Origin: Gemmatimonadota bacterium
GTDB taxonomy: Bacteria > Gemmatimonadota > Gemmatimonadetes > Longimicrobiales > Gaopeijiaceae
Assembly (NCBI GenBank): GCA_039591515.1
Contig: JBDHDM010000003.1
Span: forward strand, 1 to 43,385
Reading direction: 5' to 3'
DNA: 43,385 nucleotides
A program made the position numbers and the translations under genes. Positions 1 to 43,385 of this stretch are shown here, piece after piece. Below the pieces are notes generated by a model that saw only the letters and a program-made list of their open reading frames with translations, ran no database searches and was not told the origin of the DNA. Each line of letters begins with the position of its first letter. Positions within the stretch are counted from its first letter, which is position 1.

Positions 1-787
1 GGTCCTGGTTCTTCTCCAGCCGCCGGACGACCGAGCCCTCCTGAAGGGAGTCGTTCCAGATCCACTCGTCGTACGTGACGTCGTGCGTCATCGACACGCG
101 GTTCAGGGCGACTACCGCCCCGATCCTGTCGGTCTCTCCCTGTCGCTCGACCGAGGCGCGGAGGTCCAGGATATCTCCGGACTGCTCGATGCTCGTCGCC
201 CCGGCGTAGAGGAGATCGACGCCGTCCATCGCTTCCAGACGCGCCACCGAGGTACCGATGCCCACGCTCCAGGCTCCACCGCCGAGCCGTCGTCCCGCGA
301 AGCCCGATGCGTATACATTGCGCCCGAACTGGTCGTCGAGCGTTCCAGTCCGGCCGCTGAAACAGCAGACGTCGGAGAAGAAGCGGGTGCCGCCAGGGTC
401 GTTCTCGACCTGTTGCAGGGCCAGAGAAGCGCCCCCGAACCATTGGCCACCGGCGAAAAGCCCTGAAATGGGGAAGGACCGCCCGCCGCCGCCGTCGTCC
501 GAGATCCCGTAGAACGTCGGAGAGCCGAGGAACAGCGTCGAGCCGATGGCGGTGCCGCGCGCCGGATGATTCCAAGCGTCGGCCAGGCTGTCGTCCACCG
601 CGTAGCGGGTGCCCCCCATTCCCATGCTCGCGGAGGGGACGAGGCGGAACTGGTCGCCCGAGGCGACCGGGACAGTTCGTACCGGAATGAGCTGAGCAGC
701 GCCGGGTGCGGCGCTCGCCGCGGTGGAGATCGCCACCGCGGACAGGATGACGGTCAGGCTGCCGGGTCGTCGTCGCGGAACTTCCAT
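1..787 (-). CDS. exported hypothetical protein, probable outer-membrane beta-barrel (3' end runs off the left edge of the window)
   Basis: Absent from the ORF track because no stop lies inside the window. Manual minus-strand translation from ATG 787..785 is uninterrupted to position 1: MEVPRRRPGSLTVILSAVAISTAASAAPGAAQLIPV... This is signal-peptide-like. It is followed by SMGMGGTRYAVDDSLADAWNHPARG, which resembles the N-terminal motif of the barrels at 12984..13934 and 40946..42388. Confidence 0.55.
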   Translation of the reverse strand, partial: MEVPRRRPGSLTVILSAVAISTAASAAPGAAQLIPVRTVPVASGDQFRLVPSASMGMGGTRYAVDDSLADAWNHPARGTAIGSTLFLGSPTFYGISDDGGGGRSFPISGLFAGGQWFGGASLALQQVENDPGGTRFFSDVCCFSGRTGTLDDQFGRNVYASGFAGRRLGGGAWSVGIGTSVARLEAMDGVDLLYAGATSIEQSGDILDLRASVERQGETDRIGAVVALNRVSMTHDVTYDEWIWNDSLQEGSVVRRLEKNQD

Positions 788-872
788 CGGGCTTTCTCCT
801 GTTGCTGCGTCCAAGCCGCGCTCGTATTGGGAACGAGTGGGAAGGCCGCGATGTGACGCGCCGGATCAGCGG

Positions 873-3203
873 TCAGTAGGAGAAAGCGATCCCTGCTACG
901 GGAAGGACGGGGCGGCGGGCCAGAGGGACCAAGGCCCCGTCGGCCGCCCCGTACGCGTAGAAGAGCGCGTCGCGGCGGTCCAGCGGGTTGAGCAGGCGCA
1001 CGTACGGGCGGAGTTGCCACCGGTGACCCATCCACTCGGGTTCGAAGGACGCGTACACCTCCAAGTCGATCCGCAGGAAGGAGAAGTCCGGAGGGGGAAC
1101 GTCGCGTAGGTGGTCCGCCGGCATGGCCGACAGTGTCTCGAGCCCGGGCCCGGCGAGCGCGGCCGACTCGCTCGACCCCAGCGGAACGCCGGTGGTCGGT
1201 AGTCCGGCGCCGTATGCGAAGGTGGCCTCGGCGTGAACCGGGCCCGCTACGGCCCCGGAGAGTCCAGCCGTCAGCAGGTGCCGTCCGGCAAAGGTGCCGG
1301 CGGTGGGCTGGGTGCCGTCCGGCGTCCAGAACCACGAGAGGCCGTATCCCAGCCAGAGCCGCGCCCGTTCCGCACCGCCGCGGACCCGGACGTCGACGCC
1401 CGAGTTCAAGATCGGTGGGTCCTGACGTCCGCCCGTCCCCTCGAAGCGCTTCCAGTAGCCGTCGAGGTCGATCCCCAGGCCGTCACCGAAGCGCTGCTGG
1501 AGCGTGAGCACGACGTGGTCCGCGCGGGCCAGCGGCAGCAGCTCCGCAGTGGCCTGCGGTGGGGCGCCTCCCTGATGCACGAATCCGGTCGAGAGGGATT
1601 GGGTCATCTGGTGGTAACGTCCGGCCGCCAGTGTCACGAGGGCAGAAGGACCGGCCACCCAGGACAGGCTGAAGCGGGGGGACAGCTGTGCGGCGTTGCC
1701 CTGGAAGAGGTCGCCGCGAAGACCGGCCCGCACGCTCACGCCGTCTGCGATGGTGCGGCGCGTCTCCGCGAAGGCGCCGGCAACCGCCCGGTGGCCCTGG
1801 AGCCGAGAGCCGGTCCCCTCGTCTACGACGTCCGCGGCGACCTCCGTGCCGAGACTCTCGACCGATACCCCCGCTCTGAAGGACCTTTCAGGGTCGCCCC
1901 ACGCTGCCTCCACGACCGCCCGAACGCGGCGCGTGGACGCCGAGGCCAGGATATCGGACGGAACCGGGTCGGACTCCGTGGGCGCGGGCCGCAGAGGGAG
2001 CCGAGCCTGGTATCGGCTCGCCCCGACGGACGCGCTCAGGGCGGCGCCACGGACCTCGGTGCTCCAAGCCGCCGACGCGGCCGCGTTGCCCCACTCGGCC
2101 GGCGTCGGGCGGTCGCGGTAGTCGAGCCGCACCGATTCCGCGTTCCAGAAGCCCGTGGCCCGAATCCGATGACCTTCGGCCGGCTGGGCGTCGAGCGAGA
2201 CGAGCCCGTCCGTGTAGCCGTAGGGCCGAGATCCGTCCACTGCCGGCTGTCCGACGCCGTTGAGGTGTCGGCCGGACGCGATCACCCCCGCGTGCCGGCC
2301 GAGAGGGACCTCCGCGGTCAGCGCGCTCGCGAGCAGATCGACGGACCCCGAGACGCGGAGTCGGTCTCGGCGGGCGGTTCGGGTCCGAAGGTCGAGGATG
2401 TGGGTCAAGCCGCCGTCGTATCGAGCCGGTGCTCCACCTCGATGGAAGCGAGCGCTCGACAGCACGCTGGCGTCGAGCCCGCGCACGAGCCCGGCAACCT
2501 GATATGGCGTCACGACGGGGACACCGTCCAACAAGACGAGCTTCAGCTCCGTGCTGCTTCCGCGCATGAAGAGAACGTCGGTCGGGTCAGCCGGGTCTCT
2601 TCCAGGAAGGGCGCGGACCGCGTCGGAGACACTGGTCTCGGAGGCGCCCGTCCCAGACTCCATGATCTCTCTCAAGACCAAGAACTCTCCGTCACGGGGA
2701 TCGGCCGGGTCGGCGTCGGGGATCGCGCCCGTCGCCTCCTCGGCGGCTCGGACGTCGACGCTCCCCAGCTCGAGCGGAGTGGCGAGGAGCTCTAGATCCA
2801 CGTGCAGCGTGCTGCCCTCTGCGAGCATGACCACGAGGCGCACGGCGTCGTGGCCCGGATATGAGGCGCGGATCCGGACGGGTCCGGCGGGGAGGCCGGT
2901 CAGCCGATACCGACCCACCTCGTCCGCTGTGAGCGTCTCCGACACACCCGCCCCGACGACCTCCACGACGGCCGAGGGCAGCGTGCGGATGCCGTCCCCG
3001 AACCGGCTATGAACGGTTCCCGTCAGCGTCGCCCGGTCGGGCGAGGCACCGCGGTTTTCGGATCCGACGGCCTGAGCCGCGATCGGTGCCGGGAGTCCCG
3101 AGCCCATGCCCGGTGTGACCGCGAGCGCGAGGAGCGTGCAAACAGATACACGGCGTGGCCACGGAGCGGGGCGCCCCCTCCACTCTGCGGGATCGCGTCG
3201 CAC
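873..3203 (-). CDS. TonB-dependent receptor-like outer-membrane protein with N-terminal carboxypeptidase-regulatory-like (CarboxypepD_reg) domain
   Basis: Lies in the 951-aa ORF 873..3728. I start it at GTG 3203, the first start codon downstream of the anti-sigma stop at 3220. Signal peptide RRVSVCTLLALAVTPGMGSGLPAPIAAQA. CarboxypepD_reg-like stretch LTGTVHS...VVEVVGAGVSETLTADEVGRYRLTGLPAGPVRIRASYPGHD. Plug-like LFMRGSSTELKLVLLDGVPV. Long Gly/Ser/Arg/Tyr-rich barrel ending in an aromatic residue (GIAFSY). ATG 3107 is an alternative start. Confidence 0.75.
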   Translation of the reverse strand: MRRDPAEWRGRPAPWPRRVSVCTLLALAVTPGMGSGLPAPIAAQAVGSENRGASPDRATLTGTVHSRFGDGIRTLPSAVVEVVGAGVSETLTADEVGRYRLTGLPAGPVRIRASYPGHDAVRLVVMLAEGSTLHVDLELLATPLELGSVDVRAAEEATGAIPDADPADPRDGEFLVLREIMESGTGASETSVSDAVRALPGRDPADPTDVLFMRGSSTELKLVLLDGVPVVTPYQVAGLVRGLDASVLSSARFHRGGAPARYDGGLTHILDLRTRTARRDRLRVSGSVDLLASALTAEVPLGRHAGVIASGRHLNGVGQPAVDGSRPYGYTDGLVSLDAQPAEGHRIRATGFWNAESVRLDYRDRPTPAEWGNAAASAAWSTEVRGAALSASVGASRYQARLPLRPAPTESDPVPSDILASASTRRVRAVVEAAWGDPERSFRAGVSVESLGTEVAADVVDEGTGSRLQGHRAVAGAFAETRRTIADGVSVRAGLRGDLFQGNAAQLSPRFSLSWVAGPSALVTLAAGRYHQMTQSLSTGFVHQGGAPPQATAELLPLARADHVVLTLQQRFGDGLGIDLDGYWKRFEGTGGRQDPPILNSGVDVRVRGGAERARLWLGYGLSWFWTPDGTQPTAGTFAGRHLLTAGLSGAVAGPVHAEATFAYGAGLPTTGVPLGSSESAALAGPGLETLSAMPADHLRDVPPPDFSFLRIDLEVYASFEPEWMGHRWQLRPYVRLLNPLDRRDALFYAYGAADGALVPLARRPVLPVAGIAFSY

Positions 3204-3219
3204 GGCCGCCTCGTCTCCG

Positions 3220-3948
3220 TCAACGCCCGGGCGCGGGGAAGACCGTCCGCCCGCCCGAGCTCTCGTCACTGGTGCCCTCGAATACCATACGCCCGTTGAT
3301 CCGAAGGGATACCCAGGCGGCCGTGCGCGGGATGCCGAGGCGGACGGGCCCGTTCGGGGCGCGCACCGTGGCGCCGGCTCCGGCGACCGAGTACCTCGCC
3401 CCGGGGCCGGCCGAGATCCAGGCGGTGGAACCCTCCAGCCAGAGAACCTCCACCTCACGCCCCGGCGCGACCTCCTCGACGAACAGCTCCAGCCGCGGAC
3501 CGACGGGGACGAGCACCGCTTCCTGCGGCATGGCCTCGGGGGTCGCCTCCACTCCCACGGCCGGCGCAGCCTCGCTGAGGCCGGACGCGGACGCGGGGCG
3601 CGACTCGCCACGCCCCAGCCAGCCGGGCACCGGCGAGCCCGGGACGGCGTACGCCGCCCCCGCCGACATTGCGAGGATGGCGGCAGCTCGTCTGAACGCA
3701 CGGGAGAACAGGCGCGGCGCAGCCGCACGCTCGGTGTCGAGACGCCTTCGCACGCGTGCCTTCGCGAGAGCCGCGTCGGGCGTGCCGGCTCGCCCAGACA
3801 GCATCGACTCGATCGCCTCCCCGCGCTTGCGAGCTTCCGCCAGCCGCGCGCGGCACGCGGCGCAGCCCCTCAGGTGTTCCTCGAGCCTCGGGTCGGTCGA
3901 CTCACCGTCACGGATCGTGACGAGAGCGGCATCGTCCAGGTGTGTCAT
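3220..3948 (-). CDS. anti-sigma factor, zinc-binding (ZAS, zf-HC2-type), single-pass membrane protein
   Basis: Starts MTHLDDAALVTIRDGES. H-x3-C-x2-C motif HLRGCAAC. One hydrophobic helix, AAAILAMSAGAAYAV. About 130-aa extracytoplasmic C-terminal domain. ATG 3948..3946 overlaps the sigma-factor stop (ATGA, 3945..3948). Confidence 0.75.
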   Translation of the reverse strand: MTHLDDAALVTIRDGESTDPRLEEHLRGCAACRARLAEARKRGEAIESMLSGRAGTPDAALAKARVRRRLDTERAAAPRLFSRAFRRAAAILAMSAGAAYAVPGSPVPGWLGRGESRPASASGLSEAAPAVGVEATPEAMPQEAVLVPVGPRLELFVEEVAPGREVEVLWLEGSTAWISAGPGARYSVAGAGATVRAPNGPVRLGIPRTAAWVSLRINGRMVFEGTSDESSGGRTVFPAPGR

Positions 3949-4454
3949 ACGGCCTCCCCTGCGCCCTGCATCGCGTCCGCGAAGCGGCGCTCGGCGCGCG
4001 CCAGGGTGGTACCGACCGAGCTCGATGCGAGCCCGACGGCGTCCGCGATCTCCCGGTAGCTGAATCCGGAGTACCGCATCATCAATACCTCTCGATCTCG
4101 TGGGGTCAGGTGGGCGAGAGCAGCGCGCACGACGGCCCGCGCTTCCGCACGCTCGAGCCTTCGCTCGGGTGAGTCGCCTTCGGCAGACACGTCGTGGTGC
4201 TGCTCGAGCAGACGCTTCCGGTTGCTCTCTACGCGGTGCCGATCTCGGACGAGATGAGTGGCCGTCTTGAACAGCCAGGCCCGGACACCGATGGGCGAGC
4301 CCCGCAGCTCGTTCCCGAAAAGCCGGCACAGGCTCTCCTGGGCCACGTCCTCGGCGAAGTCGGGATCGCCGGTGAGACCGCGGCAGTACCGAACGAGCGC
4401 GTCGTAGTTCGCGTCGAAGGTCGCGTCGAAGTCCAGGGTGGAGGCTCTTTGCAC
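3945..4454 (-). CDS. ECF-family RNA polymerase sigma-70 factor
   Basis: Region 2 (FDANYDALVRYCRGLTGDPDFAEDVAQESLCRLF...WLFKTATHLVRDRHR) and region 4 (LTPRDREVLMMRYSGFSYREIADAVGLASSSVGTTLARAERRF). Start taken at GTG 4454. The 66 aa upstream of it in the track ORF are Arg/Pro-rich and unlike a sigma factor. Confidence 0.85.
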   Translation of the reverse strand: MQRASTLDFDATFDANYDALVRYCRGLTGDPDFAEDVAQESLCRLFGNELRGSPIGVRAWLFKTATHLVRDRHRVESNRKRLLEQHHDVSAEGDSPERRLERAEARAVVRAALAHLTPRDREVLMMRYSGFSYREIADAVGLASSSVGTTLARAERRFADAMQGAGEAV

Positions 4455-4700
4455 GTAGGGGCGAGCTCGGGTCGAAGACGGACGGGTCGCTCCTCGGCAC
4501 TCGGGAGTGCTCCGTCTCCGTTCCAACGATTCGAGGGAGAATTGTGTGACACGGCCGCTCCCGGCGCGTTGCCGCCCCGGCTCGTCCGCCTCACATTTTT
4601 GTACGAGGGCCGGTCCGGGCGGTTGCTCCGGCCGGCCCTTCGCCATGGCCACGGGTTCGCCGCCCTTGGCGCCTTCCTCCCCGTCTTCCGGAGCCGTACC

Positions 4701-7064
4701 ATGCGACCTTTGGTCGCCACGACGCCGTGCGTCGCCCGCCGATCGCCGGCCTCACGTCCCCTCCTCGCGGTCTTGATCACCACGGCGTGTCTCGTCGGGG
4801 GCCCGGCGGCGAGCGCGCAGACGGTCCAACTCTCGGCCGACGACTATGGGCGCGCGGAGCGCTTCCTGACCGCCCATACCACACCGATGGTGAGCGGTGG
4901 CTCGGTACGCCCCGTGTGGTTGGACGACGGTCGATTCTGGTATCGGAACACCGTGCCCGGGGGTTGGGAGTTCGTCATGGTCGACCCGACTGCTGCGGAG
5001 AAAGGCCGAGCGTTCGATCATGATCGCCTTGCGGACGCGCTGTCGACCGTGGTCAGCGGACAGCTCGAGGCCCTCGAGCTGCCGATTCGAGCCATCGAGC
5101 TCGAGGGTCACGAGGTGACGTTGGGGCTGAGCGACGACCTGTACGCCCGCTGTGATCTCGAAGCGTACACGTGTGCGGAGACCACACCGGCACGTACTCC
5201 GACCCGGTCCGGGGAGGTGCTCTCCCCGGACGGTCGGATGGTCGTCTTCATCCGAGACCACAACCTCTGGGTGCGCGATCTGGAGAGTGCCGACGAGACC
5301 CAGCTGACGACGGACGGCGTCGAGGACTACGGCTACGGCACGAACAACGCCGGCTGGGTCCGGAGGGACCGGCCGGTCGTGAAGTGGTCGCCGGATTCCC
5401 GGAAGATCGCGACGTTCCAGCATGACGCGCGGGGCGTCGGGATGATGTACCTCGCCACGACGAAGGTCGGGCACCCCGAACTCGACGCGTGGCGTTATCC
5501 ACTTCCCGAGGACACCGTCATCTTCCGTGTCGAGCGCGTCGTCCTCGATCTCGACCGCTCTGAAGGCGACCACGTGGTCCGGCTCGACATGGAGCCCGAT
5601 CAGCACCGCTCGACATGCAGCGACCACATCGAGTGTGGCGGTGCGCTCGGAGACCTGGAGTGGAGCGCGGACGGCACGGGCTTCGCCTTCGTGTCGACGT
5701 CTCGGGACCACAAGTCCGCGAAGGTGCGTATTGCCGATGCGCGGACGGGCGAGGTCCGAGACCTCTTCGAGGAGGTCGAGGAGACCTTCTACGAATCCCA
5801 GAGCGGTTGGCGCTATCTCTCGTCGAGCGACGAGATCCTCTGGTTTTCGCAGCGCGACAATTGGGGGAATCTCTTCCTCTACGATGCGCAAAGCGGTGCG
5901 CTCAAGCGCAAGGTCACCACGGGCGAGTGGAACGCCCTCGACATCCGCGAAGTGGACGAGGACGCCCGGACGGTGACGTTCGTCGGCAACGAGCGCGAGC
6001 CCGGTGATCCGTACTTCGAGTACCTCTACCGGGTCGGACTCGACGACGGGGAGGTGACGCTTCTGACGCCCGACAGTGCGAACCACCAGGTGACGTTGTC
6101 GCCCGACGGCACCTACCTCGTGGACTCCTACTCAACGCCGATCGTTCCACCCGTCACGGTGCTCCGTGACCGGGAGGGCGAGGTCGTCCTGACGCTCGAG
6201 GAGGCCGACATCTCGCGCCTCGAGGCATCGGGGTGGCAGCCGCCCATGCCCTTCAGCGTGAAGGCCCGAGACGGCGAGACCGACCTCCACGGCCTGCTTT
6301 TCCGCCCGCTCGGTTTCGATCCGACGCGCAAGTACCCCGTCGTGAACTACCTCTACCCCGGACCACAGAGTGGCTCGGTCGGGTCCAGGAGCTTCCGCGC
6401 TTCTCACCGCGACCTGCAGGCGATCGCCGAGCTCGGCTTCGTGGTCATCGAGCTCGACGCCATGGGCACGCCCAAGCGGTCGAAGGAGTTCCACGAGGCG
6501 TACTACGGGAACATGGGCGACAACGGGCTTCCGGATCAGATGGGCGGAATCCGACAGCTGGCCGAACGTCACTCGTGGATCGACCTGGAGCGCGTCGGAA
6601 TCTACGGGCACTCGGGCGGCGGCTTCGCCGCGGCCGACGCCATCATGCGCTATCCCGATTTCTACGACGTCGCCGTTTCGCAGGCCGGTAACCACGACAA
6701 CCGGAACTACGAGGACGATTGGGGAGAGAAGTGGCAGGGGCTCCTCGAGGTGTACCCGGACGGATCCACCAACTACGACAACCAGGCCAATCAACTCCTG
6801 GCCGAGAACTTGCGAGGGAAGCTCTTGATCGCGCACGGGACGATGGACACCAACGTTCCGGCCTCGAACACGATGCTCGTCGTGGATGCGCTGATCGAAG
6901 CGAACAAGGATTTCGATCTGCTCCTCTTGCCCAACCGCGGTCACGGATTCGGGAACGAGCCGTATATGATGAGACGTCGTTGGGACTACTTCGTTCGGCA
7001 CCTTCTGGGCGCCGAACCCCCACAGGGGTACGAGATCGGGCGCCTCGGGCCTCCGATCGGATAA
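4701..7064 (+). CDS. S9-family serine peptidase, dipeptidyl-peptidase IV-like (beta-propeller plus alpha/beta hydrolase), secreted
   Basis: ATG 4701 is in frame with ORF 4194..7064. Signal peptide MRPLVATTPCVARRSPASRPLLAVLITTACLVGGPAASAQ. Catalytic triad context YGHSGGGF (GxSxG), HGTMDTNV, PNRGHGF. Confidence 0.85.
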   Translation: MRPLVATTPCVARRSPASRPLLAVLITTACLVGGPAASAQTVQLSADDYGRAERFLTAHTTPMVSGGSVRPVWLDDGRFWYRNTVPGGWEFVMVDPTAAEKGRAFDHDRLADALSTVVSGQLEALELPIRAIELEGHEVTLGLSDDLYARCDLEAYTCAETTPARTPTRSGEVLSPDGRMVVFIRDHNLWVRDLESADETQLTTDGVEDYGYGTNNAGWVRRDRPVVKWSPDSRKIATFQHDARGVGMMYLATTKVGHPELDAWRYPLPEDTVIFRVERVVLDLDRSEGDHVVRLDMEPDQHRSTCSDHIECGGALGDLEWSADGTGFAFVSTSRDHKSAKVRIADARTGEVRDLFEEVEETFYESQSGWRYLSSSDEILWFSQRDNWGNLFLYDAQSGALKRKVTTGEWNALDIREVDEDARTVTFVGNEREPGDPYFEYLYRVGLDDGEVTLLTPDSANHQVTLSPDGTYLVDSYSTPIVPPVTVLRDREGEVVLTLEEADISRLEASGWQPPMPFSVKARDGETDLHGLLFRPLGFDPTRKYPVVNYLYPGPQSGSVGSRSFRASHRDLQAIAELGFVVIELDAMGTPKRSKEFHEAYYGNMGDNGLPDQMGGIRQLAERHSWIDLERVGIYGHSGGGFAAADAIMRYPDFYDVAVSQAGNHDNRNYEDDWGEKWQGLLEVYPDGSTNYDNQANQLLAENLRGKLLIAHGTMDTNVPASNTMLVVDALIEANKDFDLLLLPNRGHGFGNEPYMMRRRWDYFVRHLLGAEPPQGYEIGRLGPPIG

Positions 7065-7074
7065 GGGCGCGCGC

Positions 7075-8100
7075 ATGCGGCATCGGCATCTGAGCTGGGT
7101 TCTGACGGTTCTGGTGGCGAGCGCGTGCGACGCGGGCCCGTCCGAGCTCGATGGACCATTTCTCGGGATCCAGGCGGAGCTCTATCTCAACGCGGCTCTC
7201 GACGTCATGGAGTTCAATTCCATCAAGCGCTACGAGATCGATTGGCCCGCGTTCCGTGCCGCGGCGCGGGCGGATGCCGAGGCGTCGGCTGCGGTGGGGC
7301 CTGCCGGTACCTATCCGGCCATCGTCGCCGCACTGGAGCGGCTCGGAGACAACCACAGCTTCTTCCGTGCTCCGGGCGGGACACAGCTCGCCATGTCGTC
7401 GTCAGCCCAATCGGCCCCGGCCCTCGTGGACCCGTCGACCCAGCTGGTCGCGCCGGGTGTCGGATACGTGGACGTGCCGGCGTATTCCGGTGGGGGGGCG
7501 GAAGGCGACACGCTCGCCTCCAACTACCACCGCCTCATCGAGAGCGTCGACACGCTCGGCACGTCTTGCCGATGGGTGATCGATCTCAGGGGCAACACCG
7601 GGGGCAACATGTGGCCCATGCTCGCCGGTGTGGGGCCGGTCCTGGGTGAGGACACCGTGGGCTTCTTCGTCGACCCGGACAGCGTGATCAACACGTGGTT
7701 GTACGAAGGCGGGCGTGCCGCCGTGGGGGACACCGTCATCGCGATCGCCTCTCCGGCCTACGAGCTGATCTCCCCCCTTCCCTTTGTCGCCGTGCTCACG
7801 GACGGTGCGACGGCGAGCTCGGGGGAAGCGATCGCGGTGGCGTTCCGTGGGCGGGACGGCGCACGATCGTTCGGTGAGGCAACCTGGGGCGTTTCGACCG
7901 CCAACGCCGCGTTCCTGCTCCAGGACGGGGCCGTGATCTTCCTCACCGTATCCACGATGGCAGATCGGCTCGGGACCCTGTATGGCACCGAGCTCATGCC
8001 CGACGAGGTCGTGTCCGGGGGCACCAAGACGGGCGACGTCGCCTCCGACGTGGTGCTCGACGCCGCCGTGACCTGGCTCGAGGCTCAGGTCTGCTCGTAG
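7075..8100 (+). CDS. S41-family peptidase-like lipoprotein
   Basis: Lipobox VLVASAC. WVIDLRGNTGGNMWPM and TDGATASSGEAIAVAF (Ser nucleophile context) are typical of the S41 / tail-specific protease catalytic domain. Starts 10 nt after the S9 peptidase stop. Confidence 0.72.
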   Translation: MRHRHLSWVLTVLVASACDAGPSELDGPFLGIQAELYLNAALDVMEFNSIKRYEIDWPAFRAAARADAEASAAVGPAGTYPAIVAALERLGDNHSFFRAPGGTQLAMSSSAQSAPALVDPSTQLVAPGVGYVDVPAYSGGGAEGDTLASNYHRLIESVDTLGTSCRWVIDLRGNTGGNMWPMLAGVGPVLGEDTVGFFVDPDSVINTWLYEGGRAAVGDTVIAIASPAYELISPLPFVAVLTDGATASSGEAIAVAFRGRDGARSFGEATWGVSTANAAFLLQDGAVIFLTVSTMADRLGTLYGTELMPDEVVSGGTKTGDVASDVVLDAAVTWLEAQVCS

Positions 8101-8170
8101 CGCATCCGCACGCGACTTTGCGGCGGGAGCGGGTGGCGTGCACCTTGGGCGACCACGTCCAAGGTTGCCC

Positions 8171-9037
8171 ATGTCCCAAGCTCTCGACGATCCGCTCCGA
8201 AAGCCGACCGACGAGGAGATCGAGGTCTACGGTCTGACCCATCAGGGGAAGGTCCGGCCGCACAACGAGGACCACTTTCTCGTCTGCCAGCTCCGAAAGC
8301 AGATCGACATCCAGCTCACGAGCCTGCCACGGGCCGAGTTCAGCGGCGTCGGGACCGAACGGCTGGCGTTTCTCGCCATGGTCGCCGACGGGGTCGGAGG
8401 AAACCGCAGCGGCGAGGCGGCCAGTCGGACGGCGATCACCACCGTCACCCGGTACGTGTCCGAATGCATCGACGCCTACTACACGGCCGACGCGACCGAC
8501 CACGACGCGTTCACCGGGGCGCTCCACGGTGCCGCGCTTCGCGTCCACCACGATCTCGTGGAAGTGGGGGAGGCCGATCCGTCGAAGGAGGGCATGGCCA
8601 CGACCCTGACGCTCTTCATCGGGGTGTGGCCGTACATCTATCTGCTCCACGTCGGCGACAGCCGCCACTACGTCCTGCGCGACGGAGTGCTCGAGCAGGG
8701 GACGCGGGATCAGACCATCGGCCAGGCGCTCGTCGACGAAGGCGTCCTCACCGACAGCCAGGCCGTCCGCCTCAGCGTCGGTCCTCTCCTTTCGAGCGCG
8801 ATCGGCGGCTCGGAGACGGCGCCCGTGGTGCATCGGATGGACTCCGGGTGGGGGCACGTCCACATGCTCTGTAGCGACGGCCTGACCAAGCACGTTTCCG
8901 ACGAGCGGATCCGAGAGCGCCTGTCGAACATGACCTCCGCCCAACAGGTGTGCGAAGCCCTCCTCGAAGACGCGCTCGCGGACGGAGGGAGCGACAACAT
9001 CACGATCATCGTCGGCCGGACCGTCAAGAAGAGGTGA
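8171..9037 (+). CDS. PP2C-family Ser/Thr protein phosphatase
   Basis: Motifs YGLTHQGKVRPHNEDHF, AMVADGVGG, HVGDSRHYVL, CSDGL, GGSDNITIIV. ATG 8171 is preferred. GTG 8138, the track start, is an alternative. Confidence 0.85.
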   Translation: MSQALDDPLRKPTDEEIEVYGLTHQGKVRPHNEDHFLVCQLRKQIDIQLTSLPRAEFSGVGTERLAFLAMVADGVGGNRSGEAASRTAITTVTRYVSECIDAYYTADATDHDAFTGALHGAALRVHHDLVEVGEADPSKEGMATTLTLFIGVWPYIYLLHVGDSRHYVLRDGVLEQGTRDQTIGQALVDEGVLTDSQAVRLSVGPLLSSAIGGSETAPVVHRMDSGWGHVHMLCSDGLTKHVSDERIRERLSNMTSAQQVCEALLEDALADGGSDNITIIVGRTVKKR

Positions 9038-9039
9038 TC

Positions 9040-9069
9040 GGCGGCCCGGGTGGTGTCACCCCGGCCGCC
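9040..9069. terminator. GC-rich hairpin between convergent genes (possible bidirectional terminator, no U-tract)
   Basis: GGCGGCC(C)GGG - tggtgtcac - CCCGGCCGCC. This is 10 bp with one bulged C. It sits between the PP2C stop (9037) and the PPIase stop (9076). Confidence 0.3.
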
Positions 9070-9075
9070 CTGCCG

Positions 9076-9549
9076 TCATTCGTCCTCGCTGACCGTCACC
9101 TTCTCCATCACGACGTCTTGCAGCGGTCGGTCGGCCCGGCCGGTCTGCAGCATGCCGATTGCTTCGACGACGTCCATGCCGGACGTGACCTTGCCGAAGA
9201 CTGCGTGCTTGCCGTCGAGCCAGGAGGTCGGAGCGAGCGTGATGAAGAACTGGGAGCCCCCGGTGTTCGGTCCCGCGTTCGCCATCGAGAAGACTCCCGC
9301 GCCGTCGTGCGTCAGACCCGGCCCGAACTCGTCTCGGATGTGATACCCCGGTCCGCCCCTGCCCGTCCCTTCCGGGCAGCCACCCTGGATCATGAAGCCC
9401 GCGATCACGCGGTGAAAGATGAGCCCGTCGTAATACCCCTTCTTGGCGAGATCGATGAAGTTGTTCGCCGTCGTCGGGGCGAGGTCCTTGAACATCTCGG
9501 CGACGATCGTGCCGTGGTTGGTCTGTATCGTGACGGTCGGGTTGGCCAT
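9076..9549 (-). CDS. ppiB: peptidyl-prolyl cis-trans isomerase, cyclophilin type
   Basis: Near-complete cyclophilin signature: [40 protein letters not shown]...[17 protein letters not shown]...[11 protein letters not shown]. Confidence 0.93.
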
Positions 9550-9679
9550 GCTCTCTCCATTTCGATTGTGGCGCTCCCGGCTCGGAGCGACACGATGCCG
9601 TGTACCTACCCCGCGACTCGGGGAGGCCTAACCTGTATACGTCACCGTGCGATTGCCAGCCTTCCGGGTGCGGGCCATC

Positions 9680-11650
9680 ATGGGCGCCATGATCAAAGCA
9701 TTTCGCTGGCTCGCGGGTCTGGCGCTGGTCGCGGTGGGGTGTACCCCCGCGCTCAAGCTGTCGCCCAGCGATGCCGACGTCGTTCTCGCCCGCCAGGCCC
9801 TGGATGCTCCCGACCCGGGGCGGCCCGGTTCTCACGGCGTTCTCACGCTCTACTACGGCTCCGGGACCGACAAGAACCGGCCCGAATACCGTGACTCCGT
9901 CTCGATCACGACCCCCACGGTCGACGTGTCGAAGCTGGTCGATCTCGGGTCGTCCGCGGAGGAGCGCAACGACTATTGGGGTTTCACGCCCGAGGAGATG
10001 CCGCTCAACGCGCGCGTCTGGTATCCGGACGCGGAAGGCCCCTTCCCGCTCGTGCTCGTCGTGCACGGGAATCACAACATGCGCGACTTCTCCGACCCGG
10101 GGTACGACTACCTCGGTGAGCTCCTCGCGAGCCGCGGGTACATCCTGGCCAGCGTCGACGAGAACTTCATCAACGGCGGCATCCGCGGGGAGAACGATGC
10201 CCGTGGCTGGTTCCTTCTCAGGCACGTACAGCTCTTCGACGAGTTCAACCAGGAGGCCGGTAACCCGTTCGAGGGCAAGGTCGACATGGGCAACATCGTG
10301 CTCATCGGTCACTCGCGGGGCGGAGAGGCCGTGGCCAATGCCGCCGCGTTCAACCGCCTGACCTACTACCCCGACGACGCCTCGGTGGAGTTCGACTTCG
10401 GGTACGACGTCCGAGGCATCATCTCGATCGCGCCGGTCGACGGTCAGTATCTGCCGACGGGTCGCAAGGTGGTCGTCGAAGACGTGAGCTACCTGACGTT
10501 CCATGGCTCGCACGACGGCGACGTGACGAGCTTCCACGGTCTGCGCATCTACGACCGGTTGAAGTTCAACGATCCGGACGACTTCAACTTCAAGTCCGCG
10601 ATCTACGTATACCGTGCGAATCATGGTCAGTGGAACACGGTGTGGGGCCCGCACGACAACGGGCCGCGCAGCCCTCGGATTCTGGATCTGCGTGGACTCA
10701 TCCCAGAGGAGGATCAACGCCGTTTCGCGGAGATCTACGTCTCGGCCTTCCTCGAGGTCGTCACCAAGGGCGACAAGCGGTATCTGCCGATCTTCCGTGA
10801 TCACCGGGTGATCGGGCAGTGGCTGCCCGAGACGATGTACATCACGCGCTTCGAGACCAGCAGCTTCCGCGCGCTCGCCACCTACGAAGAGGACATCGAC
10901 GTGACGAGCGGCACCAAGGCCGGTGTCACGATCGCAGGTGACTCGCTCGCCACGTGGAAGGAGGCCCTCCTCCTTCTCCGCTCGAGCAACCGGGCCAACA
11001 CCTCGGCGTCCCAAGAGAACCAGGCAGTTACCGTCGGGTGGAACAACAGGATCGAGGGCGCGGACACCTCGGACCACGGTCCTCCCGCCCGTTATACCGT
11101 GTCGTTGCCTCCTGACCTCGGCGCCGATTGGCAGCTGCACGCCGGCTCGACGCTCGACTTCATGCTCGGCCCCACGGACCAGCTTCCGGCGCCGCGGAAG
11201 TCGCCCGAGGCGGACGAGGAGTCGGAGGCGGAGGAGGGGGTGGATCGGGACGAGGGCGATGCCGGCGCGGGGCAGGAAGAGGACGAGTCGGAGGAAGAGA
11301 AGCCGCCGATCGACCTGAGCATCGAGATCACCGATGCGTCCGGCGAAACCGCTCGGGTCTTGCTAAGCGAATACGGTGCGGTGCGGCGCCCTCTCGAGAC
11401 ATACGTGATGCGTCGCGGTGATCTGGAGGAGACGCGCTTCCAGGAGCATTGGGAGTTGATCCTGCAAACGTACTCGATCCCGCTCGCGGACTTTCTGACG
11501 GACAATGCATCGCTCGACCCGCGTCGGCTCGCTTCCGTCCGCTTCGTCTTCGATCGGGTGCATGCTGGTGAGGTCGTGATCGACCACATCGGGTTCAGTG
11601 ACCTCGATCCGGCCTTCCTGAGCTCTCGTGTAGACGGGGGCGGGGGCTAG
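9680..11650 (+). CDS. alpha/beta-hydrolase lipoprotein with a large uncharacterised C-terminal extension
   Basis: Lipoprotein signal MGAMIKAFRWLAGLALVAVGC. Hydrolase core PLVLVVHGNHNM...IVLIGHSRGGEA (GxSxG). An acidic low-complexity linker lies at 11198..11308. Alternative starts are GTG 9647 and ATG 9689. Confidence 0.7.
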   Translation: MGAMIKAFRWLAGLALVAVGCTPALKLSPSDADVVLARQALDAPDPGRPGSHGVLTLYYGSGTDKNRPEYRDSVSITTPTVDVSKLVDLGSSAEERNDYWGFTPEEMPLNARVWYPDAEGPFPLVLVVHGNHNMRDFSDPGYDYLGELLASRGYILASVDENFINGGIRGENDARGWFLLRHVQLFDEFNQEAGNPFEGKVDMGNIVLIGHSRGGEAVANAAAFNRLTYYPDDASVEFDFGYDVRGIISIAPVDGQYLPTGRKVVVEDVSYLTFHGSHDGDVTSFHGLRIYDRLKFNDPDDFNFKSAIYVYRANHGQWNTVWGPHDNGPRSPRILDLRGLIPEEDQRRFAEIYVSAFLEVVTKGDKRYLPIFRDHRVIGQWLPETMYITRFETSSFRALATYEEDIDVTSGTKAGVTIAGDSLATWKEALLLLRSSNRANTSASQENQAVTVGWNNRIEGADTSDHGPPARYTVSLPPDLGADWQLHAGSTLDFMLGPTDQLPAPRKSPEADEESEAEEGVDRDEGDAGAGQEEDESEEEKPPIDLSIEITDASGETARVLLSEYGAVRRPLETYVMRRGDLEETRFQEHWELILQTYSIPLADFLTDNASLDPRRLASVRFVFDRVHAGEVVIDHIGFSDLDPAFLSSRVDGGGG

Positions 11651-11652
11651 GC

Positions 11653-12975
11653 TCAGCCTCCGACCCGGGCACGGCGCTCCCGCACGTAGCGTTCGAGTCT
11701 CGTCATCGCCACGCGCAGCTCGTCGATCCGTACACACGGGTAGACGACGCGGAACAGACCGTGCTTGGAGTGCCCGAAGCCGACGCCGGGGGTCAGGAGG
11801 ACCCCGGTCTCCTCGAATATCGCCCGCCAGAGCGCGAGCTCGCCCTCCGTCGAGTCCTCCTCGAGGAGCTCTGAGAGGTCGACCCAGCAGAAAAGGCTGC
11901 CGCGGCTCGGGACGTACGGCATGGCGAGCCGGCGCATCGCCTCGACGACGACCGCGTACGCTTCGGTCAGGCGTGACTGATTCCGTTCGACGTAGGACGT
12001 CACGAAGTCTCGATCGGCCAGGACTTGGCCGAGCAGCCACTGCGTGTGGTTCGAGACTGTGTGGGTCAGGTTCAGATTCTCGTACGCGCGCATGAAGGCC
12101 TCGTTGTGGGTGTAGACGAGGCCCGTCCGGAAGCCGGAGATACCGAGATCCTTGGACAGCGCGTACAGGAGGTGCAGCCAGTGGCTCTTGCGGTCGTCCA
12201 TGATCCGGCCGAACGACGTGAACGGCTCGGGATCTCTGTAGTCTTGACGCAGTGCGGGGTGGGTCGTGTCGAGCAGCGAGAGGCCGTAGATCTCGTTGAC
12301 GACGAGGTGGACTTCGTGCTCGATGCACCAGTCGCCGATCCGCTCGAGCCGCTCGGCCGGGTAGATCCCGCCCGTGGGGTTGTCCGGTGCCGTCAGGATG
12401 AGCATGCGGAATCGGCGTCCGCCCGATTGGATGTCGTCGAGTGCCTCGTCGAGATGGCGCACATCCAGCACCGGCCCGTCCGAGAGCTCCGACAATTCCT
12501 GGTGCGTCACGAGGTCGTAGCGCTCGACGCTGGCCATGTTTCCGATGTCCTTTCGGTAGACCGGATAGCACGGCGCGGGAATCACTGCGACATCGCCCGC
12601 GTCGGCCAGCAGGAACGCGGTCATCTCGATGACGCCGGTGGCGCCCGCCGATACGCCGAGGTGGTCGGGGTCGACGGGGCGGTGGGTCAAGTGCTCCGAG
12701 AGGAAGGCAGCCGCCGCGGCCCGGAAGGGAAGCGCGCCGCGATGCGATGCGTACTTCGCGACCCAGTTCGGGATTTCGCTCGCCCTCGACACCTCCTGGA
12801 TCTTGGCCTTCAGATCCGGCCAGCCGAGTCGGTTTTCGGCGATGTTGAGCGGGAGCGCCCCGTCCGGGTTGTGCTCCGGGTGGTACCGGTTCGCCGCCGC
12901 CTGGCGGAAGGCGTCGTGGTCGATTCGGAGAGGGCTGTCGGCCGCGCGTGCGCCGCGGCCCGAGAGCGAGGACAC
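11653..12975 (-). CDS. PLP-dependent aminotransferase, class I/II (ACC-synthase-like subgroup)
   Basis: LNIAENRL, ILTAPDNPTGGIY, VVNEIYGLS, YALSKDLGISGFRTG (PLP-lysine context). Start set at GTG 12975, 8 nt past the upstream gene stop. The track start at 13056 would overlap that gene by 73 nt. Confidence 0.8.
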   Translation of the reverse strand: MSSLSGRGARAADSPLRIDHDAFRQAAANRYHPEHNPDGALPLNIAENRLGWPDLKAKIQEVSRASEIPNWVAKYASHRGALPFRAAAAAFLSEHLTHRPVDPDHLGVSAGATGVIEMTAFLLADAGDVAVIPAPCYPVYRKDIGNMASVERYDLVTHQELSELSDGPVLDVRHLDEALDDIQSGGRRFRMLILTAPDNPTGGIYPAERLERIGDWCIEHEVHLVVNEIYGLSLLDTTHPALRQDYRDPEPFTSFGRIMDDRKSHWLHLLYALSKDLGISGFRTGLVYTHNEAFMRAYENLNLTHTVSNHTQWLLGQVLADRDFVTSYVERNQSRLTEAYAVVVEAMRRLAMPYVPSRGSLFCWVDLSELLEEDSTEGELALWRAIFEETGVLLTPGVGFGHSKHGLFRVVYPCVRIDELRVAMTRLERYVRERRARVGG

Positions 12976-12983
12976 GGCGTAGG

Positions 12984-13934
12984 TCAGCGCCAGCGCACGG
13001 CGAAGCGGTGTGAGCCTCCGTCCGGGGCACCGTCGCCGAATGGCCGATACGCCCACTCGACGGTGATGTCGTCACCCTGGAAGGCGAGGCCCGTCGTGAC
13101 TGGAATCGCCTCGCTCCCGTCCGGCACGTCCTGGAAGCCCAAGCGCGCCACGAAGGTGCGCCCCTGTACCGGCCAATATCCGAGCTCCACGCCTCCGCCG
13201 TAGACGACTTCGTCGTCGTCGACCCCGATCTTGGCCGCGAAGCCGAGGTCGAAGATGCCGACCTGCTTGCCGTAGGATCCGGCGCCGAGGTGAATCCGGC
13301 CGGGGCCCTTCCGACCCTCGACGCCCGGTTTGTCACCGAGGTCCGAAAGGGTGAGCCCCATCGTGACCGGTCCAATGTCGGTCGAGAGTCCGACGTCGAC
13401 CATCACGACGCTCTGCCGGGCTCCGTCCACGCGTTCGTCCACGAAGTCGACGGCGACGCCGAGGTCGAGGCCGAAGAAGGCGGACGCGCGTCCGTAGCCG
13501 ATGGTGGCGATCCGCTCGGATACGGGGCTGGGCCCGAGATCGAACAGGTGGTCCTGTCCGCCCGGCGCCGGGTCGGCACCGTCCTCCGCGCCGTACTGCA
13601 GCGACCGTAGCCCGATCCCCAGGCCGCCTCCGAGGAAGTCGAAAGCAGCTGAGACGGCGGCGGACGAGCTGTGACCACCCCAACGCTGTACCTCGAGGCC
13701 CATGCCTCCGGCGTTCTCGAGCAGGGAGGGGTGATAGAAGATCGCGTCGGCGTGACCCGACCCCATCGCGTATGCGTCCCCCAGTGCCATGGCACGCGTC
13801 GAATTCGGGAGCTGCTGCACGACAGGCAGGTAGCCTCCGGCCTGGGCCAAGGCCGCCGTAGGGGTGACCAGAATGAGGGAGACGAGCGGGGCCCAACAGC
13901 GGGGGCCGAGAGGACGAGGCGTGTGGCGGGTCAT
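12984..13934 (-). CDS. outer-membrane beta-barrel protein, PorV/FadL-like N-terminal motif
   Basis: Signal peptide ...APLVSLILVTPTAALAQA. RAMALGDAYAMGSGHADAIFYHPSLL motif. Alternating Gly/aromatic strands. Ends in RFAVRWR. Confidence 0.6.
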   Translation of the reverse strand: MTRHTPRPLGPRCWAPLVSLILVTPTAALAQAGGYLPVVQQLPNSTRAMALGDAYAMGSGHADAIFYHPSLLENAGGMGLEVQRWGGHSSSAAVSAAFDFLGGGLGIGLRSLQYGAEDGADPAPGGQDHLFDLGPSPVSERIATIGYGRASAFFGLDLGVAVDFVDERVDGARQSVVMVDVGLSTDIGPVTMGLTLSDLGDKPGVEGRKGPGRIHLGAGSYGKQVGIFDLGFAAKIGVDDDEVVYGGGVELGYWPVQGRTFVARLGFQDVPDGSEAIPVTTGLAFQGDDITVEWAYRPFGDGAPDGGSHRFAVRWR

Positions 13935-14109
13935 CGGGATTCGCTGGGGTGAGCCGCGGAGGACTTGCCGCGACGGAGACGCACAAACTCCCGCCTCACC
14001 TCTCGGGCGGCAAGCGGGTCGCTGGGTGCCCCTCCTCGATCACCGCAGGCGGGGGTGACGGCGCACGAACCGCGTCGGAGGATCCGGGTTGGGCCTGCAT
14101 GCCCACGCG

Positions 14110-14925
14110 TTACCCGTGCACGCGCTCCACGAAGTCCTCGATCAGCGCGCGTGCGATCGACATCGGGTGCGGCAGCTCGGGCAGCGCGTCGACGTCGAAC
14201 CAGCGGGCATCCTCGATCTCCGACGGGTCGATGCGGATGTCGCCGTCGAGCCAATCGGCTACGAAGCCGACCATGAGCGAGTTGGGGAAGGGGTGGGGCT
14301 GGCTGCCGAAATACCGGAGGCCCGTCACCCCCACCCCGACCTCCTCGGCGATCTCCCGGTGGACGCACTCCTCGAGGGATTCGCCGGGCTCCACGAAGCC
14401 GGCGAGCGTGGAGAAGACCCCAGGTCTGAAGTGGGCCGATCGCCCGAGCAGGGCCTCCCGGCCGCGCTGCACGAGCACGATGACGGCGGGGGCCACCCTC
14501 GGGAAGTGCATCTGCTCGCAGGCCGGGCAGCGCATGGCCTGGTGGCCCTCGGCGAAGGCCGTCGGTGTTCCGCAGCGGGAGCAGAACCGGTGTGTGCGAT
14601 ACCACTCGACCGTCTGACGGGCTGCCCCCGCGGCCCGGAAGTCGGCGTGGCCGATTGCGTGGTAGGCCACACGAAGCCCGTCGAGTCGAAAGTCCCCAGG
14701 CAGCTCCAGGTCGTCGGGCAACGCGAAGGCGGCGACCGACCCCGACGGGCCCGGAATCCGACCCGGTACCCGTCCGGAAGTGAGCGCCTCGGGTCCGACC
14801 GCCTCACGCAGCTCGTCGAAGGAGGGCGGGCGGGGGCCTGCCGAGGTTTCGACGAGGACCAGACGTGTTCCCACGAAGGCGAAGACGACTTCGCCTGGTT
14901 GTGTGCTGCGGTCTGCCTCCGACAT
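14110..14925 (-). CDS. nudC: NAD(H) pyrophosphatase / NAD-cap decapping Nudix hydrolase
   Basis: Zinc ribbon CSRCGTPT...CPACEQ. Nudix box GFVEPGESLEECVHREIAEEVGV. NudC-type SQPHPFPNSLM motif. ATG 14925..14923. Confidence 0.88.
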   Translation of the reverse strand: MSEADRSTQPGEVVFAFVGTRLVLVETSAGPRPPSFDELREAVGPEALTSGRVPGRIPGPSGSVAAFALPDDLELPGDFRLDGLRVAYHAIGHADFRAAGAARQTVEWYRTHRFCSRCGTPTAFAEGHQAMRCPACEQMHFPRVAPAVIVLVQRGREALLGRSAHFRPGVFSTLAGFVEPGESLEECVHREIAEEVGVGVTGLRYFGSQPHPFPNSLMVGFVADWLDGDIRIDPSEIEDARWFDVDALPELPHPMSIARALIEDFVERVHG

Positions 14926-15140
14926 CACGACGACTCCCGCCGATCGAGGACCGTGCTGGCGTGGCACCGGGAACACGACACCCACAATCGGTTCCGGACG
15001 TAGGACACGTCCGGACGGGGCGGGACCGGCCGACGGTCCAGCTCGACTCCACAGCTCGGACATACGAGTCGCCCGCCACCCAGGAAGGCGCGTCGGAGGC
15101 TCTGCTGCTCCTCGCGCGAGTAGCGGGGGATGGGCGTCAT
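14925..15140 (-). CDS. 71-aa zinc-ribbon miniprotein (hypothetical)
   Basis: Tail of the artefactual 929-aa antisense ORF: MTPIPRYSREEQQSLRRAFLGGGRLVCPSCGVELDRRPVPPRPDVSYVRNRLWVSCSRCHASTVLDRRESS. It carries two CxxC pairs. Its TGA overlaps the nudC ATG (TGATG at 14923..14927). Confidence 0.5.
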   Translation of the reverse strand: MTPIPRYSREEQQSLRRAFLGGGRLVCPSCGVELDRRPVPPRPDVSYVRNRLWVSCSRCHASTVLDRRESS

Positions 15141-15278
15141 CGGACTTCTGCCGTCAGCACAATAAACAAGTGACGTGTCATGTGAACGCACCATCATACA
15201 GCCGCTGAGCGCTCTCGCATTAGGTTTGGCCGGCCGACCCTCAACGCACGCCACTGCCCGAGATTCGCGCTCGCACTC

Positions 15279-17684
15279 ATGATTCAGGTCTTCTTTCAGG
15301 TCGCAGTGGCCGGGGCCGCCCTCGCCGGCGGTGGCCCGGATCCGACGACCCCAGCCGCACCGCCCCCGTTTGCGGAGGTGGCCCGGTACGACGGGTCGGC
15401 GGCCGAGGTCGATGTGGCCACGCCCTCGGTGCCGGGTGCCGAGATCGAAATCGACGGCCGCATCGACGAGGCGGCCTGGCAGCAGGCGGCGCTTCTCGAG
15501 GGCTTCACGCAGTACGACCCCATCGAGGGCTCCGCGGCGTCCCAGAGAACCGAGATCCTCGTGCTCGTGGACGCCGATGCCATCTACTTCGCCGTCCGCG
15601 CGTACGACGATTCGCCGGATCTGATCCGGGCGACGCTCTCGGAGCGTGACTCGTACACGTTCTCGGACGACTACATCCGCTTCGTCCTGGACACGTTCAA
15701 CGACCAGAGGCGAGCCTACGTCTTCACGATCAATCCTCTCGGCGTGCAGCACGACGGGCTTTGGAACGAGAGCGGAGGTGGGACCGGCCGGAGGGGCCGC
15801 GGCGGCTTCGGCTCGCCCATCGACGACGCACCGGACTTCCTCTGGTGGTCCGACGCCCAGGTCACCGAATGGGGCTATCAGGCCGAGGTAAGGATCCCCT
15901 TCAAGAGCCTGCGCTTCCCCGAGCTCGACGAGCAGACGTGGGGGCTCCAGGTGGAGCGCAACATCCAGCGAAACGGCTTCAAGAGCTCGTGGGCGCCGAT
16001 CACCGGCGATGTGGCGAACAAGCTCACGCAGGCCGGAAGGCTCAACGAGCTCCGGGAGCTCGACATGGGCCTCTTCATGGAGCTCAACCCGGTCGTCACC
16101 GGGTCGGTCAACGGCGAGCTCGACGAGACGGGCACGTTCGGACACGAGTCGCCGGAGGGTGAGTTCGGCTTCAACGCCATGTACGGCGTGACGTCGAACC
16201 TCACGCTCGACGCCACGTACAACCCGGACTTCAGCCAGGTCGAGGCCGATGCGGGGCAGGTGCAGGTCAACGAGCGCTTTGCACTCTTCTTCCCGGAGCA
16301 GCGGCCCTTCTTCCTGGAGGGCACCGAGATCTTCGGGATGCAGAAGCAGCTCGTCTACACGCGTACGATCGAGAACCCGATCGCGGGCGGGAAGCTCACC
16401 GGCAAGGTCGGGGGGTTGAACCTCGGCTATCTGGGCTCGGTCGACGAGACTTTTCTCAAAGATGCCCCCAACATCTACGTCAACCTGGTCCGACTCCGGG
16501 GCGACGTGGGTGCGTCGTCCACGGTTGGTGCCGTGTACACGGACCGCACGGTCAGCTCGGCCGAGTTCAATCGTGTGGCCGGGGCGGACGTGCGCCTGCA
16601 GATGGCCGGGCGCTACACCCTTTCGGTGATCGGCGCACAGAGCTACACCAACGACCTGTCGATGGAGCAGCGGCAGGACGGTTCGATGTTCGCGGCGCGC
16701 TTCGAGCAGGCGGGTCGAGCCTTCTCGTTCAACGCCGAGCTCGAAGACACCGAGGCCGAGTTCCTTCCCGGCAGCGGCTTCTTTCAGCGGATCGGGACGG
16801 CGCAGGTCAACAGCAGGGCGTCGTACAACTGGTTCGGGCGGCGGGGCGCCCTGTTGGAACAGATCAGCCCTTCCGTCGAGGCGAAGGCGTATTGGCTCCA
16901 CGATCGGTTCTGGGACGGCGAGGGGTTGTACGAGGGTGAGGTGCAGCTCAGCAGCCGGTTCAGCTTCAAGAACAACATCACGTTCTTCGGCAACGTGAAG
17001 CTCTCGATGTTCGACTACCTGCCGGAGCAGTACGCCAGCCTGTACGTTCTCCCGCCCGACGGCGCCCCCCAGCCGTTCCGGCCGGACCAGAGCCTCTTTC
17101 GCGGGCTCCCGAGCTTCACGACGGGAATCTGGTTCAACAACTGGGAGCGTGTTCGGGGCAACGTCCGCGTGACGTTCAGCGATACGCCGATCTTCGACCG
17201 ACGGTACGGGGTGGCGGTGGACGTTGCCGATTCCTTCTCGGGCGAGGTCAGCCTCAATCTCTACCCCACGTCCGCCTGGAAGGCGGAGTTCGCCACCCGG
17301 TTCACCCGGCTGACCCGGCAGCGCGACGGGGTCGAGCACTCGGATGCCGTGATTCCGCGCCTGCGGACCCAGTACCAGTTTTCGAGGGCCCTCTTCGCCC
17401 GGGGCATCGTGGAGTACGGCACCCAGGTGAGCGCCGACCTCGCCGACCCCGACACGGGCCTGCCGCTCTACGCCTGCGGCGGCGAAGAGTGCCTGATCCG
17501 TAGCGGCGCGGAAGCACACGATTTCCGGGTCGAGGCCCTCCTCGGTTACGAGCCGACCCCTGGAACGGTCTTCTTCCTCGGATACACGCGTCAGATGCGC
17601 GACGCGTCTGCCTTCGGCTTCGAGGAGCTCCAGGCCACGCGGGACGGGCTGTTCCTGAAGCTGAGCTACCGCTTCCGGATGTGA
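15279..17684 (+). CDS. DUF5916 / carbohydrate-binding-family-9-like outer-membrane protein
   Basis: N-terminal CBM9-like segment ([54 protein letters not shown]). It is followed by about 600 aa of barrel-like sequence ending in LSYRFRM. Confidence 0.7.
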
Positions 17685-17757
17685 TCGGCGCGATTGCCCC
17701 ACGACGGTCTCCAAGGTAAGGTTCGCCGACCATTACTTGAACTCATGTCGGGAATCT

Positions 17758-17973
17758 GTGGGTAAAGACGCAATCGAGATCGAAGGCACCGTCACCGAGG
17801 TCCTTCCAAACGCCACGTTCCGGGTCACGCTCGAGAACGACCACGAGGTGCTGGCATATCTGTCGGGCAAGATGCGGAAGAACTACATCCGCGTGCTCGA
17901 GGGAGATCGCGTCAAGGTCGAGATGTCGCCGTACGATCTGACGCGCGGCCGGGTAACCTACCGGTACAAGTAG
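17758..17973 (+). CDS. infA: translation initiation factor IF-1
   Basis: [73 protein letters not shown] 17758 gives the canonical 71-aa length. The track ORF begins at an upstream TTG. Confidence 0.95.
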
Positions 17974-18074
17974 TCGCGGTTGGTGGTCGCTTCGGGCCCT
18001 CCGCGGGCCGTGCGACGAAACCGTCTCCCTCTCTTCTTCGTAGAGGGCCCTGAACGGATTACCGGGGAGGCTAC

Positions 18075-18338
18075 ATGAGATCGTTCGCCAAGTTTGCGGT
18101 CGTCGGAGTTTCGAGCGTGGTCTTGCTCAAGCTCTTCGCCACGATCTTCCTGCCGGCATTGGGCATGCTGGTCGGCCTGCTCATGCTCACCGCGAAGGTC
18201 GCGTTGATGGTGGCCGTGGCCTACTTCGTCTACACGCTTCTGCGCCCGCGCCCGCGCGACGAGGAGGCCGACGTGGAGATGAATGAGGAGGAACTCGAGA
18301 TCGTGGTGGAGGAGGCGTCGGGCGAAGAGAGCGGATAA
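18075..18338 (+). CDS. small membrane protein (two predicted TM helices, acidic C-terminal tail)
   Basis: GGAGG lies 5 nt upstream of the ATG. FAVVGVSSVVLLKLFATIFLPALGMLVGLLMLTAKVALMVAVAYFVY is followed by DEEADVEMNEEELEIVVEEASGEESG. GC3-rich codons. Confidence 0.6.
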   Translation: MRSFAKFAVVGVSSVVLLKLFATIFLPALGMLVGLLMLTAKVALMVAVAYFVYTLLRPRPRDEEADVEMNEEELEIVVEEASGEESG

Positions 18339-18574
18339 GAAGCGGAAGATCTGGTCCCCAAGAAGCGCGCAACCCCCGAGTACGCTGACTTGACGGTCCT
18401 CGAGGGTGGTCTTACCGTTGGTCTCATTGTGATGCGCAGGCCCGGAAACACTTGATTCCATGCGGCTTCTCGAGTGTCTGGCCCGCTTCTTGAAGAGGTC
18501 TTCCTCGAGCCTGCAACGCAGGGCGGCTCCGGCCGCAAACACCCATCCCGTTCCACTCCCTTAGGAGTCGCCAG

Positions 18575-18859
18575 ATGAACAAGTCCGATCTCGTGGACGC
18601 CCTCGCCGACGCTACTGGAATGACGAAGGCCGATGCCGCGAAGGCGGTCGATGCGATGTTCTCGCCGGAAAGCGGGATCATCTCGACGGCCCTCAAGGGC
18701 GGCAAGCGCGTCCAGATTACCGGATTCGGCACGTTCGAATCGAAGCACCGCAAGGCTCGCCAGGGTCGCAACCCGCGCACCGGTCAGACGATCCAGATCG
18801 CGGCCACGAACACGCCGGGCTTCCGAGCGGGTAAGGGGCTCAAGGACGCCATCAACTGA
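18575..18859 (+). CDS. hup: nucleoid-associated DNA-binding protein HU
   Basis: MNKSDLVDALADATGMTKADAAKAVDAMF...ITGFGTFESKHRKARQGRNPRTGQTIQIAATNTPGFRAGKGLKDAIN. AGGAG lies upstream of the ATG. Confidence 0.93.
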   Translation: MNKSDLVDALADATGMTKADAAKAVDAMFSPESGIISTALKGGKRVQITGFGTFESKHRKARQGRNPRTGQTIQIAATNTPGFRAGKGLKDAIN

Positions 18860-18911
18860 GTCCGCTCCCTCCCGCGTAAGGGGGGGCCGCAACCCCGACG
18901 CGTGGGGATCG

Positions 18912-18948
18912 AGAGGGGCCGTGTCGCATCAGGCGACGCGGCCCCTCT
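18912..18948. terminator. intrinsic terminator hairpin shared by convergent hup and helicase-like genes
   Basis: AGAGGGGCCGTGTCGC - atcag - GCGACGCGGCCCCTCT. This is a 16-bp stem with one G:U pair. On the plus strand it is followed by GACCGTTTATT. It lies between stops at 18859 (+) and 18955 (-). Confidence 0.55.
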
Positions 18949-18954
18949 GACCGT

Positions 18955-20499
18955 TTATTCGCTCCGCGGTCGGGAGCGACGCGGGCCCTTCGGCCGAGGT
19001 CGGTCGAAGTCCACTCGCACGGCGCGCCCCTTGATGGTCGTGCCGTTGAGGGCACGGATGACCTTGGTCGCCACGGTATCGTGGACTTCCACGAGCGTGT
19101 GGCTCTCTTTGATCTCGATCCTACCGACCGAGTCTCCGGGAACGTGGGCTTCCCCGGTGATGGCCCCCAGGAGGTCTCCCTTGGCCACGCCGTCGCGCTC
19201 TCCTACGCTCAAGAACAGCTTGGACCACGAGGGCACCGGCGATGGACCACCGGCGGCCGGTCGAGCCCGATCGGACGGTGCTCCGGCGGAGGCGGTGGAC
19301 CCGGCGGGTGACTTCTTTCGCAGGAGGGCGATGGCCGCGGCCGCGATCTCGATCGCCTCGTGGTGCTCGAGCAGAGGCTCGAGCGCCAGCATGTAGGGAG
19401 CTGTGTCTTCTGATTCGATCGCGGCCGAGATGCTTGCGCGTATGCGGCGCATGGGGTCCAGCGGCGCATTTCGGGGGGGAAAGGGCACGGTCTTGTAGCC
19501 GGTTCTTCGACCCAGCGCTCTGAGGTGCGCGACCTCGCGCGGCAGGACCACCACGACCCCGTCGGCGCTCAGGGAGTGGCGCCGGTCGAGGGTATCGGGA
19601 TCGGCGGGCGCGTCACAGCTGACCACGGCCACGCCCTCCACGTCTTTCGCAGCCCCTCGCGCCTCCAAGGCGTCGATCCCCAGCCACACGGGCGAGTCGG
19701 CGTCGCCGGGGGCGCCGGCAACGAAGCCGTGGAGCGTCAGAAGGTCACCAACGTCGGCGGCGCGATCCTCGGACCGGCAGTAGACGAGAACGTGGCGGGC
19801 CCCCTCGTCGAAGAGATCCTCGACCACCCTGAGCGCGCCGGCCTCGCGCGGTTCGGGGGTGATCCTGAAACGCACGTCCCCTCGGGGCTGCGGGCTCGGC
19901 TCGGGCGCCGGCACCGTAATCGCGCGTCTGACATGTCGTGCGGCGAAGTCCGCGACGTCGGGCGTCATCGGAAGAGCAGTGAGGATCCGCTGCGTGCCGG
20001 GCGTGAGGTACTCGAAGACCTGCTCGACGACGGCCAGTCCGGTGAGCTCAGCCGAAATCTGCACCTGGTCCAGTACGATCGCGTCGAGGCGCTCTGCGGA
20101 GACGGTCCCGCCCTGCAGGGCGGCCAGCGCATCGTCGTGCGTCGCGAAGAGAAGGTCGGCGCGCTCGGAGAGTGCCCACGCCGAGCCCAGGGCCGCGACT
20201 CGATGCTCGGTCCCGACCGCGAGGCGCGCCGTGGACTGGGCCAGATGGTCAGCGGTCTCCGCGGTGGCGCACAGGATCAGAGCCCGCGGTCCGGATCCGG
20301 TTGCCTCCACGCGATCGAGAAGACCGACGACCCATGCGGCGAGGAGCCCCGCTCCCGGTCCGGCCTCGATCACAATGTTGTTCCCCTTCCGGACCAACGG
20401 GATGGCGTCCTCCTGAAGGGGTGTGGGGCTCTCGATCCCCTCGGCCGCGAGGGCCTCGGCGATCTCCGGGGTGACCCCGAGGTCCTCGAATGTGTGCAT
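18955..20499 (-). CDS. DEAD-box-helicase-like protein with degenerate ATPase motifs and a C-terminal DbpA-type RNA-binding domain
   Basis: Q motif is intact (FEDLGV...PTPLQ). Motif I is AGPGAGLL, with no Walker A Lys/Thr. Motif II is VLDQV instead of DEAD. Motif III is TAL instead of SAT. There is no HRxGRxGR. The C-terminus SKLFLSVGERDGVAKGDLLGAITGEAHVPGDSVGRIEIKESHTLVEV...IKGRAVRVDF matches the DbpA RNA-binding domain pattern. Confidence 0.8.
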   Translation of the reverse strand: MHTFEDLGVTPEIAEALAAEGIESPTPLQEDAIPLVRKGNNIVIEAGPGAGLLAAWVVGLLDRVEATGSGPRALILCATAETADHLAQSTARLAVGTEHRVAALGSAWALSERADLLFATHDDALAALQGGTVSAERLDAIVLDQVQISAELTGLAVVEQVFEYLTPGTQRILTALPMTPDVADFAARHVRRAITVPAPEPSPQPRGDVRFRITPEPREAGALRVVEDLFDEGARHVLVYCRSEDRAADVGDLLTLHGFVAGAPGDADSPVWLGIDALEARGAAKDVEGVAVVSCDAPADPDTLDRRHSLSADGVVVVLPREVAHLRALGRRTGYKTVPFPPRNAPLDPMRRIRASISAAIESEDTAPYMLALEPLLEHHEAIEIAAAAIALLRKKSPAGSTASAGAPSDRARPAAGGPSPVPSWSKLFLSVGERDGVAKGDLLGAITGEAHVPGDSVGRIEIKESHTLVEVHDTVATKVIRALNGTTIKGRAVRVDFDRPRPKGPRRSRPRSE

Positions 20500-20510
20500 G
20501 AGCGGCGTGG

Positions 20511-20813
20511 TCAGGTGGGCTCGCCGGAGCCGGGGCCGCCTGCGTCCCCCGGCTCGTACGGGAGCTGGTTCAGGAAGCGTTGCACCTCGTAGTCCAATCG
20601 GGACGTGCGGAGCCGGTCGGTATTGGCCACGACCTCCGTGTACGGTCCGTGTCGATGGGCGGATACCGTGACCGTACCCTCTGCGCCGCTGTATGTCGCG
20701 CTGTGCGGCGAGTCCTTGGAGCGACTCAGGCCCAGGAGCTCCGGCAGGAACGTCTCGGCCTTCGCGAGCACCTCGTTCGGGGCGTACGCGGTCTTCCGTT
20801 GATATCCGGCCAT
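20511..20813 (-). CDS. hypothetical 100-aa protein
   Basis: MAGYQRKTAYAPNEVLAKAETFLPELL... is the C-terminal part of track ORF 20511..21182. It sits between the DsbA-like gene and the helicase-like gene, with an 11-nt gap to the latter's ATG. No family recognised. Confidence 0.5.
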   Translation of the reverse strand: MAGYQRKTAYAPNEVLAKAETFLPELLGLSRSKDSPHSATYSGAEGTVTVSAHRHGPYTEVVANTDRLRTSRLDYEVQRFLNQLPYEPGDAGGPGSGEPT

Positions 20814-20844
20814 GGATGGGTGCGGTTCGGATCGAGTTTGAGAA

Positions 20845-21420
20845 TCAGGTGCCGAGAAAGGTGCGGATGGCGGCTCGGTTGTGGAACCCCTCCAGCGTGC
20901 GCCCCTCGAAGAGCAGGGTCGGGACCGAGCGAATCCCGGCCTCCACGGCTTCGCGGCGCAGGACGACGACGTCCTCCCGGTAGCGATCCACGTCGAGGAC
21001 CGCCTTGGCCTCCGTCCGGTCGAGTCCGGCCGCCCCCGCGACGTCGACGAGGACGTCCACCCTCCCGATGTCCAATCCCTCCAGGAGATACACCTCGAAG
21101 AGACGCTCCCTGACCGGCAGATCCAACTGCTCGGTGGCCGCGTGGAGGACCAGCTCGTGCGCCTTCCGCGTCCACGGAACAAGAGGTGGCGGACGGAACT
21201 CGAGCCCGAGTCCGGTGCCCATCTCGCGCGCGGTGCGCCACCGCGCCGCGAGGTCGGGATCCTCCAGCGTCGTCAGTGGGGTCGGGGGAGGCCGCAGCTC
21301 GAGCGGTGCGCTCTGTAGGCCCGCCTCGACCACTTCGTCCAGACCGGCACATTCCTTGGCGAGGAGCCAGGAAAGCGGGTCGACGAAGTCGTAGTAGAGA
21401 GTCGGCAAGGGGGGCGTCAT
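20845..21420 (-). CDS. DsbA-like thioredoxin-fold protein lacking the CxxC active site
   Basis: C-terminal 191 aa of the antisense-extended ORF 20845..22728. MTPPLPTLYYDFVDPLSWLL shows DPLS where DsbA/FrnE proteins carry CPWC. Also ...GIRSVPTLLFEGRTLEGF. ATG 21420..21418. Confidence 0.68.
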   Translation of the reverse strand: MTPPLPTLYYDFVDPLSWLLAKECAGLDEVVEAGLQSAPLELRPPPTPLTTLEDPDLAARWRTAREMGTGLGLEFRPPPLVPWTRKAHELVLHAATEQLDLPVRERLFEVYLLEGLDIGRVDVLVDVAGAAGLDRTEAKAVLDVDRYREDVVVLRREAVEAGIRSVPTLLFEGRTLEGFHNRAAIRTFLGT

Positions 21421-21489
21421 GGGGGAAGCTTTCACCGGCCCTCGGGTCGCGCCATATTCCGAGCCCGCAAGATTCCAGGAAGAGGTCGG

Positions 21490-22689
21490 ATGCAGTTCAG
21501 TAAGAACGTAGAGCAACTCAAGCCCTCCGCGACCATTGCCGTCAGCACGTTGGCGAAGACGCTCGCGGCCGAAGGCCGTGATATCATCAACCTGAGCGCG
21601 GGTGAGCCGGACTTCGACACTCCGGCCTTCATCTCCGAAGCGGCGGTGGCCGGCATTCGCAGCGGTCGGACGCGATATACCCCGCCAGCGGGTCTGCCGG
21701 AGCTGCGTGCGGCGATCGCGGCGCGCCTCTCCGATCGAGCGGGGCGGTCGATGTCCGCCGACGGCGTCGTGGTGACCGCGGGCGCGAAACAGGCGCTGTT
21801 CAACACCGTGTTCACCCTGTTCGGGCCGGGCGACGAGGTTCTGATCGCGGCGCCGTACTGGACGACCTATCCCGACTTGGTGACCATCGCGCGTGCTGAG
21901 CCGAAGCCCGTGTTCGGCGCCGAAGCCAACGACTTCAAGGTCACGCCGCAGGAGTTGGACGCTTCCACGACGCCGTCCACCCGGGGCTTGGTCCTCAACA
22001 CGCCGTCGAACCCGACCGGGGCCGTCTACTCGCTCGAGGAGCTCGCGGCGATCGCTTCGTGGGCACGAGACCACGGATTGTGGCTCATCTCGGACGAGAT
22101 CTACGGCAACATCCACCACGACGGGACCGGGACAGCACCGGGACTCCTCGACCTGCCTGCCGACCTGTTGGGCCCGTTCGTGCTGATCGACGGCGCCTCG
22201 AAGAGCTACGCCATGACGGGATGGCGGATGGGCTTCTCCTACACGGATCCGGAGCTCGCCAAGAAGTTCTCGGCGCTTCAGAGCCAGATGACGTCGAACG
22301 CGTCGACGCCGACGCAGGTGGCTGCGCTGGAGGCATTCTCCAATCGGGAAGACTCCGCTCGTTCCCTGGAAGAGATGGGGGAGGCGTTTCGTCGTCGCAG
22401 GGATCTGGTGGTCGCGCAGATGCACGACCTCCTTCCCGACGTCCCGTTCGTGAAGCCTGGTGGGGCGTTCTATCTGTACTTCCGCGTCGACGGTTTCTTC
22501 GGGGGGGATGTCCAGGATGCCACGGCCTGGTGCTCGGCGCTCCTCGAGCATGCGGGCGTGGCACTGGTGCCGGGAGCGGCTTTCGGCGACGACCGGTGGG
22601 TGCGCATGAGCTTCGCCACTTCCGACCACGTTCTCGAAGAGGCGTTCCGTCGGATTGCCGCCACGGTGGGGGCGGCGAGCCCGCGCTGA
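21490..22689 (+). CDS. aspartate (class I) aminotransferase
   Basis: INLSAGEPDFDTP, LNTPSNPTGAVY, ISDEIYGNI, SKSYAMTGWRMGF (PLP-lysine), VRMSFATS. Confidence 0.9.
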   Translation: MQFSKNVEQLKPSATIAVSTLAKTLAAEGRDIINLSAGEPDFDTPAFISEAAVAGIRSGRTRYTPPAGLPELRAAIAARLSDRAGRSMSADGVVVTAGAKQALFNTVFTLFGPGDEVLIAAPYWTTYPDLVTIARAEPKPVFGAEANDFKVTPQELDASTTPSTRGLVLNTPSNPTGAVYSLEELAAIASWARDHGLWLISDEIYGNIHHDGTGTAPGLLDLPADLLGPFVLIDGASKSYAMTGWRMGFSYTDPELAKKFSALQSQMTSNASTPTQVAALEAFSNREDSARSLEEMGEAFRRRRDLVVAQMHDLLPDVPFVKPGGAFYLYFRVDGFFGGDVQDATAWCSALLEHAGVALVPGAAFGDDRWVRMSFATSDHVLEEAFRRIAATVGAASPR

Positions 22690-22705
22690 CGCCGGCGTCG
22701 CCCGT

Positions 22706-23608
22706 TCAGGAGAGGGTGGCCGCCACACGCCCTGCCGCGGCGCGAGCCTGCGCCTCGTAGGAGTGGCCGAAGAGACTCACGTGCACCAGCAGATAGTAGA
22801 GCTGGTAGAGGTCGCGTCGGAACGCGTGGTAGCCGGGATCGATTCCTCGGACCTCCGCGTATGCGTCGTAGAAGCCGGACCCGAAGCCGCCGAATAGTTG
22901 CGTCATGGCCAGGTCCACCTCCCCGTCTCCGCGATAGACCGCCGGATCGATCAACGCCGGCGTTCCGCCCGAGGTCACGAAAGCGTTGCCGCTCCATAGG
23001 TCTCCGTGCAGAAGGCACGCGGGACGATCCATGTTCGGGATGGCGAGCGAGACCCGGTCGAAGACCGGGTCCGTGCAGAGGTCGCGCTGCCTCACGGCAT
23101 CGAGCTGAGGCCTGATCCTCCGATCTCTCCAGAATGTGGCCCAATCCGGGTGCGGCGTGTTCGACTGCGGGAGCGTCCCGATCCAGTTGTCCCGATGCCA
23201 GCCGAAGGTGGACTCCGAGGCTGCGCCGTGGATAAGGGCGAGGGCTCTGCCGAGCGACACGTCCGTCGAGGGTGCCGAGCGACCGGGAGGTAGGTACTCC
23301 AACGCCAGCCATGCTCCCTCCGCCGTGCGACCGTGGGCCAGCGCCGTCGGGACGGCGAGCTTGGCCCCCGTATCGACGGCCGCGCCTCGCAGCGCGCCCA
23401 GCCCGTCCGCCTCGGACTCGAACATTCCGGCGGGTGCCCGTGGGTTCCACTTCACGAAAAGAGAGGAGTCGCCGTCGAGGAGGACCCGACAGCCGTGATT
23501 GATACAACCGCCGGCCACGGGTTGAACGGACTCGATGTGACTGCCCAGGCCAGCCGCCGAGGCGTGGAGCTCCACGGACTCCCGGATCGAGGCCGGGAGT
23601 CGAGTCAT
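22706..23608 (-). CDS. fructosamine/ketosamine-3-kinase family protein
   Basis: VAGGCINHGCRV, LFVKWN, MFESEADGL, LLHGDLWSGN, IDPAVYRGDGEVDLAMT. ATG 23608..23606 overlaps the upstream stop (ATGA, 23605..23608). Confidence 0.85.
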   Translation of the reverse strand: MTRLPASIRESVELHASAAGLGSHIESVQPVAGGCINHGCRVLLDGDSSLFVKWNPRAPAGMFESEADGLGALRGAAVDTGAKLAVPTALAHGRTAEGAWLALEYLPPGRSAPSTDVSLGRALALIHGAASESTFGWHRDNWIGTLPQSNTPHPDWATFWRDRRIRPQLDAVRQRDLCTDPVFDRVSLAIPNMDRPACLLHGDLWSGNAFVTSGGTPALIDPAVYRGDGEVDLAMTQLFGGFGSGFYDAYAEVRGIDPGYHAFRRDLYQLYYLLVHVSLFGHSYEAQARAAAGRVAATLS

Positions 23609-24099
23609 GCCGCCCGAAGTCGCTCGAGAAGCGTCTGACAGGAGCGATGGACCATCGCGAAGACGTTTTCGAAGCCGCTGGCCCCACCGTAGTATGGGTC
23701 CGGGACCTCGTCCCCGTCGGCCTCGCGATCGAACTCGCGCAGGAGTCTGATGTCCGCGTCCGACTCCGCGCCGAGCGCCATACGCTCGATGTTTCGCAGG
23801 TTCTCGCGATCCATCGCGATCACGTAGTCGAAGTGCTCCAGATCGTCCCGAGTGATCTGGCGTGCTCTGCTGGCGAGCTCGATACCGTGTTTGCTCGCGA
23901 CCATCGTGGCCCGCGCATCGGGTAGCTCCCCGACGTGCCAAGAGCCGGTGCCGGCCGAGTCGACTTCGAAGCGGTCGCCCAGCCCCGCCCGTTCCACCAG
24001 ATGGAGGAAAACACCCTCGGCGAGGGGCGACCGGCAGATGTTGCCGAGGCAGACGAAGAGGACCGCGGTGCGGGGGGAATCGGTGTTGTTCGCGTCCAT
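23605..24099 (-). CDS. low-molecular-weight protein-tyrosine phosphatase family protein
   Basis: VLFVCLGNICRSPLAEGVF (CX5R P-loop) and DPYYGG (Asp loop). ATG 24099..24097. Confidence 0.9.
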   Translation of the reverse strand: MDANNTDSPRTAVLFVCLGNICRSPLAEGVFLHLVERAGLGDRFEVDSAGTGSWHVGELPDARATMVASKHGIELASRARQITRDDLEHFDYVIAMDRENLRNIERMALGAESDADIRLLREFDREADGDEVPDPYYGGASGFENVFAMVHRSCQTLLERLRAA

Positions 24100-24278
24100 C
24101 GACCAGGGCACTCGCGGGCCCTCTCGAGTCCGGTTCACGAGACGGGGAGGGGCAGCCTCACCCACACGGCCGCCAAGTTGTCAGCCCGCTACACCCTTTG
24201 CAAGGAAGCCGGTTACCTTCAGGCAGGCACAGATCCGGAAGTCGGTTCGTGTGCTCGAATAATTCCTCGAAAGAGTGG

Positions 24279-25544
24279 GTGACGTTGGAAGACAGACGCT
24301 TTGCCGACCTCGGAATCTCGTCCGAGCGGCTGGCTGCCATCGAGGCGTTGGGTTGGACGGACCCGACCCCGATCCAGACCCAGGGCATCCCGGCCGGTCT
24401 GACCGGAAAAGACGTGGTTGGAATCGCGCAGACCGGGACCGGAAAAACGGCAGCTTTCATGATTCCCGCGCTCGAACAGCTGAAGGTCGGCGGCGGGCTT
24501 CAGGTTCTGGTCCTGTGTCCGACCCGTGAGCTTGCGCAACAGGTCTCGGACGATACCGTTGCCCTGGCCAAGGGTACGAGCATCCGGTCGGAGGCGATCT
24601 TCGGTGGAGTGAGCTACGGACCCCAGGTGAAGGCCCTCGAGCAGGGGTTCGAGGTCATCGTGGCGACGCCAGGCCGGTTCATCGACCACATGCAGTCCAA
24701 GCGTGTGGACCTGAGCAAGGTCGAGTACCTCGTACTCGACGAGGCGGATCGCATGCTCGACATGGGCTTTCGCCCTCAGATCGAGGAGATCTTCCGAGGC
24801 ATGCCCAAGAAGCGCCAGACGATGCTCTTCAGCGCGACGATGCCCAACGGCGTGCACGATCTCGCGCTACGGATGACCCAGGACCCATTGTGGATCGAGG
24901 CGACCCCTTCTGGCACCACGGCGGAGGGCATCGACGAGAAGTTCTTCTCCGTGAAGCCGGAGAAGAAGCCCGATCTCCTTCTCGAGCTCATCCGGGGTCC
25001 CGGCTGGGATCAGGTGCTGATCTTCACGAGAACGAAGGCTGGTGCCGACGTACTCGAGGCTCGGTTGCAACGGGAGGGCATCAGCGTCGATGTCATGCAC
25101 TCCAACAGGCACATGAAACACAGGACCCGGGCCCTCGAGCGCTTCGCCCAGGGGAAGGTCAAGTTTCTGGTCGCCACCGACGTCGCACAGCGGGGTCTGG
25201 ACGTGGAGGGCATCAGTCACGTCGTGAACTACGACGTGCCCCTCGACCCTGAGGACTACGTGCATCGGATCGGGCGCACGGGCCGTGCCGGGGCAACGGG
25301 AACAGCGGTCACCTTCGTGACGGCCGCCGACCTCGGTGCGATGAAGAGTCTCGAGCACCGGCTCGGACGCTCCGTGGAGAAGGTTCACCTTCCCGAGTTC
25401 GACTACGCCGGGGTTCCGCAGAAGGAGTCTCGATCCACCACGACCCGGGGCCGCAAGTCGCGCTCACCACAAGGTCTCGGGTCCAAGTCCACGGACGACC
25501 TCTCGCCCGAGGAGTTGGCCGCCCTACTCAACCCGGGCTCGTGA
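24279..25544 (+). CDS. DEAD-box ATP-dependent RNA helicase (RhlE-like, basic C-terminal tail)
   Basis: All canonical motifs are present: FADLG...PTPIQ, AQTGTGKTAAF, PTRELA, TPGR, DEAD, SAT, ARGLD, HRIGRTGRAG. Start is uncertain (GTG 24279, TTG 24285 or GTG 24249). Confidence 0.92.
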   Translation: MTLEDRRFADLGISSERLAAIEALGWTDPTPIQTQGIPAGLTGKDVVGIAQTGTGKTAAFMIPALEQLKVGGGLQVLVLCPTRELAQQVSDDTVALAKGTSIRSEAIFGGVSYGPQVKALEQGFEVIVATPGRFIDHMQSKRVDLSKVEYLVLDEADRMLDMGFRPQIEEIFRGMPKKRQTMLFSATMPNGVHDLALRMTQDPLWIEATPSGTTAEGIDEKFFSVKPEKKPDLLLELIRGPGWDQVLIFTRTKAGADVLEARLQREGISVDVMHSNRHMKHRTRALERFAQGKVKFLVATDVAQRGLDVEGISHVVNYDVPLDPEDYVHRIGRTGRAGATGTAVTFVTAADLGAMKSLEHRLGRSVEKVHLPEFDYAGVPQKESRSTTTRGRKSRSPQGLGSKSTDDLSPEELAALLNPGS

Positions 25545-25550
25545 GGAGAG

Positions 25551-25970
25551 ATGTCCAGGGTCTTTCGACGTTATGGAAGCGCGTATGAGAGCGTCACCTT
25601 CGAATTCGAGGGGAAGGCGCTGACCGAAGTCGGCTTCCGCCGTGATCATGAGGAGTCCATTCCCGTCGGCGAGTTGGACGACCGCTTCGAGCTGCTCGAA
25701 ACGGTCCACCTCACGAGCGAGGCGGAGGGCGACGTCCAGTCGGAAACGGAGCAGGTGCTCCTCGATCGGCTGCTCGAGAAGGGCCGGGCTGCTGCCGAGC
25801 GGCTGCCGAAGGACGGCATCGCGATCGTGGAAAACGAGCGCGGCGGGCGAGACCAACCGAAGCCGAGGCAGAAGATCACCAACGTCGTCGTGAAGGGCGA
25901 GAACAGGATGCACTTTCACTACGTCATCGATCCCCCTCTGCGCATCAGCCTCTACCGTCCCAGATCGTAG
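25551..25970 (+). CDS. hypothetical 139-aa protein
   Basis: The ATG lies 6 nt after the helicase stop and is preceded by GAGGAG. GC3-rich codons throughout. No recognisable motif. Confidence 0.6.
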   Translation: MSRVFRRYGSAYESVTFEFEGKALTEVGFRRDHEESIPVGELDDRFELLETVHLTSEAEGDVQSETEQVLLDRLLEKGRAAAERLPKDGIAIVENERGGRDQPKPRQKITNVVVKGENRMHFHYVIDPPLRISLYRPRS

Positions 25971-26234
25971 GGCTCGAGAGGAGCACGGCGACCGCGTGGG
26001 GAACTTCCCGACATGGGCTGTGCGCCATTCCCTGACTGTGGCGTTCCGCGCGCTCCCTTATCCTCCGTTAGCGGTTACGGAGCCGGCTCTTACGCAGACG
26101 AGGGTTCTGCACTCCACCTGAGTCTCGAAGCGGCTCCCGGGTCTTGCCGGAAGTTCAGGGCAGGGGCTTCCGGCGGGCCCGATCGTATGCGAGGTGGCTG
26201 TTGGCGGGAGGGTCACGGTCGCCTTCGCATCTGA

Positions 26235-26263
26235 CCCGGTGAGGTTCGCCTCACCGGGTTTTT
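26235..26263 (+). terminator. rho-independent terminator
   Basis: CCCGGTGAGG - ttcg - CCTCACCGGG, a 10-bp perfect stem with a UUCG-type loop. It is followed by TTTTTGCGTTTT. Confidence 0.78.
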
Positions 26264-26330
26264 GCGTTTTCCGGGAGCTCGGCGCCGTGCTCGACCTCTC
26301 CTGCACGGTGCAACGCGGATCCGTATCAGA

Positions 26331-27335
26331 TCAGCGGAGTCCGAACGCGCGTCCGTCCAACTCCCAGCTCGGGTCGATCCGGATCCCGAGGTGTGCCAGG
26401 GCGGTGACGGCGACGTCGACGATGAACGTCTCCCGCTCCGCCGCGCCCTGCGCAGCGGCCGATCCTCCGGCGATGATGAACGTGGTCATCTCTTCCGGGG
26501 AGTCACCCCCGTGCCCACCATCGGCCCTCCGACCGTGGTCGGTGCTCACCAGGACCAGCCAGGCTTCCCTGTCGAAGTCCGGCCGGGCGCGAACGGCGTC
26601 CAAGAGTGTCCCCACGTGACTGTCCGCGCGCGTGATCGCATCGCGATACGCAGTGCCGATGGCGCCGGTCCCATGGCTGACCTCGTCCGGGTTGCCGAGG
26701 TAGACGAAGGTGGCGTCAGGGTCTCCCGTGCGCAGCTCTTCCACGGCCAGTGCGGTGCCTCGAGCGTCCGCTTCGGCCCAACCCAGCTCGTATCCATCGA
26801 GTATCTCGCGTCGATCGATCTCGGGGCCCAGAACCGTCGAGCCTCCCTCCAGTTCCATGAGCGGCAACCAGTCCGCGACCGCGAAGGTGGTCATGTCAGG
26901 GCGGGCCCGCTCCACGCGCGTCAGGAAGCCCGGGAACTCTTCGTACCGTCGTCCGCCGAACTCGTTGTCGGTCACTCCATGTTTGGCCGGCCATACACCC
27001 GTCAGCATGGAAGACCATGATGGTCCGCTCACGGAGGGGGTCGTCGTCCGGGTCGTCGTCGTGATCGTGCCCGCGGCGGCGAGCGCGTCGAGATGGGGCG
27101 TCGACACCTCGGCGAGCACGTCCGGCCGGACGCCGTCGATGCCGATGAGGAGGAGCTTGGGCCGGGTCTCCGCGACCGGGCCGCCTTCCGGCCCGGGCGC
27201 CCCGCAGGCGCTGAACAGGATCCAGAGCGCGGTCGCGCAAGGGAGCACCGTGGCGGGCGACGCCACTCGGCTCCGGCCGAGCCCGCGGAGTTGCGTCGGA
27301 CCAAGACTTTTGCTCCACTTCACGCACGGTATCAT
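26331..27335 (-). CDS. nucleotide pyrophosphatase/phosphodiesterase (alkaline-phosphatase superfamily) lipoprotein
   Basis: Lipobox ILFSAC. LLLIGIDGVRPD. TPSVSGPSWSSMLTG (nucleophile region). YLGNPDEVSHGTG. VSTDHGR...GGHGG. ATG 27335. GTG 27266 is an alternative start. Confidence 0.8.
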   Translation of the reverse strand: MIPCVKWSKSLGPTQLRGLGRSRVASPATVLPCATALWILFSACGAPGPEGGPVAETRPKLLLIGIDGVRPDVLAEVSTPHLDALAAAGTITTTTRTTTPSVSGPSWSSMLTGVWPAKHGVTDNEFGGRRYEEFPGFLTRVERARPDMTTFAVADWLPLMELEGGSTVLGPEIDRREILDGYELGWAEADARGTALAVEELRTGDPDATFVYLGNPDEVSHGTGAIGTAYRDAITRADSHVGTLLDAVRARPDFDREAWLVLVSTDHGRRADGGHGGDSPEEMTTFIIAGGSAAAQGAAERETFIVDVAVTALAHLGIRIDPSWELDGRAFGLR

Positions 27336-27359
27336 CGATGTCCCTCCGGAGGCTCAAGC

Positions 27360-27713
27360 ATGTCCGTTCGCCACGTGAACTCCCTTCCCGCTGAAGAGGT
27401 GAAGGCCGGCACCGCGACCAAGCGGCAGGTCCTCATCGGCCCGGACCAGGGACCCAACTTCGCCATGCGCCGGTTCATCATGGAGCCCGGTGGCGGCATG
27501 CCGATGCACACCAACAAGGTCGAGCACGAACAGTATGTGCTTCGTGGGAGCGCGCGAGTCCAGATCGGGGACGAGGCCCATCATGTGAAGGCGGGTGACG
27601 TGGTCTACATCCCGGGGGGAGTGCCCCACAACTATCAGGCCGAGGACGAGGGCTTCGAGTTCCTATGCGTCGTACCGAATCAACCGGACGAGATCGAGTT
27701 GGTCGACTGCTGA
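27360..27713 (+). CDS. cupin-domain protein
   Basis: GGAGG lies upstream of ATG 27360. Cupin motifs GGGMPMHTNKVEHEQYVL and GDVVYIPGGVPHNY. Confidence 0.8.
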   Translation: MSVRHVNSLPAEEVKAGTATKRQVLIGPDQGPNFAMRRFIMEPGGGMPMHTNKVEHEQYVLRGSARVQIGDEAHHVKAGDVVYIPGGVPHNYQAEDEGFEFLCVVPNQPDEIELVDC

Positions 27714-27749
27714 GGCCGGTGACTTCGGATTTCGGAGTGGGCGTCTCGC

Positions 27750-28232
27750 TCAGCCGAACTCGATCCCGCCGCCTGCTGCCTCGGCGGTGAGCAGGGCCAT
27801 GTCCGCCGCGCGCATGAGCGCCTGGGCATCCTCGATCTCGCGGGAGTAGGCGGCCAGGCCGAAGCACACGGGGGCCGACGTGTGAGGTGCAACGGCCGCC
27901 TCGATCCGGTCGGCGGCGAGCCGACCACCTGGGATGTTGCACCCGATGAGCAGGACGACGTACCGCCCCCCACCCACGTGAGACACGAGGTCGGCAGTGC
28001 GCGAGATATTCGCGATGGCCTGCCCGACGCTACGGATCTGCTCGGGTGTCGTCTGGTCGTCGACGCCGGCAGAGAGCAGCATCACGGTGAAGGGAAGCCC
28101 GCGATCACCTGCCTCGAAGAGGTAGTTGTAGACGAGGTCGAAGTGAAGACGATTGGCCAGCCCGGTCTGAGCGTCGGTGAGCGCCGGGTGCGAGCGAGCG
28201 AGCTCCCTGGCTCCTGCGTCGTCACTGCCCAT
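27750..28232 (-). CDS. stand-alone degenerate GGDEF-domain protein (A-site lost, I-site retained)
   Basis: TDAQTGLANRLHF marks the start of the domain. RTADLVSHVGGGRYVVLL sits where RxxD-x5-GG(D/E)EF is expected. ADMALLTAEAAGG marks the end of the domain. ATG 28232 has GGAG upstream. TTG 28274 is the longer alternative. Confidence 0.75.
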   Translation of the reverse strand: MGSDDAGARELARSHPALTDAQTGLANRLHFDLVYNYLFEAGDRGLPFTVMLLSAGVDDQTTPEQIRSVGQAIANISRTADLVSHVGGGRYVVLLIGCNIPGGRLAADRIEAAVAPHTSAPVCFGLAAYSREIEDAQALMRAADMALLTAEAAGGGIEFG

Positions 28233-28316
28233 CTTGGATGCTCCGTCGTCCGGGACACGAGGACTCGCGTACAATCTCGGCCATGCCGATGCGCCGCGCC
28301 AAGGCTGTCGACAGCG

Positions 28317-30257
28317 CTACTCGTCGCGGGGCAGCGCCAGGGCGATCAGCTCGGCGGGCTCGCCGCCTCCGCCGACGGAAAGGACGATGTACTGCCGATC
28401 CTCGTGCATGTAGGTCATGGGGAGCCCGACTTGGGCATTCGGTAGCTCGACCTCCGCGATCGTCTCACCCGTCGCCTTGTCGAGCGCTCGGAAGATCGGG
28501 CCGCCGGAGGCTCCCTCACCGGCGAACAGGAGGGTCCTGGTGACCAGGAGTCCGGCGCGCGACGACTTGCCCGTTCGAGGAATGAGGCTCGGGTCGATCC
28601 TGAGCGCCTCGGCCGTACCCTCTGGCGTGTCGCCGTTGGGCACGCTCCACGTCAGCGTCCCGTCCGTCAGATCGAGCGCCGTGATCTGGCCCCAAGGGGG
28701 CTTCACGATCGGTACCCCTCGGGCCACCTGCGGAGGACGGCCGTACCCGTAGATGTAATCCATGTCGGACCTCTCGCCGCCTTCGACGAGGCGCACCACC
28801 GTGATGGCCGTCGCGGATCCCACGTACAGGCGACCGGTCTCCGGATCGAGCGCGCCGCCCTCCCAGTTGGCTCCACCGGTCGAGCTCGGCTGGAGGACGA
28901 GCCCTTCGGTACCGTCGGGGGCTTCGGCGAGTGAGGGCGGGGTGTATAGCGGTCCCATTCTGAGGTTGGCCACCGCCTCCCTCGCCTTCTGCTTGATTTC
29001 CGGTGTGAAGTCGATGAGGTCGTCGTCGCTGAAGCCCTGCGGTGTGAACGGAGGCGGCTTGGTGGGGAAGGGCTGTGTGGGAGAAGTCCACTCGCCGGGC
29101 ACGTCCGTTTGCGGGACGGGACGCTCTTCGATGGGCCAAATCGGCTCACCGGTCAGTCGGTCGAACACGAAGGTGAAGCCCTGCTTCGTGAGCTGTGCCA
29201 CGATCTTGCGCGGCGCTCCGTCGATCTCGATATCGGCGAGGATCGGGAAGGTCGGATTGTCCCAGTCCCAGATGTCGTGATGGATGGTCTGGAAGTGCCA
29301 CACCTTCTCTCCGGTGCGCGAATCGAGGCACACCAGGCTCGTCGAGAAGAGATTGTCTCCGTGCCGGTGACCCCCATACCAGTCTCCGGTCGGGGCCTCG
29401 GTCGGCAGGTACACGTAGCCGGTCTCCCGGTCGAAGGAGATCGGCGCCCATACGGCCGCGTTGCCCGTGTAGGACGAGGACTCGTCCTCCCATGTCTCGT
29501 TGCCCTCTTCTCCCGGCTCCGGGATGGTCTTGAAGGTCCAGAGGAGTCGCCCCGAGCGCGCGTCGAAGCCGCGCACGTCGCCAGGTGTGTTCACCTTGGA
29601 GGGCGGCGTGAAGCCGACGTGGTGCGCAGACCCGACCACGATCACGTCGCCCACGACCGTGGGGGGCGAGCTCGATCCGATCGTGCCGACGAGCGGGATG
29701 CCCTCTCGCGTGCGGTGCCCCTCGTTGAGGTCCACCGTGCCGTCATTTCCGAAGCCCGGGACAGGGTGCCCCGTGTCCGCGTCGAGCGCGACGAGGTGAT
29801 ATCCCGGAGTGACCACGAGGATGCGGCGGTCGGCCTGGCCGTCCGTCCAATAGGCGACGCCCCGTCCTGGGTTCGGGCGCGGCGCCGCGTCGAGCCTTTC
29901 GCCCTCGTCCATACGCCAGATCCAGAGGGTCTCTCCGTTCCCGGCATCGATGGCCGCGACGCTGCGGCGCATGCCGGCCGTGGCGTAGAGCACACCGTCG
30001 ATCATGAGCGGAGTCGTCGCCGACCGGATGAAGGGGTTCGGACCGAAGTTCCTGGCGCTCCAACGCCAGGCGACCTCGAGATCGCCGGCGTTGCCCGCGT
30101 CGATCTGCTCCAGCGGTGCGTAGCGCGTGTGGCCGGGGTCACCGCCGTAGACCGCCCATTGGCCTCCGGCTGTTCCGGTCTGCGCGGCGAGGGGGGTGAG
30201 CGTGAGAAGCAGCGCGGCCATGGCCAGGCCCGGCATCATCAGTCGAGGTGTCCGCAT
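28317..30257 (-). CDS. PQQ-dependent dehydrogenase (quinoprotein beta-propeller), secreted
   Basis: Signal peptide MRTPRLMMPGLAMAALLLTLTPLAAQ. WAVYGGDPGHTRYAPLEQI...LEVAWRW. Repeated W-containing propeller blades over 646 aa. ATG 30257. Confidence 0.82.
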   Translation of the reverse strand: MRTPRLMMPGLAMAALLLTLTPLAAQTGTAGGQWAVYGGDPGHTRYAPLEQIDAGNAGDLEVAWRWSARNFGPNPFIRSATTPLMIDGVLYATAGMRRSVAAIDAGNGETLWIWRMDEGERLDAAPRPNPGRGVAYWTDGQADRRILVVTPGYHLVALDADTGHPVPGFGNDGTVDLNEGHRTREGIPLVGTIGSSSPPTVVGDVIVVGSAHHVGFTPPSKVNTPGDVRGFDARSGRLLWTFKTIPEPGEEGNETWEDESSSYTGNAAVWAPISFDRETGYVYLPTEAPTGDWYGGHRHGDNLFSTSLVCLDSRTGEKVWHFQTIHHDIWDWDNPTFPILADIEIDGAPRKIVAQLTKQGFTFVFDRLTGEPIWPIEERPVPQTDVPGEWTSPTQPFPTKPPPFTPQGFSDDDLIDFTPEIKQKAREAVANLRMGPLYTPPSLAEAPDGTEGLVLQPSSTGGANWEGGALDPETGRLYVGSATAITVVRLVEGGERSDMDYIYGYGRPPQVARGVPIVKPPWGQITALDLTDGTLTWSVPNGDTPEGTAEALRIDPSLIPRTGKSSRAGLLVTRTLLFAGEGASGGPIFRALDKATGETIAEVELPNAQVGLPMTYMHEDRQYIVLSVGGGGEPAELIALALPRDE

Positions 30258-30425
30258 GCGCGTCGTGTGCGTGGGGAGCAGGGTGCGCGGAGCCCGTGTC
30301 GGCCTGCCCTTCCCGACGCGGGACGTTGCTGAGGGGCTATTGTGGTCGGCCCGGCCTCCGGCCGCCAGGTGACGGGACCGCTCGTCCGTTGCGATGCACA
30401 TGTCGGCTCCCTAGCGTCTCGACCC

Positions 30426-31403
30426 ATGAAGAAACGCTCGCTCCCTCGGAGCCTCGTGGCCGTGCCGGTGCTCTTCGTCGCCGTGGCTTTCGCGCTGGGC
30501 CCCCGTGTTCGCTTCGAGGATCGCTGGGTCGAGCCCGAAGTGCCCGAGGACGTCGAGGGGTGGCTGTCTGAGCGGGAGTCCTCCGTCGTGGGCGTGCGCG
30601 GAGGCGACGAGAAGGGGATCGTGTGGGCCGACCCGGACGCACGGGACGTCAAGCCGTTGTCTCTCGTATACCTTCACGGCTTTTCAGCGGACCGGCACGA
30701 GATCGAGCCCGTGCTTACAGAGCTGGCCGCCGACGTCGGGGCGAACGTGTTCTTCACCCGTCTCCGAGGACACGGAAGGGACGGGTCCGCGATGGCGGAG
30801 GCGACCGTTGAGGCCTGGCTGGACGACACTGCCGAGGCCCTCGCTGTCGGTCGCCGGATCGGTGAGCGCGTCGTGCTGCTCGGCACGTCGACCGGAGCTA
30901 CGTTGGCAACGTGGGCTGCCGTGCGCCCGGAGGCCGCAGATCGTTTGGCGGGGTTGGTCCTGATCTCGCCCAATTATCAGCCGAAAGACCGGTCGTCGCG
31001 CGTCCTCCTCTTCCCCTGGGGGGGCGTCTTGGCCCGGATGTTCGTCGGTGAGCAACGGTGCTTCACTCCGGAGAACGAGGCCCAAGCCCGACACTGGACC
31101 ACGTGTTATCCCACCGAGGCGCTCGAGACGATGATGGCGCTCGTGGAGCACGTCCGAACGATGGACGTTTCCCCGGTCCGAGTGCCCACGCTCGTGTTGT
31201 ACAGTCCGCAGGATCAGGTCGTCGAGCCGCTCGAGACGGAGCGTGTGCTGGAGCGGATGACGGCCGTGGACGCCGAGGTGCGTATCGTGCGGTCGACCTC
31301 GGATCCGTCGCGTCACGTGCTGGCCGGCGACATCGTGTCTCCGGACTCGAACGCCGAGGTGACCGCCATGATCCGGACCTTCCTCCACCAGGTACGACGA
31401 TGA
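30426..31403 (+). CDS. alpha/beta hydrolase (esterase/lipase-like) with N-terminal membrane anchor or signal
   Basis: MKKRSLPRSLVAVPVLFVAVAFAL, VYLHGFSADRHE, LLGTSTGA (GxSxG). Confidence 0.8.
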   Translation: MKKRSLPRSLVAVPVLFVAVAFALGPRVRFEDRWVEPEVPEDVEGWLSERESSVVGVRGGDEKGIVWADPDARDVKPLSLVYLHGFSADRHEIEPVLTELAADVGANVFFTRLRGHGRDGSAMAEATVEAWLDDTAEALAVGRRIGERVVLLGTSTGATLATWAAVRPEAADRLAGLVLISPNYQPKDRSSRVLLFPWGGVLARMFVGEQRCFTPENEAQARHWTTCYPTEALETMMALVEHVRTMDVSPVRVPTLVLYSPQDQVVEPLETERVLERMTAVDAEVRIVRSTSDPSRHVLAGDIVSPDSNAEVTAMIRTFLHQVRR

Positions 31404-31945
31404 GCGCAGCAGGAGGTGCCCCCGACGCGGCCTCGTCCGTGCCGGATGAGCCTGCTCCGGTCACGCCGGAGGAACTCCTCGCCCGACTCCAGGCGCTTGG
31501 AATCGAGGCGCACACCGCCTCCCATCGTCCGGTTTTCACCGTGGAAGAGGCCAAGGCCTACCGGGGAGACCTCGAAGGTGCACACGTCAAGAACCTGTTC
31601 CTACGCGACAAGAAGGGCGCGATGTGGCTCGTCGTTGCGGTGGAGAGTCGACCGATCGATCTCAAGGCCCTCGCGGCGAAGCTCGGTCACAAGGGGTTCT
31701 CCTTCGCCAGCGAGCAACGCCTGCGCAGGTACCTCGGTGTGATCCCCGGGGCGGTGACGCCGTTCGGTGTCGTGAACGACCGGGACGGGAAGGTGTCGGT
31801 GGCGCTCGACGCCGCGTTGCGTGAGCACGAGCTGTGGAACTTCCATCCGCTCGTCAACTCGATGACCACGACGATTCGCGCTGCGGACATGATGCGCTTC
31901 CTCGAGTCCGTGGACCATCCACCGCGCTGGGTATCGTTCGACTGA
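31400..31945 (+). CDS. YbaK/ProX-type aminoacyl-tRNA editing (deacylase) domain protein
   Basis: HVKNLFLRDKKG and GVIPGAVTPFG motifs. The ATG overlaps the upstream stop (ATGA, 31400..31403). Confidence 0.82.
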   Translation: MSAAGGAPDAASSVPDEPAPVTPEELLARLQALGIEAHTASHRPVFTVEEAKAYRGDLEGAHVKNLFLRDKKGAMWLVVAVESRPIDLKALAAKLGHKGFSFASEQRLRRYLGVIPGAVTPFGVVNDRDGKVSVALDAALREHELWNFHPLVNSMTTTIRAADMMRFLESVDHPPRWVSFD

Positions 31946-31988
31946 GTCCACGGTGCGGTTGACGCCCGAGGGGGACGCCGGTGCAGGC

Positions 31989-33557
31989 TCAGGTGACCGA
32001 GCGCGCCAGGGCGGGAAGGCGATCGAACCAGGGCCGAGCGCGCTCGAGCTGACCGGACAACCGAAACAGCAGGTCCTCACGACCGAGTCGTCCCACGACG
32101 TGCACGCCGACCGGGAGGCCGTCTTTATCCCACGAGAGGGGCAGCGACACCGCCGGATGGCCGGTCGCGTTGAACATGGGGGTGAAGGGGGTGAACGAGA
32201 GGACGTCCCTCGCCGCCTCGTCGATCAAGCCGGCAGCCCGGACGAGGCGCCCCGAGCCGAAAACGCCGAGCAGGCGCAGCTGACGCACCTCCGCGGCAGA
32301 CGGCCCGATCGTTCCGAGCGTGGGCGGGGGCTTGGAGAGCGTCGGGGTCAGGATGGCGTCGTAGCTCTCGAAGAACTCCCCAATCGAGCGCCCCATGATC
32401 TCGAGGCCGCGCAGGGCGGCAGCGAGCTCCGTCGAGGAGATCGCACCGGCCAGGAGCGCGAGCGCTCGGGTCGCCGGCTCGACCTCGCCTCGCCGCGGAC
32501 GCCGACCGACCATGCTCGTTGCTTCCGCCAAGTCAGCGCTCACCTCGCTCGCCAGGACGGTGAGGAAGTGCCTCGAAAAGAGAGGCCCGTCGACCGGGAG
32601 TTCAGCGGGGACGAGCTCGTGACCGAGCTCCTCGAGAAGGGCTACCGCGTCTTCGACGGCGTCCACACAGTGCGGGTGAACCTCGACATCGGCCGGTGGC
32701 CGGACGGTCCAGGCGATCCTCAGCGGGCCGACCCCGGCGTCGACCTCCTCGCGGTAGGGGCGAGCAGGAGCCGGGATCTCGAAGGGTGCACCCGGATCGG
32801 GCCCGTGGGTCGCGTCGAGCATCGCGGCGCTATCCCGGACGCTTCGCGTGATCACGTGCTCGACCGTGGCGCCCCTCCAATTCTGTCCGCGGCGAGGCCC
32901 GGTCGGCGTGCGTCCACGCGTCGGCTTGAGCCCGAACAGACCGCAGCACGATGCGGGGATTCGAATCGACCCTCCTCCGTCGCCGCCGCCCGCCATCGGG
33001 ACGATGCCTGCGGCGACTGCTGCAGCGGATCCGCCACTCGACCCCCCGGGCGTCCGCTCCGTGTCCCACGGATTACGGCAAGGGCCCCAGAGCTCCGGCT
33101 CGGTGGTGGGGAGAAGGCCCCACTCGGGCAGGTTGGTCTTCCCGAACACCGAGACACCGGTCTCTTTGACGCGTCGAGCGAGCTCGGAGTCCCAGTCCAC
33201 GACGACGTCGGCGAGAAAGCGACTTCCGGCCGAAGTCGGATGGCCCGCGTACATCGAAAGGAGGTCCTTGGCGAGGAAGGGAACGCCGGTGAAGGGGGGA
33301 GAGCGCACGTTTGCGTGCTCTGTCGTGATCGGCTCCTGGCGACCCTTTCCGAGCGACCCGTCCGACCTCGCCGCCGCCTCGCGAGCGTCGGCGACCATGA
33401 GGTGGACCACGGCGTTCAGGTGAGGGTTGAGGGCCTCGACGCGCGCGAGGGCGATGTCGAGCAGCTCGCCTGCCGTGACGTCGCCGGCGCGGGCGCGCGC
33501 CGCGAGCGCGGTTGCGTCGTGGGCCAGATACTCTTCGTGCGTCATGGCGAGTGGCAC
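31989..33557 (-). CDS. amidase-signature family amidase
   Basis: [46 protein letters not shown]. Confidence 0.88.
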
Positions 33558-33576
33558 GTGGGGGCGAAGGGGATCA

Positions 33577-35928
33577 TCACGCGCCCACCGCCCGCTCCAG
33601 GTCCGCGAGCATCTGTCGTGAGCTGGTGTGCTCGGGCATGAACTCGACCGCGCGCCGTGCGTGGGGCAGCGCCTCCTCGAATCGTTCGAGGCGGATGTAG
33701 GTGCGGCCGAGCTCGAAGTGCGCGAGCCCGAAGCCCGGGTCGGCCGCCACGGCCCGAGCGTACGACTCCGCGGCCTCGGCCAGGCGATTGGCCCGTTGCA
33801 GCGTGTTCCCGAGGTTGAAGTGGGCCAGGGACTCGTGCGGATTGAGGCGGAGCGCTTCGGCGAAGGCCTCCTGGGCGCCGCTCGGGTCTCCGTCGTTGCC
33901 CCGGGCGATTCCGAGATTCACCCAGGCGAGGGGTTGCCGGGTATCGATGGCCAGACTGGCCTCGATCGCGCGCACGGCCGCGGGCCAATCGCCGGCCTGG
34001 CTGTGGGTCTGTCCGAGGGAATGGAGGACACGTGCATCCTCGGGCCGGACCTCGAGCGCCTTTTCGTACGCGATCTGGCTCGCGGCGAGGTCACCCTCCT
34101 CGCGCGCCCGGTCACCGAGGAAGCCGAGGGCGAGGATCCAGCGGCCTCTCAAGGCCTCATCCGTCGCGGGGTCGGACGCGACGTCCTCGAGCGCGGCGGC
34201 GAGACCAACGCGCACGTCCGGATCGTCACCGCGCGACCAGTGCAGAGCCGCCAGAGCGAGCGAGCGGACGTCCAGGTCGGAGCTCGACGAGAGTGCGCCC
34301 AGCCGGTCCTCGGCTGCCCCCGGCAGCGCGGGCACGTTCGGCTGGAGATACGCGGTCACGAGTCGGCTCAAGCCCTGGAATTGGACGAGTGGGTCGAGCT
34401 CATCGGGATGCAGCAGGAGTGTGGCGGCCTCCTCGGCATTGCGGGCGCGGAACTCGGACGCGAGGCCGGAGACGGTGGGGCGGTGGGGTTTTCCCTCCCC
34501 CCACCATTCGCTCACCTGTCGTTGCAGCTCGAGTGCGGACTGGTCCGCGTGACACTGGACGCATGCCCCTCGAAGGCCGAGGTCCGCGTCGAAGCCCGGT
34601 CGGGGGATCGCGATCGTGTGGTCCGAGCGCCCGAAGGTGACCCCGTCGCCCACTTCCGGATGTTGTAGATAGGGCATGTGACACGAGACGCACTTGGCGC
34701 CTTCGGAGCCCGGTTCGTGGAAGGTGTGGGCGCGCGGATCGACTTCCTTGCTGCGATGGCAGGACGTGCACTGACCGTCGTCGAAGGGATCGGCGAGAGG
34801 AGTCTTGTCGACGTCCCAGTAGCCCTGCCCGTGCGGCTCGTGGCAGCTGACACAGTCCATCGGGCCCTGCAGATAACACGCGGAGGCGAGGTGCGTCGCC
34901 TGGTAGGCGAAGCTCCGTACCCGTCCGTCGATCGTGTACGGCTGATCGCCGAGGACCGGATACTTGAGGGCGTAGTACGCCTCGAGTGGCTCACCGGGAA
35001 GGTACCCCTCCTTCAGAACGTCCTTGAGGGCGTGGCACTGGAAGCAGACCTCGAGGGATTCGTCCTTGTCGAGGTAGGCGAGGCTCAAGATCCCGACCTC
35101 CCCGTCCTCACCGAACGGCCCCGCTGTCGCGCGCTCCACGTGTGCGCGGCCGGGCCCGTGGCACGACTCGCAGTTGACCTGCAGCGTCGTGTAGCTGGTG
35201 GTGTACCCCGAGCCCGGGTCGATCTCCGTGAGAATCTGGCTTCCGTGGCACTCCTGGCAGTTCGCGAACCGATTGATCGTCCCGATCGGGCGGAGCGGCG
35301 GCCAATCCCCACAATCGGCCATCGGCATCCGCGAGGTGATCGGCTCCCAGCCCCGGTCGGCTCGCGTGCCCGTGTTGCAGAACCACGTCTCTTCGGAGCC
35401 CGACCAGTCCCACGGCAGGAAGCGCTCCGTGCCGTCCACCTGACGGCCGATGTATCCCTGCGTGCCCCCTCCGATCATGTGCGCCCCGCCAATGACGCCG
35501 TCGACCCGGAAGACGGCCTCGTCGAAGCCTTGCTGACGCACGGCGAACTCGTAGGTGCCGGCCCGGATACGGGGGACGACCACTCCGTCGGAGAACCGGA
35601 TCGGTTGGCCGTCGAAGGGTGCGATGACGATGTCCGGCCCGGGCGTGCCGCCAGCTCTGCCGTGCGTGGACCCCGACCAGGCCTGGTACTCGGAGGCGTG
35701 ACAAGCGGCGCAGGCCTCCGCGCCGATGAAGTCGTCGGAGGACACGGCTCGAGCCGCCACGGGAGAGGGTGAAGGGAAGTCCTCCGATGCGCGATCCGCC
35801 GGGCCGCCTCCGGACTCACAGGCGCCGAGCGCCAGGACCGCGAGCGAGAGCGCCGTCACTCCGGGGCGGCCGGGCCGGGAGGCCGGACCCGCACGACGGA
35901 TCACCGTCCGTCGCCCTCTCGTGCCCAT
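33577..35928 (-). CDS. octahaem c-type cytochrome fused to C-terminal TPR repeats, lipoprotein
   Basis: Own start ATG 35928, with lipoprotein signal MGTRGRRTVIRRAGPASRPGRPGVTALSLAVLALGAC. Eight CxxCH motifs: CAACH, CQECH, CESCH, CFQCH, CVSCH, CTSCH, CVSCH, CVQCH. TPR-like repeats run from about aa 560 to the end (AYEKALEVRPEDA..., AFAEALRLNPHES..., SYARAVAADPGFG...). In the sequence as given it is read through from the upstream gene. Confidence 0.8.
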   Translation of the reverse strand: MGTRGRRTVIRRAGPASRPGRPGVTALSLAVLALGACESGGGPADRASEDFPSPSPVAARAVSSDDFIGAEACAACHASEYQAWSGSTHGRAGGTPGPDIVIAPFDGQPIRFSDGVVVPRIRAGTYEFAVRQQGFDEAVFRVDGVIGGAHMIGGGTQGYIGRQVDGTERFLPWDWSGSEETWFCNTGTRADRGWEPITSRMPMADCGDWPPLRPIGTINRFANCQECHGSQILTEIDPGSGYTTSYTTLQVNCESCHGPGRAHVERATAGPFGEDGEVGILSLAYLDKDESLEVCFQCHALKDVLKEGYLPGEPLEAYYALKYPVLGDQPYTIDGRVRSFAYQATHLASACYLQGPMDCVSCHEPHGQGYWDVDKTPLADPFDDGQCTSCHRSKEVDPRAHTFHEPGSEGAKCVSCHMPYLQHPEVGDGVTFGRSDHTIAIPRPGFDADLGLRGACVQCHADQSALELQRQVSEWWGEGKPHRPTVSGLASEFRARNAEEAATLLLHPDELDPLVQFQGLSRLVTAYLQPNVPALPGAAEDRLGALSSSSDLDVRSLALAALHWSRGDDPDVRVGLAAALEDVASDPATDEALRGRWILALGFLGDRAREEGDLAASQIAYEKALEVRPEDARVLHSLGQTHSQAGDWPAAVRAIEASLAIDTRQPLAWVNLGIARGNDGDPSGAQEAFAEALRLNPHESLAHFNLGNTLQRANRLAEAAESYARAVAADPGFGLAHFELGRTYIRLERFEEALPHARRAVEFMPEHTSSRQMLADLERAVGA

Positions 35929-36708
35929 ACCGGTTGTTCGCACTCGCACAGTGTGCGGATGTGCAGCACCAGCGCCCGGATCTGTTCCGGCTCGCCGGAT
36001 CTGTTCCGGCTCGAGCATGTCCCCGAACCCGGGCATGAGCGGGCTCTTGTCGAGGATGAAGCCGCCCGCGGCGATCCCGTCGTAGAGCGTGTCGTCCGGT
36101 CGCTTCGCCATGGCTTCGGCGTCGGCGTGTACGGTCGGAATCAACCCGAGGTTCGCGGCGTTCCACCCATCTCCACCACCGGCTGCGCCGTGACACGCGG
36201 CGCAGTGGCGGTCGTACAGGGCAGCTCCGTTCTGCTCAGCGCCCGGTGGCAGAGCGGCCGGCGGCTGCGGCAGCGCCGCGATAGTCGGGCTCGGGTTCGG
36301 GGGCAGGCTCATGATGTACGAGGCGAGTCGTCTGGCTTCGCGATCCGGCATGCGCTGACGTGGCATCATCGTGCCGGGCACGGTACTGGCGGGGTCCTGG
36401 ATCATGCGGAGCACGTGATCGATCTCCGCCCGTTCGCGGATGCCGTCGAGGATCGGGCCGATCATGCCGCCCACCCCCCCGATCTGGTGGCAGCCGCGGC
36501 AGGCGAGCCGATTCTCGAGAAGCCGCTCGACCCGCGCCGACTGAAACGCGGAGAGAGACCCGTCCGCCTCCTGCGCCGACGCTTCGTCCGCCCCACAAGC
36601 CAACGCGGCGGCGCACGCCAGGGTCAGCCGACCGGCGGCACGTGAGAGACGGGACGCTCCTGTGTGGAGTCGCCCGGCTGGGGGCTCGAGGATCGCAAAG
36701 GTAGCCAT
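35901..36708 (-). pseudogene. dihaem class-I cytochrome c, C-terminus frameshifted by a 19-bp tandem duplication (reads into the downstream gene)
   Basis: ATG 36708. Signal-like RLTLACAAALACGADEASAQ. Two CxxCH motifs (CRGCH, CAACH). The native TGA at 35903..35901 is in frame only if one repeat copy is removed: 808 nt minus 19 is 789 nt, or 263 codons. Confidence 0.6.
35976..36013. repeat. perfect 19-bp direct tandem duplication (2 x CCGGATCTGTTCCGGCTCG)
   Basis: Read directly from the sequence. Copy 1 is 35976..35994 and copy 2 is 35995..36013, with no mismatch. Confidence 0.97.
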
Positions 36709-36827
36709 GGCCCGAACACCCTCTCCCGCCCCGACCACGGTGTCAAGCAACCGGGCCGGCGCGCATGCGGTCGGCCTTCGAGGCGCCGCCCCCCGGCACG
36801 TATGCCTGGATGCGGAGGGCGCGGACC

Positions 36828-37601
36828 TCAGTCCTGCGCGGACGCGTGGAGCGCGAACATCGCCCCCTGTGGATCCGTGCAGTGGGCTACCATGTCCCCG
36901 CCGGGGATCTGCATGGGCTCGTTCCACACCGTGCCGCCGCCCGCCTTCACCGCTTCGACCGCCGCGTGGATGTCGGGTACGCGGATGTAGTAGAACCACA
37001 TGGCCGGGACGTCCTCGTTCGGTCGGTTCATCATGCCGCCGAGCTGCTGGCCTTCCCGACCGTACATGTGGTAGGTGCCCGCCTCGCCCATCTCCATCTC
37101 ACCGGTCTTCTCCCAGCCGAAGAGGGCCGAGTAGAAGGCCCAACCGGATTCCCAGTCGTCGGTGTACAGCTCGTGCCAGGAGACCTCTCCTACCTGCGGC
37201 GCACCGTCGTGCCCGGGCGCGAACTCCTCGGGCTCGTAGGCTGCGAAGACCACACCCTGGGGGTCGGCGAGGATCGCGATCGAGCCTACCGTCGGGACGT
37301 CGAACTGTGTCATGACCGTGCCGCCCAGCTCCACGGCCTTGGCCGCGGTCGCCCCGGCATCGGGCGTCGAGACGTATGCCAGCCAGTGCGGCGGGGCCCC
37401 CTGTGCTCGGGCCTCCTCCGGGAGCGCCATGACGCCCCCGATCGGCTGCTCACCGGCCGTCCACATGGTGTACGGCTCGCCTCCGCCCTCGTAGGGAGTG
37501 GTCCCCCACCCCGTCACGGGGCCGTAGAACGCCGGGGCGGCATCGGGGTCGGGGACCCTCAAGTCGTACCAGCAGAAGCGGCCCAGAGGAGTGTCGCTCA
37601 T
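36828..37601 (-). CDS. two-domain VOC (glyoxalase/bleomycin-resistance fold) family protein
   Basis: GRFCWYDL...TMW...WLAYVSTPD...DPQGVVFA is repeated as VSWHELYT...WFYYIRVPD...DPQGAMFAL. ATG 37601 has GGAG 9 nt upstream. Confidence 0.82.
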   Translation of the reverse strand: MSDTPLGRFCWYDLRVPDPDAAPAFYGPVTGWGTTPYEGGGEPYTMWTAGEQPIGGVMALPEEARAQGAPPHWLAYVSTPDAGATAAKAVELGGTVMTQFDVPTVGSIAILADPQGVVFAAYEPEEFAPGHDGAPQVGEVSWHELYTDDWESGWAFYSALFGWEKTGEMEMGEAGTYHMYGREGQQLGGMMNRPNEDVPAMWFYYIRVPDIHAAVEAVKAGGGTVWNEPMQIPGGDMVAHCTDPQGAMFALHASAQD

Positions 37602-37690
37602 CTTCGTCTCCATCTTGAGGAGAGCCGGGGCCCTCACGTCCACCCGTCACATCGTGGGCGGCCAAGATATCGCGCCCGGCCTCCTCTCGC

Positions 37691-40360
37691 CTACTCGGAC
37701 CGGAGCACCGAGATCGGATCCGTGGACGACGCCCTCGCAGCCGGAACGAAGGACGCGAGGGCCGATACCGCGACGAAGAGCGCGAGGGTGCCGCCCAGCG
37801 CCACGGGGTCCGTGGCACTGACTCCGAAGAGTGCGGCCGAGGCGATCCGACCCAGGCCCAAGGCTGCGATCATGCCGATCCCGAGCCCGATGCCCGTGAG
37901 CTTGAGGCCGCCCCCGACCACGCTGCGGCGGATCTCCGTCTTGGTCGCACCCAGCGCGATTCGGACGCCGATCTCCCGGTCGCGCTGGGCGACGGAAAAG
38001 GAGATCAACCCGTAGATCCCGAGGGCGGCGAGTAGCAGCGCCCCACCGCCGAAGATGCCGAGGAACACCGATCCGATGCTCCACTGCATCTGGTTTTCGG
38101 CCACCACGTCCTCGTAGGGACGGATGGTGAGGGGCAGGTCGGGCGCGATCGCTGCCAACGCCGAGCGCACACCGCCGACCATATCCGCCGGGTCCGAGGC
38201 CGTGCGCCCGACCACGAAGAAGCGACGCGAGGCGGCCTGCAACGACGGGCGGTAGTATTGTGGCCCCACGTTGCCCGGGTCGAGATCCGAGTGGTGCACC
38301 TCCTCGACCACTCCGATCACCACGCCCTGCGTGCGGCTGTCCGGATCCAACACCAGCGGCTGGCCCACGGCGTCTCCAGCCGGCCAGAGACGGTCCGCCA
38401 GCGGTCGGTTGATGATGACGACCGGCTGGGCCTCCGTCCCGTCCGTGATCGCGAAGTCCCGCCCGGCGACCACCTCGATACCCATCGTCTCGAAGTAACC
38501 CGGGTACACGTAGTTGGCGACCGCAAGCGGCCATTCTTCGGCGGGGGCGCCAGCGAGCGCCGTGGGGGCGACCTGGCCCGAGATGGTCTCGTGGTTGAGG
38601 GGCAGCCACCGGACGGCCGAGCTGGCGGAAATCCCGGCCACGCCCCGCACCGCGGCGACGGACTCCTCCAGGAAGGCCCTCCGCTCACCTGGAGTCGGGT
38701 ACGCGTCGGCACCCAGGATCACCTCCGTCGAGACGATTCTCTCGGGCTCGAAGCCGAGGTCCAGACGCTGGACCGAGGCGAAGCTCCGGAGCATGAGCCC
38801 GGCGCCGCTGATCAGCACGACCGCGAGCGCGACCTGGGAGATCACAAGGACCTGGCGGCCCCCGGAAGTGGCCAGCCCGCCCGAGCTCTTCGACCCTTCC
38901 TTCAGCCCCAGGGTCAGGTCGACGCGAGACGCCGAGAGGGCAGGAGCGAGTCCGAACGCCACCGGTGTGGCAAGCGTCACCAGCAGGGAAAACGCGAGGA
39001 CCGTCCGGTCGATGGAGATCGCTCCGATCTTGAAGAGATCCTCGGGAATGACGGGATTGAGCAGTCCGGTGATCCAATACGCCATCGCTACGCCCAGAAC
39101 ACCGCCGGCCGCCGCGAGCACGAGGCTCTCGGTGAGGAGCTGGCGGACGATGCGTCCCCGACGCGCGCCCATTGCGGCCCGCACCGAGACCTCACGAAGT
39201 CGGGAGCTTCCGCGCGCGAGGGTGAGACTCGCGACGTTCGCGCAGGCGATCAGAAGGACGAAAGCGACGGCTCCGAGGAGCACGTAGAAGAGCGCGTTCA
39301 TCATGTCCCACGCGAAGTTGAGCGCCTCTCGCACGGGCTTCACGGACACGCCCGACATCCGCCCGTCTTGCTCGGGATACTGCGCGGCGAGCTCCGCCTG
39401 GATCCCTTCGAGCTCCGACCGGACGCGGTCGACCGTCCAGCCGTCGTTGAGGCGTCCGACGAGCTGATAGGGAAGCCTGCCCCGGTCCGCCGAGCGGTCG
39501 TCACGGATGGGGAGCCAGAGCTTCACGCCGCCGAAGGGGAAGTTGAACTCGGGGGGCATCACGCCGATGACGGTGTGCTGAATCCCGTCGAGGGTGATCG
39601 CTCGGCCGACGATCGCGGGGTCCGCGGCGTAGCGGCGCTCCCAGAGTCCCTGGGCGAGCACGACGACCGGCTCTCCGCCCGGCCCTCCCTCGTCCAAACG
39701 GAACGTCCTTCCGATCGAGGCCTGCGCGTCGAGGACTTCGAACATGTTGGACGTGAGCCGAGAGTACTGAACCTGCTCCGGTCCCTCGGCGTCCGTGACG
39801 TTGGCGGAGCCGTACGTGTACGCCGCGAGGTCCTGGAACGCTCGCGAGCGCTCCTTCCAATCGGCGTACTGGGGGTAGGAGAAGCGGTCCATGTCCCATC
39901 CGGTGGTGGGATTGACCTGGTTCACCTGCACGAGCTCGCCCGCGTCGCCGAACGGAAGCGGGCGGAACAGGTACGGGTTCATCACGCTGAAAATCGTGGT
40001 GTTGGCCGCGATCCCGAACGCGAGGGTCAGAACGACCAAGCCCGCGTATCCGGGCGCCTTGCGAATGGACCGTAGCGCATAGCGCACGTCCTGGCGGATC
40101 TCGTCGAGTGACATCATCTCCCTCCTCCTCTCGTCCCGTCCCCGACGTGCCTGCATCTCGCTGCAGTACGTCCGGGTCTCGTCCATGTCTCCGAAGCGTC
40201 GAAGCGCCTCCTGACGGGCCTCTGCCCGCTCCCAGCCCGCCTCCGTCAGCTCTTCGGTAGCGAGCTCCATGTGATGCCGGAGCTCGTCCTCGACGGCACC
40301 GTGCGCATCCGCGTCCGACCACCGCTCGAGCCGGAAGGCCCGCTTGAACCGCTCGCTCAT
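37691..40360 (-). CDS. ADOP-family duplicated FtsX/MacB-type permease with N-terminal 'permease prefix' helix region
   Basis: N-terminus MSERFKRAFRLERWSDADAHGAVEDELRHHMELATEE...IRQDVRYALRSIRKAPGYAGLVVLTLAFGIAANT. There are two MacB-like periplasmic domains, each followed by an FtsX TM bundle (...REIGVRIALGATKTEI...). GGAGG lies upstream of the ATG. No ATPase gene is adjacent. Confidence 0.9.
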   Translation of the reverse strand: MSERFKRAFRLERWSDADAHGAVEDELRHHMELATEELTEAGWERAEARQEALRRFGDMDETRTYCSEMQARRGRDERRREMMSLDEIRQDVRYALRSIRKAPGYAGLVVLTLAFGIAANTTIFSVMNPYLFRPLPFGDAGELVQVNQVNPTTGWDMDRFSYPQYADWKERSRAFQDLAAYTYGSANVTDAEGPEQVQYSRLTSNMFEVLDAQASIGRTFRLDEGGPGGEPVVVLAQGLWERRYAADPAIVGRAITLDGIQHTVIGVMPPEFNFPFGGVKLWLPIRDDRSADRGRLPYQLVGRLNDGWTVDRVRSELEGIQAELAAQYPEQDGRMSGVSVKPVREALNFAWDMMNALFYVLLGAVAFVLLIACANVASLTLARGSSRLREVSVRAAMGARRGRIVRQLLTESLVLAAAGGVLGVAMAYWITGLLNPVIPEDLFKIGAISIDRTVLAFSLLVTLATPVAFGLAPALSASRVDLTLGLKEGSKSSGGLATSGGRQVLVISQVALAVVLISGAGLMLRSFASVQRLDLGFEPERIVSTEVILGADAYPTPGERRAFLEESVAAVRGVAGISASSAVRWLPLNHETISGQVAPTALAGAPAEEWPLAVANYVYPGYFETMGIEVVAGRDFAITDGTEAQPVVIINRPLADRLWPAGDAVGQPLVLDPDSRTQGVVIGVVEEVHHSDLDPGNVGPQYYRPSLQAASRRFFVVGRTASDPADMVGGVRSALAAIAPDLPLTIRPYEDVVAENQMQWSIGSVFLGIFGGGALLLAALGIYGLISFSVAQRDREIGVRIALGATKTEIRRSVVGGGLKLTGIGLGIGMIAALGLGRIASAALFGVSATDPVALGGTLALFVAVSALASFVPAARASSTDPISVLRSE

Positions 40361-40439
40361 GCGAGCGCCTCCGCCTCCACTCCGTTCCGGCCACCCGTTC
40401 GTCTCATCCCGTCCCGTCCCTCATTCTCGTGGTGTCGAC

Positions 40440-40784
40440 CTAGCGTTCGCCCGCGACCGGCTCGAGCACTTTGAAGACGGCCTCGGCGTATCGCCGCCAG
40501 AATCCGACCTCCGTCGCCAGCTGCCCCTGCCCCTGCGGGGTGAGCCGGTAGAACTTCGCGCGTCGGCCCTTGTCCGAGACGCCCCACTCCGACTCGATCC
40601 ACCCCGCGCGCTCCATCCGGTGCAGCGCCTGGTACAGTGCCGCATCCTGGAGCTCCAGGGCCCCATCCGAGCGCGCGCGGATCGAGCGCGACACGCCGAA
40701 TCCGTGCAACGCCCCCTGCGTCAGCGTTTGCAGGATGACCAGGTCGACGGTTCCAGGAAGAAGGCCTCTCGATGGTTCCGCCAT
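40440..40784 (-). CDS. PadR-family transcriptional regulator
   Basis: LPGTVDLVILQTLTQGALHGFGVSRSIRARSDGALELQDAALYQALHRMERAGWIESEWGVSDKGRRAKFYRLTPQG. GGAAGGAG lies upstream of the ATG. Confidence 0.92.
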   Translation of the reverse strand: MAEPSRGLLPGTVDLVILQTLTQGALHGFGVSRSIRARSDGALELQDAALYQALHRMERAGWIESEWGVSDKGRRAKFYRLTPQGQGQLATEVGFWRRYAEAVFKVLEPVAGER

Positions 40785-40867
40785 GGTTCACTCCTTCCGT
40801 CGTTGCGACGGGGCCCGGGCGAGGCCAAACGCGCTGCGGCCGGCCATGCGCGCTTGCCCTCACCAAG

Positions 40868-40888
40868 TATCCTCACTTAGTGAGGGTA
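40868..40888. promoter_or_regulatory. palindromic candidate operator upstream of padR
   Basis: Core CCTCACT-T-AGTGAGG (40871..40885) is a perfect 7-1-7 palindrome. It extends to TATCCTCACTTAGTGAGGGTA with one mismatch. A third CCTCAC half-site lies at 40858..40863. The element is 84-104 nt upstream of the padR ATG. Confidence 0.4.
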
Positions 40889-40945
40889 TGGGTGTCTGGG
40901 ACTACGGGCAAGGCGGACCCTCGGTTTCAAAGCGGGTCCTGCGCG

Positions 40946-42388
40946 TCAGTTCCCCGGCTCTTCCTCGGAGTCCCCGCCAGGAGCCCACTCGAAGCCGAGC
41001 ACGGCCGACCACTGCGAGAGCTTGAGGTCGATGTCCGCCAAATCCCCCGGGTCGAGGTCGGGGTCGAAGCGGCTCAAATCGAAGACCTGCACGAAGGGAC
41101 TGCTCCCGGCGGCCCACCCAACGCCGAGCATGATGTCGGCGCGGCCGAGCCGGAACGAGGCCCCGCCGCCGAATCGGAGGAGGTCGTACTTGGTGAGCGT
41201 CAGGTCACTGATTCCCGGTGCGCGCTTCGGGGCCGCGGAGTTGTCGGACGACAGGTTCAGGTAGACTCGGGCGCTCCCGACGCCCTGCTCGAGCCCCACG
41301 CCCCAGTTGAAGATCGAAACCGACTCGAACGTCGCGTCGTTGCTCAAGGCCTCTCCGCCCGTTTGAGGTACGAAGTCCTCGGCGTCGAGGACCGTGAAAC
41401 GGTCGCTGCCCTCGAACCACTCGCCGCTCACGTGGACGCGGGTCCCTCGGATCGTCCAGCCTAGCCCGGCGCCGACGTTCCATCCGCTCGCGAAGTCCGG
41501 CGACAGGTCCGGCTGGACGTTGGAGGCGAGAAGCGGGGACTCGACGATCAACGACTCCGGGTCGGTGCTCGCCGCGGATCCGTTGAACACGGCGCTGCCG
41601 TCACCGAAGAGCGAGACGCTCGGTGTCGTGGCGTTGAGGCCGAGCGACACGTCACCCCGCTCGTACGTGAGACCCAACTTGGTGAGGAGTCGATAGTGCT
41701 TGTACCGTCGCGACCTGAGGCGAGTGGCGATCGCGACGTCGTTTGCAGAGGTCGACGCTTGGAGGAGGAGCTCCGAGCGGATCTCCTGAGAGCGAATGGC
41801 CAGATAGGGTGCTGCTCCGATCCCCAGCCCGTCGGCCAGGGGGTAGGCCCAGGCGAGGCCGGTCCAGGTCTCCCGAAGCGACGTCGATCCGTTGTACGCG
41901 CCGGCGACGCTCTCGGGCCCGGGCGTGTCGAACACGTCCTCCTCCGTGATCTGGTAGCTGGAGATGTCCAGGCCCATCTGTTGTCTCGTGAGCACCGAGT
42001 ACACGAGCACGTGATCCCCGAGGAAGCCGAACTCGAGCGGGGTCGCCAGGAATGTCGCGATCGGTCGGGTGGACGAGGACCCGAGATCGGCACCCTCGCC
42101 GGCGGCGTTCTCCAGCGTGAAGTTGCTCGCCCGGTAGACGCGGGCGCTCAGCAGGAAGCCGGCGTCTCGGTAGAGCGCCAGCGCACCGGGATTGTAATAG
42201 ACGGCGCTGAGGTCTCGGACCGACCCGATCATCGCGCCCCCGAGCAGTGCGGAGCGGGTGCCGTACTGTTCGGACCAATAGTGGCTGTCTTGGGCGGAGA
42301 GGGGCTCGGGCGGGCTCACCAGGCCCGAACCGGTGAGGATCGACAGGGCCAGGAGGCTGATCCGAAAGGACGTGTTCGACATCCGCAT
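40946..42388 (-). CDS. outer-membrane beta-barrel protein, PorV/FadL-like N-terminal motif
   Basis: Signal peptide MRMSNTSFRISLLALSILTGSGLVSPPEPLSAQ. ALLGGAMIGSVRDLSAVYYNPGALAL. Long Gly/Ser/aromatic strand pattern. GGAAAGG lies upstream of ATG 42388. Confidence 0.6.
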   Translation of the reverse strand: MRMSNTSFRISLLALSILTGSGLVSPPEPLSAQDSHYWSEQYGTRSALLGGAMIGSVRDLSAVYYNPGALALYRDAGFLLSARVYRASNFTLENAAGEGADLGSSSTRPIATFLATPLEFGFLGDHVLVYSVLTRQQMGLDISSYQITEEDVFDTPGPESVAGAYNGSTSLRETWTGLAWAYPLADGLGIGAAPYLAIRSQEIRSELLLQASTSANDVAIATRLRSRRYKHYRLLTKLGLTYERGDVSLGLNATTPSVSLFGDGSAVFNGSAASTDPESLIVESPLLASNVQPDLSPDFASGWNVGAGLGWTIRGTRVHVSGEWFEGSDRFTVLDAEDFVPQTGGEALSNDATFESVSIFNWGVGLEQGVGSARVYLNLSSDNSAAPKRAPGISDLTLTKYDLLRFGGGASFRLGRADIMLGVGWAAGSSPFVQVFDLSRFDPDLDPGDLADIDLKLSQWSAVLGFEWAPGGDSEEEPGN

Positions 42389-42573
42389 CGCACCTTTCCA
42401 CTGAAGGCTGTGAAGAGACCCACCGGGGGATCGTACTCCCACCGATACTCTAGGCCAACGTCGCATATCTTTGAATGGTCGGTCGGCTCCCTACGGGGAC
42501 GGAAACGTCTCCCGCTCGCTTCGGCCGACTGCTACCATCCGAGCACCCGCCCCCCCCAGCCACTCGACGCATC

Positions 42574-43385
42574 GTGAACCTGATTTTCGATCCCTCCGAC
42601 CGACCCGTCGACTCCGTCCTGCACACCACCGACCTGTCGGAGGCCTCGGAGCGCGCCTTCGATCACGCTCTGGCCATCGCGATTCGTGTTGCAGGCCGTC
42701 TTACGATTCTGCACGCCCGCGGGAAGACGACGGACGACTGGGGGGATTTCCCGAGCGTGCGCTCGAAACTCGGGCGGTGGAAGGCGGCCGGGACGATGGA
42801 GGGCTTGGACGAGCGTGTCCGGCAGTGCAGCATCACCAAGGTCGAGGCGGGCGAGCGCGATCCGATCGCCGCGTCGAGGCGATACTTGGAGCGCCACCCG
42901 GCCGACATGCTGGTGACGGCCACGACGGGCCGCTCCGGCCTCTCGCGGATCTTCAAGTCGTCCACCGCCGAGCGGCTGGCGCGCGAGACACGTCTGATGT
43001 CCCTCTTCGTGCCGGCTTCCGGGAGAGGGTTCGTGGACGGGGATACCGGTGAGGTGACGCTTCGTCGAATCCTGCTTCCGGTCGATCCGGCCACGGACCC
43101 CCGACCGGCGATGCTGCGTGCCGTGCGCTCGGCGGCCTTCTTGGAGAACCCGTCGCTCGAGATCACCCTGCTTCACGTGACGGACGGCGGCGAGGCCCGT
43201 ATCGCCGAGGTTCCGGAGCTCCCGTACTGCCGCTGGAACGTCGTGCAGCAGAGCGGGTCCGTCGTCGATCGGATCCTCGAATTGGCGGACGACATCCAGG
43301 CGGACGCGATCTACATGTCCACCACGTGGGCCAAGGCGGGCTTCGGTCGGGTGGAGGGCGGCGTGACCGAGAGGGTGCTGGCGGA
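42574..43385 (+). CDS. tandem universal-stress-protein (USP) domain protein, 3' end beyond the window
   Basis: Not in the track because it runs off the right edge. Manual translation from GTG 42574 has no in-frame stop: VNLIFDPSDRPVDSVLHTTDLSEASERAFDHALAIAIRVAGRLTILHA...MLVTATTGRSGLSRIFKSSTAERLARET...ILLPVDPATDP...ITLLHVTDGG... Confidence 0.72.
   Translation, partial: MNLIFDPSDRPVDSVLHTTDLSEASERAFDHALAIAIRVAGRLTILHARGKTTDDWGDFPSVRSKLGRWKAAGTMEGLDERVRQCSITKVEAGERDPIAASRRYLERHPADMLVTATTGRSGLSRIFKSSTAERLARETRLMSLFVPASGRGFVDGDTGEVTLRRILLPVDPATDPRPAMLRAVRSAAFLENPSLEITLLHVTDGGEARIAEVPELPYCRWNVVQQSGSVVDRILELADDIQADAIYMSTTWAKAGFGRVEGGVTERVLA

Follow-up and report, generated by a model that had tools for sequence, protein, structure and literature searches.

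A perfect 19-bp tandem duplication occupies positions 35976..36013 of the window, i.e., the whole stretch of 43,385 nucleotides analysed here from a Gemmatimonadota bacterium (contig JBDHDM010000003.1), where a gene for a dihaem cytochrome c and a downstream gene for a putative octahaem/TPR lipoprotein are read, on the minus strand, as one open reading frame (ORF). The reading we hold to be the most credible, with somewhat better than even confidence, is that of a real, recent and lineage-specific duplication at strain level, which by a net +1 frameshift damages a conserved dihaem gene and of which the fusion is a by-product. As the by-product of a damaging frameshift, the fusion would be accidental and not an evolved 10-haem protein.

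The 19-bp repeat and the reading frames around it

On the minus, coding strand, two head-to-tail copies of CGAGCCGGAACAGATCCGG (plus-strand unit CCGGATCTGTTCCGGCTCG) fill positions 35976..36013, namely a promoter-distal copy at 35976..35994 and a promoter-proximal copy, identical to the former, at 35995..36013; the two match at 100%, amount to exactly 2.0 copies and have no second copy as counterpart in the related loci L056-L058 and L001-L004. The perfect duplication claimed by the original prediction is exact in the sequence and was recovered by Tandem Repeats Finder (period 19, 2.0 copies, 100% matches), where its score of 76 is the highest in the window. In an exhaustive scan, no second perfect duplication in tandem with a unit of at least 10 bp came up anywhere in the window, and about 2e-6 perfect duplications of at least 19 bp are expected by chance in 43 kb with a 68% G+C composition. 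Mismatches bound the repeat at both ends (35975 C vs 35994 G, and 36014 A vs 35995 C): its period does not reach even one base further in either direction, and flanking microhomology is nil. In bacterial genes, small tandem duplications of about 5-30 bp are a known source of frameshifts, which leave behind a pseudogene or fuse overlapping genes by read-through. The duplication in the window resembles them in being a perfect head-to-tail copy of a length that is not a multiple of three, in being lineage-specific, and in that a conserved C-terminus is lost and the frame reads into an overlapping downstream gene; it differs from the usual case by its zero flanking microhomology, the signature of slippage being missing. 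A hairpin-driven origin was considered and dropped, since shuffled sequences fold about as stably as the unit with its 5-bp stem CCGGA/TCCGG (z = -0.4).

As written, the fused ORF extends from ATG 36708 over 33577..36708 on the minus strand, with its stop at 33577..33579, and encodes 1043 aa with 2 + 8 CxxCH motifs (1140 aa if counted from the first GTG, at 36999). This chimeric protein is recorded in both NCBI and JGI/IMG as a single protein, from one contig of 43385 bp, so that the window corresponds to a complete contig. Independent translation reproduced the ORF as originally described, including the internalised putative lipobox: the downstream N-terminus MIRRAGPASRPGRPGVTALSLAVLALGAC, in which a lipoprotein signal and lipobox (...LAVLALGAC) were read by eye from the sequence, is internal to the fused ORF, and the fused polypeptide would hold the downstream signal peptide and lipobox within its chain. 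When one copy of the unit is deleted, the frame instead gives a 262-aa dihaem cytochrome c with the C-terminus ...EQIRALVLHIRTLCECEQPVWAREGDGR (over a longer stretch, ...GFGDMLEPEQIRALVLHIRTLCECEQPVWAREGDGR) followed by a TGA stop at 35903..35901; the translations given in the original prediction and its arithmetic (808 - 19 = 789 nt = 263 codons) are correct. The dihaem gene can then be divided into an intact part at 36014..36708 (minus strand), comprising the signal peptide and two CxxCH domains up to ...GFGDML and borne out by matches to PF13442/PF00034 and by 178 homologues, and an out-of-frame relic of the 3' end at 35901..35975 (minus strand), encoding ALVLHIRTLCECEQPVWAREGDGR and the TGA at 35903..35901, which was recognised from its translation, the homologues and the G+C content at third codon positions (GC3). 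Past the repeat, the ancestral frame has a GC3 of 0.68 and the fused one of 0.50, a comparison of only about 25 codons. Programmed ribosomal frameshifting as a means of restoring the dihaem C-terminus was rejected: no slippery heptamer was seen by eye in or beside the repeat, and the product would have 6-7 additional residues inserted into the helix described below.

That the loss of one copy restores the typical end of a class-I cytochrome c, as originally proposed, agrees with Pfam, with a structural homologue and with the protein family. The repaired 262-aa protein scores 65.6 bits against PF13442 (cut-off 27) and 64.1 bits against PF00034 (cut-off 21.3), each in two stretches, with the best PF00034 stretch spanning profile positions 2-89 of 90, whereas in the fused ORF the best such stretch covers only positions 2-49 of 90 at 43 bits. 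With both CxxCH motifs (residues 70 and 169) lying in domains above the gathering score, the repaired product qualifies as a dihaem class-I cytochrome c. The C-terminal helix that completes the second domain is missing in the sequence as written and present both in the one-copy reading and in the related protein P0126. The second domain could further be aligned with the solved cytochrome c-552 Ks_3358 of Kuenenia stuttgartiensis (PDB 5mxy) over residues 4-81 of 85; since this alignment reaches through LEPEQIRALVLHIR, its C-terminal helix, the duplication cuts within that helix. With 5mxy, the repaired second domain shares the CxxCH motif, the downstream Met (LMPGF), the C-terminal helix and an alignment from end to end. 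Compared with class-I cytochromes of this type, the Gemmatimonadota dihaem family has an additional conserved C-terminal tail, LCxCxQPxW, while the window as written has lost both helix and tail.

The dihaem homologues, 178 in number, belong essentially all to Gemmatimonadota/Longimicrobiales. The 120 that were listed are all stand-alone proteins of 176-453 aa (median 240): none of these 120 exceeds 453 aa or approaches the ~1000 aa expected of a fusion. The C-terminal helix and the LCxC..P.W tail are kept in every one of them (120/120), the proteins ending 3-17 residues later, and a strict pattern fits 112 of the 120, with minor variants in the other eight. In the window, the tail LCxCxQPxW lies in the ancestral frame within 35901..35960, right after the class-I helix, as it does in essentially all of P0001-P0120. 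Its two invariant cysteines stand outside any CxxCH, which hints at a disulfide bond, at a metal site or at contact with a partner.

The locus in related genomes

Around the two cytochrome genes, the order PadR, MacB/FtsX, glyoxalase-fold, dihaem, octahaem/TPR and amidase is conserved, always with two separate genes, and the part from glyoxalase-fold to amidase is so in L001-L004 and L056-L058; in the window, the flanking neighbours are a glyoxalase-fold protein of 257 aa upstream (36828..37601, minus strand) and an amidase of 518 aa downstream (31989..33545, minus strand). L056-L058 are contigs of metagenome-assembled genomes (MAGs) in NCBI (GCA_039585655.1, GCA_039585255.1 and GCA_039585035.1) and were reached only via the 90% cluster of the fused protein, which contains P0126 and P0127. 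With 96-98% DNA identity to the window, they are regarded as conspecific with it. P0126 (262 aa), found on L056-L058, ends in exactly the residues of the repaired reading; L058 has, in addition, a gene for the separate octahaem/TPR protein P0127 (775 aa).

Alignment of the junction DNA revealed a single copy of the unit in 7/7 loci, three conspecific and four more distant, at 75% to 98% nucleotide identity, and these one-copy loci all have two genes; it is the duplication that creates the fusion. Among the conspecific assemblies, the two-copy allele is found in one of four; two further conspecific contigs, L059 and L060, end short of the duplication site. Both copies in the window carry GAA at a place where every aligned relative has GAG. 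It follows that the duplicate was made from the window's own sequence, in a young, lineage-specific event. As for the "very recent slipped-strand mutation" originally envisaged, its recency is upheld by this window-specific GAA in both copies, but its slipped-strand nature is not, given the lack of border microhomology and a hairpin no better than shuffled sequence.

The protein collections tell the same about the architecture. None of the 120 listed octahaem/TPR homologues has a PF13442/PF00034 domain or a blastp match to the dihaem protein, and no fused dihaem-octahaem homologue occurs among the 240 listed relatives (120 dihaem, 120 octahaem/TPR). The octahaem/TPR gene adjoins the dihaem gene in every locus examined. 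The alignment with orthologues advised in the original prediction thus gives two separate genes as the norm in L001-L004, L056-L058 and the listed homologues, and an orthologue with the same fusion in the absence of a repeat was looked for in vain. On these comparisons, the single-copy, two-gene state is the ancestral one. The opposite polarity, in which the fusion would come first and a deletion would have split it into two genes, has nothing in its favour besides the open frame; it is contradicted by the 7/7 aligned loci with one copy and two genes, by the same arrangement in all listed homologues and by a codon bias of the ancestral frame that persists past the repeat. Refuted by the locus alignment and the listed homologues, it retains practically no probability.

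The octahaem/TPR gene and how the fusion would arise

The downstream gene, an octahaem c-type cytochrome/TPR gene according to Pfam, P0127 and the homologues, putatively for a lipoprotein, most likely starts at GTG 35904 and then spans 33577..35904 on the minus strand (775 aa), the other possible starts being ATG 35928 (783 aa) and GTG 35859 (760 aa, the length of P0122). The NCBI start of the gene in L058 is the GTG equivalent to 35904 (775 aa, MIRRAGPA...), while the JGI version of the downstream protein has 760 aa. Nine nucleotides upstream of GTG 35904 lies GAGGG (35914..35918, minus strand), a motif resembling a Shine-Dalgarno sequence and presumed to act as one, and no comparable motif precedes ATG 35928. 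A start at GTG 35904, which would give the 4-nt GTGA stop/start overlap typical of translational coupling, is therefore more likely than one at ATG 35928 with a 28-nt overlap. The stop at 35903..35901 was correctly placed by the original prediction; its position 28 nt inside the next gene depends on ATG 35928, and gives way to the GTGA overlap if GTG 35904 is the likelier start.

The downstream protein contains eight CxxCH motifs and a strong TPR array across its last ~200 residues. Its haem part has weak to moderate matches to Cytochrome_C7, MtrC/MtrF domain II/IV and the DmsE family, and no curated family was matched by it at the family's own cut-off. Set beside multihaem cytochromes (Cytochrome_C7, MtrC/MtrF II/IV, DmsE-type decahaem, NrfA-like) fused to TPR domains, it is alike in its eight CxxCH, weak matches and C-terminal TPR, and differs in that the haem part stays under every curated cut-off. 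In the source databases, octahaem/TPR proteins are labelled only as "tetratricopeptide repeat protein" or "TadD" ("Flp pilus assembly protein TadD"), and the 8-haem domain of the family is effectively unannotated. The search returned 2031 hits at E<=1e-20, a total that may include TPR-only matches. The best 120 homologues (P0143-P0261 among the relatives listed) are full-length Gemmatimonadota proteins of 671-798 aa with 58-96% identity, of which 116 have eight CxxCH and four have seven.

With these elements, a sequence of steps can be proposed. The ancestral locus, which conspecific genomes still have, consists of two genes, presumably coupled in translation, for a 262-aa dihaem protein and a ~775-aa octahaem/TPR lipoprotein, the GTG of the latter most likely overlapping the TGA of the former as GTGA. 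The 19-bp duplication, net +1, would then have struck the last 10% of the dihaem gene, after ...EPEQIR and inside the helix that closes the second domain, so that helix and LCxCxQPxW tail would be swapped for 22 unrelated residues (RAGTDPGAGAAHPHTVRVRTTG). With a +1 shift upstream, ribosomes would enter the frame used by the overlapping downstream gene; since the ~70 GC-rich bases in between are free of stops, the ORF continues into the octahaem gene; the 4-nt overlap with GTG 35904 would account for the fusion once the net +1 shift has occurred. If real, the loss of the C-terminal helix and of the invariant CxC tail probably makes the second haem domain of the dihaem protein unstable; translation of the octahaem lipoprotein may still proceed from the gene's own GTG start. 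Tandem duplications can revert by losing one copy, and the two-copy allele can do so likewise through deletion of one of its two units.

Mutation, assembly error or functional state

Within the two-copy allele, the main competitor of a genuine mutation is an artefact of assembly or consensus, in which the source DNA would be single-copy and the second copy would stem from the joining or gap-closing of a 19-base overlap or from mis-resolved strain variation. It has some weight, though it is the less probable explanation. The two-copy allele is known from one contig only: the junction peptide EQIRRAGTDPGAGAAHPH has no other carrier in a protein collection of 5.8 billion sequences; an exact look-up of the fused protein, aimed at the same population elsewhere, recorded no encoding contig; and the repaired protein found nothing above 74% protein identity in species-representative genomes and JGI metagenome contigs. 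No paper on these MAG accessions and IMG ids was found in the literature. Exactly 2.0 copies with zero microhomology is also what a bad join of a 19-base overlap would leave, the lesion ruins a strictly conserved protein end, and the conspecific MAG contigs L056, L057, L059 and L060 break repeatedly within the cassette. All four have their ends within the dihaem or octahaem genes, a pattern suggestive of strain-level heterogeneity fragmenting the assemblies.

Against an artefact, de Bruijn-graph assemblers normally build contigs only from k-mers present in reads, so that, if such an assembler was used, a new junction is not easily invented. Over ~13 kb, moreover, no other frame-breaking difference separates the window from the conspecific contigs: all other indels are intergenic, i.e., of 1-2 nt or, in L057, of 19 nt, or else in frame, i.e., of 108 nt in L056, which indicates that the contig is not generally error-ridden. 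The whole-window gene map, as judged from ORFs and GC3 alone, is likewise dense with no obviously split genes. The original prediction had left three options, namely a recent mutation, a heterogeneous site and an artefact; the two-copy allele in one of four conspecific assemblies fits the first two, and the third keeps the lesser, if real, chance given above.

Several of these differences, and a few features elsewhere in the window, deserve a separate record. The 19 nt missing from L057 (ATGGCCGGCCGCAGCGCGT; 40829..40847) are present in the window and L056. They sit between genes, upstream of PadR, with a GCGCG direct repeat on each side, as is classical for a deletion at microhomology; that deletion and duplication are of equal length (19) is most likely a coincidence. 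The 108 nt absent from L056 correspond to 36 in-frame codons (38951..39058) of the MacB/FtsX-type permease gene, as compared with the window and L057. Single-base insertions occur in the window at 36785 and 36793 relative to all three conspecific contigs, between the glyoxalase-fold and dihaem genes and 77-85 nt upstream of ATG 36708. Further away, ARAGORN reported an 88-nt tRNA-Ala(cgc) at 27201..27288 (minus strand), within the high-GC3 ORF 26331..27335 on the same strand; it is probably a false positive, since Rfam finds no tRNA there at gathering score, and the Rfam scan of the whole window returned no RNA family. Finally, about 1.4 kb (24166..25550) is devoid of any ORF passing the GC3 >= 0.78 filter of the quick gene map.

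The two-copy allele could also be thought of as tolerated or functional, either as a nascent working 10-haem fusion or as a reversible on/off switch operated by adding and removing one 19-bp copy. In favour of this, the fused frame is open and annotated as one protein, the site differs among conspecific assemblies, and one-copy deletions of tandem duplications are a general phenomenon. The fusion nevertheless has no homologue among the 240 listed relatives, removes the invariant helix and CxC tail, and is bridged by a linker of frameshift-derived sequence and an internalised signal peptide. As for a switch, known contingency loci consist of many copies of 1-7 bp units, which the two 19-bp copies do not resemble; only one vs two copies of the unit are on record, the three conspecific and four distant loci all having one, and no further allele with at least two copies was seen in these seven aligned loci. 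A functional state of this kind is very unlikely. Nor, at a slightly lower estimate, do we expect that a real two-copy allele is maintained in a fraction of the population, be it as a reversible switch or as a nascent fusion of overlapping, coupled genes; if it were, a dihaem carrier would be tethered to its octahaem/TPR partner, or turned off, and a gene fusion would have been caught at its first step. With no homologue in other lineages combining both domain types, the "10-haem fusion" is, as far as these comparisons go, no protein family.

The event in the window is hence best taken as an ordinary recent mutation, or else an assembly error, of a known class of lesion, the small tandem-duplication frameshift, and the 19-bp duplication opens no new biological question. 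It is a textbook case of a +1 frameshift ahead of a GTGA-overlapped gene pair resulting in an instant fusion ORF. What it means is mainly a matter of annotation hygiene: the public 1043-aa "10-haem" protein is a chimera that a frameshift makes out of two conserved genes, and the proper reading of the locus is a disrupted dihaem cytochrome c followed by an intact gene for the putative octahaem/TPR lipoprotein. Should the lesion be real, the strain has probably lost or crippled a small cytochrome coupled to a multihaem/TPR protein widespread in Gemmatimonadota.
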